In this document: one piece after another, positions 1-64,000 of the stretch
Layout: each line of letters opens with the position of its first letter
Position numbering within the stretch: position 1 is the stretch's first letter
From: Escherichia phage LQ5
DNA length: 64,000 bases
Direction: 5' to 3' (one strand)
Sequence record: OR677401
Program-made: the position numbers and the translations under genes
The notes under the pieces: model-generated
Seen by the model: the letters and a program-made list of their open reading frames with translations, nothing else
Told to the model about the DNA's origin: nothing
The model's database searches: none

Positions 1-965
1 TGTTCAATATTAAATGTCTATCTGAATCTGAACAAGAGAAAGTAGTTTCCCTCTATAAATCCGGTAATTATACTCAGCAAGAACTAGCTGACTGGTATGG
101 TGTTTCGGTTGATACCATTCGTAAAGTTCTGAAAAATGATGAAGAAGCTAAACGTTCTCAAGTGGTTATTACCGGAAATGTTACGGTAACAGTTCCTAAC
201 CTGCTGGTTGTTCCTGTTGAAGCCACTATTGGTGGTTCTCGTCCAGAAATTATCTGGAATGCTAGTTCTAAATTCGTATCCATCACTGAAGGTCGTACAG
301 TATGGAACACCACTAATAAGAACAAACATTTTGATGCCATCGTACAGGCTCTTAAAGAATCTCGTTTCGATGACGCGATTAAACTGATTTCCATTAAAGA
401 AGCCGTTAAGGCCTTTGTTAAAGGCAACGTTCGTATTGAAGGTGGACGTCTGGTTTACCAAGGCATTGAATTGCGTTCAGGGTTGATTGACCGTATTATC
501 ACTTCAATGGAAAACGGTGAAGACTTCGAATTCTACCTGCCGTTCCTTGAGAACCTGTTAGAAAACCCAAGCGAAAAAGCTGTACAACGTTTGTTCGACT
601 TCTTGGTGGCAAACGACATCAAAATTACTGAAGATGGTCACTTTATTACGTGGAAGGTGGTTAACTCCGATTACACCGACTGCCGTACCGGTACGTTTGA
701 TAACTCACCAGGCAAACCGGTTAAAATGCCTCGTTCTCGTGTAAATGACGATGATGAAGTAACCTGTTCAAGTGGTCTGCACGTTTGCTCTCGTAGTTAT
801 ATCGGTCATTTTGGTAACTCAAGCTGTAAAGTAGTTTCATGTAAAGTTAACCCACGTGATGTTGTTAGTATTCCGGTCGATTACGGTGATGCTAAAATGC
901 GTGTATGTTATTATGAAGTTCTGGAAGACGTCACCGAACAGTTCGCAAACGAATACAAATACTAA
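1..965 (+). CDS. rIIB: rIIB membrane-associated rapid-lysis/Rex-exclusion protein (start codon cut by window edge)
   Basis: Frame starting at nt 3 reads (M)FNIKCLSESEQEKVVSLYKSGNYTQQELADW..., matching the T4 rIIB N-terminus (MYNIKCL...); continuous to stop at 965; track ORF 162..965 is an internal-Met fragment of the same frame. Confidence 0.85.
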   Translation, partial: FNIKCLSESEQEKVVSLYKSGNYTQQELADWYGVSVDTIRKVLKNDEEAKRSQVVITGNVTVTVPNLLVVPVEATIGGSRPEIIWNASSKFVSITEGRTVWNTTNKNKHFDAIVQALKESRFDDAIKLISIKEAVKAFVKGNVRIEGGRLVYQGIELRSGLIDRIITSMENGEDFEFYLPFLENLLENPSEKAVQRLFDFLVANDIKITEDGHFITWKVVNSDYTDCRTGTFDNSPGKPVKMPRSRVNDDDEVTCSSGLHVCSRSYIGHFGNSSCKVVSCKVNPRDVVSIPVDYGDAKMRVCYYEVLEDVTEQFANEYKY

Positions 966-1002
966 ATCAATAACGGAGGCTTCGGCCTCCTAATGAGGAA
1001 TT

Positions 1003-1200
1003 ATGTTAGGTTACCAAGCACGTGTAGTTGAAGAATACGACCAGTTGGTTCTTAAAATTACCGCACTAGAAACCTTTATTGAAGGTGGTGTTTTTGAAAC
1101 TCTTGATATCCGTCAACAAGGGTTACTGATTGCACAACTGGATGCGATGGGCGCTTATGCTCATTGTTTAGAGGTTCGTATTTCTTATTTCGGTGAGTAA
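1003..1200 (+). CDS. hypothetical small protein
   Basis: 65-aa ORF with SD-like GAGG 8 nt upstream, preceded by UUCG-tetraloop hairpin. Confidence 0.4.
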   Translation: MLGYQARVVEEYDQLVLKITALETFIEGGVFETLDIRQQGLLIAQLDAMGAYAHCLEVRISYFGE

Positions 1201-1501
1201 AATGATTAATTACCTGAATGTCGGTGAACGTGGTATCAAGATTTCTAATTTGCGTGGATTCCATAAAGCAGGTACTGTTTATTGTGCTAAGCTCGTTAAA
1301 CACCCGGGTGATGTTCATTACGCTTTTCTAGAATGCGATGAGGTGGTCGAAGGCGAATTTCCTTTAGCAGATTCTGATACTTTAGAACCCGACGACCGAA
1401 TTTATTACGGTGAACTTCATATTCGAGGCATTTATGGTGAAGACGAACCCGGGACTACTCCGATTGGCAGCGATGCCGACATTTACCCTGAAGACATCTG
1501 A
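1193..1501 (+). CDS. hypothetical protein
   Basis: 102-aa ORF, start overlaps upstream stop (coupled). Confidence 0.4.
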   Translation: MSKMINYLNVGERGIKISNLRGFHKAGTVYCAKLVKHPGDVHYAFLECDEVVEGEFPLADSDTLEPDDRIYYGELHIRGIYGEDEPGTTPIGSDADIYPEDI

Positions 1502-1514
1502 TTTAACAGGCGAA

Positions 1515-1991
1515 ATGAAGGTTAAGATTAAGGATACCGTACTGTATTCCTTAAGCCAAGACCCGTCCCAAGATAAGAAAGAAGTATTGACTCGGTGTGT
1601 CATTGCAACGTATGCCGAGTATATGGTTGCTGATTGGTTGAAAGGATATGTTAATAGTGGTCTAGAAGACCATGACGACCCTTATACCTATGCATGGGAT
1701 GTTTTAGCTCATCCTATGTACTGTGGACTACGCGTAGAGGTCAAGACCCATCAGTCGGATTCTAAGTGGATTTCCTGCACTACAGGATACTCCGGTGACT
1801 TCCCTTATGGAACAGGGATTAACCTGGGGCCGCTCTTGAATCATAAAGTTGCAGATTGTATAATTATATTCGACACTTCGGTAAATGAGGCAGGCGATGT
1901 CCTGTTCACTCCTAAGTTCTCTGGTGACAGAGAAGCCATCACAAAGCTAGTCCGTAAGAGCAATTACAACGGCTGGTATCTCGCCTTATAA
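1515..1991 (+). CDS. hypothetical protein (occupies the denB/ndd.x position of T4; identity not established)
   Basis: Track ORF 1410..1991; start moved to internal ATG (M36) to avoid 90-nt overlap; start uncertain. Confidence 0.35.
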   Translation: MKVKIKDTVLYSLSQDPSQDKKEVLTRCVIATYAEYMVADWLKGYVNSGLEDHDDPYTYAWDVLAHPMYCGLRVEVKTHQSDSKWISCTTGYSGDFPYGTGINLGPLLNHKVADCIIIFDTSVNEAGDVLFTPKFSGDREAITKLVRKSNYNGWYLAL

Positions 1992-2066
1992 ATTTTTAAA
2001 ATAGTATTTACATACGCCATGGATGGTGTTACTATCTTCCTATCAACTACACGAGAGGAAAATATT

Positions 2067-2294
2067 ATGACTTCTATTACTTATGTTAAAGCAATCAATC
2101 GTAAAATCGAAGAATATAAATTTGAGAATGGTAAAGTGTTTCACAAGCTTACCAATATTAAAACGGGTAATGTTCAAAAAGATTGGACTGAAGTTACCAC
2201 TCCTACAGTAATTAATCTTTACGGTTCTATCGAAAAGTATTGGGAATTTTTAGTAGGTTGGGCTAAACAGCATCCAAAACATTCTGTTGCTTAA
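2067..2294 (+). CDS. hypothetical small protein
   Basis: Track ORF 2019..2294; ATG at 2067 follows GAGG SD of the repeated leader cassette. Confidence 0.45.
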   Translation: MTSITYVKAINRKIEEYKFENGKVFHKLTNIKTGNVQKDWTEVTTPTVINLYGSIEKYWEFLVGWAKQHPKHSVA

Positions 2295-2350
2295 GTTATA
2301 ATGCCACGGATGGTGTTACTATCTTCCTATCAACTAATGAGGAGAACAAA

Positions 2351-2617
2351 ATGGATATCAAATTATATTACGCTAAACACAAAGTTACAGGTATGGTTGT
2401 TGCCGCTATGTATGATGCATCAGGTGAAGGTGATGATGTTACTACAGAGTTATCTCTTTCTGAATGTAAATTTCTCCGTCCCTTAATCGCATCAAAGGAA
2501 GATTTAGAAAAGCTTATTGATGGAAAACTGGATAATGTTGACGGCATAGATATTCTTTATGACCTCCGCACGGCATTGTACAGGGGATTGATTGAGATAA
2601 AAGAGGTGGTGTTTTGA
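2351..2617 (+). CDS. hypothetical small protein
   Basis: 88-aa ORF directly after second copy of leader cassette (GAGGAG-N6-ATG). Confidence 0.45.
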   Translation: MDIKLYYAKHKVTGMVVAAMYDASGEGDDVTTELSLSECKFLRPLIASKEDLEKLIDGKLDNVDGIDILYDLRTALYRGLIEIKEVVF

Positions 2618-2762
2618 GTAGCAAAACGTGGTGCCTTATTTGGATGGCCTGTATCCCAGTGATTTGCGTGTGTTTTAGTTTATTGTTGTGGAAATTGGCA
2701 TAAATCAGTATACATCTCCATTAATCATGATATTATAGACCTATCAACTAATGGAGATGATT

Positions 2763-2873
2763 ATGAAAAACTTACTTAAAGCAATTTGGAACATGTTTGT
2801 GTTGTTAATGGTATTGAGCATTTTCCCAATCGTTTTTATGATTGACCATGTACGTGTATTCTTTAACTTCTGA
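2763..2873 (+). CDS. putative 36-aa hydrophobic membrane peptide
   Basis: ATG after GGAGATG SD in third leader cassette; translation MKNLLKAIWNMFVLLMVLSIFPIVFMIDHVRVFFNF is a single TM helix; below the 60-aa track cutoff. Confidence 0.3.
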   Translation: MKNLLKAIWNMFVLLMVLSIFPIVFMIDHVRVFFNF

Positions 2874-2883
2874 GGAAAATATT

Positions 2884-3096
2884 ATGAAACTTTTTAAAGA
2901 TGTGGTAGTCGGCGAGAGCTTTGTATTGCATAATGGCCAACAACTGATTCGCATTTCTCCTTTGCAAGTTGGGACCGAATTACAACCTGTTAATGCTACA
3001 GACCTTTATGATTCAACTAAGCGTTTTTGTGTAGGCCCTAGTGTGCAATGCCTTACTGTTGATGAACTGATGGCTATTTCTGTTGACGCTGAATAA
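2884..3096 (+). CDS. hypothetical small protein
   Basis: Track ORF 2842..3096; ATG at 2884 preceded by TGAGGAAAATATT SD motif. Confidence 0.4.
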   Translation: MKLFKDVVVGESFVLHNGQQLIRISPLQVGTELQPVNATDLYDSTKRFCVGPSVQCLTVDELMAISVDAE

Positions 3097-3106
3097 GGAA
3101 AATATT

Positions 3107-3451
3107 ATGTCTAAATTATTTTTTGGTAATCGCAACATTATGTTCTTTAAACAGATTAGCATGTCAGAAACATTTGATTTAAGTTATTCGGGCGACACAA
3201 AAGCTGTTAACCTTAAAAATTTAGCGTCTGCAGAATTTGCATTCTATCAGGACCCTGAAACTGGTTTCTACAAATTTATTAAGTTCCGCATGACTATGGA
3301 CCGCGATTATCGTGACGTTTATTATACAAGTTATGAAAGTGCTATCAATGCAATTCGCGAAGCTTATGGATTGGATTCGTTGTCTCTTGACCGCCTGTAT
3401 AATGCAAGCCTTTACACCAGCGGATTTATTTTAGAACAACTTCAAAAATAG
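3107..3451 (+). CDS. hypothetical protein
   Basis: Track ORF 3083..3451; ATG at 3107 preceded by AAGGAAAATATT. Confidence 0.4.
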   Translation: MSKLFFGNRNIMFFKQISMSETFDLSYSGDTKAVNLKNLASAEFAFYQDPETGFYKFIKFRMTMDRDYRDVYYTSYESAINAIREAYGLDSLSLDRLYNASLYTSGFILEQLQK

Positions 3452-3528
3452 TTTACAACCTCGAGAATCATGTTATAATGGTTCTCGTTGACTGGATAAC
3501 AAAACATTAATCTACTGAGGAAATTGAT

Positions 3529-3978
3529 ATGAATACTTATATGACTCGCCGTAACGTTCTGTCTGCTGGTGCTACTACTGTTGCTTATGTTAAGAACGGT
3601 GAATACCAAAATGGTAAACCTTCTAAAGAAATCTCTGCTCAGCCAGGCTTCTACTTCTTTGTTAAAGGTGGAGCTGATTCTCGTGTCGTAGCGGCTCGTT
3701 TTTATGTCGGTAATCAACGTTCGGCCCAAGGGCTCGACGGTATCGTGGCTAACATTCGTAAGAAACGTTCTCAATCAGCTCGCACTATGGCAGTGAACGG
3801 TGTTGTGTATGAAGTTCTTTATGTACCGGCTTCTAAGATGAAACCCCTGACTACAGGTTTTGGTAAGGGTCAAATTGCAATGGCTTTCACTCGTAATCAT
3901 AGTTCCGACCTCCAGACACTGGAAGAAATGAACCGTATGTTGGCTGATAACTTTAAATTCATCCTGCAGGCTTACTAA
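3529..3978 (+). CDS. ndd: Ndd nucleoid-disruption protein
   Basis: 149 aa; C-terminus ...[11 protein letters not shown]...[24 protein letters not shown]...[20 protein letters not shown] matches T4 Ndd as I recall it. Confidence 0.85.
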
Positions 3979-4055
3979 TGAGTAATTTCCATAACGAGCA
4001 TGTGATGCAGTTCTATCGTAACAATCTTAAAACTAAAGGCGTCTTCGGACGCTAA
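3978..4055 (+). CDS. stp: Stp peptide (suppressor of three-prime phosphatase; modulator of the EcoprrI/PrrC anticodon-nuclease system)
   Basis: 25-aa [28 protein letters not shown] overlapping the ndd stop (TAATG); essentially identical to T4 Stp. Confidence 0.8.
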
Positions 4056-4065
4056 TGAGGAAAAT

Positions 4066-4227
4066 ATGGTTATCCTAGTTTTTATTGAACTTATTATGGC
4101 TATAGTCTGTTCAGTTTGCTTCTTTTTAGGTGTGTGGGCCCCTGGTCCGATATTCTTAAGTTTTCTGCTTATTGGTTGGGTTCTTTCTACTTTTGTCGGT
4201 TTACTTAAGACGATTAAAAATGATTAA
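4066..4227 (+). CDS. small membrane protein, Ac-like by position
   Basis: 53-aa hydrophobic ORF (MVILVFIELIMAIVCSVCFFLGVW...) after hairpin + TAATGAGGAAAATATG; T4 has the 51-aa membrane protein Ac here. Confidence 0.4.
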   Translation: MVILVFIELIMAIVCSVCFFLGVWAPGPIFLSFLLIGWVLSTFVGLLKTIKND

Positions 4228-4360
4228 TAAAATCCTGGGCTACTCGTTAGCCCTTGCTGCTTTATTAGTAGCACTGTATTATGGAGTAATGTTCGGACTT
4301 ATCCAAGTTGTGCTTTTTATTTCCGATGTTATTATGGCTATTCATTCACTAGTATGGTAA
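4220..4360 (+). CDS. small membrane protein (52.1-like by position)
   Basis: Track ORF 4172..4360; ATG at 4220 overlaps upstream stop (ATGATTAA); hydrophobic MINKILGYSLALAALLVALYYGVMFGLIQVVLFI... Confidence 0.4.
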   Translation: MINKILGYSLALAALLVALYYGVMFGLIQVVLFISDVIMAIHSLVW

Positions 4361-4364
4361 AATT

Positions 4365-5693
4365 ATGGAATTAACATCTCGTGGTTTAAAAAGTATTATC
4401 GACAACGAAGCATTGGCTTATGCAATGTATACTGTCGAAAACCGAGCCATTCCAAATATGATTGATGGCTTTAAACCTGTACAACGTTTTGTAGTGGCTC
4501 GTTGTCTTGATATGGCTCGCGGTAATAAAGAAAAATTCCACAAACTGGCTTCTATCGCTGGTGGTGTAGCCGACCTCGGATATCACCACGGTGAAGGTTC
4601 TGCTCAGGAAGCAGGGGCTTTGATGGCTAACACATGGAACAACAACTATCCATTGTTAGACGGTCAAGGTAACTTCGGTTCTCGATTGGTTCAAAAGGCT
4701 GCAGCCTCTCGTTATATTTTTGCTCGTATCGGAAGTAACTTTGCAAAAGTTTATAAGGACACAGAATATGCTCCGGTTCATGCGGATGTTGAACATAAGC
4801 CACCGGCTTTTTATCTGCCTATTATTCCTACTGTTCTTCTTAATGGCGTTTCCGGTATTGCAACTGGTTATGCAACTAATATTCTTCCTCATAGTTTTGA
4901 TTCTGTTAAGAAAGCTGTACTGCAAGTTCTTCAGGAAAAACGAGTAACCAAACCCAAAGTGGCTTATCCTGAATTCCGTGGTGAAGTTGTTGAGATTGAA
5001 CCTGGTAGTTATGAGATTCGTGGAACGTATAAGTTCACATCTCGAACCCAAATGCATATCACGGAAATCCCATACAAATATGACCGTGAAACATATGTGG
5101 CTAAGGTATTAGACCCTCTGGAAGACAAAGGGTACATCACATATGATGATGACTGTGACGAGAACGGTTTTGGCTTCAAGGTTAAGATTCGTAAAGAATA
5201 CGAATTGCCTACCGAAGAAAACAAGAAGCATGAAAAAATCATGAAGGACTTCGGGTTAATCGAACGTCGTTCACAAAACCTGACCGTCATTAATGAAAAA
5301 GGTAAACTTAAGGTTTACGAAGATGCAGTTGAACTGATTCGTGATTTCGTTGAGGTCCGTAAGACCTTTGTACAAAAACGTATTGATGGTAAAATCATCG
5401 AAACCGAAGAAGCTTTTAAACTAGCATTGGCTAAAGCCACATTCATCAAAGATGTTATTGACGGGACTGTAGTTATCCAAGGTAAGACTCGTAAGGTTTT
5501 AACTGAGGAATTGGCTGGTAATAAAGTCTACGGCGAATACGCTGATAAACTGGTTGCAATGAACATTTTCCATATCACATCCGATGAAGCCAAGAAACTG
5601 GCCCTCGAAGCCAAGGCTAAGAAAGAAGAGCATCAATACTGGAAATCTACTGATGTGGTAACTGAGTATGTTAAAGATTTGGAGGCTCTATGA
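4365..5693 (+). CDS. 52: DNA topoisomerase II medium subunit gp52
   Basis: 442 aa, same length as T4 gp52; long identical stretches (KSIIDNEALAYAMYTVENRAIPNMIDGFKPVQRF..., ...GNFGSR.VQKAAASRYIFAR...). Confidence 0.92.
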   Translation: MELTSRGLKSIIDNEALAYAMYTVENRAIPNMIDGFKPVQRFVVARCLDMARGNKEKFHKLASIAGGVADLGYHHGEGSAQEAGALMANTWNNNYPLLDGQGNFGSRLVQKAAASRYIFARIGSNFAKVYKDTEYAPVHADVEHKPPAFYLPIIPTVLLNGVSGIATGYATNILPHSFDSVKKAVLQVLQEKRVTKPKVAYPEFRGEVVEIEPGSYEIRGTYKFTSRTQMHITEIPYKYDRETYVAKVLDPLEDKGYITYDDDCDENGFGFKVKIRKEYELPTEENKKHEKIMKDFGLIERRSQNLTVINEKGKLKVYEDAVELIRDFVEVRKTFVQKRIDGKIIETEEAFKLALAKATFIKDVIDGTVVIQGKTRKVLTEELAGNKVYGEYADKLVAMNIFHITSDEAKKLALEAKAKKEEHQYWKSTDVVTEYVKDLEAL

Positions 5694-5793
5694 GCCTTGG
5701 AGTCGAGTTCTTGTTACTCTGTATCTTTGCTGTTATTCTGGGCCTGGCGACAGGCTTAGCTATAGGTTTAATAGCAGCTCACTTTAAAAAGTA
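5690..5793 (+). CDS. putative 34-aa hydrophobic peptide
   Basis: ATG overlapping gp52 stop; MSLGVEFLLLCIFAVILGLATGLAIGLIAAHFKK; followed by terminator; exact ends +/-1 nt. Confidence 0.3.
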
Positions 5794-5816
5794 AGGAACC
5801 TTCGGGTTCCTTTTTT
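5794..5816 (+). terminator. rho-independent terminator (GGAACC-UUCG-GGUUCC + U7)
   Basis: perfect 6-bp GC-rich stem, UUCG tetraloop, T-run. Confidence 0.7.
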
Positions 5817-5833
5817 GGTTTAGTGAAAAAAGT

Positions 5834-5862
5834 GTTTACTTCTGCTTTAAACATGATACTAT
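5834..5862 (+). promoter_or_regulatory. T4-type early promoter (-35 GTTTAC, 17-nt spacer, TGATACTAT extended -10)
   Basis: gtttac at 5834-5839, tactat at 5857-5862; a TGCTTTA MotA-box-like heptamer also lies inside. Confidence 0.6.
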
Positions 5863-5900
5863 AGACCTATCAAAACAATAGAGTGAAATGGAGATACAAA

Positions 5901-6536
5901 ATGTCTAAAATTACTTATATCATCAAAGCTTCTGAAGGCGCCCTGAATGAAAAAACCGCTTCAATCTTAGTACATATCATCAAGCATAACTTCATCACTT
6001 CAGGCGAAGTCCGTGAAGCCCTGAGTGAGCAATTTAGTGCTGTGGTAGTTAACTCTAATATCGGTGTATTGATTAAGAAAGGATTCATCGAAAAATCTGG
6101 TGATGGACTAGTGGCTACAGGTGAAGCAATGGACCTAGTTCAAAAAGCTGCCGACCTGTTCGCTTCTGAAAATGCTCCAGAGATGTTGGAAAAACGTAAA
6201 ACGCGTAGTTCACGTGGTGTTACTCCTGAAATGGTAACACTGGCTGATGAAGTTAAAGCTTTATTAGAAGACCGTATCGAGATTCGTGAAATTGCTGAAA
6301 ACCGTAGCAACCTTGAAGTTCGATTCGCTAAACGTACCAACGGTATTCGTCAAATCGAAGTCCGTCGTGATGGAATGATGCGTATCTTCGGTTATAATAT
6401 GACTGATAAAGAAAAACAGGTGTTTACTTCCTTGAATCTTGATGTTAAGATTAAGACTGGTGGTAAGAATACTTATATCGACTTCCAAAACGTATCATCT
6501 GAAGTTATCAAAACCGTAACCAACGCAATTATCTGA
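5901..6536 (+). CDS. motA: MotA middle-transcription activator
   Basis: MSKITYIIKAS...LNEKTA.IL...NSNIGVLIKKG..EKSGDGL..TGEA matches T4 MotA N-terminal domain; track ORF 5883 uses an upstream non-ATG start. Confidence 0.88.
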   Translation: MSKITYIIKASEGALNEKTASILVHIIKHNFITSGEVREALSEQFSAVVVNSNIGVLIKKGFIEKSGDGLVATGEAMDLVQKAADLFASENAPEMLEKRKTRSSRGVTPEMVTLADEVKALLEDRIEIREIAENRSNLEVRFAKRTNGIRQIEVRRDGMMRIFGYNMTDKEKQVFTSLNLDVKIKTGGKNTYIDFQNVSSEVIKTVTNAII

Positions 6537-6550
6537 CTGAGGAAATTATT

Positions 6551-6880
6551 ATGAACAAGCTGAATATTGTTAATGAACTTCGTCGTTGTGCAGAACCTAC
6601 TCAAGAAGGTTGGGATATTTGGTACCATGGCGCTTATCTTGGAACTATTGTTAAGATTAAAGCCGGTAAATACCTAATCATCCGTGGTGGTACTGAAGCT
6701 TCTATGGGAATTCGTAAAAACTTTATGGCGGCAATCAGCACCTTTGTCCCAGCGGCTTATGAAGTCTATAAAGCGGACTACAAAGAATACCAAGAATCAC
6801 AACCGGTTATCCGTTCAATTGGTGTTAATAAAGCTCAACAGAAATCTTTATGGCAGCGTATTAAAGGATGGTTCAAATGA
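6551..6880 (+). CDS. hypothetical protein (motA-asiA interval)
   Basis: 109-aa ORF with SD GAGGAAATTATT-ATG. Confidence 0.45.
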   Translation: MNKLNIVNELRRCAEPTQEGWDIWYHGAYLGTIVKIKAGKYLIIRGGTEASMGIRKNFMAAISTFVPAAYEVYKADYKEYQESQPVIRSIGVNKAQQKSLWQRIKGWFK

Positions 6881-7215
6881 TTCCGATGGAACTTAACTGG
6901 GACGGTGAAGGTCATTCCCTTAAATTGATTGAAGAACAACGTAATGATTGGGACGAGCGTGTAGCTTTGGTAAGCGGTATTAAGAAAATTTACCAACTCG
7001 ATCTCCAGATTGATAACGTTTATCTTGAATTTGGTATGCAGTTATTACGATTTCTTGAGATTATTTTTATTGAAAAGGTAAATATAACTTCGTATGGCGA
7101 GGGCCAAACAGTTAATATTAAATTATCATCCTATTATAAAGGCGATTTAATTGAAACTGCCACCAAAATTCAAGAATTTGCTAAAGATAACGGCCGTAAG
7201 GTGATTTTCAAATGA
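6877..7215 (+). CDS. hypothetical protein
   Basis: ATG overlapping upstream stop (ATGA); track ORF 6868..7215. Confidence 0.45.
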
Positions 7216-7700
7216 ATCTATTAAAAGGTAAAGCATTATCCTTTAAAGACCGTATGGCTTTATTAGATAAAGCTCTTTCTCGCGAGACTCCTGAAAGTCT
7301 AGCAGCTAAATTACAGGCCTATGGTGATTACACCGAATATACAGAAGAGGATGTTTTAGAAGAGGTTCCTGAAATCTGTTGGCAAGTGGCCCATTGGTGT
7401 GAAGACCAAAAATTCCAGCGTCGAATTGTGTGTGCTGCAAACCGTTTTAAGTTAAAAGATGGTGGAACTCTGGTTATTCCTGCGACACGTCATTACTCTA
7501 AAGATATGGGTGCGGTTATCAAGGCAGTTGAAGATAAATTGGTAACACGATTTGTCTGTGATGATGACCAAGGCTTTGTCGACCAATATGGTAATTATTG
7601 GACTCGCGAAGAAGCAATGATTATTGCGACTTATGCTAATCAAGTTCGTATTGAACGTGGTGGCAGTGAAAAAGAACTTTACTCTGAGGACCTTTACTAA
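7212..7700 (+). CDS. hypothetical protein
   Basis: 162-aa ORF, ATGA overlap with upstream gene. Confidence 0.45.
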
Positions 7701-7981
7701 TGAATCTTAAACAACTCCAGATTGATGCAATCGAAGCCCATATTAATCATGTTAAACGTCTTAATGTCATGGTGGAAGACAACTGGGGAACTTATGTCAA
7801 CCAACCGGCTTGGGATGCCTTAGACCACGAATATATAAAGAATATTAGTTCTAAGACAATCCATGGTAATATGGAAGGGTTGAAGCCGTTCCTACGTGAT
7901 ATGTATATTGCAACTAATAAAGAAATTATCAGCTCTCTTGAATATCAATTAAGGAAATTACGTGAACAATCTGGTAGCTAA
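7700..7981 (+). CDS. hypothetical protein
   Basis: 93-aa ORF, TAATG overlap with upstream gene. Confidence 0.45.
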   Translation: MNLKQLQIDAIEAHINHVKRLNVMVEDNWGTYVNQPAWDALDHEYIKNISSKTIHGNMEGLKPFLRDMYIATNKEIISSLEYQLRKLREQSGS

Positions 7982-8070
7982 GCACGATTTCAATAAGGCT
8001 TCTGTCCATAAGGACAAGAAGAAAAATCTTAAAGAGTCTAAACGTAAGCAGAAACATAAGGGTAAAGGCT

Positions 8071-8226
8071 ATGAGTCATAACTTAGAGAATACAGTAACA
8101 GGCATGCGTACACGTGAGCAGGAGGGCTTTGAGGAATTCCTGGGAGCTGATTTTAAGTTCCAGGAACCAATAGAAGAGATGTATCAGGAATATGTTAAAA
8201 AGAACGAAGAACATGTTTACAATCCC
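8071..8226 (+). CDS. possible 51-aa acidic small protein
   Basis: ATG after AAGG; MSHNLENTVTGMRTREQEGFEEFLGADFKFQEPIEEMYQEYVKKNEEHVYNP; overlaps the asiA promoter at its 3' end. Confidence 0.25.
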
Positions 8227-8243
8227 TAAGGATATGTTAGTAT
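8215..8243 (+). promoter_or_regulatory. T4-type early promoter upstream of asiA
   Basis: gtttac 8215-8220, 17-nt spacer, tagtat -10. Confidence 0.55.
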
Positions 8244-8284
8244 AGCCCTATCAGATAATGACGTACTGAATTGAAGAGAATATT

Positions 8285-8560
8285 ATGACTAAAATTGAAA
8301 TTGTTTCCGAAATTGCTACTATTGTTTCCATTTTGATTAAAACGGATTGTGAAGACATCATGCAACGTCGTGATGAGTTTATTGCCTTTTTGAATGAGTT
8401 GGGTATTCGTAATGAACATGGAAAGGAACTTAATGGTTTGTCTTATAACAAATTATTTAAGTCATTAACTGAAGATGAACGTGATACTCTTATTGAGCAA
8501 TTTAATGAAGGGTATGAAGATATACACCGCTATCTAATGATGTATACCTCCAATTTTTAA
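8285..8560 (+). CDS. asiA: AsiA anti-sigma-70 factor
   Basis: 91 aa; ...VASILIK...FIAFLNE.G......L....F.K....LTEDE...LIEQFNEG.E...RYL.MYT matches T4 AsiA. Confidence 0.88.
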   Translation: MTKIEIVSEIATIVSILIKTDCEDIMQRRDEFIAFLNELGIRNEHGKELNGLSYNKLFKSLTEDERDTLIEQFNEGYEDIHRYLMMYTSNF

Positions 8561-9210
8561 CGAGTTCGACCTAATGTCCTCCCGGCTTGACCACACATAG
8601 ACGAAAGTCTAGGAAATCCTAAATCCGGTTTGATATCATACCAGTACAACGATATCGAGCCGGCGTAGACGTTATCCAAATTAAAAAACGGGCACGAAAA
8701 CATATACGTGAATTGTGTTTTCTTCTTTGTAGGAAGGAATACAGTTTCGGTACTTGATTCAAAATAGTTCCCGTTAACTCCCGCCATATATTCTACTGAC
8801 GTTTTGTCAATTGGAAACCCTCCCGTGTTTTTTGCGTCTACCGTTTCCGGTAATTTACCCTCGTAAGCAACCATATCCACAAAATAATTCATGTTGGTTG
8901 GTCTAAAAGAATATATTGCTGTGAAGTCTGCGCCTGAAGAAGAATGCACTATTCGGAGCTGCTCGATAGCCGCAATTTTAAATCTATTGTCCTGGTCTTG
9001 TCTAATCATTTCAGTATAAGAGGCATAAGTTGTCTCTTTATAAAAGTTTAGAATATACTCGCCTTTATACCAAACCAATGCCATAAAGAACAATAATATC
9101 ACGACTAGGACCCGGGAAAAAACTACTTTCCCGGAAGAAGTATCTTTAAAAATTCTATCAAGAAGTCCAAAAAGTAGGTCTGATAATGAAAATCCTACTT
9201 TTGGTTCCAT
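8557..9210 (-). CDS. t: holin T
   Basis: 217 aa (T4 T is 218 aa); ...SDLLFG.LDR.FKD...GKV..SRV.V.ILLF.MA.VWY... and ...FAVYSFRP.N.NYFVD..AYEGKLP...; single N-terminal TMD. Confidence 0.88.
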   Translation of the reverse strand: MEPKVGFSLSDLLFGLLDRIFKDTSSGKVVFSRVLVVILLFFMALVWYKGEYILNFYKETTYASYTEMIRQDQDNRFKIAAIEQLRIVHSSSGADFTAIYSFRPTNMNYFVDMVAYEGKLPETVDAKNTGGFPIDKTSVEYMAGVNGNYFESSTETVFLPTKKKTQFTYMFSCPFFNLDNVYAGSISLYWYDIKPDLGFPRLSSMCGQAGRTLGRTR

Positions 9211-9228
9211 ACTTTTCTCCTTTAAAGA

Positions 9229-9236
9229 TATTTATA
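9229..9236 (-). promoter_or_regulatory. late promoter TATAAATA (gp55-dependent) for t
   Basis: reverse complement of tatttata lies ~20 nt upstream of the t start. Confidence 0.6.
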
Positions 9237-9251
9237 GAGCTTATGCACGCA

Positions 9252-10052
9252 CTATAGCCAGGAACCGTAGATAACACCTGTATTATGCCAAGTAGGAGAA
9301 CTTCCAGCAACAGCAGCTCCTGCGCCGCCACCAGCGCCGACTTTTAGAACTTTACCGCCATCAGACCATGCATTCTGACCTGCGCCGCCTGCATCGCCAC
9401 CCTGACCAGAGTGGGCATTTCCGTATTGATAACCACCTCCTGGACCATCCAAAGAAGCTCCGCCACCTGAATATCCACCACCGCCGCCTGGGCCAAATGG
9501 ACGTCCACCACCGCCACCGATATCTTGCCAGTTAGCACCTGAGTGAGGACGATACGCAATGCCACCACCGCCACCACCACCGCCACAGATAACCCCACCA
9601 TTATTAATTCTTAAACGACCACCAATATCATTTACAATACAAGTTCCACCCCATTGGCCGTTGCCATCGCCACCCGAGTGGGTCCATCCACCTTGACCAC
9701 CTCGGCCCCATATATGAACCCCACCACCAATATTCAATTGAACATATTCGTTTGGAGTATCCCCATACATAAAGAACAATGGAACATCACGGGTATAAGA
9801 TACTAATGTGCCTGTAAGATTAAACACAATAGGCGCACTACCGGCTTCAAGGCAACGGTCGCGGAACCATTGCCCATTAAAGTTATGGTCCGCTCCAAGT
9901 GTATGAATAATTTCTCTTGAGCGACCTGCAAATTGACTCATCCAGCAAGGAACACCTAATCTTAATTGACCGGCCGCTTGACTCATCCAGCGCTGACCCG
10001 TTTCATTTACGGCTGAACTTCCAATCCAGCCAGGAACACCAACTACTGCCAT
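9252..10052 (-). CDS. 38: gp38 receptor-recognising adhesin, T2/T6 type (glycine-rich)
   Basis: 266 aa; N-terminus [67 protein letters not shown] matches T2 gp38 as I recall it; C-terminal half is poly-Gly blocks separated by variable segments. Confidence 0.9.
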
Positions 10053-10085
10053 AATTTATCTCCAAAGGGGCAAAGCCCCTTGTTA

Positions 10086-13000
10086 TTAGAATTTAAAGTA
10101 TTTACCAATTTTGCGAGCAATTTTAGTGAAGAAAGGCGTTTTCAATTCTTTAATTTCTTCACTCATTTCCTGAATGGCCCTAATTAAAAGAGCATTCACA
10201 GCGGAGTTAGAAATTGTTAAAATTTCTTCTGGGTTATCCTGAGATCCGACACTAGAAGTGCTAACAGCTTCCGGTAATACTTCTTGCAAATCCTGTGCGA
10301 TAATACCAATCTCATGGCCGATAACTTCGCGGTCAGAAAGAGATTTAACTTTATCATAGGTTTTAACTTTGAGTTTATTTACCTTATCTACCGCATTCTC
10401 TTCGTAGTCTTCAACATTAATTTTCAGACGACGGTCAGAACGAATATAAACGTCGTTACAATATACAGAAGCACTAGATGTGAAATCACCATTTGCAGAC
10501 CATTCGTACCAGCCGCCTTTGTTCATATGCATCATTACGGTAGCGTTACCACCGCCAGCATGAACACCCATTGACGCAAGATAATCAGCACCCCAATGAA
10601 CTGCTTTCCAAATTGAATATGCTTGGTTTTGTGAATCCTGACAATCTAAGAGAATACCAGCCGGGCGATCTCGCCAGTCTACCCATGCACCACCAGAAAC
10701 CTCACCGCGAATAATTCCTTGATCTGCGGCATAAGGAACACGTCCGTCAAGTTTAAACATCGCGCCCATGAAGCGATGTTCAATTGGACCACCATAGTTA
10801 TTGCGAATATGTAAAATACCCTCATCTGTAGCCCAGATAACAGCCTTTTCTGCATCGCTATCATCTCTAAACCAGATGTGGCGAGCGCCAGCAGAGTTTT
10901 TGATGGTTATTCCGGAAGGTCCATGCACAGTAAAATTGCCACCAACATCAAAATTCAAACTGTTATCTGTCCTGCGTTCAGTATAGAAGTGATAACCTTT
11001 GGAATCTTTGACTTCCATCACTGCCGCGCGACCAACTTCTGAATTTCCCCAATTATTAATAGAGAATCGTTCAGAGCTATTATTCATCTGATTTAGGTAT
11101 AATGTACCATCAGTGGATGTTTCGCCAAAGAAACGAGTTTTAATTGCACCTGTCGCTAAAGTACGTTCAGTGGAAAAATGAGCGCCTTGACTATCTTCTA
11201 ACTGGATGATGTTATCACGAGCATTATTACTATCACCCAAATGGTTAAATTTAAAATAATCTTGTGATCCTAAATGTCCGGCGTCAAAAGTCATCACGCC
11301 TTTCATGTTAATACCACCATCGACCAGAACGTTATCCGGAAAGTTAACTGTACCATCAGCGTTAAATCTTGATGTATGGCCTTGTGAACCATCTTCTTTG
11401 ATATGGTGTAAAACAAAAGTCCCGGAATTAATTTCAGTACCTAAAGACCAAACTGCTTTACCTTGAAGGTATTTTTGCTTAACAATCGGATAATATTTGT
11501 TTACAGCATCATCATCGATTTCCTGGAAAATAGGAGCTGCTTGAACATACTGAATATCATAACCACCAGCGCCTGCGCCATGACCAACAAATTTAATATA
11601 GCCGTTCGCAGTGATCGTATTGTATCTTGACTGTAAATCTGGAATACTTACTTTACCGGTATCTAAAGCCAAACTAAACGGGCGAAGCGGACCAATATCA
11701 CCAGTTTTACCTTCGCCAAAGGCAGTTGGAATAATATGAAGACTTCCTTCTGAACGACGGAAAATAGCGGCGTAATCGTCGTTCCAAATTCTAAGAGCAT
11801 TGACCGCATTACCAGCAATAGTGCCGGAGACGTTAACTTCCTGGCCGACATTTATACTTTCGTTTACACCCAAAGTTCCATTTAAATGGCTTTGAATAGC
11901 ACCTGAAGACAGTCGTTGATAATATTGAATCCAGCTAGTGGCATCAGATATTTCCATTACGTTTTTACGGTCGCCATCAACATTAGTAAAGGTATTACCC
12001 CAAACGGCGATAGTCATATTATCAACTGAACTACTTCCGGTCGTGTTACCTTTGAACAACAGGGTAGATGCATTGTTGCGGCCATCAATATTAACCGAAC
12101 CGCCAACAACATCAATATTACCCGGAGTAACTAACAAACCACCAGCGGTGTTAACGTTTGTAGTACCCTTACCACGGAAATAGTGGTGATAATTACCGCC
12201 TTGATAATAACCTAAAAGAGTTTGTCCGTCACCTACCGCGTTATTATCATGATAAGTGACAACCGTCGCCAAAGCATAGTTTTCCGACGGAGGAGTGGTT
12301 AAATCGGTGCCGTTTACAGAATACCCCATAACCATTTTTCTAAGACTGGTGGTTTCTGCAGGGCCGTACAGGAAAGTTCTCGTGCCGTTATTAACGCTGA
12401 AATAATATCCATCCTGGTGCCATTTTAACCCGGTGTCATTATCGCCAAGAGCAATTGAACCTTTACCTAAGGCTGAATATGTCATAGGCCCTGATTCCAT
12501 ACCTACTGCAATCGAATGTCCAGCTTGAAAACCGCCAGAATAAGCAAAAGACAACATATAATCAGTAGGGGTTGAACCAGAATACCAACTGATACCGTTA
12601 TTTTCACAAATTTCATGGAGCATTGCAGACGCCGGGTCGGTACGTACAACGCGCAAATAGTTTTTATCCGTGGCAGAATTATTATTTGCTAATGAAGATA
12701 TATCATAATCGCCAGCTTTCTTACCATTTGTAATAACTTTATCGGTCAGAATTTGTGGGGATGAAATAGATTTCCATGCCGATACTTCAGGTGAAGTAAA
12801 TTGACCATTGCCTGAAAATGCATAAGTGCTTTCGCTACCAGCGGCATAATCTTGAACACGGATATTAACTAGCTGAGTTGTCAACCCTTCATTATTAGGA
12901 GAAAAGATAATACCACGTTCACGTGATGCGCCGTCAAAGAATCTCAAATGAGAAGTTGAAGCACTCTTAGAAATAAGTTCTCCGCCTTCAGTCATTATCT

Positions 13001-13307
13001 GACCTGCAGCAATAATATCACGAGTTACGCGAGCAATACCGGTTAAATTAAAATCACCTGTTTGGGTAAAGGTACCATTTAGGGTATAATCGCCGGTTTG
13101 GGTGTAATTTCCTTTATGGATAACATTACCGTCGATATTACCGCCTTTAGCAAAACCGAGGTCGATAATAGCTCCAGTATCGTCTTTAGTAAAAAGTAAA
13201 CGGTCCTTTAAGTTAATAGCCAGTTCGCCTTCAGCCAACTGGGCCGGTGCTGGACGTACACCGGCTACTTTACTTCTTTTAAATTGGATTTGCTTTAAAG
13301 TAGCCAT
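10086..13307 (-). CDS. 37: gp37 long tail fibre distal subunit
   Basis: 1073 aa; N-terminus MATLKQIQFKRSK.AG.RPA...LAEGELAINLKDR..FTKDD.G.IIDLGFAKGG matches T4 gp37; C-terminal ~120 aa begin SDRRLKINVEDYEE (auto-processing chaperone-like motif). Confidence 0.9.
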   Translation of the reverse strand: MATLKQIQFKRSKVAGVRPAPAQLAEGELAINLKDRLLFTKDDTGAIIDLGFAKGGNIDGNVIHKGNYTQTGDYTLNGTFTQTGDFNLTGIARVTRDIIAAGQIMTEGGELISKSASTSHLRFFDGASRERGIIFSPNNEGLTTQLVNIRVQDYAAGSESTYAFSGNGQFTSPEVSAWKSISSPQILTDKVITNGKKAGDYDISSLANNNSATDKNYLRVVRTDPASAMLHEICENNGISWYSGSTPTDYMLSFAYSGGFQAGHSIAVGMESGPMTYSALGKGSIALGDNDTGLKWHQDGYYFSVNNGTRTFLYGPAETTSLRKMVMGYSVNGTDLTTPPSENYALATVVTYHDNNAVGDGQTLLGYYQGGNYHHYFRGKGTTNVNTAGGLLVTPGNIDVVGGSVNIDGRNNASTLLFKGNTTGSSSVDNMTIAVWGNTFTNVDGDRKNVMEISDATSWIQYYQRLSSGAIQSHLNGTLGVNESINVGQEVNVSGTIAGNAVNALRIWNDDYAAIFRRSEGSLHIIPTAFGEGKTGDIGPLRPFSLALDTGKVSIPDLQSRYNTITANGYIKFVGHGAGAGGYDIQYVQAAPIFQEIDDDAVNKYYPIVKQKYLQGKAVWSLGTEINSGTFVLHHIKEDGSQGHTSRFNADGTVNFPDNVLVDGGINMKGVMTFDAGHLGSQDYFKFNHLGDSNNARDNIIQLEDSQGAHFSTERTLATGAIKTRFFGETSTDGTLYLNQMNNSSERFSINNWGNSEVGRAAVMEVKDSKGYHFYTERRTDNSLNFDVGGNFTVHGPSGITIKNSAGARHIWFRDDSDAEKAVIWATDEGILHIRNNYGGPIEHRFMGAMFKLDGRVPYAADQGIIRGEVSGGAWVDWRDRPAGILLDCQDSQNQAYSIWKAVHWGADYLASMGVHAGGGNATVMMHMNKGGWYEWSANGDFTSSASVYCNDVYIRSDRRLKINVEDYEENAVDKVNKLKVKTYDKVKSLSDREVIGHEIGIIAQDLQEVLPEAVSTSSVGSQDNPEEILTISNSAVNALLIRAIQEMSEEIKELKTPFFTKIARKIGKYFKF

Positions 13308-13315
13308 AATGCCTC

Positions 13316-13963
13316 TTAATAATAACCAAAATCTTGAATAGAATCTTTAATAACAATCTGGTCAAAACGAGGAACGTGTCCTGCGTCAGAGGCCGGATTC
13401 AGCGAAATAAAGTTAGGAGCAGCAAGTACTCCGGTCATTGTTTGCATGTTAGTATTATTTATTTGGACCTGTTTTGCGTTATCTACTAACGATAATCCTA
13501 CTTGAGCTTTAGTAGGGGTGTTGCCTGGGCTGAATACACGACCTGATTCGTCATAAACTTGACGGAATAATGAATCACCCATTACGGTAAGTCGTTTAGC
13601 ACCAACTGCTGTATTCGGGTCAAATATTATAAATGGAGTACCGTTTTCCGTTTCATATCCAAAAGCGCCTTTAATACGGAAAGAAGCCGTGAACGGGGCT
13701 CCGCCAGTTCTTGCTCCTAATTTAATACCATATCCATTGGTATCATTAAAGGTCAGGCCTTTTTCAAAATACACGTTATTCTTATAATTACCACCATTTG
13801 CTTTTGAAACAAAGTCGTTATCAGTGGCTTGCGGTTTATTATATTCGGTATAAACTTTATATGTTTTGTAAAGAAGGTCATTTGATACAGGCGTTAAGGG
13901 AAAATTACCTTGGTGCCATAATACCGAACCTCCTGCTGTAGAACCTAATTTTAAATCTGCCAT
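13316..13963 (-). CDS. 36: gp36 long tail fibre hinge protein
   Basis: 215 aa; MADLK.GST.GGSV.WHQGNFPL... and C-terminal HVPRFDQIVIKDS.QDFGYY match T4 gp36. Confidence 0.85.
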   Translation of the reverse strand: MADLKLGSTAGGSVLWHQGNFPLTPVSNDLLYKTYKVYTEYNKPQATDNDFVSKANGGNYKNNVYFEKGLTFNDTNGYGIKLGARTGGAPFTASFRIKGAFGYETENGTPFIIFDPNTAVGAKRLTVMGDSLFRQVYDESGRVFSPGNTPTKAQVGLSLVDNAKQVQINNTNMQTMTGVLAAPNFISLNPASDAGHVPRFDQIVIKDSIQDFGYY

Positions 13964-14010
13964 TTGAGTTTCCTTTGGGAGTTATAGCCTTTTATATATT
14001 TATGGTCGTA

Positions 14011-14038
14011 GAAAACGAAAAAGGAACCCGAAGGTTCC
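14011..14038 (-). terminator. stem-loop/terminator after gene 35 (minus strand)
   Basis: GGAACC-UUCG-GGUUCC on the minus strand followed by U-rich run. Confidence 0.5.
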
Positions 14039-15160
14039 TTAATATTTTTCTCTAAATTCAGCGACCCAAACCTGGCCAGGTTTAGTGCCTGTTTTATCAT
14101 ATAGCTGGGCTATGGTAGTACCCATATTTTTAGTTTCCGTACCAAAGTTCATACGAATACCGTTAACACCAAATTCAGCAGGTTTTGGCTGAGGTTCTGA
14201 TTCAGATATCTCACCGAACATAACATTTCGAACTCCGCCTTGGCCAGCCGAAGCGGTTTTTCTGGCATAAAGGGTAAAGTCTGTAGTACCTTCAGGAACC
14301 ATTACAACCCGTTCAAATGTCATCCATGCACCGGCAGGAACGTTGGAAGGAACGTCCATATTAACTGTCCCGGTTAAAGCACCTGAGGCATTAAAAAATC
14401 TAACAGACATCTGAGAGGTCCCGACGTCTTTTAAAGCTTGGTCGCGCATTAATTGAAACTTAAGGTAAAAGAATTCACCTGGTTTCATATTATAATCTGT
14501 TAATGGGGTAGTAGGAGATTCGGTAGGAAATCGCTTAATTTCATCTCCCTCATTGCTTAGATAAGTGCTTTCGTCTTCAACAATTCTGACAGGATATCCT
14601 GTACCACCGACATCACTGATATCGTCAAATACTACTTCTAATGGAGTAGAAACATCTTCGACCAATACCCCATCATTATAAAGCACATGTTCCATTACTA
14701 TGGCATTCCTTCCTGAAACATAAAATGCAGAATAAGACGGCTCAAAACGGTCTATCAACCACTTAGTCGGGAATGCGGTACTTCCTGCCGCACGGAACCA
14801 ATCGATAAGTTTTTGTGAAGCATTTAATCTACCAGAAGATACTAAACAAACTATTCTATTGGCCGGTATAGAATTTATATACGTTATAAAAGCTTCAGAA
14901 ATAACATCAAAATCTTTTGTAAAACTATAAGTTTTGTTAGCCACTATTTTGGGTTCAGCACTAACATCGATTTCTATAAGGTTTAATCCATTTTGAAAAT
15001 TCTGGGAACCGAAGTTCCCATCTTGAAATTTAACATATGCTTTTGTGGTAGACTTAGTACAACTACCAGCTATACTAAGTTTATACCTTACAGCATTGTT
15101 TTCAGATAATGTAGGAACCTGGACATATCCTTGTCCAAATTCTGCCATAAATCTTTCCAT
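14039..15160 (-). CDS. 35: gp35 long tail fibre hinge connector
   Basis: 373 aa (T4 gp35 is 372 aa); position between 34 and 36. Confidence 0.8.
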   Translation of the reverse strand: MERFMAEFGQGYVQVPTLSENNAVRYKLSIAGSCTKSTTKAYVKFQDGNFGSQNFQNGLNLIEIDVSAEPKIVANKTYSFTKDFDVISEAFITYINSIPANRIVCLVSSGRLNASQKLIDWFRAAGSTAFPTKWLIDRFEPSYSAFYVSGRNAIVMEHVLYNDGVLVEDVSTPLEVVFDDISDVGGTGYPVRIVEDESTYLSNEGDEIKRFPTESPTTPLTDYNMKPGEFFYLKFQLMRDQALKDVGTSQMSVRFFNASGALTGTVNMDVPSNVPAGAWMTFERVVMVPEGTTDFTLYARKTASAGQGGVRNVMFGEISESEPQPKPAEFGVNGIRMNFGTETKNMGTTIAQLYDKTGTKPGQVWVAEFREKY

Positions 15161-15168
15161 AATACCTC

Positions 15169-18100
15169 TTATTCAATCCACTCAAACTTAACGGATTTAG
15201 TGACCGGGTCAGGAATAATACGAACGTTACCAATACGTAACCAATCAAGGATTGTAATGTTACCCATTGTAGCGTTATCAGCAGGCAATGCACCAACCTC
15301 TTCAGCAGAAGGAGGGTTATCTGCCGTATAGACCATAGAGAACGTAGTCCATGCGTTTTTATTTTTCTGCCAGGTACGTGTATAACGAATAGTACCACCA
15401 TTCAGTCCTGTAGGATAGCACACCCAATCCTGATAACATGAATCCAATGTATTACCAAACTGAGTTAACGTACCAGGATATTTAACTTCCTTATCACGAA
15501 CAGAATAATCAAACCAAGTACCACGTAATTTCTGACCTGATGTACCGAGAACCTCGTCACCAAAACTACCGTCTTCGTTACGATAACGAATAGCCGGAGA
15601 ACTAAATGCACCCGTTTCTGTCAACCAACCAGAAGCATTCCATATCTCATCAGAAACACCGGCAGGTTTAGTTTGGACCGTATCAATATTAACCTGACGT
15701 TTAGTTTTCATCGTCCAATAACCTGGGAACAGGTTAAATGTGGCCGAATCATTGATATCAACAGACCAGAAGCCAACTGTTTCTGCAGTAGGGGCCTGGG
15801 ATGCTAATGTAGGTTTAACACCAACAGAACGGACGTATTTTTGAGCAACCAAACCATTATTTGCCGATACCTGTCCGGTGGAAACGATAGTACCTGAAGT
15901 AGTTACGTTTTGCAACGAAGACAGAGCAGAAGCATTTAGTGTGGTTGTAGAAACACCGTTAGAAGTGGTTATACCTGTGATATTAGCATTCTTAGAAATA
16001 CTAATGGAACCACTATTAACAGCAAAGTCACCAGTCGTATTAAAGGTCCAGTAGAAAGATTCTAAAGAACCCGGCGATGGAAGATAATGTATTTTAAAAT
16101 CACGAGTTCCGTCGTTTACAGTGCCTAAAGAGAATGTACCTTGCCCTAAACGTTGTTTAACAATAGGATGGAACTTGGCATCCGGGGTCGAATTTATCTC
16201 GGCAAAAATCGGAGCTAAAGTATCACCTTGAGAGTTCCAAGTACCTGCACCAGATTGGGGTCCTACAAATTTAATAGATTTACCTGAGCTAACAGATACA
16301 TCATTTTTAAAAGTAGAATTTCCGGTTACTTCTAGAGAACCTAAAATAGTGTTGCCGGTAATATTAGCCGTACTAGAAGACACCAGAGGAGCGGCCAGGT
16401 TCAATTGTTTTGTCAACGTTAAAGAACCATTAACCGTTTGGTCAACGTCTCTACGAATGAACTGGAGTGAATCTAGGCCATCCAATTTCTCGGAGTTCAC
16501 AGCCGTAGCATTTATAGGTAAAAAGTTCTGTAAAGTTTTATTCATCTCGTAAGATGAAACCGCATAACCCGTTTTAGGATAGTTCGCTGCGTTCAGAACA
16601 GTATCATCGTTCTCATAAAGGCCTGTACCTGAGTTAAATTTAACACCAGAACCAGTAACTTTATTTCCTGAATGGGTTAAAGCACCTTCGGTTAATTTAA
16701 CAAATCCACGGCGAAGTGCAGTAGCTTCCCAAGTAGTTTCGGTCTGTACTACATATTTTAAACCAGAAGGGCTTACAGCCAAAACTTTAGAAGTTCCTGC
16801 GGTTGTTTCGGTATTGGTTGCAACACGAATAATACCTTCAGAACTTTCAGTAGATTTTTTAGAGTGTAATTTCAAAGGAGTGATGATGGTTTTGTCATCA
16901 GTACCAACGTTGACTTCGGTCTGGGTTGCCAGGCGAGCAGTACCACGTTGTGTCTCATTTGCTTCTCTAATATCTAGTGTATAATGGTTCCATAAGGTTC
17001 CTGATTCAACCAAACCACTGGCTGCTGAGACAGAAGTTCTAGCAGTATCATTAAATCTTGTTTTAATTTTCAACGGAGTTGAAATAACATTATCTAACGT
17101 ACCTGCATCAAATTCTACCTGTGTTGCAATTCTAGCAATACCAGTCAATCCTTCCGTAGCTTTCCTATCATTTAACGTCTTAGGCGTTACCGCACGAGTA
17201 TAATCTGTTCCAGTATCAGTTTCCTGTTGCGTAGCAATTTCAATTAACCCTGTACGAGTATCAAGAGCCACACGAGCATGTAATGTTTCCGGAGAAACAG
17301 CACTGTTGGCAAATCCACTTGCCGATTGGCCTGCGTTAACTTCAGATTGGTTAGAAAGATATACCGTACCCTGTTGAACTTGGGTAGCTTTATACTGGTC
17401 AAGAGCTTTAGGAGAAATAACCAAATTGCCTACGTTCTTATTATAAACGTTAGTACCTACAGTGTCTCTAGCAGTCGCAGGAGTGGTTCCTACAGTAGAG
17501 GTATATGTTACAATACCTGAAAGACTTTCCGAACCCTGGCGTGCTTGTAGCTTCTTAGGAGTGATGATTGTAGTATCATCTGTACCCGTGTTAGTTTCAA
17601 CTTGCGTAGCAATTTCAGCAACACCACGGCGAGTTTCGGTTGCAGTACGTTCGTTTAATTTCTTAGGAGAAATAATCAAATCGTCCTGGAATGCGAAGGT
17701 TGTGTCCTGGTTCACCTGAGCAGTAGTAGCAATACGAGCAATACCACGACGAGATTCAGTCGCCACACGATTAGCTAAAGTCTGCGGAGTAATTGCCAGT
17801 TCTTTTTCAGGATTATTTTCATGGTCAACGTTTGCTTGAGTCTGGGACGCAAGGGCAATAACACCTAAACGAGCACGAGTTAAATCATCTTTAGAATCCA
17901 CACGTTCTATAGTAGGAACGTTCTGGGCAACAACCCAATATTTGCCACCTGTAGCGGTGTCTTCGATATAACTCAGTTCAATAACCGGAGTATAACTTAT
18001 ATTGCCATTAAAGGTCAGTACGTCATTCAATACCCATTCGGTTTCTGGTGGATATTCTGAACGTTTAGGGAATTGAAGCAACTGGACGGATGAAGCAATC

Positions 18101-19218
18101 TTATCTCCTACGGCAGCCTTAATATTTACTGTCTGAGCTTTACGGAGATAGTTCAGAGCAATCTTAACGACATCACCCTGGGCCACACCGGTAGGTAATG
18201 TGATATTAATTGTCTGGGGTGTCGTGTTATTAGGACCAAAAACAATAACACTTTCGTTAGCCAAGAGTTCAACATCGTCACGAATTACACGTAAACGAGT
18301 TTGTCGGTCGCCGTCCCAAACATACCATAATTTTTCGGTAGAGTTATAAACAAAGAATCCATCACCTGAAGTACGGAATTCCATGCTATGCTGGCCAGGC
18401 TTACCTAATGAAGATGACGCATCAAATGTTTCAACGATTAAGTGGAATTTACTTCCTAAACCATCGATATCAACGGTTTTAATAATATCACCTTGGTTCG
18501 CATACTTAGGAAGAGTAAACTTAATTACTGCACCTGAAGTATAACGACGTAAAACGTTATCACCCGCTTGTGATTGGAACTGGGCGGTGTTCGGTTCTAC
18601 ACGAATACCACGTTCTTCATTAGCTGCTTCCCAGAAATGCCATAAACGGTTGGCAAAGATAATCATATTATAGGAAAAAGGCTTCGTAATTAAGGTCTCA
18701 GTGAACTGGTTACCGAAACGGACAATTTTCTGATTACCACCACCTGGAGCAGAACTAGACTGGAGCTTAATTTCATTATAACCTACACGGCCACCAATAT
18801 CCTTGATTACGATGGTATCACCATCAGTAGGGTTCGGAGGCAGGGTAAATGTAGTAAAGCTAGCAGCAGAATCCACAGCAATATATTCACCGGAAGCCAG
18901 CTGGCGTGTAGGAGATGCTACGGTAATCCATTTAGGGTCAGTACGAGTTGCAGTCCAATAACCCGGTACAAAGGTTCCTGCTGGAGCATCGATATCACGT
19001 TGAGCAACCCAGATACGTTGGTCATGGATTACGGCAAACCCTTTCTTATATCCGCGCGTCTCGTCGTACGCCTGGATGGTGTTCTCATCTATAAAGAATT
19101 CAACGTTGACGCCGTCGTCTAATACATTGTAATCGGCTTTGGCAACATTGATAACTTTCTCGCCTGCAGCATCGAGTCCGGATGTAGCACGGAAGGCAGG
19201 TTTTAAAATATCGGCCAT
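15169..19218 (-). CDS. 34: gp34 long tail fibre proximal subunit
   Basis: 1349 aa; ...AGEKVINVA.AD...DGVNV...ENT.Q.YD.TRGY... and C-terminal ...LRIGNVRI.PDPV.K.VKFEW.E match T4 gp34; internal repeats ETRRG.A.IAT. Confidence 0.92.
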   Translation of the reverse strand: MADILKPAFRATSGLDAAGEKVINVAKADYNVLDDGVNVEFFIDENTIQAYDETRGYKKGFAVIHDQRIWVAQRDIDAPAGTFVPGYWTATRTDPKWITVASPTRQLASGEYIAVDSAASFTTFTLPPNPTDGDTIVIKDIGGRVGYNEIKLQSSSAPGGGNQKIVRFGNQFTETLITKPFSYNMIIFANRLWHFWEAANEERGIRVEPNTAQFQSQAGDNVLRRYTSGAVIKFTLPKYANQGDIIKTVDIDGLGSKFHLIVETFDASSSLGKPGQHSMEFRTSGDGFFVYNSTEKLWYVWDGDRQTRLRVIRDDVELLANESVIVFGPNNTTPQTINITLPTGVAQGDVVKIALNYLRKAQTVNIKAAVGDKIASSVQLLQFPKRSEYPPETEWVLNDVLTFNGNISYTPVIELSYIEDTATGGKYWVVAQNVPTIERVDSKDDLTRARLGVIALASQTQANVDHENNPEKELAITPQTLANRVATESRRGIARIATTAQVNQDTTFAFQDDLIISPKKLNERTATETRRGVAEIATQVETNTGTDDTTIITPKKLQARQGSESLSGIVTYTSTVGTTPATARDTVGTNVYNKNVGNLVISPKALDQYKATQVQQGTVYLSNQSEVNAGQSASGFANSAVSPETLHARVALDTRTGLIEIATQQETDTGTDYTRAVTPKTLNDRKATEGLTGIARIATQVEFDAGTLDNVISTPLKIKTRFNDTARTSVSAASGLVESGTLWNHYTLDIREANETQRGTARLATQTEVNVGTDDKTIITPLKLHSKKSTESSEGIIRVATNTETTAGTSKVLAVSPSGLKYVVQTETTWEATALRRGFVKLTEGALTHSGNKVTGSGVKFNSGTGLYENDDTVLNAANYPKTGYAVSSYEMNKTLQNFLPINATAVNSEKLDGLDSLQFIRRDVDQTVNGSLTLTKQLNLAAPLVSSSTANITGNTILGSLEVTGNSTFKNDVSVSSGKSIKFVGPQSGAGTWNSQGDTLAPIFAEINSTPDAKFHPIVKQRLGQGTFSLGTVNDGTRDFKIHYLPSPGSLESFYWTFNTTGDFAVNSGSISISKNANITGITTSNGVSTTTLNASALSSLQNVTTSGTIVSTGQVSANNGLVAQKYVRSVGVKPTLASQAPTAETVGFWSVDINDSATFNLFPGYWTMKTKRQVNIDTVQTKPAGVSDEIWNASGWLTETGAFSSPAIRYRNEDGSFGDEVLGTSGQKLRGTWFDYSVRDKEVKYPGTLTQFGNTLDSCYQDWVCYPTGLNGGTIRYTRTWQKNKNAWTTFSMVYTADNPPSAEEVGALPADNATMGNITILDWLRIGNVRIIPDPVTKSVKFEWIE

Positions 19219-19250
19219 TTTATTTCCTTTTCGTTTTCAGGGTATAGAAC

Positions 19251-19258
19251 TATTTATA
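19251..19258 (-). promoter_or_regulatory. late promoter TATAAATA for gene 34
   Basis: tatttata on plus strand ~33 nt upstream of the gp34 start. Confidence 0.6.
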
Positions 19259-19265
19259 GCAAGAT

Positions 19266-19294
19266 GTTTACTTCCTTAAAACCCATGATATAAT
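19266..19294 (+). promoter_or_regulatory. T4-type early promoter upstream of rnh (divergent from late P34)
   Basis: gtttac, 17-nt spacer, TGATATAAT extended -10. Confidence 0.6.
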
Positions 19295-19325
19295 GGACCT
19301 CTCAACTACTTGAACAGAGGTTCAT

Positions 19326-20273
19326 ATGAACGATTTAGATTTTTTACTTCCTGAAGAAGACCAACAAAAAGATGGATTTTTACTCCTAGATTTCAGCCAA
19401 ATCATTATGGCTGCGGCTTTCCAAGAGTTTGGTGAGAATGCTGGATTTCCTAAAGTAACTACAGCAATGCTTCGACACCTCGTGTTGAATTCAATTAAGA
19501 AAAACATTAAAGACTTTAAAAAACAAGGTTACAGCCAACTGGTTATTTGTGTTGACAACTCTAAATCAGGTTATTGGCGTCGTCGCTATTCACCTTATTA
19601 TAAGAAAAACCGTGCTAAGGCTCGTGAAGAATCATTATTTGATTGGGAAGGCTTATTTACGGCAATGCATATTATTGTTGATGAGCTTGAACATAACATG
19701 CCTTATATTGTTATGAACATCGATACTGTCGAGGCCGATGACCATATTGCTGTTTTAACCCGAATCCTCACGGCTTTAGGCCATCCTGTTATGATCGGTT
19801 CTTCGGATGGTGACTTTACCCAGCTCCATAAATTCCCTGGGGTAAAACAATGGTCTCCAATGCAGAAAAAATTCGTCAAAACAAAATCTGGCGATTCATT
19901 GCTTGATTGCGTGACTAAGGTTGTTAAAGGCGACCGTAAAGATAACGTCGCGAGTATTAAAGTTCGTGGTGATTACTGGTTGACGATGGTTGAAGGCGAA
20001 CGTACTCCTAGCACTCGTGCCAAGGAACTTGAAGCAATTGCTCTGAATTATTACGACCATGATATAATTAAAACACTTCTTACTGAAGAACAATATGAAC
20101 GTTTCTGTGAAAACCAAATCTTAATTGATATGGACTTTATTCCAGATGATATTGTTGCTTTAATTACTGAAAGATATAATACGTATAACAAACCTTCGAA
20201 ATCTAAAGTCTATCCTTATTTCGTTAAATCTGGTTTGTCTAAACTAACCGCTACAGTAGCTGATTTTTATTAA
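19326..20273 (+). CDS. rnh: RNase H (5'-3' exonuclease / flap endonuclease)
   Basis: 315 aa (T4 RNase H is 305 aa); FEN-family acidic motifs; position between 34 and dsbA. Confidence 0.88.
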   Translation: MNDLDFLLPEEDQQKDGFLLLDFSQIIMAAAFQEFGENAGFPKVTTAMLRHLVLNSIKKNIKDFKKQGYSQLVICVDNSKSGYWRRRYSPYYKKNRAKAREESLFDWEGLFTAMHIIVDELEHNMPYIVMNIDTVEADDHIAVLTRILTALGHPVMIGSSDGDFTQLHKFPGVKQWSPMQKKFVKTKSGDSLLDCVTKVVKGDRKDNVASIKVRGDYWLTMVEGERTPSTRAKELEAIALNYYDHDIIKTLLTEEQYERFCENQILIDMDFIPDDIVALITERYNTYNKPSKSKVYPYFVKSGLSKLTATVADFY

Positions 20274-20283
20274 GGTGAATATA

Positions 20284-20553
20284 ATGGCTAAAGAAAAAGT
20301 GAAAGTTGAATTCAATCAAGAAGAACATGGTAACACATTGGCACAACTGATTAAGTCGGCTTCTGATACTAAATTAAAAATGGAAGCTTACGGTGACGAA
20401 ATTAAAGATATCAAAGACCGTGCTAAGACTGAACTTGGTGTAGACGGTAAAATGTTTAACCAACTGTTCTCTCTGTACCATAAAGGCACTCGTGAACGTT
20501 TCGAAGACGAAAAAACTGAAGTGGTAGAACTGTATGACACAATCTTTGAATGA
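20284..20553 (+). CDS. dsbA: DsbA double-stranded DNA-binding protein
   Basis: MAKEKVKVEF...DIKDRAK.ELGVDGKMFN.L..LYHK..RE.FE.E..EVVELYDT.F matches T4 DsbA (MAKKEMVEFDE...). Confidence 0.85.
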   Translation: MAKEKVKVEFNQEEHGNTLAQLIKSASDTKLKMEAYGDEIKDIKDRAKTELGVDGKMFNQLFSLYHKGTRERFEDEKTEVVELYDTIFE

Positions 20554-20836
20554 TTTTGATGGAGCGGTTAATACCGCTTCCGAACCTGTCCATGTGCTCG
20601 TAAACAAACAACAGAATGGCCTTGATATTGAGGCCTTTGTTGAAGCCGAAGGTTGCAGTTACCTCGAAGCGGCTACCGCATGGTTGGAAGAGAACAGCAT
20701 CCCTGAAGGTAACTTTGCTCGTTATTTGCCTGCAGGAATTATTGATAAAATTATGAACGAAGCCATTGATGATAACTTGCTTCGACCTTCAATGGCCCGA
20801 ACGCAAAAGACTAATACCCTGGATTTCTTGTTATGA
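20534..20836 (+). CDS. 33: gp33 late-transcription co-activator
   Basis: 100-aa ORF overlapping the dsbA end, at the position between dsbA and 59. Confidence 0.7.
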   Translation: MTQSLNDFDGAVNTASEPVHVLVNKQQNGLDIEAFVEAEGCSYLEAATAWLEENSIPEGNFARYLPAGIIDKIMNEAIDDNLLRPSMARTQKTNTLDFLL

Positions 20837-21519
20837 TTAAACACACCGTATATAAAGTAACCAATAAATTGAATGGTAAAATTTATATCGGTGTGCATAA
20901 AGAAACCAAACGCCATGACCATTATATGGGTTCAGGTAAGTTAATTAAGAAGGCTATATTAAAACATGGTATAGAGAATTTTGAAAAAGAAATTCTCTTT
21001 GTTATGGATTCCCAAGAGGAGGCCTTTGATAAAGAGCGAGAACTCGTTAACGAAGAATTTGTTTCAGACCCGAATACTTATAATTTGGTTGTTGGCGGTA
21101 AAGGTGGACTTGGTAAGAAAATATCTGAAGAACATAAACTTGCTATAAGTAAATCTAAATTGGGTATTCCACGACCTGATAGTGTTTGTAAAAAAGTTTC
21201 TATAACAAGAAGACTTAGAAATATACCTTCACCAAATAAAGGTATTAATCTTACCGATGCACATCGAAAAGCTCTAAGTAAATCCAGAGCAGGTAAGAAA
21301 GGACCTAAAATGCCTGATAGTACAAGAGCTGCTCTTCTTAAGGCAAATACAGGACCTAGGCCACAATCTTTTAAAGACTTATACAAAAAGAAATTGCTTA
21401 TCGATGGAATATGTTATGATTCATGTTCTGAAGTGGCTTCCAAATTCGGAATATCCAATAGTTTGGTTAGTTACAGATTAAAAAGCGATAAGTGGACTGG
21501 ATGGAAATATCATGATTAA
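20833..21519 (+). CDS. Seg-type GIY-YIG homing endonuclease with NUMOD3-like repeats
   Basis: N-terminus VYKVTNKLNGKIYIGV (GIY...YIG); downstream repeats ISEEHKLAISKSKLG / TDAHRKALSKSRAGKKG / STRAALLKANTG; AT-rich. Confidence 0.7.
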   Translation: MIKHTVYKVTNKLNGKIYIGVHKETKRHDHYMGSGKLIKKAILKHGIENFEKEILFVMDSQEEAFDKERELVNEEFVSDPNTYNLVVGGKGGLGKKISEEHKLAISKSKLGIPRPDSVCKKVSITRRLRNIPSPNKGINLTDAHRKALSKSRAGKKGPKMPDSTRAALLKANTGPRPQSFKDLYKKKLLIDGICYDSCSEVASKFGISNSLVSYRLKSDKWTGWKYHD

Positions 21520-22165
21520 GATTCGTATGCCACCAAACAATAATCGTATGGTGAATGGTAAGAGCGTGTATTCTTTATATTTGCAACTTAAGCATCACTT
21601 CAATGCCAAATACGACGTTATCAAATATAACTGGGTCATGCGAATCTCTGATACGGCTTATCAAAAACGTCGTGACAAATATTTCTTTGAGAAATTGAGT
21701 GATAAATACACTTTGAAAGAGCTTGCTCTTATCTTCATGAGTAACTTGGTGGCTAACCAAGACGCATGGATTGGCGACATCAGTGATGCTGACGCCTTAG
21801 TCTTTTACCGAGAATATATCGGTAGACTTAAAAGAATAAAACAAGTTTTTGAGGATGATATCAAAAACATTTATTATTTTAGTAAGAAAGTGGAAGTCCA
21901 AGCGCTTTCTGAAATTTTTGATTATAATAAAAAAGTTAACTCGAGCTATATTTTTAAGCTCCTTCAATCGAATGTTATTTCATTCGAAACGTTTATTTTG
22001 CTTGACAGTTTTCTCAATATAATTGATAAGCATGATGAACAGACCAACGATTTAGTATGGTCTAAGTATTCAACTAAATTAAATGCTTATAAGAAAATTC
22101 TTATAATAGATGCTGTAGAGGCAAGAAAATTATTCATTGAGACTATTAAGAGTTGTCAATTTTGA
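21512..22165 (+). CDS. 59: gp59 helicase-loading protein
   Basis: 217 aa, same length as T4 gp59; long near-identical blocks (GKSVY.LYL..K.H.N.KYDVIKYNW.MR.SD.AYQKRRDKYFF.KLS.KY.LKELALIF.SNLVANQDAWIGDISDADALVFYREYIGRLK). Confidence 0.93.
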   Translation: MIKIRMPPNNNRMVNGKSVYSLYLQLKHHFNAKYDVIKYNWVMRISDTAYQKRRDKYFFEKLSDKYTLKELALIFMSNLVANQDAWIGDISDADALVFYREYIGRLKRIKQVFEDDIKNIYYFSKKVEVQALSEIFDYNKKVNSSYIFKLLQSNVISFETFILLDSFLNIIDKHDEQTNDLVWSKYSTKLNAYKKILIIDAVEARKLFIETIKSCQF

Positions 22166-22782
22166 ATATAGTTTATTGGCTAGAATTTAGTCAACGTATC
22201 AAAGCCAAAACACCTCCCTATTATTATATCGGGTCTAAGCATGATTGCTTAATTAAAAATGGTGTTATAATTGATTCACGTAACAAAGAATATTGGTCTT
22301 CGTGTAAACAACCACGATTTATCTCTGCTTTGTCTGAGCGTCCTAAAGTTAAAGTTCTTCATGTATGCGAAGATGTTTTAACTGAAGAAGAATTTTACCA
22401 TAATCATTATGATGTGGTTAAATCACCCTTATTCTTTAATAAGGCAATGGCTAAAGGGACTTTCAAATCCTGTTTGAAAGGTAAATCCAAATCTGAAAGC
22501 CATAAACAAAAGATGAAAGAAAGTTCTCATCTTAAAGGTAAAGAGCCATGGGAACATCCTAATGCTATAGCAAAAGGTACCCATTTAGTGTGGAAAAATG
22601 CTAAAGTCTTTTATGACTGGTATATAGGCCCACATGAAACTACTAGATTAGGTCCGAAGATAATGTCTCGTGAAACCGGTTTAGCCTGTTCTATAATGAC
22701 AGGACATTCAATGATAAATAAATTTAAATCAGGATGGAATCCTCATCTCGATATTAAATTTAATGAATTTGCTTCAAACTGA
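22153..22782 (+). CDS. putative Seg-like homing endonuclease (degenerate GIY-YIG, NUMOD-like motif)
   Basis: N-terminus IVYWLEF...YYYIGS; basic GKSKSESHKQKMKESSHLKGK segment; sits in the 59-32 interval where T4 carries segG. Confidence 0.45.
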   Translation: MSILNIVYWLEFSQRIKAKTPPYYYIGSKHDCLIKNGVIIDSRNKEYWSSCKQPRFISALSERPKVKVLHVCEDVLTEEEFYHNHYDVVKSPLFFNKAMAKGTFKSCLKGKSKSESHKQKMKESSHLKGKEPWEHPNAIAKGTHLVWKNAKVFYDWYIGPHETTRLGPKIMSRETGLACSIMTGHSMINKFKSGWNPHLDIKFNEFASN

Positions 22783-22886
22783 GGGTGATATAATTACCCT
22801 CTGGAACAAACCTAGTTATCAAGGTAAATGTGGTAACACCAACTGTTAATAATTAATTAATTAATTAAATAAATAAGGTAAATAAT
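22783..22886 (+). promoter_or_regulatory. gene 32 5' leader: AU-rich (UUAA/UAAU)n tract with upstream GGG...CCC hairpin, candidate gp32 autogenous translational operator
   Basis: gggtgatataattaccc hairpin followed by ttaataattaattaattaattaaataaataagg before the gp32 ATG. Confidence 0.5.
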
Positions 22887-23792
22887 ATGTTTAAACGTAA
22901 AGACCCTTCCCAACTGGCTGCTCAACTGTCTGCAATGAAAGGTGGTTCTTCTTTCTCTTCCGATGATAAAGCTGAATGGAAATTGAAAGATGACAACGGT
23001 GTTGGTACTGCGGTAATTCGTTTCCTACCTTCGAAAAACGAAGAAAATCCATCCCCATTCATTAAGCTCGTTAACCACGGCTTCAAGAAAAACGGTCAAT
23101 GGTACATTGAAAACTGCACGTCTACTCACGGTGATTTCGATTCTTGTCCTGTATGTAAATACATGAACCAGAACGATACCTTTAATACTAATAACGCCGA
23201 ATACAAACTGATGAAACGTAAAACTTCCTTCTGGGCTAACATCCTTGTTATTAAGGATAGTGCAGTGCCTGCTAACGAAGGTAAAGTGTTTAAATTCCGT
23301 TTCGGTCAGAAAATTATGGATAAAATCAACCAGATGGTTGAAGTTGATACTGATATTGGTGAAGTGCCGGTTGACGTAACATGTCCGTTTGATGGTGCGA
23401 ACTTCGTACTGAAATCTAAGAAAGTTGGCGACTTCAAAAACTACGACGATTCCAAATTCATGGGTCAGTCTGAAATTCCTAACATCAATGATGAAGCTTA
23501 CCAAGCTAAATTGATGGAAGAAATGCACGACCTTTCTAAACTGCTCGATTTCAAATCATTCGAAACTAACGAAGCTAAGTTTAAGAAAGTTGTTGGTACA
23601 GCTGCTCTTGGTGGTGCTGCCGCTAAAGCTTCTGCAGCCGCTGATAAGATTGGTGATGACCTGGACGCATTCAGTGCAGACCTTGATGCATATGACTCCA
23701 AACCATCTACACCGACTCGTTCCACTACTCCTGAGCCGTCAGTAAGTCCTTCTGATGACGATGGTCTGGACGACCTGTTAGCGGGTCTATAA
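22887..23792 (+). CDS. 32: gp32 single-stranded DNA-binding protein
   Basis: 301 aa, same as T4 gp32; near-identical over most of its length (GFSS.DK.EWKLK.D..G...[10 protein letters not shown]....[29 protein letters not shown]...; C-terminal DDLLAGL). Confidence 0.96.
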
Positions 23793-23808
23793 GTTATTGA
23801 TTTATAAT

Positions 23809-23833
23809 GGGAAGACTTCGGTCTTCCCTTTTT
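23809..23833 (+). terminator. rho-independent terminator after gene 32
   Basis: GGGAAGAC-UUCG-GUCUUCCC + U5. Confidence 0.75.
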
Positions 23834-23844
23834 GGCATTTAATG

Positions 23845-23873
23845 GTTTACAATGCCTTTAAACATGATACTAT
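23845..23873 (+). promoter_or_regulatory. T4-type early promoter (repeated promoter/leader cassette)
   Basis: gtttac, 17-nt spacer, TGATACTAT. Confidence 0.6.
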
Positions 23874-23902
23874 AGACCTATCAACTACATGAGGAAATAA
23901 AA

Positions 23903-24289
23903 ATGGAAATCGGTAAAAAATACGAACTTCGCCCTGAGCGTATCAAAGCTTTTATTAATATCACCCCTATCAATAATAACGATATGGTGGATATTATCCA
24001 AGACAATGGTGGTTGGTTCGAAGTAAAGGATACGATGACCTCGGATGGGGATAAATTTGTAACTAAAATCAAATGTGCGAATGGTAAGATTTTTAGTGCA
24101 GACGGGACACTAGAGGAATATTTTGAATTGCATGAAGATGAGTTCTATTGCTTCCGTGAATATGGTGAACAAGCTGATGAACCTGACACCCCTGTTACTA
24201 AGGCAGGTGTGACTCAAATCCATTGCATTGTCACCGAACAGAACGTCGACCAAATCATTGAACTTTTGCAAAAAACTTTTAAGGCCTAA
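23903..24289 (+). CDS. hypothetical protein (frd.x region; paralogue of 24902..25279)
   Basis: 128 aa; shares ...EYFEL.E.EF..F.E.......PD..T......V........I.L.K.TF... with the 125-aa ORF. Confidence 0.5.
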   Translation: MEIGKKYELRPERIKAFINITPINNNDMVDIIQDNGGWFEVKDTMTSDGDKFVTKIKCANGKIFSADGTLEEYFELHEDEFYCFREYGEQADEPDTPVTKAGVTQIHCIVTEQNVDQIIELLQKTFKA

Positions 24290-24290
24290 T

Positions 24291-24551
24291 ATGACTAAAG
24301 ATGATTTCCTGGATGCAGTAGAAAAAGCCAGTGAGAAATTTGAAGTGATGGGTGTACGAGTTCATAAAGACCGAAATTATGGGCTCGATATCCAAACGTA
24401 CTCGTTATGGCTTGTAGGTGAACATAGTATTGTAACCACTTTAGTTATGGGTGTTGATGCACAACCTTTACTGGTTAAATTCAGAAGTATGGAAAAAGCT
24501 ACCAAAGAAATGATTAAACTTGGTAAATGGCTTGATAAAATTCAAAAATAA
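24291..24551 (+). CDS. hypothetical protein
   Basis: Track ORF 24228..24551; ATG at 24291 overlaps upstream stop (TAATATG). Confidence 0.45.
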   Translation: MTKDDFLDAVEKASEKFEVMGVRVHKDRNYGLDIQTYSLWLVGEHSIVTTLVMGVDAQPLLVKFRSMEKATKEMIKLGKWLDKIQK

Positions 24552-24553
24552 AT

Positions 24554-24582
24554 GTTTACAACACCTTTAAACATGATACTAT
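24554..24582 (+). promoter_or_regulatory. T4-type early promoter (repeated cassette)
   Basis: gtttac, 17-nt spacer, TGATACTAT. Confidence 0.6.
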
Positions 24583-24614
24583 AGACCTATCAACTAATGA
24601 GTGAGGAAAATAAA

Positions 24615-24842
24615 ATGGCTAAGGTTAATATTGATATCGTTGATTTTGAATACACTTACGAAGTTATCCGTAATCGTTATCCTTCTTTGAGTATGACTTA
24701 CATTAAAGATACCCAATTCTTTAGTATTCAAATTGAAGTCCAAGGTCCTCTTGAAGACCTTACCCGCTTTATGCAAAATGAATATTGTGACGGTATGCAT
24801 GCTGAAGACGCTAAATTTTATATGGGCTTGATTCAAGCTTAG
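24615..24842 (+). CDS. hypothetical small protein
   Basis: Track ORF 24597..24842; ATG (MAKVNIDIV...) after GAGGAAAATAAA. Confidence 0.45.
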
Positions 24843-24901
24843 TATACAAACCAACGGGAACATGATAATATGTTCCCTCAACAAAAAATGAGGAAATTAA
24901 A

Positions 24902-25279
24902 ATGATGGAAACTGGTAAATTTTACGTATTGGACCCTGCTGCTAAAAAACAATTCGTCGCTGGTAGTCCTGATGATAATTATAATTCATGCATGGTCAAG
25001 TTGATGGAACAACACGGCAATTCCTTCAAAGTTCTGGATATGTGTTATATTGAAGGCAATTATTTTGTTGAAAAAGTTGAAATGAAAGATGGCACCATCC
25101 TGAATAGTATGGGTGGCGCTGATGAGTACTTTGAACTCGCTGAATGGGAATTCTGTCACTTCCTGGAAGTTGATGGCGATGCTCCTGATGTTGATACCCA
25201 AACCATTCATGTGCAAGTCAATCACAAAAATGCCGCTGAAGTCATTGCACTGATTAAAGCGACTTTTGATATTCGGTAA
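24902..25279 (+). CDS. hypothetical protein (paralogue of 23903..24289)
   Basis: 125 aa; see paralogue. Confidence 0.5.
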   Translation: MMETGKFYVLDPAAKKQFVAGSPDDNYNSCMVKLMEQHGNSFKVLDMCYIEGNYFVEKVEMKDGTILNSMGGADEYFELAEWEFCHFLEVDGDAPDVDTQTIHVQVNHKNAAEVIALIKATFDIR

Positions 25280-25285
25280 AAAGTA

Positions 25286-25315
25286 GTGTACAGCCAAATG
25301 GGGCTATGATATAAT
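25286..25315 (+). promoter_or_regulatory. early-type promoter with inverted repeat (TGGGGC/GCCCCA) bracketing the -10 TATAAT
   Basis: gtgtac -35-like, 18-nt spacer, TGATATAAT. Confidence 0.5.
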
Positions 25316-25355
25316 GGCCCCATACTGAGATAACAACTAAACACCGGAGAATAAA

Positions 25356-27038
<1,683 letters not shown>

Positions 27039-27095
27039 AAATTCAAATAATCTGTACTCTGTTTTTGGTTATTATGGTCGGACTGAATTTCATTC

Positions 27096-27103
27096 TATAA
27101 ATA
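27096..27103 (+). promoter_or_regulatory. possible late-type TATAAATA element upstream of nrdA
   Basis: exact tataaata 64 nt upstream of the nrdA start; function unverified. Confidence 0.25.
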
Positions 27104-27166
27104 TCAGTCCATGCTTAACAGGTTCTATGATAGAATAATTGTAGAACCTAACACATTGAGGAAATT

Positions 27167-29422
27167 ATGCAAGTACAAAAAAGTAGTGGTGTATCCCAAG
27201 ATTTTGACGCACAAAAAATTATTAAAGTTCTGACTTGGGGATGTGAAGGAACCCAAATCGACCCCTATGAATTATACGAAGAAATCAAATCTCATCTTCG
27301 TGATGGTATGACTACCAAAGATATCCAGAATCTGACTGTTAAGGTAGCAGCCAACCTTATCTCGGTTGAAGAGCCTGATTACCAATATGTTGCTGCAAAG
27401 CAATTGATGTTTGCACTGCGTAAAGAAGTTTACGGCCAGTTTGAACCGCGTAGTTTTATCGACCATATTTCCTATTGTGTTAACGAAGGTAAATATGACC
27501 CTGAATTGCTGTCTCGATATTCTGCAGAAGAAATTACTTTCTTAGAATCTCATATCAAGCATGAACGTGACTTTGAATTGACCTATGCAGGTGCGATGCA
27601 GCTGAAAGAGAAATATCTGGTTAAAGATAAGACTACGGGTAAAATCTACGAAACCCCTCAGTTCGCTATCATGTGTATTGGCATGGCCTTACACCAAGAA
27701 GAGCCAGGTAATCGTTTGGCACATATTATTCGTTTTTATGATGCTGTAAGTACCCGTCAGGTTTCATTACCAACTCCTATTATGGCTGGAGCACGTACAC
27801 CGACTCGCCAATTTAGTTCTTGTGTGGTTATTGAAGCAGGCGACTCACTGAAATCTATTAACAAAACTGCTAACTCGATAATTGAATACATTTCTAAACG
27901 TGCAGGTATCGGCATCAACGTTGGTATGATTCGTGCTGAAGGTTCTCGTATTGGCATGGGTGAAGTCAAGCATACCGGTGTTATTCCATTCTGGAAACAT
28001 TTCCAGACTGCTGTTAAATCATGTTCACAAGGTGGAATCCGTGGCGGCGCTGCTACTGCTTATTATCCTATTTGGCATTTGGAAGTTGAAAATCTGCTCG
28101 TTCTGAAAAACAACAAAGGCGTAGATGAGAACCGTATTCGTCATATGGACTACGGAATCCAGATGAACGACCTTATGATGGAACGTTTCGGTAAAAATGA
28201 TTACATCACGCTGTTTAGTCCTCATGAAATGGGTGGTGAGCTTTATTATTCTTATTTCGAAGACCAAGACCGTTTCCGTGAATTGTATGAAGCAGCTGAA
28301 AAAGACCCTAGTATTCGTAAGAAACGTATTAAAGCACGTGACCTCTTTGAATTGTTCATGACTGAACGTTCAGGCACTGCACGAATTTATCCTCAGTTCG
28401 TTGATAACACTAACAACTTCACACCATTTATTCGTGAAAAAGCTCCTATTCGACAGAGCAACTTGTGTTGTGAAATTGCTATCCCGACTACTGACGTGAA
28501 TAGTCCGGACGCCGAAATTGGTTTGTGTACGTTGTCTGCATTTGTGCTGGATAACTTCGATTGGCAGGACCAAGACAAAATCAACGAGCTCGCTGAAGTC
28601 CAGGTACGTGCACTTGATAACCTATTGGACTACCAAGATTATCCTGTTCCTGAAGCTCTGAAGGCCAAGAAACGTCGTAATCTGGGTGTTGGTGTTACGA
28701 ACTATGCAGCTTGGTTAGCAAGCAACTTTGCTTCTTATGAAGACGCAAACGATTTAACTCATGAACTGTTTGAGAGATTACAATATGGGCTTATCCGAGC
28801 ATCAATCAAGTTGGCCGAAGAAAAAGGACCTTGCGAGTATTATTCAGACACTAAATGGTCTCGAGGCGAATTACCTATCGACTGGTACAATAAAAAGATT
28901 GACCAAATCGCAGCCCCTAACTATGTTTGTGACTGGACGTCGTTGCGGGAAGACTTGGCTAAACATGGCATCCGTAATAGCACATTATCAGCACTTATGC
29001 CGTGCGAATCAAGCAGCCAGGTTTCCAACTCTACAAACGGTATCGAACCTCCGCGTGGCCCGGTAAGTATTAAAGAATCTAAAGAAGGTAACTTCCGTCA
29101 GGTAGTTCCTAATGTAGAACATAACCAAGGGCTCTACGATTACGCTTGGACCCTCGCTAAGAAAGGTAATAAACCTTATCTTACCCAAGTGGCGATTATG
29201 TTGAAATGGGTATGCCAATCTGCATCAGCTAACACGTATTATGACCCACAGATTTTTCCAAAAGGAAAAGTTCCGATGTCTGTAATGCTTGATGACCTGC
29301 TATATTTCTGGTATTATGGCGGAAAAAATCTCTATTATCACAATACCCGTGATGGTTCTGGTACTGACGATTACGAAATCGAAACTCCTAAAGCCGACGA
29401 TTGTGCAGCATGTAAGCTTTAA
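27167..29422 (+). CDS. nrdA: aerobic ribonucleoside-diphosphate reductase large subunit
   Basis: 751 aa (T4 NrdA ~754 aa); class Ia RNR alpha hallmarks including the C-terminal redox-active cysteine pair in the tail (...DDCAACKL). Confidence 0.93.
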   Translation: MQVQKSSGVSQDFDAQKIIKVLTWGCEGTQIDPYELYEEIKSHLRDGMTTKDIQNLTVKVAANLISVEEPDYQYVAAKQLMFALRKEVYGQFEPRSFIDHISYCVNEGKYDPELLSRYSAEEITFLESHIKHERDFELTYAGAMQLKEKYLVKDKTTGKIYETPQFAIMCIGMALHQEEPGNRLAHIIRFYDAVSTRQVSLPTPIMAGARTPTRQFSSCVVIEAGDSLKSINKTANSIIEYISKRAGIGINVGMIRAEGSRIGMGEVKHTGVIPFWKHFQTAVKSCSQGGIRGGAATAYYPIWHLEVENLLVLKNNKGVDENRIRHMDYGIQMNDLMMERFGKNDYITLFSPHEMGGELYYSYFEDQDRFRELYEAAEKDPSIRKKRIKARDLFELFMTERSGTARIYPQFVDNTNNFTPFIREKAPIRQSNLCCEIAIPTTDVNSPDAEIGLCTLSAFVLDNFDWQDQDKINELAEVQVRALDNLLDYQDYPVPEALKAKKRRNLGVGVTNYAAWLASNFASYEDANDLTHELFERLQYGLIRASIKLAEEKGPCEYYSDTKWSRGELPIDWYNKKIDQIAAPNYVCDWTSLREDLAKHGIRNSTLSALMPCESSSQVSNSTNGIEPPRGPVSIKESKEGNFRQVVPNVEHNQGLYDYAWTLAKKGNKPYLTQVAIMLKWVCQSASANTYYDPQIFPKGKVPMSVMLDDLLYFWYYGGKNLYYHNTRDGSGTDDYEIETPKADDCAACKL

Positions 29423-29475
29423 TAAAATCTGATTATAATTGACTCATGGATGAGTCACTAACAAATGAGAATAAT

Positions 29476-30615
29476 ATGTCTACAGTTTTTAATACCACCC
29501 CAGTTGATGTTTTAGTCGAGCCGATGTTCTTTGGTTCAGGATTGGGTATTGCCCGTTATGATATCCAACGTCATAAAGTATTCGAAGAGCTTTGTGAAAA
29601 GCAGTTGAGTTTTTTCTGGCGTCCAGAAGAAGTCAACTTGATGATGGATGCTGCTCAATTTAATAAGCTTCCACAATTCCAACAAAATATTTTTACCAAT
29701 AACCTGAAGTATCAATCACTTCTGGATAGTATCCAAGGACGTGCTCCTTCTGCTGCACTTCAAGCCTTGATTTCCGACCCTAGCCTTGATACTTGGGTTG
29801 CTACATGGACCTTTAGTGAGACCATTCACTCTCGTTCTTATACCCATATCATGCGTAACCTCTATACAGACCCATCTAAGGTATTTGATGAAATTCTGTT
29901 AGATGATGCTATCATGAAACGTGCCGAATCCATTGGTCGTTATTATGATGACGTTATCGAGAAAACTCGCCTTTATCAGAATGCTTTAGAAGAATATCAT
30001 GAGTTTAGCGAAGGCGTAAAACAGGCTAAATACGAACTAATGCGTTCTCTTTACCTCTGTCTGCACGTAATCAACGCCCTGGAAGCTATTCGTTTTTACG
30101 TATCTTTCGCATGCACCTTTAACTTCCACAAAAATATGGAAATCATGGAAGGTAATGCTAAGATTATGAAGTTCATTGCACGTGATGAACAGCTTCACCT
30201 TAAAGGTACTCAGTACATTATTCGTCAACTTCAACTTGGTACTGATGGCGATGAATGGGTTAAAATTGCTCAAGAGTGCGAACAAGAAGCAGTTGATATT
30301 TTCATGGAAGTTAACCGTCAAGAAAAAGAATGGGCCGCTCACCTGTTCAAAGACGGTACTTGCCCTGGATTAAATACTCAGAACATGGGTGCTTTTGTCG
30401 ATTACCTGACAGTTTCTCGTATGAAGCAATGCGGCTTACCATGTCCTATTACTGATGCCCCTGCCCGCCATCCATATCCTTGGATTCGCGAATACCTGAA
30501 CTCTGATGCTGTACAGGCTGCTCCTCAGGAAGTGGAAATCAGTTCTTACCTTGTAGCACAAATTGATAACGATGTTGATGAAAAAGTAATGGCATCGTAC
30601 AAGAAATATTTTTAA
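29476..30615 (+). CDS. nrdB: ribonucleoside-diphosphate reductase small subunit (uninterrupted)
   Basis: MSTVFNT.PVDVL.EPMFFGSGLG.ARYDIQRH.VFEEL...Q.SFFWRPEEVNLMMDAAQFNKLPQ.QQNIFTNNLKYQSLLDSIQGRAP essentially as T4 NrdB; no intron. Confidence 0.93.
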   Translation: MSTVFNTTPVDVLVEPMFFGSGLGIARYDIQRHKVFEELCEKQLSFFWRPEEVNLMMDAAQFNKLPQFQQNIFTNNLKYQSLLDSIQGRAPSAALQALISDPSLDTWVATWTFSETIHSRSYTHIMRNLYTDPSKVFDEILLDDAIMKRAESIGRYYDDVIEKTRLYQNALEEYHEFSEGVKQAKYELMRSLYLCLHVINALEAIRFYVSFACTFNFHKNMEIMEGNAKIMKFIARDEQLHLKGTQYIIRQLQLGTDGDEWVKIAQECEQEAVDIFMEVNRQEKEWAAHLFKDGTCPGLNTQNMGAFVDYLTVSRMKQCGLPCPITDAPARHPYPWIREYLNSDAVQAAPQEVEISSYLVAQIDNDVDEKVMASYKKYF

Positions 30616-30642
30616 GGAATGGGGCTTCGGCCCCTTATTGCT

Positions 30643-31056
30643 ATGAAAGAAATCGCAGACGAATTTAGCTTTATCAAGTACGTCACCCTAGAACTCCAAG
30701 ATGACGCCACCATAGCTCCACTTACGGTACCAAATAAACAAAATGTCATATATGCTATAGCGGTTGATGATATACTAGTCTACGTCGGGAAGACTAAAAA
30801 TCTTCGTAAGCGCATCAACTACTACCGAACCGCTATTAATCGTAAGGACCAAACGTCGGATTCGACCAAGTCCATTCTGATTCATGAAGCATTAATGGCA
30901 GGTAAAAAGGTAGAGTTCTATGCACGGCAGTGCTTTAATCTGTCGATGACTAACGAACTTGGAACTATGTCAGTTGAGACCATGTCTCTTGAAGAGCCAA
31001 TGTTCATAAAAAAATTTAATCCACCTTGGAATACCCAACACCGATTAAAAGGATAA
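30643..31056 (+). CDS. denA: endonuclease II (GIY-YIG family)
   Basis: MKEIA.E.SFIKY..LEL.D.......PNK.NVIYAIA.DD.LVY.GKTKNLRKRINYYRTAINRKD.TSDSTKS.LIH.AL matches T4 EndoII; preceded by GGGGC-UUCG-GCCCC hairpin. Confidence 0.88.
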   Translation: MKEIADEFSFIKYVTLELQDDATIAPLTVPNKQNVIYAIAVDDILVYVGKTKNLRKRINYYRTAINRKDQTSDSTKSILIHEALMAGKKVEFYARQCFNLSMTNELGTMSVETMSLEEPMFIKKFNPPWNTQHRLKG

Positions 31057-31060
31057 AGCA

Positions 31061-32209
31061 ATGATTGAATTATATGATAACTTGATGGCCCTGGTTAAAA
31101 ACTCGACTAAATCTAAGTTCTTCTTTAAAGACTTTCAGAGTGCGCTAGGAGTCAACTATCGCATCTTTAGTTATAACTATGCATCGTACAGTGATTGGTT
31201 GGAAGACGGCGCACTAGAGTGCCGAGGCATTATGTTTGAAATGGACGAGAACGGTCCTGTACGTATTGCTGCTCGTCCTATGCAAAAGTTCTTTAACCTC
31301 GACGAAAACCCACTGACTATCGGTCTGGATTTGTCGCCAGAAAATATCGACCTCGTGATGGCTAAGGAAGATGGTTCTCTGATTTCTACATTCATGGACC
31401 GACAGTATCTTTCTGTTAAATCTAAAGGCTCTATCCATTCATCAATGGTGCATGATTCTTTACGGTTCCTTCGTCTCCCTGAGAACGAGGCTTTTGCTGC
31501 CCGTCTGGAAGAAATCACCAAAGCTGGGTATACCTGCAACCTTGAATATGTTGCACCTACCAACCGTATCGTGCTGGCTTACCAAGAAACAAATCTCATC
31601 CTGTTGAACGTTCGTAATAATGAAACAGGTGAATATATCCCGTATGCTGAATTGTTTAAGGACGGCGCGCTGCGTAAGCATTTGGTTGAAAGCTATGACC
31701 TCGCTGAAGGTGATTTCGTAGAAAACATCCGTAAGCAGGAAGGCATTGAAGGTTTCATCTTTGTACTGAAAGATGGTACGTTCTTTAAACTCAAAACCGC
31801 CTGGTACAGTGCACTGCATCATACCAAAGATTCCATTAACAACAACGAACGTTTGTTTGAAGTTGTAGTGGCTGGTGGAACTGATGACCTTCGTGGTCTG
31901 TTCAGTACGGATTCGTTTGCTATCGAGAAAATCGATGCCTTTGAACGCATCCATTTAGATTACTTAGAACAATCATTGGCCTTGTTAGAAGCAGCGTATT
32001 CTCAGCTCAAGGGCCGGGACCGTAAGGACTACGCCGTTACAGGTCAATTAATCCTTAAGGACTTCCCAGGGTTGTTCTCTATTCTTATGCAGGCGTACGT
32101 AGGTGGCATTAATTATGATACGGTTGTAGACCAGATTAACTCTGTGTTCTTGAAAAACCATAAAGCCCAAATCCCTGAAAAATATTTGAAAGAAATTGTG
32201 GTAGAGTAG
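31061..32209 (+). CDS. rnlA: RNA ligase 1
   Basis: 382 aa; YRIFSYNYASYSDWL...ALECRGIMFEMD...KEDGSL (ligase motif I lysine)...VAPTNRIVLAYQE..IILLNVR.NETGEYI matches T4 Rnl1. Confidence 0.92.
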   Translation: MIELYDNLMALVKNSTKSKFFFKDFQSALGVNYRIFSYNYASYSDWLEDGALECRGIMFEMDENGPVRIAARPMQKFFNLDENPLTIGLDLSPENIDLVMAKEDGSLISTFMDRQYLSVKSKGSIHSSMVHDSLRFLRLPENEAFAARLEEITKAGYTCNLEYVAPTNRIVLAYQETNLILLNVRNNETGEYIPYAELFKDGALRKHLVESYDLAEGDFVENIRKQEGIEGFIFVLKDGTFFKLKTAWYSALHHTKDSINNNERLFEVVVAGGTDDLRGLFSTDSFAIEKIDAFERIHLDYLEQSLALLEAAYSQLKGRDRKDYAVTGQLILKDFPGLFSILMQAYVGGINYDTVVDQINSVFLKNHKAQIPEKYLKEIVVE

Positions 32210-32237
32210 TTTACATCTCCTCATGATGTGTTAGTAT
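32209..32237 (+). promoter_or_regulatory. T4-type early promoter (cassette variant)
   Basis: gtttac, 17-nt spacer, tagtat -10. Confidence 0.55.
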
Positions 32238-32266
32238 AGACTTACCAACTAATGAGGAGAAAACAA

Positions 32267-32767
32267 ATGAATATGCAAATGATTACTAACGAAATGGTTG
32301 TTAAGGCTTTTGGTGACTCTACTGACGGTATCCAAGTTTTTAAAGGTTCTCGTGCAGTAGGTTACCTGACCGATCTTCGTGTTACTTTAGCTAAAAATGC
32401 TAAAAAGAAAATCAAGCAAAAAGAATACTCTACCCGTTATGCTGAAGAAAAGCGTGAAGCCATGCCTGAAGCTGTCAACTCTATGGTTGAGTTTCTCCAA
32501 AACAACCTTTCCAAATACGATGCCGAGGTATTCATTAACATCAGCCAGCCTAATGTTAAAATCTCAGGCATCACGTTCTATTTGATTTGTGACCCATTAA
32601 GCGACAAGTTTAATCGCCTTGGCATTTCAAGTCCTTACCATACTGCTGAAGAATTATGTTTTATGTTTGAAACGTATAAAATTCAGTGTGAAAATCCTAA
32701 AACGGTTCTTATTAATTCCCTGTCACGTGATGACATCATCGAGATTATTACCAAATGTCTAAATTAA
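32267..32767 (+). CDS. alc: putative Alc (host-transcription unfolding/termination protein) by position
   Basis: 166-aa ORF between rnlA and the spanin pair, as in T4; sequence identity not verified from memory. Confidence 0.45.
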   Translation: MNMQMITNEMVVKAFGDSTDGIQVFKGSRAVGYLTDLRVTLAKNAKKKIKQKEYSTRYAEEKREAMPEAVNSMVEFLQNNLSKYDAEVFINISQPNVKISGITFYLICDPLSDKFNRLGISSPYHTAEELCFMFETYKIQCENPKTVLINSLSRDDIIEIITKCLN

Positions 32768-33108
32768 GTATTTACCTTTTAGCTGGAGCCATTGCAGTAG
32801 GTGCTTATGGTTTTATTTCGTATCAATCAAGCCGTATTGATACCCTTACCGAAGAACTGAAAACTACCCAGCAAACGGCAAAACAGAACGCTGAAGCTGT
32901 AGAGGACCTTCGTGGTCAATACTCTGATATTGAATTCCGTACTACTGAAATGAATGCCCGAATGGATAAAATTAAGGTAGAAAATGAAAAGCTCCGTAAA
33001 GATTCGAAGAAGGCGCACGTGGTGGCAAGTAAGCCAGGACTGGTCGAAAAACAAATCAACAAGTCCTTCGATTCCTTTACAGAAGACTTCAGGAGCATTA
33101 CAGAATGA
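32755..33108 (+). CDS. i-spanin (Rz-like; pseT.3 equivalent)
   Basis: 117 aa; N-terminal TMD (LSIYLLAGAIAVGAYGFISY) followed by charged coiled-coil region. Confidence 0.6.
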   Translation: MSKLSIYLLAGAIAVGAYGFISYQSSRIDTLTEELKTTQQTAKQNAEAVEDLRGQYSDIEFRTTEMNARMDKIKVENEKLRKDSKKAHVVASKPGLVEKQINKSFDSFTEDFRSITE

Positions 33109-33395
33109 TTAAATTATCTGTAGTAGTATTATCTATTGGCTTGTTAGTTGGATGTGCCCAGGACATTCCTGTAGTGCCTAAGCAACAACTGCATCCTTCA
33201 TGGCCACAACCTATTGCCGAACATAATGTTAAATGGCAGGTTAAGGTAATCGATGGTAAGGCCTGGGTTGGAATGCCATTTGAAGATTCCCAAGAACATC
33301 GTATTTGGTTGAATGACGTAAAAAGATATGTACAAGACCAGAAATCTATGTTATGTTATTATCGTTCCGGCCTAAAAGAGGAGAAGTGCAAATGA
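33105..33395 (+). CDS. o-spanin lipoprotein (Rz1-like; pseT.2 equivalent)
   Basis: 96 aa; signal peptide with lipobox LLVGC; ATGA overlap with i-spanin. Confidence 0.6.
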   Translation: MIKLSVVVLSIGLLVGCAQDIPVVPKQQLHPSWPQPIAEHNVKWQVKVIDGKAWVGMPFEDSQEHRIWLNDVKRYVQDQKSMLCYYRSGLKEEKCK

Positions 33396-33499
33396 TTGAG
33401 ACATGTGTTTGCGGTTGGGATGCCGTTAGATTTGGCGCTGCATTCTTTTGCTTTGGTATCGTGTTCAGCATGTGTATGCATGGTCTTTTCGGAAAGTAG
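33392..33499 (+). CDS. possible 35-aa hydrophobic peptide
   Basis: ATG overlapping the o-spanin stop; MIETCVCGWDAVRFGAAFFCFGIVFSMCMHGLFGK. Confidence 0.25.
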   Translation: MIETCVCGWDAVRFGAAFFCFGIVFSMCMHGLFGK

Positions 33500-33528
33500 T
33501 TTACAAACTCTTGGGAGCAGAGTATAAT
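33499..33528 (+). promoter_or_regulatory. early promoter with inverted repeat (GGAGCA/TGCTCC) bracketing -10 TATAAT
   Basis: gtttac, 18-nt spacer, tataat. Confidence 0.55.
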
Positions 33529-33562
33529 GCTCCTACGGATTATAAAAATTGAGGAAATTATT

Positions 33563-34766
<1,204 letters not shown>

Positions 34767-34767
<1 letters not shown>

Positions 34768-34964
34768 TGAATAATATCGAAAAGATTTTTCGTACAATCG
34801 AAGAAATTGAAAAACGTAAATGCTTTTTCTTCGGCGTGTGGCCTTTAACTGATGGACGCATTGGCCTGGATGTTATGGACTATAAAGATGAAGACAAGGT
34901 CGATGGTGGTATTTTTAAATCCGCTCCTGAACTCCTTGCCTTCTTGGAAGAACATTATGTATAA
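34767..34964 (+). CDS. hypothetical small protein
   Basis: Track ORF 34737..34964; ATG overlapping the pseT stop (TAATG). Confidence 0.4.
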
Positions 34965-35172
34965 CAAACACCATGAAGTTGAAGAAGAAGCTTATAAAGA
35001 GCTTCAGAAACTGGTAGGTCTGAATATGTCTCCTGCCCTCATTAACTCACTAGCAGCCCTTCGTAATGACCTCAATGAACGTTACAAAGGCGAGTACTAT
35101 GTTGAGTTCGTTCCTCTGACTGAAGTCGTTGACAGGTTTATTGTTAACGTGAAGGTCCATACAGTACACTGA
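34957..35172 (+). CDS. hypothetical small protein
   Basis: Track ORF 34852..35172; internal ATG (MYNKHHEVEEE...) overlaps upstream stop. Confidence 0.4.
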   Translation: MYNKHHEVEEEAYKELQKLVGLNMSPALINSLAALRNDLNERYKGEYYVEFVPLTEVVDRFIVNVKVHTVH

Positions 35173-35179
35173 GGTTATT

Positions 35180-35458
35180 ATGTTCCCTACTTATTCTGAA
35201 ATTGTTAAAACCGTTTTTAGTCAGATTGTATCTGATTACCTATACGAACCCGTCGACACGTCGACTGAACTAAAAGTGCACGGTCGCTTGTCTGCTATTC
35301 TGGAAATCATGTTCCCGGATGCGGTTGATGCAATCACTGTTCAACTCACGCCTGGGGCAGCATTTGCAATTGTTCCATTTAAAATTGATAATCACATTTT
35401 GGCTATTTCATGCAAAATGGACTTCCAGAAACAAACGGTAGTTGTCGAAGCAATTTAA
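35180..35458 (+). CDS. hypothetical protein
   Basis: 92-aa ORF with GAGGTTATT-ATG. Confidence 0.45.
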   Translation: MFPTYSEIVKTVFSQIVSDYLYEPVDTSTELKVHGRLSAILEIMFPDAVDAITVQLTPGAAFAIVPFKIDNHILAISCKMDFQKQTVVVEAI

Positions 35459-35520
35459 GTGTTTACTTTCACCAAGGACGGTGATATGATGACCTTACCG
35501 AAACAAATGAGGAAATCGAA

Positions 35521-36075
35521 ATGAGCCAGTTCTTTGAAGAGCGTAAGTTTTATAAGTTCGTCGGTGAATACACTAAAAACAAATTCACTAATAACGGTGC
35601 TTACGGCCTCAATACAGCTTTTGCCAAGTATGTAGGTATGAACCCGTTTGAAGTTGAAATTGATTACCATAACGGGAAGCCACGTGTAAGCCGAATTCGT
35701 GTATACGATGAGTTGATGTTTGTTGACCTGAGCAAAATCACAGGTAATCCCGACGATGCAACTAGTGTTCTTTTTAATTCAGTAGGCGCCTTTGCCCATG
35801 AATTCGAATACTTTATTGAAGTAGTACGTCCACTGGCTACTACGAGTATTGCTGTAAAGCCGGAACCTAAGCCAGTAAAAGCTACAGCCGATTGGAAAGT
35901 GCTTATTGTTAAAAATGGTAAGATTGAAGTTCATTCTCGCCATAACACAAAGGAACAAGCCGATCGTCAGGCCGAAGAGCTTTTGACCAGCTCGTTCCAA
36001 CAAGTGTGTTATATTGTTAAAGGCGATGTTACCCAAGCTACCACTACCAAACAACTTAAGTTGGAGACCATCTAA
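35521..36075 (+). CDS. hypothetical protein (cd.x region)
   Basis: 184-aa ORF with GAGGAAATCGAA-ATG. Confidence 0.5.
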   Translation: MSQFFEERKFYKFVGEYTKNKFTNNGAYGLNTAFAKYVGMNPFEVEIDYHNGKPRVSRIRVYDELMFVDLSKITGNPDDATSVLFNSVGAFAHEFEYFIEVVRPLATTSIAVKPEPKPVKATADWKVLIVKNGKIEVHSRHNTKEQADRQAEELLTSSFQQVCYIVKGDVTQATTTKQLKLETI

Positions 36076-36311
36076 TGCTGAGCGAACAACCTATTACTGT
36101 AGAGCAGTTCCACGTTAAAGTTAAAGAATTTGCTCAAGCCCTGATTAATAAGGTTTCTGTACGTTTTCCTGACGCAACTCTGCGAGTAATCCAGGAATCA
36201 CCGCGCGCGGTATTGGTTATCGTTAATCCTAAAAATGGCGACCAAATTACCCAGTTGAAACTCGGTTCAGATGGTTTGGTCGAAGCGCAGAGGGTGTATA
36301 TTGATGCTTAA
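36075..36311 (+). CDS. hypothetical small protein
   Basis: 78-aa ORF, TAATG overlap. Confidence 0.45.
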   Translation: MLSEQPITVEQFHVKVKEFAQALINKVSVRFPDATLRVIQESPRAVLVIVNPKNGDQITQLKLGSDGLVEAQRVYIDA

Positions 36312-36642
36312 TTTAAAACTAGCAGTTAATGCCACCTTACAATCTGACGAAGACGGAGACCATCGAGGTCTCTCTGAAAAGGCTACTCAGTACATCAAAG
36401 ACCTTTTTAAACTGAGTGAAGATTTCCAAAGCATCCATACTTCAACATATGATGCTGTGCTGGCTACTGTTCTTCCGGTTGAAATTGGTGATCGAATTCC
36501 GGCAGCGGTATTTTTCGATAAACAAAAACGCTTCCCAGACGGTTATGGTATATTAACCTCACGTGTGAAATCTATCACTAAACTTCGTACCGATTTATAT
36601 CGTGTCGAAACCAATAATACAGCTTATCTAGTGGTGATGTAA
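36304..36642 (+). CDS. hypothetical protein
   Basis: Track ORF 36271..36642; ATG at 36304 overlaps upstream stop. Confidence 0.45.
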   Translation: MLNLKLAVNATLQSDEDGDHRGLSEKATQYIKDLFKLSEDFQSIHTSTYDAVLATVLPVEIGDRIPAAVFFDKQKRFPDGYGILTSRVKSITKLRTDLYRVETNNTAYLVVM

Positions 36643-37187
36643 TGAAAGCAAGCACATATCTTCAGATTGCATATCTGATTTCTCAAGAATCAAAATGTTG
36701 TTCATGGAAAGTGGGTGCGGTTATCGAAAAGAATGGTCGCATTATCTCTACAGGCTATAATGGTTCACCATCCGGTGGTGTTAACTGTTGTGACCACGCT
36801 GTGGAACAAGACTGGACCCGTGTTGTGTATGACCCAGCGCGGATGTCGCATAAATCTGTTCTTCTTAAAGAACACCGCATGGCTCACGCTGCATGGTCAT
36901 CTAAAAATGAAATCCATGCCGAACTGAATGCTATTTTGTTTGCAGCTCGTACCGGAAGTTCTATTGATGGCGCTACGATGTACGTGACGTTATCTCCGTG
37001 CGCTGATTGTGCTAAGTCTATTGCGCAGTCCGGAATTAAAACATTGGTTTATGCTGAGCTCTATGACCGAAATCCTGAAGGTTGGGACGATATCCTCCGT
37101 GAATCAGGCATCGAAGTTATCCAGTATAATCGTACAGGTCTCCGTTCTTTGAACTGGGAATCAATTCAAAACTATTGCGGTGAATAA
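36642..37187 (+). CDS. cd: dCMP deaminase
   Basis: 181 aa; cytidine/dCMP deaminase zinc motifs HAELNA and SPCADCA. Confidence 0.9.
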   Translation: MKASTYLQIAYLISQESKCCSWKVGAVIEKNGRIISTGYNGSPSGGVNCCDHAVEQDWTRVVYDPARMSHKSVLLKEHRMAHAAWSSKNEIHAELNAILFAARTGSSIDGATMYVTLSPCADCAKSIAQSGIKTLVYAELYDRNPEGWDDILRESGIEVIQYNRTGLRSLNWESIQNYCGE

Positions 37188-37492
37188 TGAATATTTTATT
37201 TGAAAAACCTAAACAAGTGGTTACTGTTGATTACACAGATACATTTATTGATGCTCTTCTCCAAAAAGGTATCAAATCTATTAAAGTAGGTCCACTTTAT
37301 GTTATTGAACAGCTTAAAGGCAATTCTACTGGCGAAATTTCGACTCATTCTACTAGTGATATCGAATATGTTATTGACCAATTGGTAAATGTAAACCCAG
37401 AATTGGTATTAGTCCGTGAAGTTCGTAAAGAAACTCGTGGCGGCGAAACCAAGTATATTGTCCGCATTGATTATATAAAAATCGAAGGCTAA
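37187..37492 (+). CDS. hypothetical protein
   Basis: 101-aa ORF, ATGA overlap with cd. Confidence 0.45.
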   Translation: MNILFEKPKQVVTVDYTDTFIDALLQKGIKSIKVGPLYVIEQLKGNSTGEISTHSTSDIEYVIDQLVNVNPELVLVREVRKETRGGETKYIVRIDYIKIEG

Positions 37493-37515
37493 GCATCCTA
37501 ATTGAAGGAAACAAA

Positions 37516-37749
37516 ATGAAATTTCGTTTAGTTAAGTTTTCAGGTCTGAACTCAAAAGGTGAAAACCTGATAGCTTATTCAGTAGAATATAAAAAGTACT
37601 TTTTCTCTCGTTGGAAATCGTACTATAAATCCGAGTGGGTTCGCGCTGAAATGAAATATAAAACGGTGCCTATTCTTGATAATTGCCATAGCCTATTAAG
37701 AGCTCTAAAAGAGCGTAATGCAACCACTATCAAAACTATTCTGGAATAA
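37516..37749 (+). CDS. hypothetical small protein
   Basis: 77-aa ORF with GGAAACAAA-ATG. Confidence 0.45.
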   Translation: MKFRLVKFSGLNSKGENLIAYSVEYKKYFFSRWKSYYKSEWVRAEMKYKTVPILDNCHSLLRALKERNATTIKTILE

Positions 37750-37751
37750 TT

Positions 37752-38051
37752 ATGATTTTAACCGAACAAGAAACTATTCGTCTCCGTGAAAAAGTCAAGA
37801 CTATTTTGTCTGTTGGTTTTCACGAAGTCCTGTTTGAAAAAGCTGATGGCAGCGTTCGTCGTATGACTTGCACTCGTGACTTAGACCTGCTTCCATATAA
37901 AGAAGTCCAGGCCCCTGGCCCAGAAGCTAATAAAGAACCTGTTAATTATATCAGAGTATTTGATACCAAGGTTAATGACTGGCGCTCATTCCGTTTCGAT
38001 AAGCTGGTTTCCGTTAATGGGCTTCAGACTGAAACTCTGCTTGTCCTGTAA
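37752..38051 (+). CDS. hypothetical protein
   Basis: 99-aa ORF. Confidence 0.45.
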   Translation: MILTEQETIRLREKVKTILSVGFHEVLFEKADGSVRRMTCTRDLDLLPYKEVQAPGPEANKEPVNYIRVFDTKVNDWRSFRFDKLVSVNGLQTETLLVL

Positions 38052-38109
38052 TATGCTTTAAGAATAGCGTGTTATTATTAATCTATCAACAAAACAATAT
38101 GGATTAAAT

Positions 38110-38433
38110 ATGGAACTTCCTATTAAAGCGGTCGGAGAATATGTTATTCTCGTTTCCGAACCAAAACAAGCTGGTGATGAAGAAACTACTGCATCTGGTA
38201 TCGTTATTGGCAAACTCCATCAAGGTGAAATCCCTGAACTTTGTGAAATTTATTCTGTAGGACCTGATGTCCCTGAAGATTTTTGTGAAGTAGGCGATTT
38301 GACTCCACTTCCTGTTGGTAAGATTGCTAACGTGCCTCATCCGTTGGTTGCATTGGGTATTAAACAACCTAAAGAAATTAAACAAAAATTCGTTACCTGT
38401 CACTATAAAGCTATTCCTTGCCTTTATAAGTGA
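38110..38433 (+). CDS. 31: gp31 co-chaperonin (GroES analogue for capsid folding)
   Basis: 107 aa; [25 protein letters not shown]...GE.PELC...[53 protein letters not shown] nearly identical to T4 gp31. Confidence 0.92.
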
Positions 38434-38441
38434 TATAAATA
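38434..38441 (+). promoter_or_regulatory. late promoter TATAAATA upstream of rIII
   Basis: exact tataaata immediately after the gp31 stop, ~140 nt upstream of rIII. Confidence 0.45.
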
Positions 38442-38579
38442 ATAATATGGATTGGCTGCCGGACTAGTTAGTTAACCGGAGAATCCTAAGCGGTGGACTA
38501 CAACTGAGAGACTTGCCGAAAGGAAGTGAAATTCAGAAGAACGTGTCCACCAATCTTTATCTCGAATTGAGAAACTAAA

Positions 38580-38828
38580 ATGAACAAACAATTGAATCAC
38601 GCTCTTGAACTGCAACGCAACGCTTGGAACAACGGTCACGAAAACTACGGCGCATCTATTGATGTTGAAGCCGAAGCACTGGAAATCCTGCGTTATTTCA
38701 AACATCTGAATCCTGCTCAGGCTACTCTGGCTGCTGAACTGGAAGCTAAAGATGAACTGAAATTTGCTAAGCCTTTGGCTTCAGCAGCTCGTAAAGCAGT
38801 ACGTCATTTTATTATTACCCTGAAGTAA
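38580..38828 (+). CDS. rIII: rIII lysis-inhibition accessory protein
   Basis: 82 aa; MNKQLNHALELQRNAWNNGHENYGASIDVEAEALEILRYFKHLNPAQA.LAAEL..KDELK.AKPLASAARKAVRHF matches T4 RIII. Confidence 0.88.
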   Translation: MNKQLNHALELQRNAWNNGHENYGASIDVEAEALEILRYFKHLNPAQATLAAELEAKDELKFAKPLASAARKAVRHFIITLK

Positions 38829-39090
38829 GTTAAATCGAGGAGCCGTCGAACTGTTTGATTAATGATTTGCGAATCATTATAGTTTTAAGACCCCAACAGT
38901 TTTACGGTGTACCTCTTGAATGTATTTTGTACTATCACGCGTCAGAAAAAGGTTATCTGTCTAAGTCGTGGTTGGTATGATGACGAGGTTTATGGTTATC
39001 CTGTCGTTAAATATCCGAAACCTATGTTCCCCTTGAGGGCTTGCGCAGGCAACGCTAATAAGTCCTGCATCCTAATTTAAGAGATTTAAA

Positions 39091-39252
39091 ATGGCTAAGA
39101 AAGAAGTTAAAGTAGTTGACGGTACCTCTAAACGCGCTGGTTACAAGCGTGCGTCCAACAAGCGTATCAATCAGGTAGTTGATAAGCTTCAAGCTCGTGC
39201 TCGTGCAGTATTGCGTGCAGATGCTGCTTGCTTTGGTAAGCCTCAGGCATAA
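39091..39252 (+). CDS. small basic protein (53 aa), unknown function
   Basis: ATG at 39091; MAKKEVKVVDGTSKRAGYKRASNKRINQVVDKLQARARAVLRADAACFGKPQA; immediately followed by a strong terminator; below track cutoff. Confidence 0.4.
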   Translation: MAKKEVKVVDGTSKRAGYKRASNKRINQVVDKLQARARAVLRADAACFGKPQA

Positions 39253-39257
39253 GTTAT

Positions 39258-39282
39258 GGGACTCTTCGGAGTCCCATTTTTG
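39258..39282 (+). terminator. rho-independent terminator
   Basis: GGGACUC-UUCG-GAGUCCC + AUUUUUG. Confidence 0.75.
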
Positions 39283-39303
39283 TTTCTAAATCTTTAAAAA
39301 AGG

Positions 39304-39332
39304 GTGTACATCTCCGGTAGGCATGATACTAT
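39304..39332 (+). promoter_or_regulatory. early promoter (GTGTAC -35 variant, TGATACTAT -10)
   Basis: 17-nt spacer; followed by shared leader ...accaaataatac.aaaacaaactggagaataaaatg. Confidence 0.5.
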
Positions 39333-39373
39333 AGACATGTACCAAATAATACTAAAACAAACTGGAGAATAAA

Positions 39374-39706
39374 ATGAAAACTGTAAATCTGAATGCATCT
39401 GTTAAAGCTAAATGTTTCAACGGTGAATATCAAGAAACCATGTGGGTCCTGACTGCAGTTGAAGGTGATATCATCGAAGTTGAAACAACTGAAGGTATGG
39501 GTACTGATTTTACATTCACCATCGAGCTTCACAACTTCTTTACAGGTTGGATTTATGAACTGAAAACTGTAATTACTGGTCGTATTGAAGAAAACAAAAA
39601 TGGTGAATTCTATTATGTTAATGCCCGTACACGTGCTGAACGTCTGATTGCTCAGATGAAAAAAGTTGGTAAACTTGATATGAAAAATTGGAATGTTGTG
39701 AAATAA
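39374..39706 (+). CDS. hypothetical protein (30.x island)
   Basis: 110-aa ORF with GGAGAATAAA-ATG. Confidence 0.45.
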   Translation: MKTVNLNASVKAKCFNGEYQETMWVLTAVEGDIIEVETTEGMGTDFTFTIELHNFFTGWIYELKTVITGRIEENKNGEFYYVNARTRAERLIAQMKKVGKLDMKNWNVVK

Positions 39707-39709
39707 ATG

Positions 39710-39738
39710 TTTTACTTTGGTACAGGTTGTGTTATTAT
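39710..39738 (+). promoter_or_regulatory. early promoter with inverted repeat (GGTACAGG/CCTGTACC) bracketing -10 TATTAT
   Basis: ttttac -35-like, TGTTATTAT extended -10; leader duplicated from 39333-39373. Confidence 0.5.
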
Positions 39739-39779
39739 AGACCTGTACCAAATAATACGAAAACAAACTGGAGAATAAA

Positions 39780-40145
39780 ATGAACTACATCAACTTCGAA
39801 CGTAAATATGTTTCTAACGGTATCGCTGGTTCTTCTGAAGTTATTTGCCTGTGGAAACACAACAACGGCGCGGTGTGCGAAATCGAACAGTGCATGACTC
39901 CTAACTACGTTTATATGCGCTTTGAAAATGGTATTACGGTTTCAATCACATTGGAAGGTTCTACTTTTAAAATCGCTTTAGATGATGATTTCCGTCAACG
40001 TGATTTAGGTACCCATCCTTGCTGGAACGGTGTTAATCGTAAGCTTCTGGTTAAAACTTGGATTCGTCACATCCTGAGCAACCGAGCTAAACCTGAACAC
40101 CTGGAAGCAATCTTTGATGTAGTTCTGAACGAATTCGACATCTAA
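39780..40145 (+). CDS. hypothetical protein (30.x island)
   Basis: 121-aa ORF with GGAGAATAAA-ATG. Confidence 0.45.
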   Translation: MNYINFERKYVSNGIAGSSEVICLWKHNNGAVCEIEQCMTPNYVYMRFENGITVSITLEGSTFKIALDDDFRQRDLGTHPCWNGVNRKLLVKTWIRHILSNRAKPEHLEAIFDVVLNEFDI

Positions 40146-40186
40146 TCTTAAAAATGGAGGCTTCGGCCTCCTTTGAGGAAAATATT

Positions 40187-40474
40187 ATGTTTATGACCAC
40201 TTATTTTGATACTCGTAAAAATTTCTGTGAAGTTGTTTTCTCTAAAGCAGGTAAAGATGTTCCTGCCGACAAACAACCTACTCGTGAATCTATTAAGGCT
40301 TATGCCGATGTTGTATGCCCGGTAGAATTCCGTACTGTTAATGGTCGTGATACCCTAGCAATCACTAAGCTAAACCATGATATCAATATCGACCCAAGTG
40401 TCGCCCGTGAAGTCAATACCTCTGACATCTATGGTGGTAATGTTAAATCACATGGCTTTCAGATGAGGTTCTAA
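40187..40474 (+). CDS. hypothetical protein
   Basis: Track ORF 40154..40474; ATG after hairpin + TTTGAGGAAAATATT. Confidence 0.45.
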   Translation: MFMTTYFDTRKNFCEVVFSKAGKDVPADKQPTRESIKAYADVVCPVEFRTVNGRDTLAITKLNHDINIDPSVAREVNTSDIYGGNVKSHGFQMRF

Positions 40475-40668
40475 TGCAACTATTCTTATCACAAACTGTT
40501 CAGCTAAAAGGTGTAGGTATTCCTGGAATGATTTCAAAGGTTCTACCTGCTTTTAAATTAGGTAATGTTACTATTAAAGAAGCCTACACCGTCTTATGGG
40601 TCGATGGAACTGAAGACGTTCGCATGGGCGGTGAACTGTCTGTAATCAAATGTTTAAAGCGAGGATAA
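40474..40668 (+). CDS. hypothetical small protein
   Basis: 64-aa ORF, coupled start. Confidence 0.4.
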   Translation: MQLFLSQTVQLKGVGIPGMISKVLPAFKLGNVTIKEAYTVLWVDGTEDVRMGGELSVIKCLKRG

Positions 40669-40669
40669 T

Positions 40670-40882
40670 ATGTTTAAGAAATTGATTCAGAAATTATTAG
40701 GTACGGAAATGGTCGAAGTGACTTATCGTGTAACTGATTTATCTCCTGTGCATCCACAAGATGAACCATATACTAAAACAATTAAAATGCTGAAATCTGA
40801 TGGCGGATTATCTATTGAAGACCGTCTACCTGGTTATGGTCATTGGGCTGATGTCGAAATTATAAGTGTCAAAGATGTCTGA
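40670..40882 (+). CDS. hypothetical small protein
   Basis: 70-aa ORF with GAGGATAATATG. Confidence 0.4.
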   Translation: MFKKLIQKLLGTEMVEVTYRVTDLSPVHPQDEPYTKTIKMLKSDGGLSIEDRLPGYGHWADVEIISVKDV

Positions 40883-41333
40883 GTTAGAAATAAGAAGCAA
40901 TTTTCCATGGCCATCATGTGCATTAAGTAACTTTGCTAAATGGCCTTTCGTTATGGATGGTATCCAATTTGGTGGGCTCGAAGGATTCCTCCAAGGATGT
41001 AAGGTGAGAAATCATGAACAACAAAAACGTATATTTGGGATGTCCGGTCTGGCCGCACAACAAACTGGAAGAGCTTATGCTAGAGCTGCGGACCGTGGGA
41101 CGCTTTTCTGGCTTGGAATTCCCTTTTCAAGATACTCTACAGCATGGAAAGAGTTGTACGAAAATGCTTATTTTGAAGCAGCGCTCCAAAACAAAGGATT
41201 CCGCGACGCATTACAAGCTACAAAGGGCAAAGTTTTAAAGCATTCGATGGCGGGCCACCTTACAGAATGTGATACAATACTAACTGAAAAAGAGTTTATC
41301 GACATCCTAAACAAATTGAGAGATTTATTATGA
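40866..41333 (+). CDS. NADAR-domain (YbiA-like) protein, putative ADP-ribosyl/N-glycosidic hydrolase
   Basis: 155 aa; LSNFAKWPFVMDG...LEGFLQGCKV resembles the E. coli YbiA core FSNFAAWPIKVDG...SEHYFQAQKF as I recall it; call is by motif only. Confidence 0.5.
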   Translation: MSKMSELEIRSNFPWPSCALSNFAKWPFVMDGIQFGGLEGFLQGCKVRNHEQQKRIFGMSGLAAQQTGRAYARAADRGTLFWLGIPFSRYSTAWKELYENAYFEAALQNKGFRDALQATKGKVLKHSMAGHLTECDTILTEKEFIDILNKLRDLL

Positions 41334-41968
41334 AACCAGTTATCTTAACAGATATCGATGGAGTATGTTTAAGTTGGCAGTCCGGCTTGCCTTATTTCGC
41401 ACAGAAATATAATTTGCCTTTAGAACATATTTTGAATATGATTCAGGACGAACGTTTCTTATCTCCTGGTGAGCTGTTTAATTGTGATAATGAATTAGGC
41501 GCTCGTTTAATCGAGAAGTACAATCAGTCAGATTTTATTCGTTATCTGTCTCCTTACATGGACGCATTAAAACATATCAACAAGCTCAAAAAAGACTTCG
41601 ATTTTGTAGCCGTGACTGCGCTAGGCGACTCAATTGATGCACTGCTGAATAGACAATTCAATTTGAATGCTTTGTTCCCTGGCGCATTCAAGGAGATTCT
41701 GATGTGTGGTCATTCAGAATCAAAAGAAGACCTCTTCATAAGAGCTAAAAATACGTACGGTAAACGTATTAAGTTTTATGTTGATGATTTGGCTCACCAC
41801 TGTGATGCTGCATCTAATGTTCTCATGGATATCCAAGTTTATTGGTTAGCTCGTGGTGAACGTGACTTTAAACCTAATTTAGCCGTAAAGGTTAATTCAT
41901 GGGACGATATCGCAGCAATCGAATCCCTTCGTAATAATGCCGCAGTTGAATGGATTGCTCGAGGTTAA
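41330..41968 (+). CDS. HAD-superfamily hydrolase (nucleotidase/phosphatase-like)
   Basis: 212 aa; N-terminal HAD motif I ILTDIDGV; ATGA overlap with the NADAR ORF. Confidence 0.5.
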   Translation: MKPVILTDIDGVCLSWQSGLPYFAQKYNLPLEHILNMIQDERFLSPGELFNCDNELGARLIEKYNQSDFIRYLSPYMDALKHINKLKKDFDFVAVTALGDSIDALLNRQFNLNALFPGAFKEILMCGHSESKEDLFIRAKNTYGKRIKFYVDDLAHHCDAASNVLMDIQVYWLARGERDFKPNLAVKVNSWDDIAAIESLRNNAAVEWIARG

Positions 41969-41969
41969 T

Positions 41970-42248
41970 ATGTTTGTAGTTCATACAATTTCAGACTATG
42001 GTCCTACCACTACAATGGATTATGGTCATGTAAACCAGTTTATTCGTCATGTGAATCATGATTACTCATTTGATGTAAATCCGGCTAAAGACCATCCTGT
42101 TTGGCGCGAATGCGTCGAACAGGGATTCATTTATGTCCACTTTATGTCCAAGTTCAAATCTGATGGGCGAATGAGATTTGTGTTCTCTTATCATAAGCGA
42201 TTAGACTTGCTTTTGGCTGATGTGGCTTATAATAGAATCCATGACTAA
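41970..42248 (+). CDS. hypothetical protein
   Basis: Track ORF 41937..42248; ATG after GAGGTTAAT. Confidence 0.4.
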   Translation: MFVVHTISDYGPTTTMDYGHVNQFIRHVNHDYSFDVNPAKDHPVWRECVEQGFIYVHFMSKFKSDGRMRFVFSYHKRLDLLLADVAYNRIHD

Positions 42249-42258
42249 TGAGGTGATT

Positions 42259-43782
42259 ATGATTTTAGATATTTTAAACGAAATTGCTGCTATTGATTCT
42301 ACTAAAGCTAAAGAAGCCATTATTGCTCGTGAAAAGAACAATGAGCTTCTGAAACGTGTTTATCGTATGGCTTATACCCGTCGTCTGAACTACGGTATTA
42401 AAAAGTGGCCAGAACCTGGATTTACATCTCAATCCTTTGGTATGATTACTCTTGAAGACCTTCTTGATTTCGCTGAATTCACATTAGCCACACGTAAGAT
42501 TACGGGTAATGCGGCTATTGAAGAACTGGCTCAAATCATTGCTGATGCTAAGGCCCCGGATGCCGAGGTATTACGTCGTGTAATGATGCGCGACCTTGAA
42601 TGTGGTGCATCGATTTCTATTGCTAACAAGGTTTGGAAAGGTTTAATCCCTGAACAACCGCAGATGTTGGCGAGTTCTTATGATGAAGCTTTGATTAAGA
42701 AAAATATTAAATGGCCAGCGTTTGCTCAATTAAAAGCTGATGGTGCTCGTTGTTTTGCCGAAGTTCGTAACGATGGTGTGACATTCCTTACTCGTGGTGG
42801 TAACGAATATCAAGGGCTTAATCTTTTGGCGGCTGAATTAATGGCCATGACCGAAGAAGCTCGACAACGCCATCCTAATGGCGTTATGATTGATGGCGAA
42901 TTAGTTTACCATACTCCTAAGGTAGAACCTAAAGCATCTAATGATTTGTTTAGTATGTTTGACGAGGAACTTCCTGAATTAAGTAAGGCTAAGGAATTCC
43001 AAACTGTCGCCGATCGTTCTACGTCAAATGGCTTGGCTAACAAAGCTCTTCAAGGAACTATTTCGGCTACTGAAGCCGCTGGTATGGTATTACAGGCATG
43101 GGATTATGTCCCATTGGATGTCGTATATTCCGAAGGTAAAATTAAAGGCGATAAGTATGATGTACGCTTTACAGCCTTAGAACTTATGGTTGCTCATAAT
43201 GTCGTATTGCATGGTACAACGCGTGTTGAAGCTATCGAAAACCAGTGGGTTAATAATCTTGAAGAAGCTAAAGTCGTTTATAAGAAATATGTCGACCAAG
43301 GTCTGGAAGGCATTATCCTTAAGAACATGGACTCCTACTGGGAAAACCGCCGTTCTAAGAATCTTATCAAGTTCAAAGAAGTAATCGATATCGCTTTAGA
43401 AGTGGTAGGTTATTATGAACACTCGAAGGACCCTAACAAGCTAGGTGGTGTCGAGTTGGTATCACGTTGTCGTCGAATTACAAGCGACTGTGGTTCAGGC
43501 TTTAAAGATACCACCCATAAGAAAGATAAATCAGGTAAAAAGGTATTGATTCCATTGGAAGACCGTCCTGATTTAGACCGTGAACTTCTTATGAAACAAG
43601 CTCGTGAAGGTAAATTGATTGGCCGTATTGCCGACTGTGAATGTAATGGTTGGGTTCATTCTAAAGGACGTACCGATACTGTAGGTATTTTCCTTCCAAT
43701 TATTAAAGGTTGGCGTTTCGATAAAACAGAAGCTGATACATTTGAAGATGTATTTGGTGATTGGTCTCAAACTGGACTATAA
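42259..43782 (+). CDS. 30: ATP-dependent DNA ligase gp30
   Basis: MILDILNEIA.I.STK.K.AI....K.NELLKRVYR..Y.R.L.Y.IKKWP.PG...QSFGM.TL.D.LDF.EFTLATRK.TGNAAIEEL and adenylation site AQLKADGARCFAEVR match T4 gp30; track ORF 42220 over-extended. Confidence 0.92.
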   Translation: MILDILNEIAAIDSTKAKEAIIAREKNNELLKRVYRMAYTRRLNYGIKKWPEPGFTSQSFGMITLEDLLDFAEFTLATRKITGNAAIEELAQIIADAKAPDAEVLRRVMMRDLECGASISIANKVWKGLIPEQPQMLASSYDEALIKKNIKWPAFAQLKADGARCFAEVRNDGVTFLTRGGNEYQGLNLLAAELMAMTEEARQRHPNGVMIDGELVYHTPKVEPKASNDLFSMFDEELPELSKAKEFQTVADRSTSNGLANKALQGTISATEAAGMVLQAWDYVPLDVVYSEGKIKGDKYDVRFTALELMVAHNVVLHGTTRVEAIENQWVNNLEEAKVVYKKYVDQGLEGIILKNMDSYWENRRSKNLIKFKEVIDIALEVVGYYEHSKDPNKLGGVELVSRCRRITSDCGSGFKDTTHKKDKSGKKVLIPLEDRPDLDRELLMKQAREGKLIGRIADCECNGWVHSKGRTDTVGIFLPIIKGWRFDKTEADTFEDVFGDWSQTGL

Positions 43783-43783
43783 T

Positions 43784-43966
43784 ATGAAAGCTTATTTAGA
43801 AACCGTGGTTATTGGATATAAAGAAGGTGGGGATGTCTCCACTGCAGTGTCCCAAATTGTCCTTGAATTTGAAAATGAAATCGCATTCGCTGATTTTAAA
43901 GATAATTTCGACCGCTATGAAAAGGGTCCTAAATTTGAAGTATACCGTACGTTGCTACCACTTTAA
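43784..43966 (+). CDS. hypothetical small protein
   Basis: Track ORF 43742..43966; ATG just after the ligase stop; followed by terminator. Confidence 0.35.
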   Translation: MKAYLETVVIGYKEGGDVSTAVSQIVLEFENEIAFADFKDNFDRYEKGPKFEVYRTLLPL

Positions 43967-43986
43967 GGCCTTCGGGCCTTTTCTGG
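43966..43986 (+). terminator. rho-independent terminator
   Basis: AGGCC-UUCG-GGCCU + UUUCUGG. Confidence 0.6.
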
Positions 43987-44016
43987 CATAAATAAGGTTA
44001 TTAAAGAGGAATTATT

Positions 44017-45912
44017 ATGTCCGAACAATTGAATGAGGTATTTGACGGCGCTATAGATTTATCAGCTGTCAATTTAAACCCTAAACTTAAAGTACCACAG
44101 ATTTGGAATATAAAGGCTGAAGGTAATGAGAACCTTGTTGCACGCATGGTTTCATATACTTCTGAAGGTGATACAATCCGCCAAGTTAAACCGGGTGACA
44201 AATACGTTCATATTATTTTAATGAGCCTATCATCTAAAGGGGCCCCGGCAGAACTCAAAGGTGGTTTAGGTAGTAACCCCATTTCCGCTATTCGTTCTAT
44301 ATTTGATACGGTTTATGAACAAGTTAAAAAGCTCCGTATGGATGCCGTTATGTTCCGTTTTCCTACTAAGAAAATGAAAGGTCAGGAAAAAGCTGTACAA
44401 CGAGTTCTAGCCAAATTAATAGCTACTAGAGCAGGTGGGCAATTCAAGGTCCTTGATGCCTTGTATCAATATACAGGCAAACATTCATATGTTTTTATCT
44501 ATCGTAAAAATAAAAATATAGAATCAATAAACGGTATTCCTAATATTAATCCGGAATTGTATACTAAAGTCGAATCTGAAGTCGGTGATGTGTATGTTTC
44601 AAAGAAAACAGGCGAAGATGTTACCAAATTAGAAGCTATAGCTAAGTCTATAGACGAAATAGAAAAATCACGTTCTGATAAAATGGTTATAACCAAGACT
44701 AAGGTTTCTAAACGGGCCGCTATAAATGCGTTATATTCTACCGCCGAGCCTACAGGATTGAGTAAATTTTCGGCAGAGCACAAAAAAGCTTATGCAGATT
44801 ATTCTGCTACTAGTTCCGTTCATTCTTCTGAAGATTCTAAAGAAAGCCAAATAGCTTTAGCCAGTAATAAAATATTAAAAGACACCTCTAAAGAAATGGC
44901 AGAATATTTGGATTATATTTTTAACGGTGTTAATCCATCATTTGAAGTAGACGAGCGCAAACTTAAACTAATTGCTGATATAAAGTTTGCTTTAGAGGCA
45001 TCAGATTCTTTAGATAAATCTAATAGTGTCATAGAGGCTTTAAAATCAGGTAAATCTCATGTAGACATTCTTAGACTAGTCGCTGCGGCCCTTTTAGATG
45101 ATTCAGTTAAAGGTACTTGGGCTAGAGAATCTAAAATCAAGGAAGTAATAAAATCCTTAGTAGCAGTTTATACAAAATCTATCCAACCGTTGTTTAAGAT
45201 ATCTGATAATCCTAATTTATCCAAACCTCAAGAAGAGGCAGTCAAAAAGTATACTCGTGGCGGCTACAACCATATAAACAACTTTTTGCTAGGTAAAACA
45301 GATACCACCGATGAAATGATAAAAATGATTGGTGAGTTGGATTCTACATTTGAAAATGGTACAAAACTTCCTAAAGGAACCATAGTGTATCGTTCTCAGA
45401 TAATGCCTACCGAAATGGCTTTGAATTCTATAAAACATAAGGTGATGTATCTTCCTATTTTTGCATCAACTTCATTGGCTCCTAATATTTTCGGTGAAAT
45501 GGGTCATGCTCAATCCAACTTAGACCCTGAAGCTCTTTCTAGCGATATAGATAGTAATCTTGAAGACACCATTAAAAGTGCGACCGGAAGTGCTAGAGAT
45601 ACCATTAAGCTAGGGTTAATTATTAAAGGTGCTGATAAAATTAAGGTTATTGTGCCCGGTGACTTGGCTAATTGGTCTACAGAAACCGAAGTAATTCTTC
45701 CTCGTGGGGTTATGCTTAAGATTAATAAAGTATACGGTGCTTCCAAGGGACCTATGGGTTCAATTGGTAAATATGTTTTAGTGGAATGTGAAGTTGTAGC
45801 TACCGAGCAAATCACAGAGGAAAATTCATATAGCACCGGATTCTCGTTTGGAAATTATGATAGAATTATGTATGAAGATTCTATGGAAAAATTAGCAAAT
45901 TTATTTAAATAG
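44017..45912 (+). CDS. Alt-like ADP-ribosyltransferase paralogue 1
   Basis: 631 aa; N-terminal ~230 aa conserved with the two downstream ORFs and T4 Alt; C-terminal mART signature Y-R-S-Q ... F-A-S-T-S ... E-V-I-L-P-R-G. Confidence 0.8.
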   Translation: MSEQLNEVFDGAIDLSAVNLNPKLKVPQIWNIKAEGNENLVARMVSYTSEGDTIRQVKPGDKYVHIILMSLSSKGAPAELKGGLGSNPISAIRSIFDTVYEQVKKLRMDAVMFRFPTKKMKGQEKAVQRVLAKLIATRAGGQFKVLDALYQYTGKHSYVFIYRKNKNIESINGIPNINPELYTKVESEVGDVYVSKKTGEDVTKLEAIAKSIDEIEKSRSDKMVITKTKVSKRAAINALYSTAEPTGLSKFSAEHKKAYADYSATSSVHSSEDSKESQIALASNKILKDTSKEMAEYLDYIFNGVNPSFEVDERKLKLIADIKFALEASDSLDKSNSVIEALKSGKSHVDILRLVAAALLDDSVKGTWARESKIKEVIKSLVAVYTKSIQPLFKISDNPNLSKPQEEAVKKYTRGGYNHINNFLLGKTDTTDEMIKMIGELDSTFENGTKLPKGTIVYRSQIMPTEMALNSIKHKVMYLPIFASTSLAPNIFGEMGHAQSNLDPEALSSDIDSNLEDTIKSATGSARDTIKLGLIIKGADKIKVIVPGDLANWSTETEVILPRGVMLKINKVYGASKGPMGSIGKYVLVECEVVATEQITEENSYSTGFSFGNYDRIMYEDSMEKLANLFK

Positions 45913-45920
45913 GATAGATT

Positions 45921-48002
45921 ATGACCCAATTAAATGAAGTGTTCGAGTCCGAAGGTACACTGCCTGTTGTGAACTTGAACCCAAAACTTAAAGTACCTCA
46001 GATTTGGAAGATTGGAGACGCGGAGTCTCAGTTAGTAGCACGTATGGTATCCTATGCTTCTGAAGGCGATGCTATTAAACAGGTTAAGATGGGTGATAAA
46101 TATGCCCACGTTATCCTTATGAGCCTTTCAGCTAAAGGTTCGCCTGCCGAACTTAAAGGCGGCTTAGGCCCTACTCCTGTAGATGCGATTAATACTATTT
46201 TTGATGTAGTTTATGACCAAGTTAAAAAGCTTCGTATGGATGCCGTGATGTTCCGTTTCCCTACTAAGAAAATGAAAGGTCAAGGCCCTATCGTTCAACG
46301 TATTATCCAACGTTTGGTAGCACAGAAAACCGGTGGACGTTTTAAAGTGGTTCCGGCTATGTACCAATTTACCGGTAAACATACTTACATCCTGGTAGTC
46401 CGTAAACAAGCTGATATCGAAGATATCAAAGGTATGCCTGGAATTAATGCTGAATTGTATACTAAGGTAGATTCTGATGTCGGTGAAGTTTATATTTCCA
46501 AAAAAGAAGGTGTGCAGGTTACTAAAGAAACTGCTATTGCTGGCAGTATTGCTAAGGTTGAAGAACGTCGCACTGATAAAATGGTTATAACCAAGACTAA
46601 GATTTCTAGGCGCGCCATTGCAGCAAGCCAATCATTGGAATCTTATCGTAATGAAAGTGAATTGTTTAAGAAATATGAAGCTACTGCAGCGGATTTTAAT
46701 AAACCGGCAACAGTTCCATTAATCCCTGAGGCTCAGGAAATGGTTACTAATAACAATTCTCCTGCGGCTAAAAATAAGGTTGCTAATATAGTGGCTGAAG
46801 GCACTGCTGAAGAATTGCATTACGATTATAAAATGTTCCCACTTCACGGTATTGGCGAAATCCAAGAGAAAATTAAAGAGAAAATTCTTACAGCAATAAA
46901 AAACGAACCTTTGACATCTGTTAAAGCTCTAGAAAAATATGCCTCTGCTATTAATACCATTTTCGAAGAATATAAAGGCGAGTGGCTGGCTATCCATAAC
47001 AGAACTCGTAAAGGCCAACCTGATGACCTTTGGAACGAATTGACAGAGGCCAAGTGGAAAGCAGCCAAGACTAAGTTCATTAAAAAACGCGTGTATAGTT
47101 TTGCTGGTGTGGGTGGTGGTATTATGGTTGATATTACTATTGCTCGTGAAGGTTCTAAATATACTCCATCACAAAAGCGTGGTATCAGAGAATATTGTGG
47201 TTCAGGATATACAGACATAAATAATCTTCTTTTAGGACGTTATAATCCTCAGAACTATGAGGTTATGAGCGAAAAAGATATCGAATCCGCTGTAAATAAT
47301 TTAGATTTAGCTTTTGAAAATGGTGACCGTATACCGGAAGGCATTACAGTTTATCGTGCCCAGAGTATGACTGCTCCTATATACGAAGCACTAGTTAAAA
47401 ATAAAGTGTTTTATTTTAGAAATTTTGTATCTACTTCTTTAACTCCTATAATTTTCGGACGTTTTGGTGTTACGCACGCTGGTATTGGTCTTTTAGAACC
47501 TGAAGTTCGCAATGAATTGACAGTCGATAAAAATGAAGAAGGAATAACTATTAACCCTAATGAAATAAGAGCGTATAAAGAAAACCCTGATTACGTTAAA
47601 GTTCAAATAGGATGGGCTATTGATGGGGCTCATAAAGTTAATGTCGTATATCCAGGAAATCTCGGAATAGCAACTGAAGCCGAAGTTATTCTACCGCGTG
47701 GATTAATGGTCAAAGTTAATAAAATAACAGATTCTTCTAATAATGATGGAACAACATCTAGTAATACAAAACTCATCCAAGCTGAAGTTATGACAACAGA
47801 TGAGCTTCAAGAATCTGTGGTATATGATGGTGACGTACTAATGGAAACCGGCGAGTTGGTCGTATATCAAGATGACTTCGATACTTCCGAAAGCCCCTTA
47901 TCTTTTGATTCATTTGTTAAATCTACACGGTTTGATGTACTGCCTCTTTTGGCTTCATGCATAGACCTCTATGACATCCCAGAAAAATTCACCCAAGGGT
48001 AA
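45921..48002 (+). CDS. alt: Alt ADP-ribosyltransferase (closest to T4 Alt)
   Basis: 693 aa (T4 Alt 682 aa); blocks KVDSDVGEVYISKK.G.QVTK..AIA.SIA, SKYTP.QKRGIREY.GSGY.DINN.LLG.YNP, VFYFRNFVSTSL, EVILPRGLMVKVNKITD, AEVMTT.EL.ESV.YDGD.LMETGELV. Confidence 0.88.
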   Translation: MTQLNEVFESEGTLPVVNLNPKLKVPQIWKIGDAESQLVARMVSYASEGDAIKQVKMGDKYAHVILMSLSAKGSPAELKGGLGPTPVDAINTIFDVVYDQVKKLRMDAVMFRFPTKKMKGQGPIVQRIIQRLVAQKTGGRFKVVPAMYQFTGKHTYILVVRKQADIEDIKGMPGINAELYTKVDSDVGEVYISKKEGVQVTKETAIAGSIAKVEERRTDKMVITKTKISRRAIAASQSLESYRNESELFKKYEATAADFNKPATVPLIPEAQEMVTNNNSPAAKNKVANIVAEGTAEELHYDYKMFPLHGIGEIQEKIKEKILTAIKNEPLTSVKALEKYASAINTIFEEYKGEWLAIHNRTRKGQPDDLWNELTEAKWKAAKTKFIKKRVYSFAGVGGGIMVDITIAREGSKYTPSQKRGIREYCGSGYTDINNLLLGRYNPQNYEVMSEKDIESAVNNLDLAFENGDRIPEGITVYRAQSMTAPIYEALVKNKVFYFRNFVSTSLTPIIFGRFGVTHAGIGLLEPEVRNELTVDKNEEGITINPNEIRAYKENPDYVKVQIGWAIDGAHKVNVVYPGNLGIATEAEVILPRGLMVKVNKITDSSNNDGTTSSNTKLIQAEVMTTDELQESVVYDGDVLMETGELVVYQDDFDTSESPLSFDSFVKSTRFDVLPLLASCIDLYDIPEKFTQG

Positions 48003-48005
48003 ATA

Positions 48006-50129
48006 ATGGAAAATTTAAACGAAGTTTTTGATAGCGATTCCGCTAAAAACTATCCGGTAACAAATCTTAAACCTGGCTCAGGCGTACCGCAGATTTTTGC
48101 GGTACATGCTCCTGGTAATGACAATTTAGTAGCACGTATGGTATCTTATGCGTCTGAAGGCGATGCTATTAAAATGGTTAAGCCAGGCGATAAGTACGTC
48201 CATGTCATCCTAATGAGTTTATCTGCTAAAGGCGCCCCGGCAGAACTCAAGGGTGGTTTGGGTACCGATCCACTCGGTACACTGAACACCATTTTCGATA
48301 CCATATATGAACAAATAAACAAACTTAAAATGGACGCGGTTTTGTTCCGTTTCCCTACTAAGAAAATGAAAGGTAAAGGTCCTACCGTTCAGCGCGTATT
48401 AGCTCGCTTGGCTATGGCTCGTACCGGTGGTAAGTTTAAAGTTGTTGACGACATGTTCCAATTCAGCGGAAAACATACCTACGCTCTTTTAGTACGTCGT
48501 GGTGCTAATATTGAAGATATCAAGGGTATGCCTGAAATTAATGCCGATCTTTATACTAAAGTTGAGTCTAAAGTTGGCGAAGTTTATGTTTCTAAGAAAA
48601 CCGGCCAGGCCGTAAGTAAGGTCGAAGCCGTAGCGGCATCTATTGCACAAGTTGAAGAGAAACGTACTGATAAGGCTGTCATTACTCGTACTAAGATTTC
48701 GCGTCGTATGGCAGCGGCGGCGCAGTATTCTACTGCTGAGCCTGAAACTTTGTCCCCTAAAGAATTGCAGGTTTATAACGAGTTTGAAGCTTCTGTACCG
48801 GTTCACACGGCTGAAGGCCCTGAGAACGAAGGTATTGAACAGATTAGTCAGAACTTTAAAAAAGGTGCCATTACTAAAATGCGTCAGGCTTCTCAGTTTA
48901 AATCTAAGAGCGAGGACCTTGCCAACTTTAGATACACTATTGCTCTCACACACGCTTTAATGACTGATAGTAAATTTAAACTAAATTATGCTAATAGAGA
49001 TAAACAAGGGTTTGAAATTTACTCTAATAATATGGCATTTTTTAATACAGAAGTCGATAGACTTTTAAGTGGCCTTTCGCAAATCAATACAACCAATAGT
49101 CTGGATATTATTAAGAAAATTGTTAATAACCTGAGTACCCGTTTTAAGGGTTCCCCTTCAGAGAAAGCATCTAGAATTGCTTTCGCTATGGAAGCCGTTT
49201 ATAAACTGGTTAACGATTCTATTAGTGATGCATATGCTTATTCAGGCGAGCTCATTAAACCTAAGGACCTAACCAAAGATGAAAGCAATGCTATTATTGA
49301 ATATTGCGCGGCTGAATATGCTCCTATGAACTTATTCCTTTTAGGTAAACCTGAATCCGAAAACAATACAACGGCTATTAAATTGATTAAGGATTTAGAC
49401 TCAGCATTTACTAAGGGTATTAAACTTCCTAAGGGTACTATTTTGTATCGTGGTCAGGATTTGCCATACAAAATTCTGCGCCATAATATCGATAACAAAA
49501 CATTTTACTTTAAGAACTTTGTGTCAGCCTCATTAAAGCCTAACATCTTTGGTGAATTCGGTAAAAATTATATGGCCCTCGACAACCAAGCCGTTTTTGT
49601 TGGTGGTGAAGGTTCTTTGTCCTCCGCTGATGAGTTGTTTAAATTGGCTAGTGGTAGTTCATCTGATGTGGGTGAAGTCGATGACGAAGAGGTAGAATGG
49701 GAAGAAGACGAGTTTGGTAATCCAATTGCACCTGAAGGTCCTGCAGATAGAATTGCTGAAATTGGTATGGTTATTCGAGGTGCTGAAGCAGTTAAAGTTA
49801 TCGCTCCTGGTGACCTTACAGAATATGCCGAAGAAGCAGAAATTATCCTTCCGCGTGGATTATTGTTGAAGGTTGATAAAGTAGCGGCTTTTGCCATGAA
49901 TGATAGAGTATCTCACAAATACCTTATGGAAGCTACCGTAACACCTCCTTCAGAGCTCAGCGAATCTGTTTACGATGGTGACCATTTGATGGAAACTGGT
50001 GAAGTTCGCCTGATGGATGGATTTAGTCAATTCTTGGTTAATGAATCCGTTTCTGAAAGCAACGAAGCTATGGAAATCCTTGCCGCGTCTTTGGATATCT
50101 CTTCTTTATCAAATAAATTCAAAATGTAG
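48006..50129 (+). CDS. Alt-like ADP-ribosyltransferase paralogue 3
   Basis: 707 aa; same N-terminal module and R/S-x-S/E mART signature (ILYRGQ, FVSASL, EIILPRGLLLKV); distinct acidic insert (DDEEVEWEEDEFG). Confidence 0.8.
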   Translation: MENLNEVFDSDSAKNYPVTNLKPGSGVPQIFAVHAPGNDNLVARMVSYASEGDAIKMVKPGDKYVHVILMSLSAKGAPAELKGGLGTDPLGTLNTIFDTIYEQINKLKMDAVLFRFPTKKMKGKGPTVQRVLARLAMARTGGKFKVVDDMFQFSGKHTYALLVRRGANIEDIKGMPEINADLYTKVESKVGEVYVSKKTGQAVSKVEAVAASIAQVEEKRTDKAVITRTKISRRMAAAAQYSTAEPETLSPKELQVYNEFEASVPVHTAEGPENEGIEQISQNFKKGAITKMRQASQFKSKSEDLANFRYTIALTHALMTDSKFKLNYANRDKQGFEIYSNNMAFFNTEVDRLLSGLSQINTTNSLDIIKKIVNNLSTRFKGSPSEKASRIAFAMEAVYKLVNDSISDAYAYSGELIKPKDLTKDESNAIIEYCAAEYAPMNLFLLGKPESENNTTAIKLIKDLDSAFTKGIKLPKGTILYRGQDLPYKILRHNIDNKTFYFKNFVSASLKPNIFGEFGKNYMALDNQAVFVGGEGSLSSADELFKLASGSSSDVGEVDDEEVEWEEDEFGNPIAPEGPADRIAEIGMVIRGAEAVKVIAPGDLTEYAEEAEIILPRGLLLKVDKVAAFAMNDRVSHKYLMEATVTPPSELSESVYDGDHLMETGEVRLMDGFSQFLVNESVSESNEAMEILAASLDISSLSNKFKM

Positions 50130-50158
50130 TTTACAACACCACAAGGATGTGGTACTAT
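50129..50158 (+). promoter_or_regulatory. T4-type early promoter
   Basis: gtttac overlapping the alt-3 stop, 18-nt spacer, GGTACTAT. Confidence 0.5.
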
Positions 50159-50186
50159 TACCTTACACAAACATGAGGAGAACATT

Positions 50187-50477
50187 ATGAAATCTGCATT
50201 CCGTTTTAATGGTCAAGAACTGGTAGTTGAAAACGTTATCCCTGCTTCCGAAGAGTTTGACAGTGCCGTAGGTAATGAATTACGTCGAGTTTTCGGTGAA
50301 GACAAACAGTTTGATATCCGACCTGTTGAGAATTTTTCTTATCCAGAACAAACCGAAAACATTTTTAACGGTGTAGTGACAGGACAACTCGAATCTGAAG
50401 CTCCTATTTCTATCACGGTCTTTGTTAAAAAGCAGCCATTAATGACTGCAGCAGGTTTCATTTCGTTCCGTAAATAA
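50187..50477 (+). CDS. hypothetical protein
   Basis: 96-aa ORF with GAGGAGAACATT-ATG. Confidence 0.45.
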   Translation: MKSAFRFNGQELVVENVIPASEEFDSAVGNELRRVFGEDKQFDIRPVENFSYPEQTENIFNGVVTGQLESEAPISITVFVKKQPLMTAAGFISFRK

Positions 50478-50485
50478 ACCCCTAA

Positions 50486-50511
50486 AGGAGAGCATATGCT
50501 CTCCTTTTTTG
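50486..50511 (+). terminator. palindromic hairpin terminator between convergent genes
   Basis: AGGAGAGCAT/ATGCTCTCCT perfect palindrome followed by U6. Confidence 0.65.
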
Positions 50512-51465
50512 TTATAACAGCCTCGATATTCCATTATTAATAGCACGCCCACCAAATGTATTAACCAATCCTGTTAATCCACTAGAAGCTCCTGAAAGTC
50601 TACTTAATTTGGCCACTGAAGAACTCAGCGAATTGCTCTCACTTAGCCCAGCGACGCCTTTAATAATCTTATCTTCCAACCACTCATAAGCAGCTTGTTT
50701 ACCAACTGCACCCGTCTGTACACTTCTATAAGCAAATGTAACATCAAATGAAGCAATTTGGTTATCACCGTCGTAGGATAATTCCGGTGACGAAACACCA
50801 ACAGGAACACAACCATTAAGCATTACTACTGTATGGGGTAATCCATTACGAGAATGAAGGTTGACTTGAATGTCGGCTTCAACATCCTCGGGTAATGCTC
50901 TTAATTGTGTAATAGGGTCTTGAACACTATTAACCCAATCATTAAAAGCACGGTAGTTAGCAGCTTCAGAATCCATACGGAAGCTTAATACTAATGGAGA
51001 ATATTCTCTTCCGGTAATTTTGATGTTAGGTGAGTTGTGGTTCAAATCCATTTCATAGTTCAAAGTATTATCCGGGATTTTAACGGCGTGGACTAAAAGA
51101 CCTGCCGTAGGATAGGCCATATTGAAAAAATCCATCAGATATGTACCTACTTCAAACTCCCCTAGTAAGCTCTGCACAACCCTGGATGACATAGCTCCAA
51201 TCAAATATTTACTTATGCCTGACTTACGAATCAACTTCTGAGTGCCCGCTGTCACTAATGTCGTAACACCTTGGGTCAACTCTCCTTGTGTAATACCAAA
51301 CAAATCGCTATTCAATGGGATATTGTTAAATAAAGCTCCACCAAACTGGTCGAGGAGCGCTTGGGATTTAGAAGAAGGAACCGTAGCAAATACTACACTA
51401 AACAGGTTATTCCTCTGTAGGTCAATATTAATTGCCTGGTTCTGAAATTCTTGTAAAGTATACAT
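50512..51465 (-). CDS. 54: gp54 baseplate-tail tube initiator
   Basis: 317 aa; MY.L.EF.NQAIN.D.QRNN.FS.VFAT.PS.KS...LIRKSG.SKYLIGAMS.R.VQSLLG.F.VGTYL.DFFNMAY matches T4 gp54. Confidence 0.85.
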   Translation of the reverse strand: MYTLQEFQNQAINIDLQRNNLFSVVFATVPSSKSQALLDQFGGALFNNIPLNSDLFGITQGELTQGVTTLVTAGTQKLIRKSGISKYLIGAMSSRVVQSLLGEFEVGTYLMDFFNMAYPTAGLLVHAVKIPDNTLNYEMDLNHNSPNIKITGREYSPLVLSFRMDSEAANYRAFNDWVNSVQDPITQLRALPEDVEADIQVNLHSRNGLPHTVVMLNGCVPVGVSSPELSYDGDNQIASFDVTFAYRSVQTGAVGKQAAYEWLEDKIIKGVAGLSESNSLSSSVAKLSRLSGASSGLTGLVNTFGGRAINNGISRLL

Positions 51466-52553
51466 TAGAATCCTTCCGTATAAAGTGAGCCACGGTTAAG
51501 AGTAATAATTTCACGGAAAGTAACTTCTAAACTAAACGTAGATGGTAAGTTAGGAGCAATGGCCAATCCGTTAAAATGGCCGTCCGGAGTTTTATCAAAA
51601 CGGATACTCTGGATTTGGCATGGACCAAAAATATCTTCACGACCATCATATGAACTGCTATCGCCAAAGTTTCGGATATACCAAATGGTCGGGTTACTTA
51701 CCACAATAACATTAGAAAGGAAGCTTGTAATACTTTCCCCTAATAGCTTACCATCAAACTTGTCAATAGCTTCTTTTTTAAATGTAGAACGATACCAAGT
51801 ATCAATCTTCTCTTTTAATTCACCTGCGAAAGCCGAATTACCCGTTTCGCCGTAAGAATAATAGTTGAAGATTTCGTATATTTTAATAATCTGGATAAGG
51901 TCTTGGGCATTTCGTGGAGTCATTTCCCAAGTGAATACCTTAGTACGGTTATCCGGACCGGCGTACATACTACGAGCTGTAGTGTATATCTGTTCGCCTG
52001 AATCAGCCATTACGCCGTTAGTCACAGATTCTAATGCACCAAATACCGCGGTACTAGCAACGTTACTTAAAATACCTGTAGCAGTACCACCGCCTTTAGT
52101 AATTAAGGACTCACCAACATCATTAAATTTGTGTGATACGGAATCCACATCAGATTTAGAACGAGGTAAAAGGATATTAGCTAAGGCTTGGCTATCAAAT
52201 TTAACGCCCTTAGTATTTCCACCAAATAAGTTTTTAACAGCACTATATGTTCCACTATTGCCTGTTAATTTGCTGGCTGCACTTGAGAACTTTTTAGTCA
52301 TTTGACTCGAACGGTCGTTACGCAAATCCGGAGATACACGAGAACTAAAATTATATGCGGTAAAAAGCAATCCATTTTTATAGAGGTCGTTTAATACCAT
52401 ATCGGTTGAGGTATCATTACCTGAAGCCCGCTCAGCTGGATACTGAGCGGTTACCGTGGTTTTTATTGGTGGTGTTTTAGATTGACCTGCGGAGGTCTTT
52501 GAACCTCCTTTAAACAAGGAGGCTACATCAAAGTCAAGTTCTTTTACTTTCAT
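51465..52553 (-). CDS. 48: gp48 baseplate tail-tube cap
   Basis: 362 aa (T4 gp48 ~364 aa); KVKDLDFDVASLF.GGSKTSAGQSK.P..KTTVTAQ as I recall T4 gp48; position. Confidence 0.8.
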   Translation of the reverse strand: MKVKELDFDVASLFKGGSKTSAGQSKTPPIKTTVTAQYPAERASGNDTSTDMVLNDLYKNGLLFTAYNFSSRVSPDLRNDRSSQMTKKFSSAASKLTGNSGTYSAVKNLFGGNTKGVKFDSQALANILLPRSKSDVDSVSHKFNDVGESLITKGGGTATGILSNVASTAVFGALESVTNGVMADSGEQIYTTARSMYAGPDNRTKVFTWEMTPRNAQDLIQIIKIYEIFNYYSYGETGNSAFAGELKEKIDTWYRSTFKKEAIDKFDGKLLGESITSFLSNVIVVSNPTIWYIRNFGDSSSYDGREDIFGPCQIQSIRFDKTPDGHFNGLAIAPNLPSTFSLEVTFREIITLNRGSLYTEGF

Positions 52554-52561
52554 TATTAATC

Positions 52562-54298
52562 CTAATTAACTTTAGTAGCTTGACGCATACCAGGAGCAGG
52601 AGTAGAGGACTGTGGGGGCATATTATAGCTTGTCTTACTCGTTTTCTTGATATTCGTTTGCTGATTTATTTGAGTTGGAGCTTGCTGACTATATTTAGCA
52701 TTTTCCTTTGCTCTCATTTGCTCATCAACCTTTTTAACCTGGGTATTTTCAGGAGATTCCGCTACAGAAGCAGGTTTAGGCTTTTCAGCTTCATTAAATT
52801 TCTCTAAAGATTTATTCATCTTATCAAGTAATTGCTGGATATTAAGGTCTTTCGGTGCCCCACCTTTAGCCATAATAGGGTCGGCCAATTGTTTCTCGAT
52901 ATCAGCTTTAAATGCTTTAGCATTTTCGATATCTTTAGAATCTGGCTTCATTATATTATCAGCGGTTTGTGTCAAACGAATAATATCAGCCTGAGCTTTA
53001 TCACGTTTCTTGAAATACTCTAAACGTTCTTCTTCAGGGAGGTCACGGAAGCTTGTGTCAATTCCACCTGCGCGTAATTGGTCGGCTTGTTCTTTAGTAA
53101 GATTACCGTATTTCTCTGCCTGGTTTATAAGCTCAGGTTTATCCTTATACTTCTTATTCATTTTCTCGGCTGTTTCTAAAGCCTCGGCTGAACGTCTATC
53201 ATGGTACTTGGCCACTTTAGTTTGGTCTTCATCGTCCAAAGTGGCTCCGGTATTTTGCTGATATGACATTAAAGCAGAAGCCTCTACGTTTTCAGCTAAA
53301 TCACCCATACCAGGTATTTTACTTAAAATAGCAGAAATCAACTTAGAAATACCAAGCATTAAAAGTTGTGCCATATTTTTAGTAAGATTAACCATACCAC
53401 GAATAATAGCTTCAGCCAGACCTAACCAGTTTCCTTCACTAAACATGGCTTCAGCATTCTTGGCCCATGTCATTAGCCCTTCAAGTAATGGTCCCCACTC
53501 TTTAAACTTATCGTTAAATTCTTTCCACCCTGACTCAAATTGGTCCATGAAATATTGGAAGTATACGCGAATGGCATCTATACCAAATATTAAAAGGACT
53601 AAACCTGCTGCGAGTTTAGCAGCTTCAGCGGCAGCGGTAATGGTATACTTAAAAAGCATGCCTGAAATTCTATCAGCGACGCCTATAGAAGCTTTAAATC
53701 CCTTTTCAGTTATTTTAGTAAGGGCTTCGATTTTCTCGGAAAGAGAAGTCTTATCACCTTCTTTACCTTCATCTGAATTTTTAGGAGGCTCAGGCATAAA
53801 TTCGGCGTCAGGTTTATTATCTTCAGGTGGAAGAATATCTTCAACAACAGCAGGAACTTTAGGAGTTTCGGCCTTAGGTTCTTCTGGAATAGAGTCTTCA
53901 ATAACCTTTAATGAGCTCCCTTCCGGTGGAATAGAAATACCAGAAAATTTAGCCTCCAGCATATTAGAAAGCTTATTAATCTTTTCGTTTAATGCATCCG
54001 AAAGAGCTTTAGACTGTTGGGTTTGTTCTGATATGGCTTCGGCCGTTAATTCTGTTCCAGCGACAACATCTTGGACGCTTTTGTCTACTCGGTCTACAGA
54101 ATTAATAATCTGGTTAGACTTTGTCTCAACAACTTCAGAGAGCAATTCAGACGCCGCCTGGGAATCGGATAAAACATCTGATATATTTCCTAATTCGTCG
54201 TTCTGAGTTTGGGCTAGCGCCTCAGCACGACGCTGAGGAGCCATTTCTTCAATCAGTTTATTGCGACGAAAACTATTCTGATTAGATTCGTTCTTCAT
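52562..54298 (-). CDS. 29: gp29 tail-length tape-measure / baseplate hub protein
   Basis: 578 aa (T4 gp29 ~590 aa), coiled-coil rich; position between 48 and 28. Confidence 0.75.
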   Translation of the reverse strand: MKNESNQNSFRRNKLIEEMAPQRRAEALAQTQNDELGNISDVLSDSQAASELLSEVVETKSNQIINSVDRVDKSVQDVVAGTELTAEAISEQTQQSKALSDALNEKINKLSNMLEAKFSGISIPPEGSSLKVIEDSIPEEPKAETPKVPAVVEDILPPEDNKPDAEFMPEPPKNSDEGKEGDKTSLSEKIEALTKITEKGFKASIGVADRISGMLFKYTITAAAEAAKLAAGLVLLIFGIDAIRVYFQYFMDQFESGWKEFNDKFKEWGPLLEGLMTWAKNAEAMFSEGNWLGLAEAIIRGMVNLTKNMAQLLMLGISKLISAILSKIPGMGDLAENVEASALMSYQQNTGATLDDEDQTKVAKYHDRRSAEALETAEKMNKKYKDKPELINQAEKYGNLTKEQADQLRAGGIDTSFRDLPEEERLEYFKKRDKAQADIIRLTQTADNIMKPDSKDIENAKAFKADIEKQLADPIMAKGGAPKDLNIQQLLDKMNKSLEKFNEAEKPKPASVAESPENTQVKKVDEQMRAKENAKYSQQAPTQINQQTNIKKTSKTSYNMPPQSSTPAPGMRQATKVN

Positions 54299-54809
54299 TT
54301 AAGATATCCATGATTTTAAGCAATCCTTTGATAGGACCATTAGGACCAGGGATAGCTACAGTAGAAGTTATATCGTCGGCCCATGTAGCAACAAAGGCAG
54401 GCATATCCAGAAAATCTGGTACATCATCACCAAGATAAAGAGATTGTAGTACACTATCAACAGGACCAAATGTTTGAAATGGTTCGTGTGATTTAAATTT
54501 AAATGTCTTACCTTGGAACTGGAATTCAAGTCGTTGGCAAATATAAAGGTCATTTAAATTATATGTGAATCCATCTTTAGTTACTTTTTCTTTTAATCGT
54601 CCGTTGAATTCTAAAAGGTGTAAAGCAGCAAAATCTGTTTCTGCTGCAGACAGTCCTTTACAAATGGATTCCATTGTCATATAGAGGGCCTTGTAAGGGT
54701 CCTTTTCATCTTTAACCAATTTCTGGTGTTTAAGACCCAATTTAGGAATGGAAATCTCTTTGTCACCCAGCGTTATTTTCTTGATCGGGAGTATCAGTTT
54801 TAAGTTCAT
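54282..54809 (-). CDS. 28: gp28 baseplate hub distal subunit
   Basis: Track ORF 54282..54851; start placed at [11 protein letters not shown]...; overlaps the 3' end of gene 27; start uncertain. Confidence 0.6.
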
Positions 54810-55932
54810 TTTTAACCTTCGGCGGTTCTTCAATCTTAATAGGCTTACCATTAGTAAACATATAAAGGTTTGTAATTGATGTATTGTTACTCACTTCATG
54901 AATAACTTCGTCTACATAAAAATCGTACTGGAATTGGTTTTTAGGGTCATAGAAATTAATCTTATCGCCTGGAGTTAGTTCAAAGTTACCATATACCTTA
55001 CAATGAGCGTATCCATCGTATTGGGCCATAGTAACTAATCTATCGGCTTCTTCAAAACCGTTTCGGTAGGTATAATCAGAATATCCACCGGAGCGAGAAA
55101 CCAATATACTGTTTTGCCCGTCACCAAAAGTAATTCGTGTGGCGTTTTTGTCTAAGAAAGAGTGGGCGTATACAGTAGCGTTTTCATATGGTTTTCTGGA
55201 ATGTTGGTTGGCTTTAGTTAACCATTCAAAATCAAATGCGATAGGTGTATCCATATCTTGAACGTATTGACCTATTAATCGCGGCTCACCCACTACAAAA
55301 TTAATAGGCTCTTGGTTAACCATAAATTCGTAGTCCATGATAGAAATACCATCTATATCTTCCCAGACAAATACAAATTTATCAGATTCAACGGCCATAC
55401 CTACTTCTCGTACAAATTCCATATAACGGTCCATTGAATCACACCAAGGAACATTAGGAACGTAAACGTTTATCCCGTTCAAAGGAGGAGCAAGAAGCGG
55501 ACGGTCTTGATAAATAACACCAATCATTTCAGTTAATGTTTCTTGGACACTCGGGAAGAACATACGACTAAATTTAAGATTCTCTAAAAAGTGGATTGGG
55601 GCGAGTTGTATTGTTATGATATTGTCGCCCTTCGAATCCACTCCTACAGCAAAGTGTTTGCTTCCATAAATTCTTGACTGGGTACGCTCGGAGTTAGCGT
55701 TCTTAACAGAAATTTGGATAATCTGTTCGCCATCCATTTTAGTATGAAGGTTCTTTGCATCATAAAACTGGAGCAGCCCTTCATTACTACCGTAAAGTCC
55801 ATCTCGCATTGTTAGAGTAGTAAATGTCGCGCCTAGTTCAACAAAACGATGCTCTAACCAGGCGTCATAATCTTCGTAAAGGCGTATACTAATATTAGGA
55901 AAGCCTTCACGTTGCATAGTTTTTGAACTCAT
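54763..55932 (-). CDS. 27: gp27 baseplate hub subunit
   Basis: 389 aa; ...FVELAAT.TTLTMRD.LYG.NEG.LQFYD.KN.HTKMDG.QIIQISV.NAN... and ...[21 protein letters not shown] matches T4 gp27. Confidence 0.85.
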
Positions 55933-56681
55933 TTCTTAAGGTCCTTTTCAACCAAAGACAAAGCAATACCGCGTTCGATTGGAATCATCTGCATAATGCT
56001 TTCTAATGAATAATTGTTCTTTACCAGTAAATGGTTTATTTGGTAAAATAAAAATATCTCATCCGGGTTGACTATAAGCTTAAACACCTCTAAAATATCG
56101 GTATACGTAATTGTTCTACGATTACAGCATCCATATTTTAGTTCAAAATTAATAGGGCTAGTTTGTTTGACTATATCCTCTAAAGTGGATAAGTCTATAG
56201 CATCTATTACGGCTAATTGGTCTTCTTCAGAAAGGTCAGTCCAATTATATTTCCCGTTTTCATCTTCCACGGTTTGGAGGGTGTTCAGAATCAATTCGGA
56301 TTTGTCTTGATATTCTATTTCCGGAAATTTGAATGTTAGCTTCAAGCCGGCCACTTCAATTGTGGGATTATCTAACTTGGTCTGTTTCAAATTGAATAAA
56401 ACTTGTCTATCCTTTTCACACTTACTACAAGTGTATCGGATAGGAATTTTGGTCTTGCCGAGTGATGACGTATAAAGTTCAATGAACATATATGGGCGCC
56501 ATGACATAGGATATTCACCGAAGTATTCTTCCAGTAACTCATCTAAAATTTGTTTTTGCTCTTCAGGCGATTTATTATTCATGTCATTTCGAATCAAAAT
56601 AAAATCACGATAATCAGCTACTGTAAAAGGTTTAAATCGGTGGACTCCATCAGGCATTTCACAACGTACTATATTAGCCAT
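55929..56681 (-). CDS. 51: gp51 baseplate hub assembly catalyst
   Basis: Track ORF 55929..56732 runs through the late promoter; start moved to [12 protein letters not shown]; coordinates +/- a few nt. Confidence 0.65.
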
Positions 56682-56699
56682 AGGGTGTCCTCTTATTGA

Positions 56700-56716
56700 T
56701 GTATTTATAAATAAGC
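56700..56716. promoter_or_regulatory. back-to-back late promoters (TATAAATA on both strands) between genes 51 and 26
   Basis: plus-strand string tatttataaata contains tataaata (for 26/25) and the complement of tatttata (for 51); position approximate. Confidence 0.55.
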
Positions 56717-56731
56717 TTAAAGGAGAAGACA

Positions 56732-57355
56732 ATGAATTATACTTTTGACGTAAAAATTAAAAACAAAACCATAAAATGCAGAGCATTTACCCTCAGAGAG
56801 TATAAGGACTTGCTCCAAGCTAAATTAGAAGGCAGAATAGAGTCCTTTATCAATGAACTCATTTCGAATTGCACAGATGCTCGTGATTTAAACAAGCAAG
56901 AATCTGAGCTCCTGGTGATAAACCTGTGGGCCCATTCATTAGCTGAAGTGAATATAGAACGTGAGTGGGTTTGTAGTTGCGGTCGCTCACAGGTTGTTCC
57001 TATGACACTAACTCGCGCAACATTAGGTAAAGAGCCAGATGTTATTAAAGACTTTGGCAACTTTAAAATTGTTTTCAGATATCCTAAACTCTTTGAAGAT
57101 AAAAATAGGGCTATGATGGTCGCAGGGTGTATCGATTATATTTTAACTTCTGCAGGCGAAAAGCTTTTTCTTTCCGATTTAAGCGATGCGGAACTTGATG
57201 ACCTTTATTCTGCGATAACAGAAAAAGACATAAAAGAAGTTTATGATGCACTAGTCGCCCCTAAGCCTATTTTGGCTATACCTATTTCTTGTGAATGTGG
57301 TGAACATACCGTCCACGTTATTGAGGGACTTAAAGAGTTCTTTAAGGTGATGTAA
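56732..57355 (+). CDS. 26: gp26 baseplate hub subunit
   Basis: 207 aa (T4 gp26 208 aa); position. Confidence 0.7.
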   Translation: MNYTFDVKIKNKTIKCRAFTLREYKDLLQAKLEGRIESFINELISNCTDARDLNKQESELLVINLWAHSLAEVNIEREWVCSCGRSQVVPMTLTRATLGKEPDVIKDFGNFKIVFRYPKLFEDKNRAMMVAGCIDYILTSAGEKLFLSDLSDAELDDLYSAITEKDIKEVYDALVAPKPILAIPISCECGEHTVHVIEGLKEFFKVM

Positions 57356-57744
57356 TGAATATCAATAAAATGTATTCAGATTTAGACCCTGAAATGAGGA
57401 CGTCTTGGAATAGAGACGTCGCTAAAGCTACAGGTGCTCGTGCAGTTAAAAATAGTTTGTTAGGCATTATTACTACTCGCAAAGGTTCACGCCCTTTTAT
57501 GCCTGAATTTGGTTGTGACATCAGTAACCAATTGTTTGAGAATATTACTCCATTAATCACGGATACTATTAAGCGTAATATAGTTTCCGCAGTGCGGAAC
57601 TTCGAGCCTCGAATCTCTGCCTTGGCTGTAGGTGTAACACCCGTGTATGATGATAACTCGATTATAGTAACGGTTCAGTTTAGTATAGTTGATGACCCGG
57701 ATACATTAGAGCAAATTAGAATCCAGCTCTCACAGAGTGGTTAA
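57355..57744 (+). CDS. 25: gp25 baseplate wedge subunit (gpW/lysozyme-like fold)
   Basis: 129 aa; ...SLLGIITTRKGSRPF.PEFGCD.S.QLFEN.TPL..DT..RNI.SAVRN.EPRI matches T4 gp25. Confidence 0.88.
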   Translation: MNINKMYSDLDPEMRTSWNRDVAKATGARAVKNSLLGIITTRKGSRPFMPEFGCDISNQLFENITPLITDTIKRNIVSAVRNFEPRISALAVGVTPVYDDNSIIVTVQFSIVDDPDTLEQIRIQLSQSG

Positions 57745-57802
57745 TTGCTGTTCAAATGAATAGTGTATAATGGTCCTATGGTTATTACACAGGAAACATG
57801 CG

Positions 57803-58237
57803 ATGAGTAAAGAGATTGAATATAAGTTGGAGTCGTTTCAAGATGCATTAGACGAGGATTTAAAGATTGATGGAACTCGTTTACAATATGAAGTACAGAA
57901 CAACGTTTTGCTGCACAGCAAATGGCTAAGGCTGTATACGAATTGTAAGAAAGAAATAATGAGATTAGAAATCCAGAAAAAGACCTCACTTAAGAAGCGA
58001 TTAGATTTCTACACGGGACGTGGAGAGCCTGGTGATGAGGTTTGTATGGACCAATATGAGAAATCTGAATTAAAGACCGTTATGGCTGCGGATTCTAGTG
58101 TAATTAAAATCGACACATCAATTCAGTATTGGGCTTTATTACAAGACTTTTGTAGTTCAGCACTTGATGCTATTAAGGCGCGTGGTTTTAACCTTAAGAC
58201 CATGCATGAGATGAGACAATTTGAGGCGGGCAAATGA
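57803..58237 (+). CDS. uvsY: UvsY recombination mediator
   Basis: Track ORF 57770; true start MSKEIEYK...; ...G.RLQYE..NNV.L.SKWL...EIMRLE.QKK..LK.RLD.Y.GRG...DE..MD.YEKSE.KTV.AAD..V.K.DTS.QYW..L.DFCS.ALDAIK.RGF matches T4 UvsY. Confidence 0.9.
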   Translation: MSKEIEYKLESFQDALDEDLKIDGTRLQYEVQNNVLLHSKWLRLYTNCKKEIMRLEIQKKTSLKKRLDFYTGRGEPGDEVCMDQYEKSELKTVMAADSSVIKIDTSIQYWALLQDFCSSALDAIKARGFNLKTMHEMRQFEAGK

Positions 58238-58366
58238 GTTATCGTAAACCAGTCATCAATAAATGCCCTAAACCATCTAAAGAGCGGATGGACGAACTCC
58301 AAAAATTCATTAATGCTGCTTTAGCAAGTAATAAATAGGTATGTAAGTTAAACTAAGGAGACAATC

Positions 58367-58534
58367 ATGTCAGATAAGATTTGCGTTGTCTGTAAAACTC
58401 CAATCGATGCTGCATTGGTTGTTGAAACAGAAAAAGGTCCGGTTCATCCGGGCTCATGCTATAATTACGTTCAAAGCCTGCCTGTTACGGAAAACACTGA
58501 AGAACAGCTGAACGAAACCCAATTACTACTTTAG
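58367..58534 (+). CDS. small Cys-containing protein (55 aa; uvsY.-2-like by position)
   Basis: ATG after AAGGAG; MSDKICVVCKTPIDAALVVETEKGPVHPGSCYNYVQSL... (CxxC...C). Confidence 0.35.
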   Translation: MSDKICVVCKTPIDAALVVETEKGPVHPGSCYNYVQSLPVTENTEEQLNETQLLL

Positions 58535-58562
58535 TCTAGTGTGTATAGCCATTTATGGTTAT

Positions 58563-58591
58563 TGGCCCTTCCGAAAGGTTGGGCCTTTTTT
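58563..58591 (+). terminator. rho-independent terminator
   Basis: GGCCC...GGGCC stem followed by U6. Confidence 0.65.
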
Positions 58592-58593
58592 GT

Positions 58594-58821
58594 TTAGAAA
58601 TCTTCCTCTTCCTCGTCGTCCATCGACTCCAATTCAGCTCTCTTACCAGCCAATGCATCACGCACGCTAATATCATCCGAATCACGAAGTTCGGCTTCCT
58701 TACTACGAGTTTTGTAATACTTCTCCAATTCCTTCAGACCATCCATAGTCTGACAAGAACCAATTTTAGCCATGAAGCTTTCAATAGATGCTTCTTGAAT
58801 AACTTCTTTAAAGGTTTTCAT
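58594..58821 (-). CDS. UvsW.1 small acidic protein
   Basis: 75 aa; MKTFKE.I.EAS...FMAKI..C.T.DGLKE.EKYY..R..EAELR.SDDISVRDALA.KR; ATGA overlap with the uvsW stop. Confidence 0.65.
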   Translation of the reverse strand: MKTFKEVIQEASIESFMAKIGSCQTMDGLKELEKYYKTRSKEAELRDSDDISVRDALAGKRAELESMDDEEEEDF

Positions 58822-60314
58822 AAATCCACCTGTTTCATTACGTAATTAAATTTCTCATCAGCATAACGTTGAATACGTTCTAAAGCGTGTTTGAGGGCGT
58901 AGTTCAAATGAACATATTTCTTTTTAGCCGTAGCTGATTTAGGCTTAACACCCATGTCGTCGATGATATCCCACACCTGTGCTGTTGATTTAGAGGCATG
59001 TTTACGGAGTACACGACCAATTGTCTGGAGTACAATGATTTTAGATTTTACTGGATGGGCAAATACAACGTGGTGAAGGTTCTTAACGGAAATACCAGTA
59101 GAGAACACACCATAACTTGCCACAACAATAATACCCTTACCATTTTCCGCCATTACTTTCAGAGCATTACGCGTTTCGGTATTAACTTCACCTGATACGT
59201 AATAAACTTCTTTATGTTGCTCTTTAACCATTTCAAAAAGAGTTTTACCGTGTTCGATGTTTTTAAACATCAGGAATACGTTCTCTTCTTTCTTAGCGAG
59301 TTTAACAGCTAAATTAGCAACCCATTTATTACGACGAGTAGCCTTAGTAATGACCTTGATTTCTGATTGGTAATCTTTACCTTTCATTTTAACCGTGAAT
59401 TCGTCTGGGTATCGAAGGAAAATACTGTTGATTTTAAGGTCAGTAACCTGTCCTTCTTCCATTAATTGGGAGGTGGATACTGGCTTAAACACATCACCAA
59501 ACAAGCCCATATATTGCATTAAATTAGCTTTACCATCTTTTAAAGAACCCGACAAACCGAATTTAAACATACAGTTGGTTAGGCCTTCGATGATAGTAGA
59601 AATAGATTTACCTGTAGCCAAATGGCATTCGTCGTTCATAAACATACCGAACTGAGCAAACCATTCTTTAGGTTGCTTGATAGCGGTTTGATAAGTTGAA
59701 ACATAAATCATTGCATCGGAATCACGAGCAGTACCTGAACGAATACCAAGCATTGCGGCTTTAGGGAACAGACGATAATCGATGAAGTCGTTAATCATCT
59801 GGTCGACAAGTGCAGTAGTAGGAACTAAGATGAGGATTTTACCTTCATAGTTCTCAACGTAATATCGACTCAGGAGTGCCTGGATTAATGATTTACCTGC
59901 AGATGTAGGTAAATTCAGAATTGCGCGACGTTTTGTCAGGCCGTTGTATACGGCTTCATTCTGATACCAATGAGGCTCAATCTTGGTAGACCCTGAATAA
60001 ATTTCTTGAGAAGCCACCCATGAATCAAAATCTTCACGAGAAATATCTTCCTGTTCAAGAATACGTGGGTCAATCCACAGAGAGTATTCAAATTGTTCAG
60101 CGAACTTTTTAATTTGAGGGACCAATCCATAAGGAAGTTTACGGTTGTAATCCAGAAGGCGAATACGTCCGTCCCATTGGCCATAACGAAATTTAGGGTT
60201 GAATTTATATCCATCAGCTTCAAAGCTAAAATAGTCTCTGAGTTCGTAGAATGTAGATTCATCGCATTCAATACGGACATGACTAAAATTATCAAAATGT
60301 ACTTGAATTTGCAT
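58818..60314 (-). CDS. uvsW: UvsW SF2 DNA/RNA helicase
   Basis: 498 aa; helicase motifs (PTSAGKS Walker A, DECH box) and T4-UvsW-like N-terminus MQIQVHFDNFSHVRIECDEST. Confidence 0.92.
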   Translation of the reverse strand: MQIQVHFDNFSHVRIECDESTFYELRDYFSFEADGYKFNPKFRYGQWDGRIRLLDYNRKLPYGLVPQIKKFAEQFEYSLWIDPRILEQEDISREDFDSWVASQEIYSGSTKIEPHWYQNEAVYNGLTKRRAILNLPTSAGKSLIQALLSRYYVENYEGKILILVPTTALVDQMINDFIDYRLFPKAAMLGIRSGTARDSDAMIYVSTYQTAIKQPKEWFAQFGMFMNDECHLATGKSISTIIEGLTNCMFKFGLSGSLKDGKANLMQYMGLFGDVFKPVSTSQLMEEGQVTDLKINSIFLRYPDEFTVKMKGKDYQSEIKVITKATRRNKWVANLAVKLAKKEENVFLMFKNIEHGKTLFEMVKEQHKEVYYVSGEVNTETRNALKVMAENGKGIIVVASYGVFSTGISVKNLHHVVFAHPVKSKIIVLQTIGRVLRKHASKSTAQVWDIIDDMGVKPKSATAKKKYVHLNYALKHALERIQRYADEKFNYVMKQVDL

Positions 60315-60328
60315 AAGTAATTCTCAGT

Positions 60329-60336
60329 TATAAATA
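60329..60336 (+). promoter_or_regulatory. late promoter TATAAATA for inh-hoc
   Basis: exact tataaata ~35 nt upstream of the inh start. Confidence 0.55.
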
Positions 60337-60342
60337 TAGTTA

Positions 60343-60350
60343 TATTTATA
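60343..60350 (-). promoter_or_regulatory. late promoter TATAAATA (minus strand) for uvsW
   Basis: tatttata on plus strand ~30 nt upstream of the uvsW start; divergent from the inh promoter. Confidence 0.5.
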
Positions 60351-60369
60351 CACCAACAAGAGACTAATT

Positions 60370-61041
60370 ATGGATACTCAATATATTGAAGAGCTTCGTG
60401 CACTCGAAGATAAAAAAGAAGCTAAAGCTAAGTTAATCGAATACGGCGAACAGTTCGGTTTAAAACTTAAGAAAACCCGTTCGTTTGATAATTTGATTAT
60501 CGATATCTCTGAAGGCCTTAAAGCCTTGGCTGACGAACCACTTCCAGAAACCGAAGGGTTGTCCATTTCTGATTTGATTGATGCCGCCGACGAACTCACT
60601 GGTGATAAAGATTTTATCGAAGGTGCTGAACCAGCTAAAGAAGAAGCCACCCTGTTGTTCGATGCCCCTGAGGCTGCAGTAGAAGTCGTTGAGGTAGCCG
60701 AACTTCCTAAGGTAGAGATTATCGAAGAGGATGTTCCATTTGACGAAGAGAAATTCAAAGGGGCTATAGCCAAGGTTGTTGAATCTGAAAAACCCGTATT
60801 CTCTTTACCTGAAAACTTCAGTCCTAATCTTTTGCTTATCGGTAAGAACCCAGGTTATTGCACCGTTCCTTGGTGGATTTACCAATGGATTTCTGAGACC
60901 CCGGATTGGAAAGAACGTCCAACTGCTTTCCAACATCCTTCTGCCCACCAAACATTATTTAGTCTGATTTATTACATTAATCGTAATGGTTCAGTATTAG
61001 TACGTGAAACTCGTAACTCATCTTTTGTCACTTTAAAATAA
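60370..61041 (+). CDS. inh: putative Inh (prohead-protease inhibitor) by position
   Basis: 223-aa acidic ORF between uvsW and hoc, as T4 inh. Confidence 0.5.
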   Translation: MDTQYIEELRALEDKKEAKAKLIEYGEQFGLKLKKTRSFDNLIIDISEGLKALADEPLPETEGLSISDLIDAADELTGDKDFIEGAEPAKEEATLLFDAPEAAVEVVEVAELPKVEIIEEDVPFDEEKFKGAIAKVVESEKPVFSLPENFSPNLLLIGKNPGYCTVPWWIYQWISETPDWKERPTAFQHPSAHQTLFSLIYYINRNGSVLVRETRNSSFVTLK

Positions 61042-61050
61042 GGGTTTATT

Positions 61051-61899
61051 ATGGCTTATACCGTAGATATGGCTCCTTTGGCGGCTACGGCCGTTATTGG
61101 AGCAACAACCAATTTCACTGCGACCGGTTCCGGTGCTGCAGCTGAAGGTACCGAATCATTTGTCTGGACCGTTGATGGCGTTCCTCAATCTTCTGTGACT
61201 GCTGCAATGGATTATGTTGCTGTTGGCCCGGCAGGCAGCAAGACTATTAAAGTTGTTGCAACAACTACACCGGCGGACGGCGAACCAGAAACAGCTGAAG
61301 CCGAAACAACTTTAACTATCCAGAATAAAACCATTTCCGGTGTTTCTGTGACATTAACCCCAGCTTCGATTAATGTTCCGGAAGGCACTCCAGCTTCTTT
61401 TAAAGCGGATGTGGTCGGCGCTCCTGCTGGTGCTACTTTTGCCTATTCTTGGAAGAAAGACGGTTCTCCTGTAGTTGGCACCACGGATACTCTAGCAATC
61501 GATACAAGCACTGAAGGTTCACAGGTTATTGAAGTTTCTGTTGTGGTTTCGGCGACTGATTATAACCCGGCGACGGTCACAAAAACCGGTAATGTGACAG
61601 TCACGGCTAAAGTCGCACCGGTTCCGGATGGCGAATTACCTTACGTTCATCCACTCCCTGTTCGTAATTCAGCATATATTTGGGTTGGTTGGTGGGTTAT
61701 GGATGAAATCCAGAAAATGACTCTTGAAGGCAAAGACTGGAAAACAGATGACCTGGATAGCCCGTATTATTTGCACCGATATACACTTCAAAAAATGATT
61801 ACCGACTATTCAGAGGTTGATGTACAAGAATCTCGTAATGGTCGAATTATTAATCGCACCGCTTTAGAAGCTGGTATTATATACGATTACATTTATTAA
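61051..61899 (+). CDS. hoc: Hoc-like capsid decoration protein (Ig-like domains)
   Basis: 282 aa; T/V/A-rich beta-sandwich-like repeats (TFAYSWKKDGSPV..., FVWTVDGVPQ...) resembling Ig-like domains; shorter than T4 Hoc (376 aa). Confidence 0.6.
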   Translation: MAYTVDMAPLAATAVIGATTNFTATGSGAAAEGTESFVWTVDGVPQSSVTAAMDYVAVGPAGSKTIKVVATTTPADGEPETAEAETTLTIQNKTISGVSVTLTPASINVPEGTPASFKADVVGAPAGATFAYSWKKDGSPVVGTTDTLAIDTSTEGSQVIEVSVVVSATDYNPATVTKTGNVTVTAKVAPVPDGELPYVHPLPVRNSAYIWVGWWVMDEIQKMTLEGKDWKTDDLDSPYYLHRYTLQKMITDYSEVDVQESRNGRIINRTALEAGIIYDYIY

Positions 61900-61901
61900 T
61901 A

Positions 61902-61923
61902 ATGGGCCGCAAGGCCCATTTTG
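61902..61923 (+). terminator. rho-independent terminator after hoc
   Basis: AUGGGCC-GCAA-GGCCCAU + UUUG. Confidence 0.6.
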
Positions 61924-62002
61924 CATTAAAGTACAAAATTCCTGTTTACAAGTTAAAAATTCTATGTTAAGATGGGTTTACCAACTCAACGAGAGAATTG
62001 TT

Positions 62003-62212
62003 ATGGATAAGGTTAAAGTACATTTTTTACACGAATCTGGGTTGAATTTTATAGAAATTGCTAAAAAAATGGGCGGGACCGCTAAGGACATGGCCAAAGC
62101 ATGGGTTGATGTAGAACAAGCCAAGGCCAAATTTAAAGCGAAAGAAAAGGTTGTTTATCGTAAAAGATTGAACAACAAGGTTCGGCGCAAAGCGCGTTCT
62201 AGTTCAAAGTAA
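62003..62212 (+). CDS. hypothetical small basic protein
   Basis: Track ORF 61964..62212; Lys/Arg-rich C-terminus. Confidence 0.4.
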   Translation: MDKVKVHFLHESGLNFIEIAKKMGGTAKDMAKAWVDVEQAKAKFKAKEKVVYRKRLNNKVRRKARSSSK

Positions 62213-62240
62213 TATGCTTTAAATTTAGGTGTGATATAAT
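62213..62240 (+). promoter_or_regulatory. candidate MotA-dependent middle promoter (MotA box TATGCTTTA, 13-nt gap, TATAAT)
   Basis: tgcttta at 62215-62221, tataat at 62235-62240, upstream of rnlB. Confidence 0.45.
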
Positions 62241-62326
62241 GGGTCTAGGTCCTTCCGTTAAACCATTTGGCTTGGTGACAGAAGACTACTAGCTCTTCTA
62301 TTTAATTATATTTATTATGGTGATTT

Positions 62327-63334
62327 ATGTTCAAGAAATATAGCAGTCTCGAAAACCACTACAACAGTAAGTTTATCGAAAAACTCCGTACTAACGGTTT
62401 GACTGGTGGTGAATGGGTAGCACGTGAGAAGATTCATGGAACCAACTTTAGTTTAATCATAGAACGTGACGCAGTCACATGCGCCAAGCGCACTGGCCCT
62501 ATCCTCCCTGCTGAAGATTTCTATGGTTATGAAATTGTACTTAAGAACTATGCTGATTCTATTAAATCTGTTCAACATCTAATCGAATCGATTAATTACC
62601 AGTCATATCAGATTTACGGCGAATTCGCTGGGCCAGGTATCCAGAAGAATGTGGACTACGGCGATAAAGACTTTTATGTGTTCGATATCCGAGTTACTAA
62701 AGAAGATGGCTCAGAATCTGTTCTAACCGATACATTGATGGAAGCCTTCTGTATTATCCATAAGTTTAAGGTAGCTCCATGTCTGGCCACTGGTAGCTTT
62801 GAAGACCTTATTAAACTTCCTAATGATTTTGATTCAGTTGTTCCTGATTATAATTTTGCAGTGGATAACGCAGGCTTAACTATTGCAAACTCAACCGATT
62901 TTATTCCTAAGGTAGAAGGTAAGGTATTCACGGCTGAAGGCTTTGTATTGAAACCTGATGTTCCTACCTGGCTTCCAAACGGAAATCGTGTGGCGATTAA
63001 ATGTAAGAACTCTAAATTCAGCGAGAAGAAAAAGTCTGATAAGCCTATTAAAGTTGCAGTGGTATTGTCCCAAGACGATATGGATTTGATGTGGCAATTC
63101 ACCGATTATGTGACTGTTAACCGCATTAACAATGTCATCAGTAAGATTGGCGAAGTATCGCCGAAGGATTTCGGAAAGGTGATGGGCTTGACAGTCCAGG
63201 ATATCCTTGAAGAAGCCGCCCGTGAAGAATTGGAATTAACTGATGCGGAAAATCCCGTTGAAGTTAAAAAGCAGCTCATTGAGTGCGTAAAAGAAACATT
63301 AAGACATGTATGGATTGAACTAGTATCCAAATAA
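62327..63334 (+). CDS. rnlB: RNA ligase 2
   Basis: 335 aa; [20 protein letters not shown]...[56 protein letters not shown] near-identical to T4 Rnl2. Confidence 0.94.
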
Positions 63335-63341
63335 ACGATAA

Positions 63342-63368
63342 AGGGACCTTACGGTCCCTTTTATTTTT
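63342..63368. terminator. hairpin terminator between convergent rnlB and gene 24
   Basis: AGGGACC-UUAC-GGUCCCU + U-rich run on plus; stem also present on minus. Confidence 0.6.
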
Positions 63369-64000
63369 CTAAAGGCGGTAATTTTACGCCGAGATAAGAA
63401 CTCAATTGACTTTGATTAGCCATTTTGTCCATATCAGAACCATCAATAATGCGGGCTTCTTTATCGTCCTTAGCGACGGTATAAGGGTTTGCAGTCAATG
63501 CATAACGAGCAAGCAATGCTACTGTAGGTTGTAAGCTTTCCGGGTCAACAATAACCTTAAATTCACCAACTGAAGTATCACCTTCTTCGTCAACCACATT
63601 CAAACCTTCCGTATAAGGCGCATAATATAAAGATGCGACCGTCTGTCCTTCACCCATCTGGGCATTTACACCAACAATAACATAATCACATGGACTATTC
63701 ATATCAGCATAAAGTGGTAGGCCATTCTTTAATATACCATAAGCCAATTCGTCCTGGTCTTCCTTTTTCTCAACCCAACCAGAGGCGGCGAGAATAGCAG
63801 CACAACGAGAACTAGCTACTGCATAAGTCCCGGCAAAAGAAGTCTGTCGTTGGACGGCAGAGTTCATCTCACACATATAATAATATAATGTGCGAGCACG
63901 GTCCTGGGCATTATCGTAGCGAGGGTTGGTAAGGTCTAATACACCCTTTTCAGAAACACCCCGGACTTTAAAACGAGAGCTCACGGTAATTAATGACTGT
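63361..64000 (-). CDS. 24: gp24 capsid vertex protein (C-terminal part; N-terminus beyond window end)
   Basis: C-terminal ...AILAASGW...DYVIVGV...YYAPYTEGL...FKV.VDPESLQP...L.ARYAL.ANPYTVAKD.KEARIIDG.DMDKMA..S.LS..LGVKLP matches T4 gp24; track Met at 63984 is internal. Confidence 0.88.
   Translation of the reverse strand, partial: QSLITVSSRFKVRGVSEKGVLDLTNPRYDNAQDRARTLYYYMCEMNSAVQRQTSFAGTYAVASSRCAAILAASGWVEKKEDQDELAYGILKNGLPLYADMNSPCDYVIVGVNAQMGEGQTVASLYYAPYTEGLNVVDEEGDTSVGEFKVIVDPESLQPTVALLARYALTANPYTVAKDDKEARIIDGSDMDKMANQSQLSSYLGVKLPPLEK

Follow-up and report, generated by a model that had tools for sequence, protein, structure and literature searches.

The 64,000-nucleotide stretch of phage DNA analysed here (referred to below as the window) carries a frame of only 25 codons that begins within the stop codon of a homologue of the T4 ndd gene and, farther along, the genes of a polynucleotide kinase/phosphatase and of two RNA ligases. 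The question that this locus raises is whether the short frame encodes Stp and whether the four genes together, as the original prediction put it, make up a complete counter-defence set against the host anticodon nuclease. The T4 pathway to which that prediction referred is an established one: Stp triggers PrrC, and the polynucleotide 5'-kinase/3'-phosphatase (Pnkp) and RNA ligase 1 (Rnl1) reseal tRNA-Lys (PMC3014915). As the explanation of the locus as a whole, we consider it very probable that the window comes from a Dhakavirus in which orthologues of stp, pseT, rnlA, and rnlB occupy the same map positions as in T4 and would act as their T4 counterparts do.

The Source Phage and Its Map

The segment at positions 3400–4500 shares 99.4% identity with Escherichia phage QL01, 98.8% with Bp7, and about 94–95% with phages of the JS98/JS10 group, and the part of the window from 1 to 25,000 shares about 95% identity with several Dhakaviruses, covering 82–88% of its length. 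Judged by these matches, the source phage is a Dhakavirus (JS98/QL01/Bp7 group; a T4-type myovirus), identical to no deposited record.

When 48 T4 genes were compared with the window, their order proved to follow the T4 map all the way from rIIB (3–944) to gene 24 (63,370–63,999), in the reverse-complement orientation. Amino-acid identity to T4 is typically 35–90%, and nucleotide identity 66–82%. Both gene clusters of interest are arranged as in T4: ndd-stp-(x)-52.1-52 and rnlA-alc-pseT.3-pseT.2-(x)-pseT. The four genes had been described as dispersed across the window; their positions are simply those of the canonical T4 map order. Homologues of T4 arn (the anti-McrBC gene), ac, pseT.1, and 24.2 were not found by tblastn in the 64-kb window. 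There are no tRNA genes in these 64 kb, so that a tRNA-Lys of the phage's own is not available as another way around the nuclease, and the whole 64-kb window gave no match to Rfam families. The sequences, their orthology, the intact motifs, the synteny, and the protein-level purifying selection on Stp described below are all results of the present analysis.

A 25-Codon stp Gene Overlaps the End of ndd

The features at the start of this cluster are the following:

3452..3479, + strand: sigma-70-type early-promoter-like site (TTTACA-16-TATAAT with TG), 11/12 in a consensus scan, a pattern match only

3529..3978, + strand: ndd (nucleoid disruption protein), 149 aa, Pfam PF06591 (Phage_T4_Ndd) with 230 bits, 62% identity to T4 Ndd

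3978..4055, + strand: stp, ATG...TAA, 25 codons, equivalent to T4 Stp residues 1–25, without Gln26

The stp ATG and the TAA stop codon of ndd have one base in common (TAATG at 3976–3980), an arrangement also present in T4, JS10, T2, and VR25. Except for the final base of ndd, no competing open reading frame of at least 20 aa lies over 3978–4055 on either strand, and the location predicted for stp, with its overlap of the ndd stop, proved to be exact. Doubt had been raised as to whether so short a frame has a functional start context. T4, in which stp is a genetically defined gene, has this same context: a weak cAGG lying about 8 nt ahead of the start and the TAATG shared with the ndd stop. Judged by its pattern, the promoter-like site at 3452–3479 is likely the start of an ndd-stp-ORF53-52.1-52 transcript.

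Alignment of the peptide, which had been proposed as a check, bore the assignment out: all 25 residues encoded in the window match T4 Stp (AAD42660; AF158101), a peptide of 26 aa that ends with ...GRQ. The tblastn match between the two has 100% identity with an E-value of 2e-9 in a 2.3-Gb database, the Pfam family PF08133 "Anticodon nuclease activator" is matched with 72.1 bits against a cutoff of 25, and phrog_6763 is matched with an E-value of 1.6e-20. On these scores, the resemblance to T4 Stp is far beyond chance. The difference in length results from a change of CAG TGA in T4 to TAA TGA in the window, by which the C-terminal Gln is lost and which is common to the Dhakaviruses QL01 and JS10. 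Thus, the prediction that the window Stp is identical to T4 Stp was right for every residue that the peptide has, but the peptide is one residue short of the 26 of T4, lacking Gln26.

Members of the Stp family have about 26 residues, of which the N-proximal 18 are nearly invariant and contain the loss-of-function mutations, clustered in residues 4–14 (PMC3014915). In the window Stp the N-proximal 18 residues are intact, and the gene lies directly downstream of ndd with its start overlapping the ndd stop. As T4 Stp deprived of its 8 C-terminal codons is only moderately reduced in activity (PMC3014915), the loss of Gln26 should be harmless.

The stp genes of the window and of T4 have in common residues 1–25, the position behind ndd, the TAATG, the weak cAGG, and a C(UUCG)G hairpin. 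They differ by two synonymous changes (codons 7 and 8), by the one residue, and by the downstream neighbour, which in the window is not ac. In the Dhakaviruses JS10 (YP_002922605), JS98 (in its RefSeq record), and KIT01 a 25-aa stp has already been annotated; the window peptide is identical to that of JS10, and the two genes differ by a single synonymous nucleotide. In T2 Stp, residues 1–18 are kept and the tail is different.

Conservation of stp at the Nucleotide and Peptide Levels

The stp gene is the least diverged gene between the window phage and T4, with 95% nucleotide identity over 81 nt against the background of 66–82%. As determined by Nei–Gojobori counting, only 2 of its 13 synonymous sites differ from T4, giving a pS of 0.15, abnormally low when compared with 0.69 for 16 other genes pooled (binomial P ~1e-4). 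In a sliding comparison with T4, identity is high over about 3910–4070, the sequences are unrelated over 4066–4220, and identity is high again over 52.1 (4220–4360). The nucleotide patch most conserved relative to T4 comprises stp together with the end of ndd (window 3910–4070; in T4, L001 1130–1295), and its pattern suggests either that the genera have recently exchanged it or that the RNA is under constraint.

Two features fall within or next to this patch:

4038..4053, + strand: RNA hairpin GGCGUC-UUCG-GACGCU, of the C(UUCG)G type, made of stp codons 21–25 (GGC GUC UUC GGA CGC) and the first base of the stop codon

4066-4227, + strand: 53-aa predicted membrane open reading frame, phrog_9347, at the position of T4 ac

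The predicted hairpin directly precedes the GAGGAAAA Shine–Dalgarno sequence of the next gene and has an energy of −9.3 kcal/mol (z = −2.2), against −11.5 kcal/mol (z = −2.8) for its equivalent in T4. It is also present in Gaprivervirus VR25, and it is absent at the T2 and Kagunavirus/siphovirus homologues that were compared. In the Tequatrovirus record NC_054920 the hairpin has been annotated as a "putative terminator", and stp itself has been left out. On the sense strand the hairpin is followed by UAAUGAGGAAAAUAUG, without a U-tract, and only its antisense strand has a terminator-like score, and a weak one; an intrinsic terminator is a tentative reading of it.

The open reading frame at 4066–4227 was also considered as a diverged Ac, and this was rejected, since it gave no BLASTP alignment with Ac at E-values up to 100 and belongs to a different PHROG. 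The presence of this frame in place of ac, between the conserved stp and 52.1, looks like a cassette replacement.

The low synonymous divergence of stp, and a hairpin in codons 21–25 that adjoins the next Shine–Dalgarno sequence, is kept in T4 and Gaprivervirus, and bears a terminator label in one record, could be taken to mean that 3978–4055 is conserved mainly as nucleic acid, as a coupling spacer or as a hairpin that stabilises mRNA or regulates a downstream gene, as if the 25-codon frame were incidental or secondary. We regard this as very improbable. The T4 stp gene was defined by missense suppressors affecting residues 4–14, and the peptide expressed from a plasmid is enough for activity (PMC3014915). 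Moreover, the peptide persists in Kagunavirus and Drexlerviridae through many synonymous changes and without a hairpin, and in T2 the hairpin is likewise missing, residues 1–18 being kept and the tail being different. A role of the RNA could exist beside that of the Stp peptide rather than in its place.

The range of these homologues is wide. The Stp peptide was found by tblastn in 798 phage records, and beyond Straboviridae its homologues occur in Kagunavirus, Drexlerviridae, Cedarrivervirus, and 45–50-kb Salmonella and Citrobacter siphoviruses. The siphovirus homologues keep 19–23 of the 25 residues, and about 35–55% of the degenerate codons at the conserved residues are changed. For instance, Kagunavirus PDP21P8 has 23/25 residues in common with the window Stp and only 11 of 21 degenerate codons, and in ZL19 the same residue is found at 19 of 25 positions and the same codon at 8 of 18. 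As the peptide is kept while its codons vary, the Stp protein is under purifying selection. By this codon pattern, the 25-codon frame is protein-coding, with selection acting on its amino-acid sequence.

The Stp-like peptides of T1-like and other siphoviruses (TLS and Stevie; Kagunavirus, Drexlerviridae, Cedarrivervirus) share with the window Stp the core MS[NS]xHNEH[VI]MQxYR..LK. However, they have other tails and no hairpin, and their genes differ in being placed in arrays of small early genes with strong Shine–Dalgarno sequences. Some of these peptides have a 6-residue N-terminal extension, MK(E/Q)YPS. Outside the T4-like phages, Stp-like loci lie at L006 837–914, L007 1501–1578, L008 1498–1575, L009 1501–1578, L013 301–381, and L014 301–381. 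Most of the siphovirus peptides have no annotation or are called "hypothetical", and a weak match to phrog_28068 probably stands for them. Their occurrence was considered as a new observation and rejected as such, because a T4 Stp-like peptide was reported in T1-like TLS and Stevie in 2015 (PMC4319613).

The synonymous conservation of stp could come in part from the hairpin and for the rest from recent recombination between T-even genera. The Stp tail may, on the one hand, be kept as an RNA element that affects mRNA stability or downstream translation; on the other hand, recombination may use stp and 52.1 as anchors when the gene between them is exchanged. We hold this proposal to be unlikely, if by no means negligible. 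If stp and 52.1 do anchor an exchange of this gene between genera, a recent inter-genus sweep of stp would be the result. Only the nucleotide conservation of stp, the hairpin within it, and the adjoining cassette swap are mildly unusual in this window.

Pnkp, Rnl1, and Rnl2

The remaining genes named in the original prediction were found at the coordinates that it gave, with the domains and T4 matches described below:

31061..32209, + strand: rnlA (gene 63), RNA ligase 1 (Rnl1), 382 aa, PF09511 (RNA_lig_T4_1) with 82 bits and PF20819 (T4_Rnl1_C) with 156 bits

33859..34767, + strand: pseT, polynucleotide 5'-kinase/3'-phosphatase (Pnkp), 302 aa, PF13671 (AAA_33) and PF25109 (HAD_PNKP)

62327..63334, + strand: rnlB (24.1), RNA ligase 2 (Rnl2), 335 aa, PF09414 (RNA_ligase) and PF18043 (T4_Rnl2_C)

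The window Pnkp aligns over its full length with the T4 enzyme (1LTQ; E = 1.9e-188, 89.7% identity) and consists of an N-terminal P-loop kinase domain and a C-terminal DxDxT HAD phosphatase domain. All of the 11 positions taken to be its catalytic residues are kept (K15, S16, D35, R38, R126, D165, D167, R176, R213, D254, and D278). The pseT gene has tandem ATG codons at 33,859–33,864, the second of which (33,862) is the T4 start. The first overlaps, as ATGA, the stop codon of an upstream 111-aa open reading frame (33,527–33,862), which replaces T4 pseT.1.

Rnl1 matches its T4 counterpart (2C5U) with E = 4.5e-113 and about 49% identity. It has a nucleotidyltransferase domain with the motif I lysine (KEDG), followed by the Rnl1-specific C-terminal domain, which in this family confers the specificity for tRNA loops, and it keeps R54, K75, F77, K99, G102, K119, E159, E227, G228, K240, and K242, 11 of the 11 residues considered essential from Shuman-lab mutagenesis. 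Because its identity to T4 Rnl1 is just 49%, its specificity for tRNA loops is only assumed here, by analogy with T4. Rnl1 is far more diverged from T4 (49%) than Pnkp (90%), its partner in one pathway, and the catalytic residues are kept in both.

Compared with the T4 Pnkp (1LTQ) and Rnl1 (2C5U) pathway, the window has the same domain architectures and all of these catalytic residues. The differences are that the window Rnl1 is 8 aa longer, that Pnkp has a possible extra N-terminal Met, and that there is no detectable pseT.1 homologue.

Rnl2 matches T4 2HVQ with E = 1e-157 and 71% identity, and both the nucleotidyltransferase domain and the Rnl2 C-terminal domain are present. The nucleotidyltransferase domain of the Rnl2 family is marked by K35-x-H37, E99, F119/D120, E204, and K225/K227. 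Of 11 positions compared, 10 are kept, and the eleventh, T4 Lys189, a residue of doubtful importance, is Ser in the window. The segment around residue 189 (about 185–197) is poorly conserved.

All four genes are intact, and Rnl2 is an RNA-repair-type ligase, which Shuman and colleagues speculate may counter some RNA-damaging host response (PMC3884662). One could, on these grounds, regard stp, pseT, rnlA, and rnlB as one module directed against anticodon nucleases, with Rnl2 as a second or back-up enzyme for tRNA sealing, a reading to which we give very little credence. As inferred from T4 genetics, rnlA mutants are restricted on prr+ hosts despite the presence of rnlB, so that Rnl2 is no substitute for Rnl1 (PMC3014915). 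The substrates also differ, in that Rnl2 prefers nicked duplex RNA and Rnl1 acts specifically on breaks in the anticodon loop; what Rnl2 does during infection has been stated to be unknown (PMC3884662). Furthermore, rnlB lies about 28 kb away from pseT, amid head and structural genes and with no operon link. Thus, while all four genes had been correctly identified, it is as a complete counter-defence set that they fall short, since Stp is the trigger of PrrC and Rnl2 is not known to help in repairing tRNA-Lys (PMC3884662).

Stp and the PrrC Response

Each functional step of the model that we favour would follow from T4 genetics and biochemistry. The stp gene is probably co-transcribed with ndd from an early promoter, and its translation is probably coupled to the ndd stop via TAATG. 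By homology with T4, Stp would bind and inhibit type Ic restriction enzymes (EcoprrI and EcoR124I), and in the rare hosts with prrC inside a type Ic locus this inhibition would unmask the PrrC anticodon nuclease, which would cut 5' of the wobble base. Pnkp would then heal the cleaved ends, Rnl1 would reseal the loop, and the infection would go on, with Rnl2 as a separate nick-sealing ligase outside this repair arm.

T4 Stp is known to inhibit the type Ic enzyme EcoprrI, which is in complex with latent PrrC (PMC3014915; also PMC12707154 and PMC12409349), and it acts on EcoR124I as well, while type Ia enzymes are unaffected (PMC3014915). For the window phage, we infer from the peptide sequence both the inhibition of EcoprrI and EcoR124I and the activation of PrrC. 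By analogy with T4, Stp is an anti-restriction factor whose side effect triggers PrrC, a liability of the phage and not a counter-measure against the nuclease. In T-even phages the DNA is as a rule hypermodified, and type I enzymes can hardly restrict it, so that the selective benefit of Stp is an old puzzle.

The same logic is found in the Ocr/PARIS circuit and in anti-restriction/Ronin guard circuits, in which the sensing of a phage anti-restriction protein releases a tRNA-Lys-cleaving or otherwise toxic effector (PMC12409349). The proteins of these circuits are unrelated to Stp, so the likeness is one of analogy only, and the host side is absent from the window.

A different view of why these genes are retained is that PrrC is irrelevant in the natural hosts. 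Stp would then persist because it counters type Ic restriction in general, and Pnkp and Rnl1 because of other jobs, such as mRNA-end processing, tail-fibre attachment, or repair after other ribotoxins. It is established that few E. coli strains possess the prr locus (PMC3014915), Pnkp also processes RegB-cut mRNA (PMC3014915), and the rnlA product (gp63) is annotated as a tail-fibre attachment catalyst. Because of these additional roles, Pnkp and Rnl1 are not a dedicated anti-PrrC module. Additionally, Stp-like peptides occur in many Escherichia, Salmonella, and Citrobacter siphoviruses, and the T1-like phage Stevie has one alongside a polynucleotide kinase (PMC4319613). We take this view to be doubtful, yet a serious possibility. 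It is not really exclusive of the model in which Stp unmasks PrrC, the question being which selective pressure is dominant. Pnkp is among the most conserved proteins of the window (90%), which fits strong selection but does not indicate its cause.

Annotation of stp

The original prediction had warned that stp is easy to miss, and the records support this: the frame has no annotation in QL01 and Bp7, the nearest relatives of the window, and stp is not annotated in most of the T4-like records among the tblastn matches listed. In OL964735 (T4) and OQ223305 (EO1) the stp locus is called "naphthalene 1,2-dioxygenase", an evident annotation error.

The biology of Stp, EcoprrI/PrrC, Pnkp, and Rnl1 has been textbook knowledge since the 1980s–1990s, and the present data leave it unchanged. 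Both the gene set and the phage genus are known; the finding, though correct, is an ordinary one that others have described before. As stp falls below common length cut-offs for open reading frames, the main value of the finding lies in annotation. Spotting the gene matters for forecasting the success of therapeutic or environmental T4-like phages on type Ic hosts with prrC-type guards.

Follow-up and report, generated by a model that had tools for sequence, protein, structure and literature searches.

The window analyzed here, 64,000 nucleotides of Escherichia phage LQ5 (OR677401), shares 97–99% nucleotide identity with QL01, IME540 and Bp7, all Dhakavirus genomes, which on sequence places its source among the Dhakavirus, T4-like coliphages. 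A sequence-only reading of the window had pointed to five very short ORFs for hydrophobic peptides at gene junctions. All five are present where it placed them and all are hydrophobic, with GRAVY values of 1.15–1.80; for the fourth, the start at 5690 stands and the end given as 5793 is one base short, the real end being 5794. A sixth small membrane ORF, the ndd.6 homolog at 2614–2703, was absent from that list.

Table 1. Small membrane ORFs of the window, with flanking genes and regulatory-like sites.
Feature	Coordinates	Strand	Description
ORF, ndd.6-like	2614..2703	+	29 aa, single-helix membrane peptide, TTG start
ORF, ndd.4 homolog	2763..2873	+	36 aa, one TM helix, lysine-rich N-terminus
Early-promoter-like site ahead of ndd	3452..3479	+	TTTACA-16-TATAAT, upstream TG, 11/12 consensus matches; consensus match only
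stp, activator of host PrrC anticodon nuclease	3978..4055	+	25 aa; PF08133, 72 bits vs cut-off 25
ORF, 'type B', phrog_9347	4066..4227	+	53 aa, two-helix hairpin membrane protein (predicted)
ORF, gp52.1	4220..4360	+	46 aa, Pfam DUF7396, single long hydrophobic helix
gene 52, topoisomerase II medium subunit	4365..5693	+	81% amino-acid identity to T4 gp52
ORF, phrog_16377	5690..5794	+	34 aa, single-TM, C-terminal HFKK
Intrinsic-terminator-like hairpin	5793..5812	+	AAGGAACC-TTCG-GGTTCCTT then T-run
ORF, phrog_23289	33392..33499	+	35 aa, Cys/Gly-rich, single-TM
Early-promoter-like site right after 35-aa ORF	33500..33528	+	TTTACA-17-TATAAT; consensus match only

These ORFs had been described as typically starting inside the stop codon of the upstream gene, and three of the five do so. 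The 4220 start lies within an 8-nt overlap with the preceding ORF (ATGATTAA), and the starts at 5690 and 33392 share an ATGA with the stop of gene 52 and with pseT.2, respectively. The description fails for the other two: 10 nt separate stp from 4066, and a promoter-like site (2709–2736) precedes 2763. SD motifs are conserved ahead of the small ORFs other than 52.1, among them GAGG for the 53-aa ORF, GGAGG for the 34-aa ORF, AGGAG for the 35-aa ORF and GGAG, 6 nt upstream, for the ndd.4 homolog, for which an alternative ATG at 2751 lacks an SD. The ndd.6-like ORF pairs its TTG start with a strong SD, GAGGTG; in JS98 that start codon is ATG. The promoter-like site ahead of ndd is likely, from its consensus match, to be the start of an ndd-stp-53aa-52.1-52-34aa transcription unit, the end of which is marked by the terminator-like hairpin overlapping the stop codon of the 34-aa ORF.

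The ORF at 4220 had been assigned to T4 52.1 by position, and it proves to be a true ortholog, with 44 of 46 residues identical (96%). Both proteins are 46 aa, and both genes overlap the preceding ORF by 8 nt and stop 4 nt upstream of gene 52; nothing material differs, the substitutions being N3 for K3 and I41 for L41. If the 34-aa ORF at 5690 was the one meant as 52.1, that assignment is wrong, as in T4 gene 52 is preceded by 52.1 and followed by motA.1. The window's gp52.1 matches DUF7396 (PF24129) over residues 1–46 of 46 (78 bits, cut-off 27) and phrog_3595 (E = 1.4e-25), and every invariant column of the DUF7396 core, LYYGV.FGL..VVLFISDVI plus a terminal W, is present. DNA matches to 52.1 were found in 587 phage records. 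An exhaustive HMMER search of 1.84 billion representative proteins returned only nine DUF7396 representatives; those that could be placed are T4-like phage proteins, including a truncated copy, one Ndd-52.1 deletion fusion and calls fused to sequence upstream.

Constraint is stronger on gp52.1 than on the adjacent topoisomerase subunit: in the same genome pairs pN is 0.05–0.07 for the former, versus 0.127 for gp52. Against Tequatrovirus genomes, pN/pS of 52.1 is 0.10–0.15. AlphaFold2 models the protein as one long helix (residues 2–45, pLDDT 96.7). A putative interaction stripe on one helix face (G22-Q29-D36-S43) was considered and rejected, the conservation moment at 100 degrees being not above that of shuffles (P = 0.75). 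Since conservation forms a contiguous block, residues 19–38, and not one helix face, no interaction surface can be named for 52.1. A profile search of gp52.1 against PDB sequences returned nothing.

The ORF at 4066 lies between stp and 52.1, the position of T4 ac, and the synteny proposed for it is confirmed. The single-TM label applied to all five peptides does not fit this one: its 39-residue uncharged stretch is broken at WAPGP, and AlphaFold2 predicts two helices (2–24 and 28–52). The protein matches phrog_9347 only (E = 1.5e-26, residues 1–53 of 53), here called type B, and carries the conserved hairpin pattern of that family, F6..G22.W.P26. T4 Ac falls in phrog_2501; by these profile matches the 53-aa protein is of another family than Ac and shares only the slot. 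Type B genes occur in 79 phage records, from Dhakavirus, Gaprivervirus, Kanagawavirus, Kagamiyamavirus, Winklervirus and a few Tequatrovirus. A search of 5.8 billion proteins gave 24 type B clusters, none with a Pfam domain, and those that could be placed belong to T4-like phages of ~170 kb. Apparent similarity to designed 'Pizza' beta-propeller repeats among PDB sequences was discarded as a repeat-summing artifact, as no individual stretch passes.

The 34-aa ORF sits in the T4 motA.1 position. Both ORFs overlap the gene 52 stop; each is small, Gly-rich and hydrophobic, the last of its kind ahead of the motA promoter. By its profile match, however, the 34-aa ORF is of a different family, falling in phrog_16377, whereas T4 MotA.1 (49 aa) falls in phrog_3487; a G18xxxG22xxxG26 motif is present in the window's peptide. 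DNA matches with at least 80% query cover were found in 54 phage records, and comparison with IME281 gave six synonymous and no nonsynonymous changes. The 35-aa ORF, between the o-spanin gene pseT.2 and the next ORF, replaces T4 pseT.1 in its slot. It matches phrog_23289 over its full length (E = 1.5e-15), with the family pattern M.E.C..G.D...FCFGI..S.C..G.FGK present, and differs from its VR5 counterpart by 10 synonymous and no nonsynonymous changes. It occurs in 86 phage records, including those of the unrelated Kuravirus podophages NJ01 and 172-1. A link to lysis by way of spanin adjacency was not retained; the adjacency is probably incidental, the Kuravirus copy lying among small hypothetical ORFs. 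Near the NJ01 copy there is no lysis-gene annotation, and only the ORF itself is common to the two settings.

The two remaining ORFs are homologs of T4 Ndd.4 and Ndd.6 in the same denB-ndd hyperplastic region, despite amino-acid identities of only 41–52%. The 36-aa ORF matches phrog_3098 (E = 5.2e-21), and its IME540 counterpart is annotated as Ndd.4; the 29-aa ORF, downstream of denB, matches phrog_8851 (E = 2.6e-16). Searching the window by tblastn with the Ac-type, MotA.1, ndd.2, ndd.2a, ndd.3, ndd.5, 57-aa and 43-aa families gave noise only (best E ~0.04–0.5), with no counterpart of T4 ndd.2, ndd.2a, ndd.3 or ndd.5, no MotA.1 likeness and no Ac-type gene found anywhere in the 64 kb.

The sequence-only reading had held that most of its five ORFs fall below usual annotation cut-offs. 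This is not the case: all five belong to PHROG families, each matched at full length (E = 1e-15 to 1e-26), and several near-identical genomes carry annotations for them, if patchily. It had also looked to conservation of the frames in related genomes, and there they are kept, under purifying selection for all five and for ndd.6. Pooled dN/dS ranges from 0.15 to 0.36 (35-aa ORF, 0.15; 52.1, 0.19; ndd.4 homolog, 0.20; 34-aa ORF, 0.26; ndd.6-like ORF, 0.34; 53-aa ORF, 0.36), the variation lying mainly at third codon positions. The frames survive in other genera at 33–70% amino-acid identity. This codon-level conservation is decisive; we conclude that the short hydrophobic ORFs are genuine early accessory genes, conserved among relatives and already on record in related genomes.

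Comparison with T4-type phages demonstrated that stp is the conserved left flank of a variable slot. Nucleotide identity is 90–94% over the 3' end of ndd and stp (stp itself shares 96% amino-acid and 93% nucleotide identity with T4), 38–44% in the slot, and back up to 81–84% in 52.1. A type B gene is also present in the Tequatrovirus KIT03, at 86–89% identity, and in EAWsc9 47 nt of the 52.1 start are duplicated without mismatch in the stretch separating a type B gene from an Ac-type one. The genes just upstream of gene 52 form a focal two-gene module, a 53-aa hairpin with its own SD followed by gp52.1 without one; in the position between stp and the 5' end of 52.1, genes of two or more unrelated families, including T4 Ac-type and type B, are probably exchanged by recombination. 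No SD is present ahead of 52.1 in 13 of 15 distinct upstream contexts, and 52.1 overlaps or abuts the preceding small membrane ORF in every genome examined. The missing SD together with this constant overlap or abutment points to translational coupling, and 52.1 is most likely made by termination-reinitiation coupled to whichever small membrane ORF precedes it. That a near-identical 52.1 stands beside Ac-type in T4 and type B in the window argues against a specific heteromeric complex.

Exchange of small ORFs, such as ndd.4 and ndd.5, has been described for PeSL-flanked cassettes in the hyperplastic regions of T4-like phages (Comeau, Arbiol & Krisch, 2014; PMC4122927), and early-promoter-like sites flank small ORFs in the window as well. 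In contrast to the promoter-stem-loop motifs of those cassettes, the apparent arms at the stp-52.1 slot are coding (stp and the 5' end of 52.1), as the 47-nt duplicate in EAWsc9 shows. A more far-reaching view, which we regard as unlikely, is that the interval is a recombination 'socket' holding a coupled two-part membrane module that disables a host envelope machine, for example an RND efflux pump. In this view unrelated two-helix proteins (Ac-type, type B and, in Kanagawavirus, one of 43 aa) would be swapped, with stp serving as one homology arm and the initial ~45 nt of 52.1 as the other. gp52.1 would be the constant part and the swapped protein a host-tuned variable part, obligatorily co-translated; the 35-aa peptide common to Kuravirus would likewise be a portable stand-alone effector.

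Information on the T4 counterparts is consistent with early, dispensable genes. A T4 table lists 52.1, ac, stp, motA.1, ndd.4 and ndd.6 as 'early' with NA in the other column, which likely denotes an early transcript and a protein that was not detected; none of these genes appears in a T4 combined RNA-and-protein table, nor are they mentioned in the HIDEN-SEQ preprint. CRISPRi-ART knock-down in T4 scored all six as 'Not Fit' and gene 52 as 'Fit', and the T4 GT7 deletion, which removes ac and truncates 52.1, is viable. Neither a strongly toxic nor an essential function finds support in these data. As the genes are dispensable on laboratory hosts, any benefit they bring is conditional on host or environment. 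The explanation we favor, with a probability of about 0.75, is that they are genuine translated Dhakavirus accessory genes, with early T4 counterparts, whose tiny products are predicted to reside in the host inner membrane.

We infer membrane insertion of these peptides, translational coupling and a host target. Since the peptides lack catalytic capacity, they are proposed to act by binding: once inserted into the host inner membrane, they would bind membrane-embedded host proteins and so alter envelope transport or permeability in the infected cell. T4 Ac is the one characterized neighbor and suggests, by analogy, a precedent for such action on envelope transport. Expression of Ac sensitizes E. 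coli to acriflavine by ~3 logs and also to ampicillin, and a block of AcrAB-TolC efflux is the hypothesis of its authors, put forward in one preprint (bioRxiv 10.1101/2025.06.30.662393). The 53-aa protein belongs to a family unrelated to that of Ac, so the functional parallel carries little weight for it. AcrZ of E. coli, a 49-aa protein that binds AcrB, is small, hydrophobic and helical like the window's peptides; there is no sequence relationship, and the likeness would be one of mechanism alone. According to PMC7267776, AcrZ binds the transporter's transmembrane region and thereby changes substrate handling. Ac has been proposed to interfere with the same pump, although AcrZ enhances resistance whereas Ac sensitizes.

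Other explanations were weighed against this one. Untranslated chance frames would be expected in some number, as the T-rich codons of an AT-rich genome readily yield hydrophobic 'peptides'. When a simple TM criterion was applied to all ORFs of 24–74 aa in the six frames of the window, 81 of 546 (15%) were TM-like, including out-of-frame ORFs within gene 52; hydrophobicity by itself is weak evidence for this reason. The NA entries for the T4 counterparts in one omics layer, probably protein, would also fit. Nevertheless, purifying selection acts in precisely these frames, SD motifs are conserved, the ORFs fill gene gaps exactly with ATGA-type overlaps, indels are whole-codon (34 vs 35 aa), and identity persists across genera, with the 35-aa ORF crossing phage families; the chance reading is in practice already refuted by dN/dS and we give it almost no credence. 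It is also unlikely that the 53-aa ORF is a diverged Ac ortholog, such that infected cells would accumulate acridines through blocked efflux. The slot, the two-helix hairpin, the overlap with 52.1, a near-equal length (53 vs 51 aa) and a C-terminal 'ND' are common to both, but the last follows necessarily from the way the ORF runs 8 nt into the conserved start of 52.1 (ATGATTAA). Homology is undetectable, hhalign of the two families giving a probability of 2.4% (E = 0.019, 17 columns). The Ac inter-helix loop motif TGE(T/S)SV(F/I)SQA..QG is present in the Ac-type alignment and absent from that of type B. That loop includes G38, and G38R gives acridine resistance (bioRxiv 10.1101/2025.06.30.662393), a phenotype known for Ac. 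Moreover, both gene types coexist in JS98, IME281, EcS1, Gravdalen and EAWsc9. The two proteins may still be alike in function without being homologous.

Small size and extreme hydrophobicity might instead indicate membrane-damaging effectors, that is, host-depolarizing toxins, superinfection exclusion factors or lysis-timing modulators. The glycine-zipper-like GxxxGxxxG of the 34-aa peptide, kept in a Gaprivervirus variant, and the place of the 35-aa ORF directly after the spanin genes pseT.3 and pseT.2 would agree with this, although the latter is weakened by the NJ01 homolog. Against it, the peptides show no match to the known T4 exclusion and lysis-inhibition genes imm, sp, rI and rIII, and knock-down of the T4 counterparts produced no fitness or plaque phenotype. 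In T4 these four genes lie elsewhere in the genome. Expression of Ac alone left E. coli colony counts nearly unchanged (1.5e9 vs 2.3e9; bioRxiv 10.1101/2025.06.30.662393), and we consider membrane damage doubtful. Less probable still is that gp52.1 serves mainly gene 52, as a translated leader feeding a weakly initiated gene 52 or as a membrane anchor for a T4-type topoisomerase. In all genomes examined gene 52 directly follows 52.1, after 1–8 nt, and the same preprint also links mutations in the T4 topoisomerase genes 39 and 60 to acridine resistance. However, the strong selection on its amino acids would be unexpected for a mere leader, the T4 knock-down separates 52.1 from gene 52, and GT7 survives although its deletion takes the first 31 codons of 52.1. 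Early accessory genes for small membrane proteins thus remain the preferred reading.

As such genes, the small ORFs are already known and hold nothing surprising for a T4 specialist, and the practical value of their description lies mainly in annotation. JS98 is annotated without the 53-aa ORF, VR20 without 52.1, IME540 without the 35-aa ORF and NJ01 without its own copy of the latter, and the 'ac' label should not pass to Dhakavirus genes by position. gp52.1, constrained above the topoisomerase subunit yet dispensable in the laboratory, is a reasonable target for work on T-even envelope remodeling, and may also be of use for studying how phage proteins sensitize cells to intercalators and antibiotics.

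Window positions 2500-6000 share 97-98% nucleotide identity with the Dhakavirus genomes IME540, QL01, Bp7 and WG01 (T4-like coliphages), and QL01 is 99.4% identical over the focal 309 nt. The plus-strand order is denB, small ORFs, ndd, stp, a 53-aa ORF, a 46-aa ORF, gene 52, a 34-aa ORF, a terminator and motA. In the annotated T4 record the counterparts run ndd, stp, ac, 52.1, 52, motA.1, motA, placing 52.1 upstream of gene 52, not downstream. The window motA is a single intact ORF (5883/5895-6536); in Bp7 (L001 4224-4823, local coordinates) it is annotated as two consecutive CDS, which could reflect a frameshift or sequencing error.

Small membrane ORFs of the window and neighboring genes, with the basis of each assignment
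Feature	Position	Strand	Basis
ndd.6 homologue, 29 aa	2614-2703	+	TTG start, GAGGTG Shine-Dalgarno
ndd.4	2763-2873	+	start at ATG 2763 with GGAG Shine-Dalgarno
ndd	3529-3978	+	comparison with annotated T4 record
stp	3978-4055	+	comparison with annotated T4 record
53-aa ORF	4066-4227	+	T4 ac position
46-aa ORF (gp52.1)	4220-4360	+	T4 identity, Pfam DUF7396
gene 52	4365-5693	+	comparison with annotated T4 record
34-aa ORF	5690-5794	+	motA.1 position, phrog_16377
35-aa ORF	33392-33499	+	between o-spanin gene pseT.2 and next ORF

All five ORFs that the sequence-only reading had listed as short hydrophobic peptides are present, the 34-aa ORF ending at 5794 rather than 5793, and all are very hydrophobic. 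A start within the upstream stop codon, described as typical, applies to three of the five (4220, with an 8-nt overlap; 5690 and 33392, with ATGA overlaps) and not to the other two. Hydrophobicity alone is no evidence of a gene, because a simple transmembrane criterion is passed by 81 of the 546 small ORFs (15%) that the six frames of this AT-rich window contain. It is evidence from relatives that leads us to reject chance ORFs: every ORF has a full-length PHROG family match (E = 1e-15 to 1e-26), the proposed frames have a pooled dN/dS of 0.15-0.36, their variable sites falling mostly at third codon positions, and Shine-Dalgarno (SD) motifs are kept upstream of 2614, 2763, 4066, 5690 and 33392. 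The 35-aa ORF differs from that of phage VR5 by 10 synonymous and no nonsynonymous changes, and the 34-aa ORF from that of IME281 by six and none. The ORFs thought to be novelties below annotation cutoffs are instead members of known families, already listed in family databases and annotated in sister genomes. Reference genomes differ in how they annotate such tiny genes; the 53-aa ORF is left out in JS98 (L005 1811-1972), 52.1 in VR20 (L008 1811-1951) and the 35-aa ORF in IME540 (L010 1201-1308), and Bp7 gives the 4066-type and the 4220-type ORF alike the label "similar to 52.1". Further small gap-filling plus-strand ORFs of 34-70 aa, non-hydrophobic, lie at 8071-8229, 39091-39252, 40474-40668, 40670-40882, 58234-58338 and 58367-58534; one is acidic, one basic and one has CxxC-like cysteines.

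The 46-aa ORF is T4 52.1, with 44 of 46 residues identical; it scores 78 bits with Pfam DUF7396, whose cut-off is 27. It is under tighter constraint than the adjoining topoisomerase subunit (pN 0.05-0.07 versus 0.127 for gp52; 52.1 pN/pS 0.10-0.15). The family is narrow: the largest protein collections contain 14 clusters of it at 90% identity and nine representatives at 50%, and those members that have a name or a long contig belong to T4-like phages. AlphaFold2 predicts one continuous helix (residues 2-45, pLDDT 96.7), along one face of which conservation was tested for and not found. Of 15 distinct upstream contexts, drawn from six genera, 13 have no SD motif ahead of 52.1, irrespective of the preceding ORF, and in all genomes compared 52.1 either overlaps the small membrane ORF before it or directly adjoins it. 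The simplest reading is that 52.1 would be translated by termination-reinitiation coupling, and only if the upstream membrane protein is produced. Sequence comparison speaks against a specific complex of the two partners: 52.1 is nearly identical in T4 (Ac-type upstream) and in the window phage (type B upstream), and thus shows no co-variation with the type of partner.

The 53-aa ORF was previously likened to T4 ac, which is correct for its position between stp and 52.1 but not for its family (type B, phrog_9347; Ac is phrog_2501). That it is a diverged Ac orthologue carries little weight. Beyond position, the two proteins share a C-terminal "ND"; this follows from the 8 nt that the ORF shares with the conserved start of 52.1, ATGATTAA. 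When alignments of each family built from several genera were compared profile to profile, the comparison gave a probability of 2.4%, and the loop motif common to Ac-type proteins, TGE(T/S)SV(F/I)SQA..QG, is missing from type B. The two types are also neighbors in the Dhakavirus phages JS98 and IME281, and in EcS1 (Kagamiyamavirus), Gravdalen (Winklervirus) and EAWsc9 (Gaprivervirus). We therefore reject the identification as Ac, and no Ac-type gene was detectable across the whole 64-kb window. Type B has no Pfam model; its 24 clusters take in T4-like phages from several genera. AlphaFold2 and hydropathy give a two-helix hairpin (helices 2-24 and 28-52, break at WAPGP), and the protein is therefore not the single-TM peptide supposed earlier. 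Overall, the earlier interpretation stands for 52.1, for ac by position only, and not for the novelty of the other ORFs.

The slot between stp and 52.1 is variable. In a sliding comparison with T4-type phages, the window is 90-94% identical over the ndd 3' end and stp, 38-44% in the slot and 81-84% in 52.1. In KIT03 (Tequatrovirus) the type B gene is 86-89% identical to that of the window, and its pS of 0.30 against the window, lower than the 0.65-0.70 of flanking ndd and gene 52, indicates that the module is exchanged horizontally. In EAWsc9 (L031) the start region of 52.1 is duplicated perfectly over 47 nt (1052-1098 and 1307-1353), producing a 22-aa truncated "52.1" stub (MIKKILGYSLALAACSAVMVSS) between the type B and Ac-type genes; the duplicate is a recombination scar and points to the 5' end of 52.1 as crossover site. 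Two to four small membrane genes occupy the ndd-52 interval, varying by phage. Kanagawavirus has an extra 43-aa family between type B and 52.1, and many relatives (loci L012, L018, L021, L027-L030) have a conserved two-helix membrane ORF of 57-59 aa with cysteines (for example MRTFFVMGYLFVLALLVVTG...CKMCGIYE) between ndd and stp or the slot, which is absent from the window. A 47-aa ENA metagenome protein (P0013) joins an Ndd N-terminus (MKYMTVTDLNNAGAT) to gp52.1 residues 15-46, apparently a natural deletion from ndd through the 52.1 start that recalls the GT7 deletion of T4.

Upstream of ndd, the ORF at 2763 is assigned by sequence to ndd.4, the GGAG motif belonging to ATG 2763 and the upstream ATG 2751 having none. 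A sixth small membrane ORF, absent from the sequence-only list, is likewise assigned as an ndd.6 homologue. Its TTG start overlaps the upstream stop behind a strong SD; relatives with ATG at that codon have no SD, and start-codon and SD strength look as if they compensate each other. The 34-aa ORF shares the position of T4 MotA.1 but differs in family (MotA.1 is phrog_3487), and its G18xxxG22xxxG26 motif is kept in a divergent Gaprivervirus variant.

The 35-aa ORF occupies the place after pseT.2 held in T4 by pseT.1. Its family spans 86 phage records, including the unrelated Kuravirus podophages NJ01 and 172-1, in which the homologue is unannotated and surrounded by small hypothetical ORFs. 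The NJ01 homologue (L009 3501-3605, 34 aa) has 74% amino-acid identity, and DNA likeness between Kuravirus and the window does not extend beyond the ORF (76 nt, 82% identical; pS 0.69, pN 0.16, synonymous sites near saturation). On these comparisons it behaves as a portable stand-alone gene, and its spanin adjacency is probably incidental. Directly 3' lies an early-promoter-like site, TTTACA-17-TATAAT (33500-33528). The next ORF (33527/33563-33862) has two candidate starts, giving 111 or 99 aa; sister Dhakaviruses have another ORF of 160-172 aa there, and T4 has neither.

A study of the transcriptome and proteome of T4 enters 52.1, ac, stp, motA.1, ndd.4 and ndd.6 as "early" in one column of its gene tables and as NA in the second, and leaves them out of its table of genes classified in both layers, which likely means an early transcript with protein undetected. 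The idea that 52.1 is a leader or anchor for gene 52 is improbable; against the leader version, selection acts on the amino-acid sequence of 52.1 and a genome-wide CRISPRi-ART screen of T4 scored 52.1 "Not Fit", as it did ac, stp, motA.1, ndd and ndd.1-6, while gene 52 was "Fit". T4 is viable with a GT7-type deletion, in which ac through rIIB and codons 1-31 of 52.1 are lost. Toxin, exclusion or lysis roles for the peptides also seem unlikely to us. Expression of Ac in E. coli changes colony counts little when no drug is present; it makes the cells about 3 logs more sensitive to acriflavine and also sensitizes them to ampicillin, and Ac deletions and point mutations confer acriflavine resistance (bioRxiv 10.1101/2025.06.30.662393). 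The authors of that 2025 preprint propose that Ac blocks AcrAB-TolC efflux, restated as an assumption in a 2026 PNAS paper.

We suggest that these are early accessory inner-membrane peptides without catalytic capacity, which most plausibly bind host membrane proteins and thereby alter envelope transport or permeability, with a gain to the phage that may be limited to particular hosts or environments. The useful additions are the correction of ac, the sixth ORF, the coupling pattern of 52.1, the EAWsc9 recombination scar and a 35-aa gene shared across phage families.

Follow-up and report, generated by a model that had tools for sequence, protein, structure and literature searches.

A T-even-type long tail fiber tip module in Escherichia phage LQ5, with a predicted OmpA-binding gp38 adhesin

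Genes at the tail fiber locus

Phage LQ5 is Dhakavirus-like. In the window, the whole 64,000-nucleotide stretch of its DNA that was analyzed, open reading frames (ORFs) together with Pfam and PHROG matches place genes 36, 37, 38 and t in that order on the minus strand, as in T2, T6, S16, RB32 and LHE83. Gene 38 sits between gene 37, which it follows directly, and the holin gene t.

13316..13963, minus strand: gene 36, distal hinge connector (PHROG 1425, E 3.4e-58)
10086-13307, minus strand: gene 37, 1073 aa (PHROG 1699 "long tail fiber protein distal subunit", E 0)
9252..10052, minus strand: gene 38, receptor-recognizing adhesin, 266 aa, 26.7 kDa (ORF with Pfam GP38/Gp38_N)
8557..9210, minus strand: gene t, holin, downstream context (Pfam Phage_holin_T, E 3.6e-66)

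The interval 9252-10560, on which an earlier sequence-only reading had focused, consists of gp38, a 33-nucleotide spacer and the final 158 gp37 codons; the remainder of gp37 reaches 13307. Both gp37 and gp38 are residue-for-residue identical to proteins of one NCBI phage genome. A tail fiber tip module of this kind is an ordinary, well-known feature of T-even-like coliphages. Its architecture, mechanism and receptor logic have all been established previously in the literature, and it raises no new question.

No tRNA genes were found with ARAGORN, nothing in the whole window matched Rfam at gathering thresholds, and no NCBIfam model matched gp37 or gp38. Predicted sigma-70 promoters (19 compared to 15.3) and terminators (8 compared to 5.0) are not above shuffled expectation here, and T4 late genes would in any case call for a model other than a sigma-70 scan. 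Short ORFs at 9344-9601 (minus strand), 9368-9535, 9654-9806 and 10284-10574 (all plus strand) lie inside or overlap the module genes in other frames or on the plus strand. These were rejected as candidates and are read as by-products of stop-poor, GGN-rich sequence because they fall wholly inside genes with strong family support.

Domain structure of the gp38 adhesin

Almost all of gp38 is covered by two Pfam families. It matches Gp38_N (PF21721) at aa 1-42 (E 2.9e-20, 72.4 bits against a cut-off of 25) and GP38 (PF05268) at aa 47-266 (E 6.9e-63, profile positions 1-218 of 218, 212.8 bits against a cut-off of 25), and T2 gp38, used as a control, matches the same pair. It also matches PHROG 2056, "tail fiber protein; host specificity" (E 1.9e-106). 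The crystal structure of the S16 adhesin (6F45_D) aligns along the full length of gp38 (E 5e-52, 52% identity), and the solved structure of PP01 gp38 (9V85) aligns to its receptor-binding part (E 7e-69). Given these E-values, chance is out of the question as the source of the family matches. Over all 266 residues, identity to LHE83 gp213 is 96.2%, compared to 92% for RB32, 85% for Ox2 and 48% for T2. The polyglycine-II sandwich fold predicted for gp38 is implied only by homology to 6F45_D and 9V85; a single-sequence AlphaFold model was of too low confidence to use (pLDDT 34.5, pTM 0.20).

Glycine makes up 27.8% of gp38 (74/266), and 61 of the 74 glycines lie within aa 110-266, where the blocks include G8 (157-164), G5RPFG (179-187) and G5 (189-193). 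The protein can be divided as follows, with motif and segment boundaries set by the author from the alignment on the glycine-rich motif (GRM) and hypervariable segment (HVS) scheme of PMC3157838.

9927..10052, minus strand: N-terminal attachment domain, aa 1-42, T6/RB32 subtype (Pfam Gp38_N; W9, W22, W37)
9708..9926, minus strand: linker / beta-helix region, aa 43-115 (73/73 identical to LHE83; recombination junction at its 5′ edge)
9309..9707, minus strand: specificity domain, aa 116-248 (five glycine-rich motifs, alternating with hypervariable segments)
9651..9686, minus strand: HVS1 core, aa 123-134 (LHE83 12/12, RB32 11/12, Ox2 9/12; T2, T6 and S16 2/12 each)
9519..9560, minus strand: HVS2, aa 165-178 (LHE83, RB32 and Ox2 13/14; T2 1/14, T6 2/14, S16 0/14)
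9402..9491, minus strand: HVS3, aa 188-217 (LHE83 30/30, RB32 27/30, Ox2 22/30; T2, T6 and S16 8-13/30)
9333..9377, minus strand: HVS4, aa 226-240 (LHE83 15/15, RB32 and Ox2 14/15; T2, T6 and S16 1-3/15)

The attachment domain is identical to those of RB32 and IME540 (42/42) and nearly so to those of T6 and Ox2 (41/42), compared to 33/42 for LHE83 and 28/42 for T2. Its tryptophans W9, W22 and W37 are invariant in all eight aligned adhesins, and in the S16 structure such residues plug into the gp37 tip (PMC7917993). These identities bear out the conserved N-terminal attachment domain that the sequence-only reading had described. That reading was silent on three points: the T6/RB32 attachment subtype, which is not T2-type in the strict sense, the OmpA-type receptor and the mosaic module.

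In the C-terminal half, five glycine-rich motifs (aa 116-122, 157-164, 179-187, 218-225 and 241-248), conserved in eight phages, alternate with four hypervariable segments. Aligning gp38 with the T2, T6, Ox2 and S16 adhesins, as had been suggested earlier, allowed these segments to be assigned. Across T2, T6 and S16, the motifs are 50-100% conserved whereas the segments are 0-43% identical, in agreement with the earlier description of glycine-rich blocks separating variable segments.

Predicted receptor

OmpA is predicted as the gp38 receptor because the four hypervariable segments match those of LHE83, RB32 and Ox2 (73-100% identity) and not those of T2, T6 and S16 (0-43%). HVS1-4 are thus shared with phages that depend on OmpA experimentally, which would place gp38 in the OmpA-specific group (Ox2/RB32/LHE83; "type 1", Lutz et al. 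2025). In LHE83, an anti-gp213 serum blocks adsorption, and an ompA frameshift, knockout and complementation identify OmpA as the receptor (PMC10987938). RB32 needs OmpA and is affected by LPS composition, and its specificity moves with the hypervariable region (PMC3157838). More generally, gp38 phylogeny predicts the receptor, and its clades track receptor use (PMC12032242).

The loop reported to contact OmpA contains one difference from LHE83. HVS2 of LQ5 carries R-P-H-S-G-A at aa 168-173, with P169 in place of the V found in LHE83; the remaining differences from LHE83 include 9/42 attachment-domain residues. Type 1 OmpA binders have an R-V-H-S-G-A contact stretch, numbered 165-170, with V at the second position (PMC12032242); the two stretches were compared by motif letters. 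The same proline is common to the OmpA users RB32 and Ox2.

The module could be as described and yet use a primary receptor other than OmpA, such as Tsx, OmpF, OmpC, FadL, LamB or LPS alone. Between them, the adhesins of this family recognize many receptors, and a point mutation can change which one is used (PMC3157838, PMC12892980); for Ox2 gp38, single substitutions are reported to shift receptor specificity in the literature summarized in PMC12892980. The 96% match to LHE83 is therefore strong evidence of specificity rather than proof. Adsorption of LHE83 to BL21 lacking ompA is lowered by only ~50% (PMC10987938), which makes it likely that LPS or a second receptor contributes there; RB32 is LPS-sensitive as well, and P169 departs from LHE83. 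Set against this, the segments agree with three independent OmpA-dependent phages and differ from adhesins that bind Tsx (T6), OmpF/FadL (T2) and OmpC (S16), P169 itself occurs in two OmpA users, and receptor use follows gp38 clades. A receptor other than OmpA thus appears unlikely.

OmpA remains the predicted receptor, probably with a contribution of the LPS core to binding. This is a receptor call from sequence alone: the phage should need OmpA, probably together with LPS core. Such a prediction points to loss of ompA as the expected route to resistance and to complementary phages for cocktails.

The C-terminal chaperone domain of gp37

Full-length gp37 has a mass of 116.7 kDa and is predicted to be divided near its C-terminus. 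The cleavage site was placed from the S16/fPS alignment in PMC7917993.

10440..13307, minus strand: predicted mature distal half-fiber subunit, aa 1-956, 103.4 kDa, ending ...VYCNDVYIR956
10089..10439, minus strand: intramolecular chaperone, aa 957-1073, 13.3 kDa, Peptidase_S74, predicted to be auto-released (Pfam PF13884)
10422..10439, minus strand: SDRRLK, with predicted Ser957 nucleophile and Lys962 general base; predicted scissile bond R956-S957 (motif conservation)

The sequence SDRRLKINVEDYE begins at gp37 aa 957 (window 10437-10439), from which 117 residues run to the stop, close to the "last ~120 residues" of the earlier estimate. Peptidase_S74 (PF13884) matches aa 957-1015 with profile position 1 on S957 (E 1.3e-14, 54.6 bits compared to a cut-off of 22). 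Among the 21 PHROG fiber and tailspike families matched by gp37, 18 align across the C-terminal tail, which also aligns to the S16 gp37 construct 6F45_A across SDRR[IL]K and to the MYRF autoprocessing domain 7DC3. As controls, T2 gp37 carries S74 at aa 1243-1300 of 1341, and T4 gp37 is without it. The tail is thus a Peptidase_S74 intramolecular chaperone with an S-x4-K dyad, a domain that T2 has and T4 does not, and the resemblance to auto-cleaving chaperones pointed out from the sequence holds.

In the motif S-D-x-R-x-K (Ser i, Lys i+5), the S, D, R and K are invariant in eight phages, including T2, T6, S16, Ox2, RB32, LHE83 and IME540. The preceding DVYIR is conserved in LHE83, RB32, Ox2, IME540, T2 and T6, while S16 has DLNVS, i.e. 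DLNVS|SDRRIK. The catalytic roles of Ser957 and Lys962 are predicted, being taken from published S74-family work. Cleavage of T2 and T6 gp37 followed by gp38 capping is described in PMC3157838 with reference to Drexler et al. 1986, and in S16 the chaperone domain cleaves itself off and so uncovers the surface on which gp38 docks, according to PMC7917993, which cites Dunne et al. 2018. The link drawn earlier to reported C-terminal processing of T2 gp37 before gp38 attaches is therefore correct (PMC3157838, PMC7917993).

Could the S74-like tail instead be an inactive relic, either retained or cut by a host or phage protease, with gp38 binding elsewhere on the fiber? The structural or biochemical demonstrations of autocleavage all come from homologues (S16, K1F endosialidase, T5 pb1), and Drexler 1986 showed that T2 gp37 is processed, not by what mechanism. 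However, the dyad Ser and Lys and the motif D and R are invariant in the eight phages even where the flanking fiber falls to 27% identity, and the S74 match lies well above its cut-off. In addition, the chaperone-domain and gp38 N-terminal subtypes travel together across recombination junctions, as would be expected if cleavage creates the docking site, and in line with the lock-and-key pairing that PMC3157838 describes. We consider a relic very improbable, and an active, self-releasing domain is the preferred reading.

The released 13-kDa fragment of the T6/RB32/Ox2 subtype has a 16-residue, strongly amphipathic end with a charge of +5 (PFFTKIARKIGKYFKF). Conservation of this tail reaches at least 90% in 224 phage records, and the T2, S16 and LHE83 subtypes lack it. 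A second role for it after cleavage, such as membrane association, fiber-assembly timing or interaction with gp38 or gp57A, is conceivable but has a low probability. Its conservation could just as well come from the g37-g38 boundary acting as a recombination homology block.

Mosaic structure and the intergenic spacer

From sequence comparison, the module is a recombinant, in which the attachment and chaperone domains are T6/RB32-type and the specificity domain is LHE83-type. The junction lies near gp38 residue 45, where DNA identity to LHE83 rises from 68% to 97% across ~9913. At the protein level, identity to LHE83 is 73/73 in the linker (aa 43-115) compared to 33/42 in the attachment domain before it. 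On the other side of the gene boundary, the chaperone-domain DNA over 10363-10214 is 100% identical to RB32 and IME540. This provides a clean natural example of a pairing rule: the attachment domain of gp38 has to stay with the gp37 tip and chaperone domain that match it, and the domain bearing the loops is exchanged freely. The rule is useful for engineering T-even host range.

10053..10085, minus strand: g37-g38 spacer, 33 nt, with the hairpin AAGGGGC-UUU-GCCCCUU followed by the gene 38 Shine-Dalgarno GGAG (MFE -11 kcal/mol)

When each spacer is folded separately, a hairpin occurs at the same place in seven other T-even phages, but its stem sequence differs. A MAFFT alignment of the spacers is out of structural register, and RNAalifold run on it showed no covariation of use (covariation term +0.47).

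A model for the fiber tip

It is very likely that this locus of a Dhakavirus-like T-even phage encodes a distal long tail fiber tip module of the T2/T6/S16 kind, in which a cleaved gp37 is capped by an OmpA-binding gp38. For LQ5 itself the analysis shows which domains are present, that their motifs are conserved, how the segments resemble adhesins whose specificity is known, the order of the genes and the mosaic structure; from homologues we infer cleavage, gp38 stoichiometry, virion location and the receptor. The sequence contains nothing that contradicts the model.

Under the cleavage-then-capping scheme (PMC7917993, PMC3157838), the 1073-residue gp37 would trimerize with the aid of its own Peptidase_S74 chaperone (aa 957-1073). 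Folding of the trimer would be followed by a cut at the R956-S957 bond, made by Ser957 with Lys962 acting as base, and the 13-kDa chaperone fragment would depart, exposing a flat tip that ends in ...NDVYIR956. A single gp38 would then dock on this tip through its N-terminal domain (aa 1-42; W9, W22, W37). Its glycine-rich motifs may form a polyglycine-II sandwich that carries the four hypervariable loops at the very end of the fiber. There they would bind OmpA in the outer membrane, and binding would probably depend to some extent on LPS core.

There is a negligible chance that gp38 is instead a T4 gp38-like assembly chaperone and not a virion component: the JS98, Bp7, E33 and SQ17 homologues carry database names such as "distal long tail fiber assembly catalyst", which favor this but are inherited from the T4 gene name, BLASTP gives no similarity to T4 gp38 (E 0.99), T4 gp38 matches neither Pfam GP38 nor Gp38_N, and homologues sit at the fiber tip and bind receptors (solved complexes, antibody blocking). 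The T4-type reading was rejected on these grounds, and the sequence-only identification of an adhesin, now backed by the Pfam domains common to T2 gp38 and by homology to the S16 and PP01 adhesins, stands.

Comparison with known systems

T4 has the same locus, gene order and homologous gp37 N-terminal and shaft regions as LQ5. However, T4 gp37 provides the receptor-binding tip itself (Collar and Phage_fiber domains) and lacks S74, and T4 gp38 is an unrelated chaperone. Beyond the T-even phages, S74 domains of K1F endosialidase, T5 pb1 and MYRF share with LQ5 gp37 a Pfam match that starts at the nucleophile Ser and an S-x4-K dyad, and MYRF 7DC3 aligns to the conserved G-[IV]-IAQ-[DE]-[LV]..[VI]LPEAV helix of LQ5. 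In LQ5 the domain sits on a T-even gp37 fiber rather than a tailspike, and the cut end is predicted to become the docking site for a separate adhesin.

T2 resembles LQ5 in the Pfam domains of both proteins, the S74 at the gp37 C-terminus and the reported gp37 processing. Its gp38 differs (48% identity), with the T2 attachment subtype (28/42), other loops and OmpF/FadL as receptors, and its 1341-residue gp37 has a 99-residue chaperone domain without the C-terminal tail of LQ5. The S16 gp37-gp38 complex (PDB 6F45, polyglycine-II sandwich, OmpC) shares architecture, SDRR[IL]K site and gene order, and the auto-released domain of S16 and the predicted-released domain of LQ5 are similar in size (~113-117 aa). 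S16 differs in its unrelated hypervariable loops (0-43%), its receptor OmpC, DLNVS instead of DVYIR, and a chaperone domain without the cationic amphipathic end.

RB32 and Ox2 are OmpA-dependent Tequatrovirus phages of the classical Henning/Krisch host-range system, with attachment domains identical or 41/42 to that of LQ5. RB32 also shares with LQ5 the chaperone tail TPFFTKIARKI..YFKF. The gp38 C-terminal end is GPRV in these phages and GSWL in LQ5. LQ5 gp36, holin and the gp37 shaft backbone have 33-60% DNA identity to RB32, low because LQ5 is a Dhakavirus and not a Tequatrovirus. The Dhakavirus LHE83, by comparison, has the same genus-level backbone, and its OmpA-binding gp213 matches LQ5 gp38 in HVS1, HVS3 and HVS4 (identical), HVS2 (13/14) and the C-terminal ...GSWL. 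It differs in its attachment domain (33/42), in V169 rather than P169, and in a gp37 whose C-terminal 250 aa are 27% identical, with a fiber tip and chaperone domain of a different subtype.

Organization of the Locus

The region 8557-13963 contains four closely packed minus-strand genes, which ORF calling places in the canonical T-even order:

13316-13963, minus strand: gene 36, 215 aa (PHROG 1425)
10086-13307, minus strand: gene 37, 1073 aa (PHROG 1699, "long tail fiber protein distal subunit", E 0)
9252-10052, minus strand: gene 38, 266 aa (Pfam GP38 and Gp38_N)
8557-9210, minus strand: holin gene t, 217 aa (Phage_holin_T)

Upstream of gene 36 lie genes for proteins of 373 and 1349 aa, with the position and size expected for genes 35 and 34. 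The ORFs at 8285-8560 and 4365-5693 are positional counterparts of the annotated asiA and topoisomerase gene 52 of RB32 and IME540, and the ORF at 5883-6536 occupies the motA position of RB32.

At 9200-9800 the G+C content rises to 51-54%, compared to ~38-40% in the surroundings, and GC skew is as low as -0.36. Both result from the glycine content of gp38, written as a run of GGN codons on the minus strand, and the rise is not foreign DNA. The stop-poor GGN stretch also produces spurious ORFs overlapping gene 38, at 9344-9601 (minus strand), 9368-9535 (plus strand) and 9654-9806 (plus strand).

The Adhesin gp38

The product of gene 38 is an adhesin, as the sequence-only reading had proposed, and not an assembly chaperone of the T4 type. 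It matches Pfam GP38 over the whole profile (E 6.9e-63) as well as Gp38_N (E 2.9e-20), and T2 gp38, used as a control, yields the same two domains. The crystallised S16 adhesin (6F45_D) aligns to its full length (E 5e-52), and the PP01 gp38 structure 9V85 (PMC12892980) aligns to its receptor-binding part (E 7e-69); the fold is a putative assignment by homology to these solved structures. T4 gp38 is unrelated to the window protein (BLASTP E 0.99) and has no match in Pfam.

An alignment of eight adhesins (window, LHE83, RB32, Ox2, IME540, T2, T6 and S16) bears out the domain layout that had been read from the sequence. In the conserved N-terminal attachment domain, W9, W22 and W37 are invariant. 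Glycine makes up 27.8% of gp38, and five glycine-rich motifs are conserved (aa 116-122, 157-164, 179-187, 218-225 and 241-248) with variable segments in between, a design described for this adhesin type by Trojet et al. (PMC3157838).

Public labels for gp38 homologues vary among "distal long tail fiber assembly catalyst", "tail protein and peptidase" and "hypothetical protein" (records of JS98, Bp7, E33, SQ17, ESh25, SG1, ABTNLS3 and others). The first of these is a misleading inheritance from T4 gp38, an unrelated protein.

Predicted Receptor

Comparison with Ox2, T2, T6 and S16, a check the earlier reading had suggested, allowed four hypervariable segments (HVS1-4) to be assigned. The nearest adhesin to gp38 is gp213 of LHE83, at 96.2% identity, followed by those of RB32 and fFiEco06 (92%) and Ox2 (85%). 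The hypervariable segments closely resemble those of OmpA users, and are only 0-43% identical to those of T2, T6 and S16.

Residues of gp38 hypervariable segments matched in three OmpA-using phages
Segment: LHE83, RB32, Ox2
HVS1: 12/12, 11/12, 9/12
HVS2: 13/14, 13/14, 13/14
HVS3: 30/30, 27/30, 22/30
HVS4: 15/15, 14/15, 14/15

LHE83 uses OmpA: its adsorption is blocked by anti-gp213 serum, an ompA frameshift is present in a host resistant to it, and ompA knockout and complementation alter adsorption, although only by ~50% in BL21 (PMC10987938). RB32 also needs OmpA, LPS composition matters, and its specificity moves with a 400-bp hypervariable region (PMC3157838). Lutz et al. found that the receptor can be predicted from gp38 phylogeny, and identified R-V-H-S-G-A as a contact stretch of the "type 1" OmpA binders, which have a broader host range (PMC12032242). 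At aa 168-173 the window protein, like those of RB32 and Ox2, reads R-P-H-S-G-A, and it is tentatively assigned to "type 1". Because its hypervariable segments and nearest adhesins match those of OmpA users, and because gp38 phylogeny tracks the receptor, OmpA is quite likely to be the receptor, probably with a contribution from the LPS core. We infer that this phage depends on OmpA.

The C-Terminal Chaperone and Other Features of gp37

The second part of the earlier proposal, that the last ~120 residues of gp37 resemble a self-processing chaperone, is also supported. Pfam Peptidase_S74 matches gp37 aa 957-1015 (E 1.3e-14), and SDRRLKINVEDYE, the motif quoted in that reading, which begins at aa 957 (10437-10439), starts at position 1 of the profile, with 117 residues remaining to the stop. 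Since the family matches and the profile start coincide with the positions first proposed, the gp37-gp38 observation is confirmed and chance is excluded; in these sequence-level tests both it and its interpretation were correct. The four fixed residues of S-D-x-R-x-K do not vary among the 8 phages, even where the adjoining fibre sequence is only 27% identical. T2 gp37, as a control, carries S74 at aa 1243-1300 of 1341, while T4 gp37 lacks it and has Collar and Phage_fiber domains instead. The MYRF autoprocessing domain (7DC3) aligns with the gp37 tail via a G-[IV]-IAQ-[DE]...LPEAV helix. Ser957 and Lys962 have putative catalytic roles here, as known for the S74 family.

S16 gp37 ends in a 113-residue intramolecular chaperone, which cleaves itself off between the paired serines of DLNVS^SDRRIKK and so uncovers the surface on which gp38 docks; DVYIR^SD has been proposed as the equivalent site in coliphage-type fibres (PMC7917993). 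For T2 and T6, processing of gp37 with subsequent capping by gp38 is reported in PMC3157838, which cites Drexler et al. 1986. The five residues preceding the serine are DVYIR in 7/7 coliphages and DLNVS in S16. By homology, gp37 is predicted to be cut at R956/S957, leaving a mature 103.4-kDa subunit once a 13.3-kDa fragment is released. We infer that gp37 is autocleaved in the LQ5 phage and that its virion carries gp38.

Two further regions of gp37 were noted:

11673-11981, minus strand: Gp34_trimer-like region, gp37 aa 443-545
10089-10136, minus strand: cationic amphipathic tail PFFTKIARKIGKYFKF, gp37 aa 1058-1073, at the end of the predicted released fragment

The first, in the middle of gp37, is similar to the trimerisation domain at the C-terminus of gp34, the proximal fibre protein. 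It scores 23.6 bits against Pfam Gp34_trimer, below the cut-off of 27, and aa 414-557 align with PDB 4UXE and 5NXF (E ~1e-10). The same domain occurs in T4 and T2 gp37, and looks like an old duplication within the fibre. The second has a charge of +5 and a helical hydrophobic moment of 0.67, and only 35 of 5000 shuffles equal its amphipathicity. Across 224 phage records (T6, RB32, Ox2, PST, RB14 and others) its conservation is 90% or more, but the T2, S16 and LHE83 subtypes lack it.

Intergenic Elements

Three spacers contain candidate regulatory elements:

10053-10085, minus strand: hairpin AAGGGGC-UUU-GCCCCUU (-11 kcal/mol), gene 37 stop to gene 38 start
9211-9251, minus strand: gene 38-t spacer, containing TATAAATA, the T4 late-promoter consensus
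14021-14040, minus strand: hairpin AAGGAACC-UUCG-GGUUCCUU, a perfect 8-bp palindrome followed by a T-rich run

The first hairpin is stable and immediately precedes the Shine-Dalgarno sequence of gene 38, GGAG. Hairpins with different stems, frequently with UUCG or UACG tetraloops, occupy the same position in LHE83, RB32, Ox2, IME540, T2, S16 and T4. It is probably the known T-even intercistronic type, with a putative role in mRNA stability or as a processing barrier. In the second spacer, TATAAATA stands 17 nt from the holin ATG and is followed by a ribosome-binding site, AAAGGAG; the holin gene may thus have its own late promoter. The third element lies in the spacer from the start of gene 36 (13963) to 14039, where the 373-aa ORF upstream stops, and was scored as terminator-like on both strands.

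Mosaic Structure and Relation to Known Modules

The closest relatives of the 5.5-kb region by nucleotide comparison are Dhakavirus genomes: IME540 (91.5% identity, 98% covered) and MX01 (91.5%, 87% covered). DNA identity to IME540, LHE83 and RB32 in 150-nt bins resolves a mosaic. The Dhakavirus backbone, 97-100% identical to IME540 and/or LHE83, accounts for gp36, the holin and a large part of the gp37 shaft. A second block runs from the distal third of gp37 through the chaperone domain into gene 38, of which it takes in the first ~140 nt; it matches IME540 at 97-100% and the Tequatrovirus RB32 at 89-100%, compared to only 33-68% for LHE83. The rest of gene 38, beginning at ~9913, is closest to LHE83 (93-99%, versus 59-89% for RB32 and IME540). 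A gp37 patch at ~10514-10813 is only ~70% identical to IME540 and RB32, and closest to MX01 (92.9%). As a consequence of this patchwork, gp37 stands alone in its cluster at 90% identity. The gp38 cluster at the same threshold has 132 members.

Within gp38 the switch comes near residue 45: the attachment domain before it is of the RB32 type (42/42 residues, versus 33/42 for LHE83), and the part after it is of the LHE83 type (73/73 at aa 43-115). The attachment domain thus travels with its matching gp37 tip and chaperone domain, and the loop-bearing domain is exchanged.

These results add to the initial reading an OmpA-type receptor class, a T6/RB32-type attachment subtype, an exact predicted cut site and a recombination map. 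Nothing here departs from established knowledge: gp37 and gp38 both occur residue for residue in one NCBI phage sequence, and experiments have characterised an adhesin 96% identical to gp38. The pattern is that of the lock-and-key pairing and modular shuffling which earlier work described at this locus (PMC3157838). Exchange of the gp38 N-terminus relieved an incompatibility between T2 and PP01 (PMC12892980), a result with which the arrangement of attachment and loop domains in LQ5 is consistent.

Follow-up and report, generated by a model that had tools for sequence, protein, structure and literature searches.

Both ends of gene 59 in Escherichia phage LQ5 appear to have been colonised by two independent, free-standing GIY-YIG homing endonuclease genes, a reading drawn from sequence comparison to which we assign a probability of about 85%. 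The window, a 64,000-nucleotide stretch of the phage genome (OR677401), belongs to a JS98-like Dhakavirus, a T4-like coliphage, and the order across the locus is rnh-dsbA-33-[HEG_A]-59-[HEG_B]-32, where HEG_A and HEG_B denote the two genes in question. They lie 654 bp apart, on either side of the essential gene 59, in agreement with the positions given in a preliminary description of this DNA, and Pfam identifies the neighbouring products as gp33, gp59 and gp32. For HEG_A and HEG_B alike, presence or absence is polymorphic among close relatives, the junctions are exact and the backbone is collinear. The genes of the locus are as follows.

20534..20836, + strand: gene 33, late-transcription co-activator (Pfam PF16805 at 1e-25), its stop overlapping the HEG_A start as ATGA
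20833..21519, + strand: HEG_A, predicted free-standing Seg-type GIY-YIG homing endonuclease gene, 228 aa (Pfam, PHROG, BLASTP, AF2, Foldseek)
21512..22165, + strand: gene 59, helicase loader (Pfam PF08993 and PF08994)
22162..22782, + strand: HEG_B, predicted SegG-like GIY-YIG homing endonuclease gene, 206 aa; start likely TTG 22162, in an ORF that opens at TTG 22153
22887..23792, + strand: gene 32, ssDNA-binding protein (Pfam PF08804)

Both HEG ORFs (33.6% and 33.2% GC) had been described as more AT-rich than their flanks, which holds against gene 33 (43.2% GC) and gene 32 (41.9%) but fails against gene 59 (32.1%). The sole composition measure that sets them apart is third-position GC, at 22–24% in the two HEG ORFs versus 35–40%.

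Domain structure and predicted fold of the two proteins

The assignment of both ORFs to the Seg-type GIY-YIG homing endonucleases, already proposed in the preliminary description, is supported by alignment to the T4 Seg proteins and I-TevI, by profile matches and by predicted fold, all of which agree. HEG_A comprises a catalytic domain (approximately residues 1–92), NUMOD3-like helices (95–175) and an I-TevI-type helix-turn-helix (HTH; 185–226). It scores above the Pfam thresholds for GIY-YIG, SegE_GIY-YIG, NUMOD3 (in two stretches) and I-TevI_DNA-bd, with 53.9 bits against PF20987 (cut-off 27; 1.6e-14) and 22.7 bits against PF07460 (cut-off 20.4), and it matches PHROG 314 at 4.6e-58. Since Pfam accepts two NUMOD3 repeats and visual inspection shows up to four, the earlier count of three is about right. 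The AF2 model (pLDDT 89) places linker helices at residues 99–109, 116–128, 142–152 and 162–172, and adjacent beta-strands at residues 3–11 and 17–24, which carry Y7 and Y18, respectively. Foldseek returns 1i3j as the top match to this model, and 1i3j, 1mk0 and 1ln0 all reach probability 1.0 (TM 0.64 for 1mk0 and 1ln0, normalised to target), so that both domains of I-TevI are matched. HEG_A thus resembles this td-intron enzyme in joining a GIY-YIG domain to a C-terminal HTH through an extended linker, but it is free-standing rather than intron-encoded and lacks the zinc finger (no CxxC pairs).

The residues invariant across the HEG_A family are Y7, Y18, G20, D29, Y31, G33, G35, E68 and N84. 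The GIY...YIG pair reads VY7K...IY18IG20, with Y7, Y18 and G20 invariant among 42 homologues, and a HMMER alignment places E68 and N84 with the I-TevI region that contains E75 and N90. At the position of I-TevI R27, HEG_A itself has an arginine (R27), yet the column is mostly Leu or Ile among its homologues, and the residue is therefore not conserved in the family. Because T4 SegA–SegE also lack that arginine, having the DGYMGSG motif in its place, its absence is better read as a trait of the Seg subfamily than as decay. T4 SegA–SegE share with HEG_A an invariant set that includes DxYMGSG, Glu and Asn, the D-G-Y-M-G-S-G motif being that of these T4 enzymes. Over 89 aa the HEG_A catalytic domain shares 54% identity with the N-terminal domain of T4 SegB, and HEG_A is 39% identical to T4 SegD over 177 aa; its HTH C-terminus aligns by BLASTP with no T4 Seg protein.

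HEG_B occupies the position of T4 segG, as had been recognised: in the T4 annotation segG lies between genes 59 and 32 and points the same way. The HEG_B product consists of a GIY-YIG domain at the N terminus followed by a helical, HTH-like domain at the C terminus; it matches no Pfam family at E ≤ 1, and matches PHROG 7504 (‘homing endonuclease’) at 1.6e-69. BLASTP aligns it with T4 SegG over its full length (211 columns, 35% identity, E 4e-38). The N-terminal 50 residues of the two proteins are near-identical (MNIVYW...PPYYYIGSK...EYWSSCKQ) despite this low overall identity, and both genes follow directly on the gene 59 stop with a gene 32 promoter over their 3' ends. In T4 the gene (32.1) begins with an ATG one nucleotide past the gene 59 stop. 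HEG_B, in contrast, has no in-frame ATG upstream of its catalytic Tyr and most likely starts at TTG 22162, which overlaps the stop codon. The description of this ORF as degenerate does not survive the comparison, because IVY...YIG, Glu and Asn are intact, a motif set typical of the SegG clade, and the fold is that of GIY-YIG. Over the whole protein dN/dS is 0.086 (at dS 0.93), and purifying selection acts on HEG_B. Phage 04086 carries an unannotated copy. The other Dhakavirus allele at the 59/32 site (AnYang, Bp7) is 58% identical to T4 SegG and 30% identical to HEG_B, and carriers of the type-1 HEG_B share the gene 32 5' allele of JS98, in which the site is empty, a point that counts against the homing reading.

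Insertion points and the presumed gene 32 promoter

Alignment with phages that lack HEG_A defines an insert of exactly 679 bp at the overlap of the gene 33 stop and the gene 59 start. In JS98, Bp7, NC-G, 04086 and T4 the two genes overlap as ATGA with nothing in between, which bears out the earlier suggestion that the ORF is an insertion and, through the T4 annotation, the point on which it rested, that genes 33 and 59 are adjacent in T4; no Seg gene lies at that boundary in T4. Two copies of one octamer mark the junctions.

20833..20840, + strand: left junction octamer ATGATTAA, the gene 59 start in HEG-less phages and here the HEG_A start (M-I-K), from alignment with JS98, Bp7, NC-G and 04086
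21512..21519, + strand: right junction octamer ATGATTAA, the gene 59 start, which in the other frame forms the last HEG_A codons (..CAT GAT TAA), from alignment

HEG_A takes over the ATGATTAA start of gene 59 and then re-creates a start within its own terminal codons, and the chain of overlapping ORFs, 33 to HEG to 59, is preserved despite the insert. The same overlap design is seen in Mosigvirus and Winklervirus carriers. More broadly, the 33/59 genes of AnYang and IME540, of Mosigviruses such as SHSML-52-1 and PHB12, of Winklervirus CHI14 and of Enterobacter phage KMB20 share with HEG_A both insertion point and overlap design, although outside Dhakavirus they are merely 44–56% identical to it: 56% at the amino acid level in Mosigvirus (29 of approximately 153 near-identical records), 49% in Winklervirus and 44% in the Enterobacter phage. 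For these genes the literature searched yielded no experimental characterisation, only database annotations as ‘homing endonuclease’.

HEG_B is inserted between the gene 59 stop and a presumed MotA-type promoter of gene 32. Two promoter-like sites touch the gene.

22244..22271, + strand: putative MotA-type middle-promoter-like site inside HEG_B, ATTGCTTAA-N13-TATAAT, from a pattern match
22768..22794, + strand: MotA-type middle-promoter-like site spanning the HEG_B stop, TTTGCTTCA-N12-TATAAT, from a pattern match and alignments; presumed gene 32 middle promoter

The MotA-type pattern has five matches on the + strand of the whole window, the site at 22244 among them. HEG_B reads into the MotA box of the presumed gene 32 promoter, and since the same box, TGCTTCA, also occurs in JS98, whose 59-32 spacer has no HEG, it marks the right edge of the insertion. 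T4 segG likewise has gene 32 promoters embedded in it (PMC2988022). No Rfam family was found in 20000–24000 and no T4 late promoter (TATAAATA) on the + strand of 19000–24000, and a sigma-70 promoter scan gave fewer sites than shuffled sequence. Hairpins masking the starts of HEG_A, gene 59 and HEG_B were considered and rejected, their folding energies being no better than shuffled (z +0.95, −0.71 and −0.78).

The box bears on whether the empty sites are original. Were the ORFs ancestral to the genus, the JS98-type sites would be precise deletions, and the TGCTTCA kept in the empty spacer and also found at the HEG_B 3' end looks at first sight like a scar. We rejected it as a deletion scar or microhomology, because it forms the MotA box of the presumed gene 32 middle promoter and is conserved for a reason of its own. 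The seamless ATGA overlap of genes 33 and 59 in T4, in most Mosigviruses and in 45 of 48 Dhakavirus records also speaks against loss, as do the dispersal of carriers over different backbones and the synonymous divergence of HEG_A between carriers, which is 12-fold below that of the backbone (dS 0.021 versus 0.264). Ancestry followed by loss is, on this evidence, very improbable.

Probable recent movement of HEG_A and its footprint in gene 59

HEG_A differs from the AnYang copy at 3 of 679 positions (approximately 99.6% identity), whereas rnh in the backbone differs at 53 of 948 (5.6%), and at the protein level AnYang and IME540 show no difference from it (100% identity). Carriers are scattered among backbones, and HEG_A co-occurs with the type-1 SegG-like allele, with the type-2 allele or with an empty 59/32 site; the 33/59 and 59/32 sites assort independently. 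JS98 and most relatives have neither gene. Near-identity of HEG_A across backbones 5–6% apart, together with the three states of the neighbouring site, points to recent movement.

This mobility, and the selection on HEG_B, weigh on the idea that both genes no longer home and are kept since essential neighbours depend on them, or because they act only as DNA-binding proteins. The MotA-like promoter overlapping the HEG_B stop and the gene 59 start embedded in HEG_A could be taken in its favour, embedding of this kind favouring retention (PMC2988022), as could the missing I-TevI arginine in the HEG_A family and the dependence of HEG_B on a weak TTG start. Yet neither family varies at any other catalytic position, the constraint on HEG_B extends over the whole protein, HEG_A shows signs of recent movement, and genes 59 and 32 are expressed in relatives that have neither HEG. 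We regard such retention as improbable.

The near-identity to AnYang covers HEG_A plus approximately 390 bp of gene 59. Runs of informative sites show gene 59 to be a mosaic, AnYang-like to ~21900 and 04086-like from ~21970, the latter block taking in the 3' third of the gene, HEG_B and everything downstream. Within the AnYang-like part lies a patch that tracks HEG_A.

21526..21590, + strand: HEG_A-linked divergent patch of ~65 bp, gene 59 codons 5–27, with ~11 fixed differences including M25Q (SNP table)

Every HEG_A carrier has the patch (the window, two other sequenced phages and six further public contigs; 8 of 8 HEG_A-positive contigs), whereas all 45 non-carrier records lack it. Across the first 100 nt of gene 59, identity is 97–98% in the three HEG_A-positive records and 84–90% in all 45 HEG_A-negative ones. 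M25 of gp59 is kept in T4, Mosigvirus, Winklervirus and HEG-less Dhakavirus. The patch is a candidate for the recognition or cleavage region, or for a co-converted donor tract. Among six Mosigvirus genomes, carriers and non-carriers are separated by one fixed synonymous difference at the 5' end of gene 59, and the target-patch idea is therefore not replicated in that genus.

Co-conversion of genes 59 and 32, anticipated in the preliminary description, thus has a comparative footprint in the AnYang-like tract beside HEG_A and the carrier-only 5' patch, and these alignments support a reading of homing with co-conversion. The footprint belongs to HEG_A; for HEG_B there is just the 04086-like block from ~21970.

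Proposed homing in mixed infections and what the locus offers

In the mechanism that we propose, by analogy with T4 SegE, SegF and SegG, each enzyme would cut the DNA of a co-infecting HEG-less relative near the empty site. The HEG_A cut would probably fall in the opening ~80 bp of gene 59, and the HEG_B cut, again probably, at or close to gene 32 or the 59/32 spacer. Repair of the break from the HEG-carrying genome would copy the gene in with adjoining parts of genes 59 and 32, and the carrier genome may be shielded by differences in its target sequence or by the insertion itself. T4 provides the precedent: SegG at the 59/32 site cuts gene 32 in HEG-less relatives, some way from where segG itself is inserted (PMC2988022), and marker exclusion and promoter-less cassettes are described for that phage (PMC2988022, PMC2330249). 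Of the five T4 enzymes that lack the I-TevI arginine, SegA, SegB, SegC and SegE are listed as active, and SegD as not determined (PMC2988022).

A related view makes the enzymes mainly weapons against co-infecting relatives, with the spread of the nuclease genes a by-product. In T4 crosses, the partial exclusion of T2 markers is indeed due to SegF and SegG (PMC2330249), and the presumed targets here are essential replication genes. The footprints, in contrast, are local co-conversion tracts rather than genome-wide exclusion, and we give this view the least credence of the alternatives, although sequence alone cannot separate it from homing because the molecular steps are the same.

In either case, homing endonuclease genes are an ordinary type of element for T4-like phages, and the locus holds no new kind of system. 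Free-standing homing endonucleases are a principal source of local mosaicism and of marker exclusion in these phages, and the locus is a compact natural example, with two such genes around an essential gene, one site in three allelic states, visible tracts of recombination and co-conversion and, by comparison with relatives, signs of recent insertion and of co-transferred flanking DNA that are clearer than usual. The comparison also corrects annotation, in the TTG starts of Dhakavirus SegG-like genes and the copy missed in phage 04086, and offers codons 5–27 of gene 59 as a candidate target for a Seg lineage without characterisation. More tentatively, and with the odds against it, the 33/59 element may represent a Seg lineage outside T4 SegA–G that tracks the gene 59 start across at least four T4-like genera, with its target among the opening ~80 bp of that gene and M25Q fixed by carriage in Dhakavirus. 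If so, a selfish nuclease would have imposed a substitution on an essential replication protein, at a gp59 residue that is otherwise invariant from T4 to Winklervirus.

Gene order around gene 59

The window belongs to a JS98-like T4-type phage (genus Dhakavirus). With 3 kb spanning the locus as query, 92 phage records match, most of them Dhakavirus, and none reaches at least 80% query coverage. The gene order rests on an ORF map with Pfam searches.

Genes of the locus
19326-20273, + strand, rnh
20275-20553, + strand, dsbA
20534-20836, + strand, gene 33
20833-21519, + strand, HEG_A, GIY-YIG ORF at the 33/59 boundary
21512-22165, + strand, gene 59
22153/22162-22782, + strand, HEG_B, SegG-like ORF at the 59/32 boundary
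22887-23792, + strand, gene 32

The span claimed in the preliminary description coincides exactly with the interval between the start of HEG_A and the stop of HEG_B, and a local tblastn search of the 64-kb window with the full set of T4 Seg proteins reveals no Seg-like genes other than these two. Both had been called richer in AT than the flanking core genes; at 33.6% (HEG_A) and 33.2% GC (HEG_B), this holds against gene 33 (43.2%) and gene 32 (41.9%) but not against gene 59 (32.1%), and only third-position GC separates both (22–24% versus 35–40%).

Further out, the 34–rnh intergenic region contains a 60-bp patch (19260-19320) 100% identical to Bp7 and 73–82% identical to the other four relatives, adjoined by a minus-strand late-promoter motif for gene 34, TATAAATA, at 19251. 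A hypervariable block 3' of gene 32 (23880-24700), with frd.2-like paralogues, is 93–100% identical to 04086 only and 35–60% identical to AnYang, NC-G, Bp7, and JS98; ORFs 23903-24289 and 24902-25279 are related to each other.

Two Seg-type proteins

HEG_A exceeds the Pfam cut-offs for GIY-YIG, SegE_GIY-YIG, NUMOD3, and the I-TevI DNA-binding domain, and matches PHROG 314 ('homing endonuclease', 4.6e-58). With T4 SegB it shares 54% identity in the N-terminal domain, and with SegD 39% across 177 residues. Residues Y7, Y18, G20, D29, Y31, G33, G35, E68, and N84 are invariant among 42 aligned homologues. The Pfam matches, the T4 Seg alignments, and the conserved Tyr, Glu, and Asn bear out the proposed Seg-type GIY-YIG protein with NUMOD3 repeats at this boundary. 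The catalytic Arg of I-TevI is not conserved across the homologues, but T4 SegA-E carry the same DGYMGSG motif at that position, and PMC2988022 lists four of these enzymes as active and SegD as not determined, so we read this as a subfamily trait. Both solved domains of I-TevI are the top Foldseek matches (probability 1.0) of the HEG_A AlphaFold model (pLDDT 89), and HEG_A contains no zinc finger.

HEG_B has no Pfam matches and had been described as degenerate, a view that its homologies contradict. It matches PHROG 7504 ('homing endonuclease', 1.6e-69), aligns end to end with T4 SegG (35% identity, E 4e-38), and retains V4, Y5, R12, Y22-I23-G24, Y44, S47, E76, and N93, invariant in 24 homologues; as anticipated, it occupies the slot between 59 and 32 where the T4 annotation also places segG. 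These features together mark it as an intact SegG-type enzyme. In a profile-profile alignment, its conserved residues fall on the HEG_A motifs, with a probability of only 34.7%. Because no in-frame ATG lies 5' of the catalytic Tyr, translation must begin at TTG 22153 or, more likely, at TTG 22162, which overlaps the gene 59 stop (TTTTGA) and yields MNIVYW, matching T4 SegG and all homologues; an independent gene caller on a metagenomic contig chose the same start. Compared with the NC-G copy, dN/dS is 0.086 (dS 0.93), which indicates purifying selection on HEG_B.

For the type-2 SegG-like allele of AnYang (L001 3350-3400) and Bp7 (L004 2670-2720), which has 58% identity to T4 SegG, the annotated start is an internal ATG, and the GIY strand is thereby lost. 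This start is probably an annotation error, since a TTG overlapping the gene 59 stop would yield MNIVYKMTW... and restore the catalytic Tyr. In the GenBank record of 04086 the 59/32 interval carries no annotation and gene 59 is entered as a truncated 'hypothetical protein'; the interval (L002 ~2684-3301) codes for a protein with 99% identity to HEG_B. The C-terminal modules fused to SegG-like catalytic domains are of at least three unrelated kinds (proteins P0009-P0020, P0024-P0026, alignment A5), one of them Cys-rich (CP.CGK...H...C), which shows that DNA-binding domains are swapped within the clade.

Insertion junctions and mosaicism

By sequence comparison, HEG_A and HEG_B are both insertions. 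JS98 has neither, Bp7 only a SegG-like allele of different type, NC-G and 04086 only the HEG_B type of the window, and AnYang HEG_A plus the other SegG-like allele. Aligned junctions confirm the predicted insertion at 33/59, with 679 bp absent from HEG-less relatives. In those phages the junction reads ...TTGTT ATGATTAAG ATTCGC..., the gene 33 stop overlapping the gene 59 start. In the window ATGATTAA is doubled, at 20833 and 21512, with 679 bp between copies; the first supplies the HEG_A start (M-I-K), and on the second the final HEG_A codons (CAT GAT TAA) rebuild the gene 59 start. Equivalent designs occur in Mosigvirus (29 of ~153 near-identical records; 56% amino acid identity to HEG_A), Winklervirus CHI14 and Kc304 (49%), and Enterobacter phage KMB20 (44%). 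HEG_B is bounded by the gene 59 stop codon and a TGCTTCA box also found in the empty JS98 spacer. Since this box and a TATAAT 12 nt downstream match the T4 MotA middle-promoter pattern, HEG_B runs into the presumed gene 32 promoter, as reported for T4 segG (PMC2988022).

Mismatches to AnYang number 3/679 in HEG_A, 5 in the 5'-terminal 439 nt of gene 59, and 53/948 in rnh (dS 0.021 for HEG_A, 0.264 for rnh). From ~21970 the window is instead nearly identical to 04086, with 6/211 mismatches in the gene 59 3' end, 5/621 in HEG_B, and 31/907 downstream. This change of affinity makes the region a mosaic in which a crossover within gene 59 unites two HEG-bearing segments. The same HEG_A protein adjoins a type-1 SegG-like gene (the HEG_B allele), a type-2 gene, or an empty 59/32 site, and thus the two sites assort independently despite their 654 bp spacing.

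HEG_A carriers and non-carriers are set apart by some 11 fixed differences clustered at 21526-21590, one of which is M25Q in gp59. All eight carrier loci examined, including six metagenomic contigs, have this patch; across its initial 100 nt, gene 59 is 97–98% identical to the window in the three carrier records versus 84–90% in every one of the 45 Dhakavirus records without HEG_A. Position M25 is otherwise invariable in T4, Mosigvirus, Winklervirus, and Dhakavirus lacking the HEG. As a HEG_A target or immunity region the patch is a reasonable candidate, but it might just as well be donor DNA that travelled with HEG_A; six Mosigvirus genomes show a single fixed difference at the gene 59 5' end, and it is synonymous. 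Comparison of gene 32 5' alleles yielded no candidate HEG_B target, because type-1 carriers and JS98 share one allele.

The gene 32 leader and the probable spread of the two genes

Dhakaviruses differ in the gene 32 leader (window 22783-22886; JS98 L005 2688-2777; T4 L006 3855-3909), and also in the length of its A/U-rich repeat tract. A 30-nt segment, CCTAGTTATCAAGGTAAATGTGGTAACACC, present in the window, 04086, AnYang, and Bp7 and absent from JS98 and NC-G, resembles, with the following ACCAACTGTTAAT, T4 sequence 5' of gene 32, GGTAAAGTGTCATAGCACCAACTGTTAAT. The leader matches no Rfam model, and its differences seem to be compensatory with respect to the operator pseudoknot known for gene 32. 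The gene 32 N-terminus is also polymorphic (window 22887-22920): the window and JS98 share one start, 04086, AnYang, and Bp7 begin MSMFKRRNPAELA, and NC-G adds MS codons to an otherwise JS98-like sequence. As the window is JS98-like here within an otherwise 04086-like segment, a further small mosaic patch sits at the operator/start region.

The kind of element is already well known. Proteins 100% identical to HEG_A, from AnYang and IME540, stand in GenBank/RefSeq as 'homing endonuclease' or 'hypothetical', and our literature searches found no published description of a Seg gene at the 33/59 boundary. HEG_B is by alignment a SegG homologue, with its closest copy, unannotated, in 04086 and an identical one on a read-assembled contig. 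Intronless homing with flank co-conversion has been demonstrated experimentally for T4 SegE, SegF, and SegG (PMC2330249, PMC2988022). Co-conversion by free-standing homing endonucleases, proposed for this locus in the preliminary description, gains support from the near identity of HEG_A to the AnYang copy across a diverged backbone, the linked patch, and the mosaic gene 59. We infer the activity of both enzymes, where they cut, and what protects the carrier genome. The features of HEG_A and HEG_B are as expected for free-standing homing endonuclease genes, and support their spread by 'intronless homing'.
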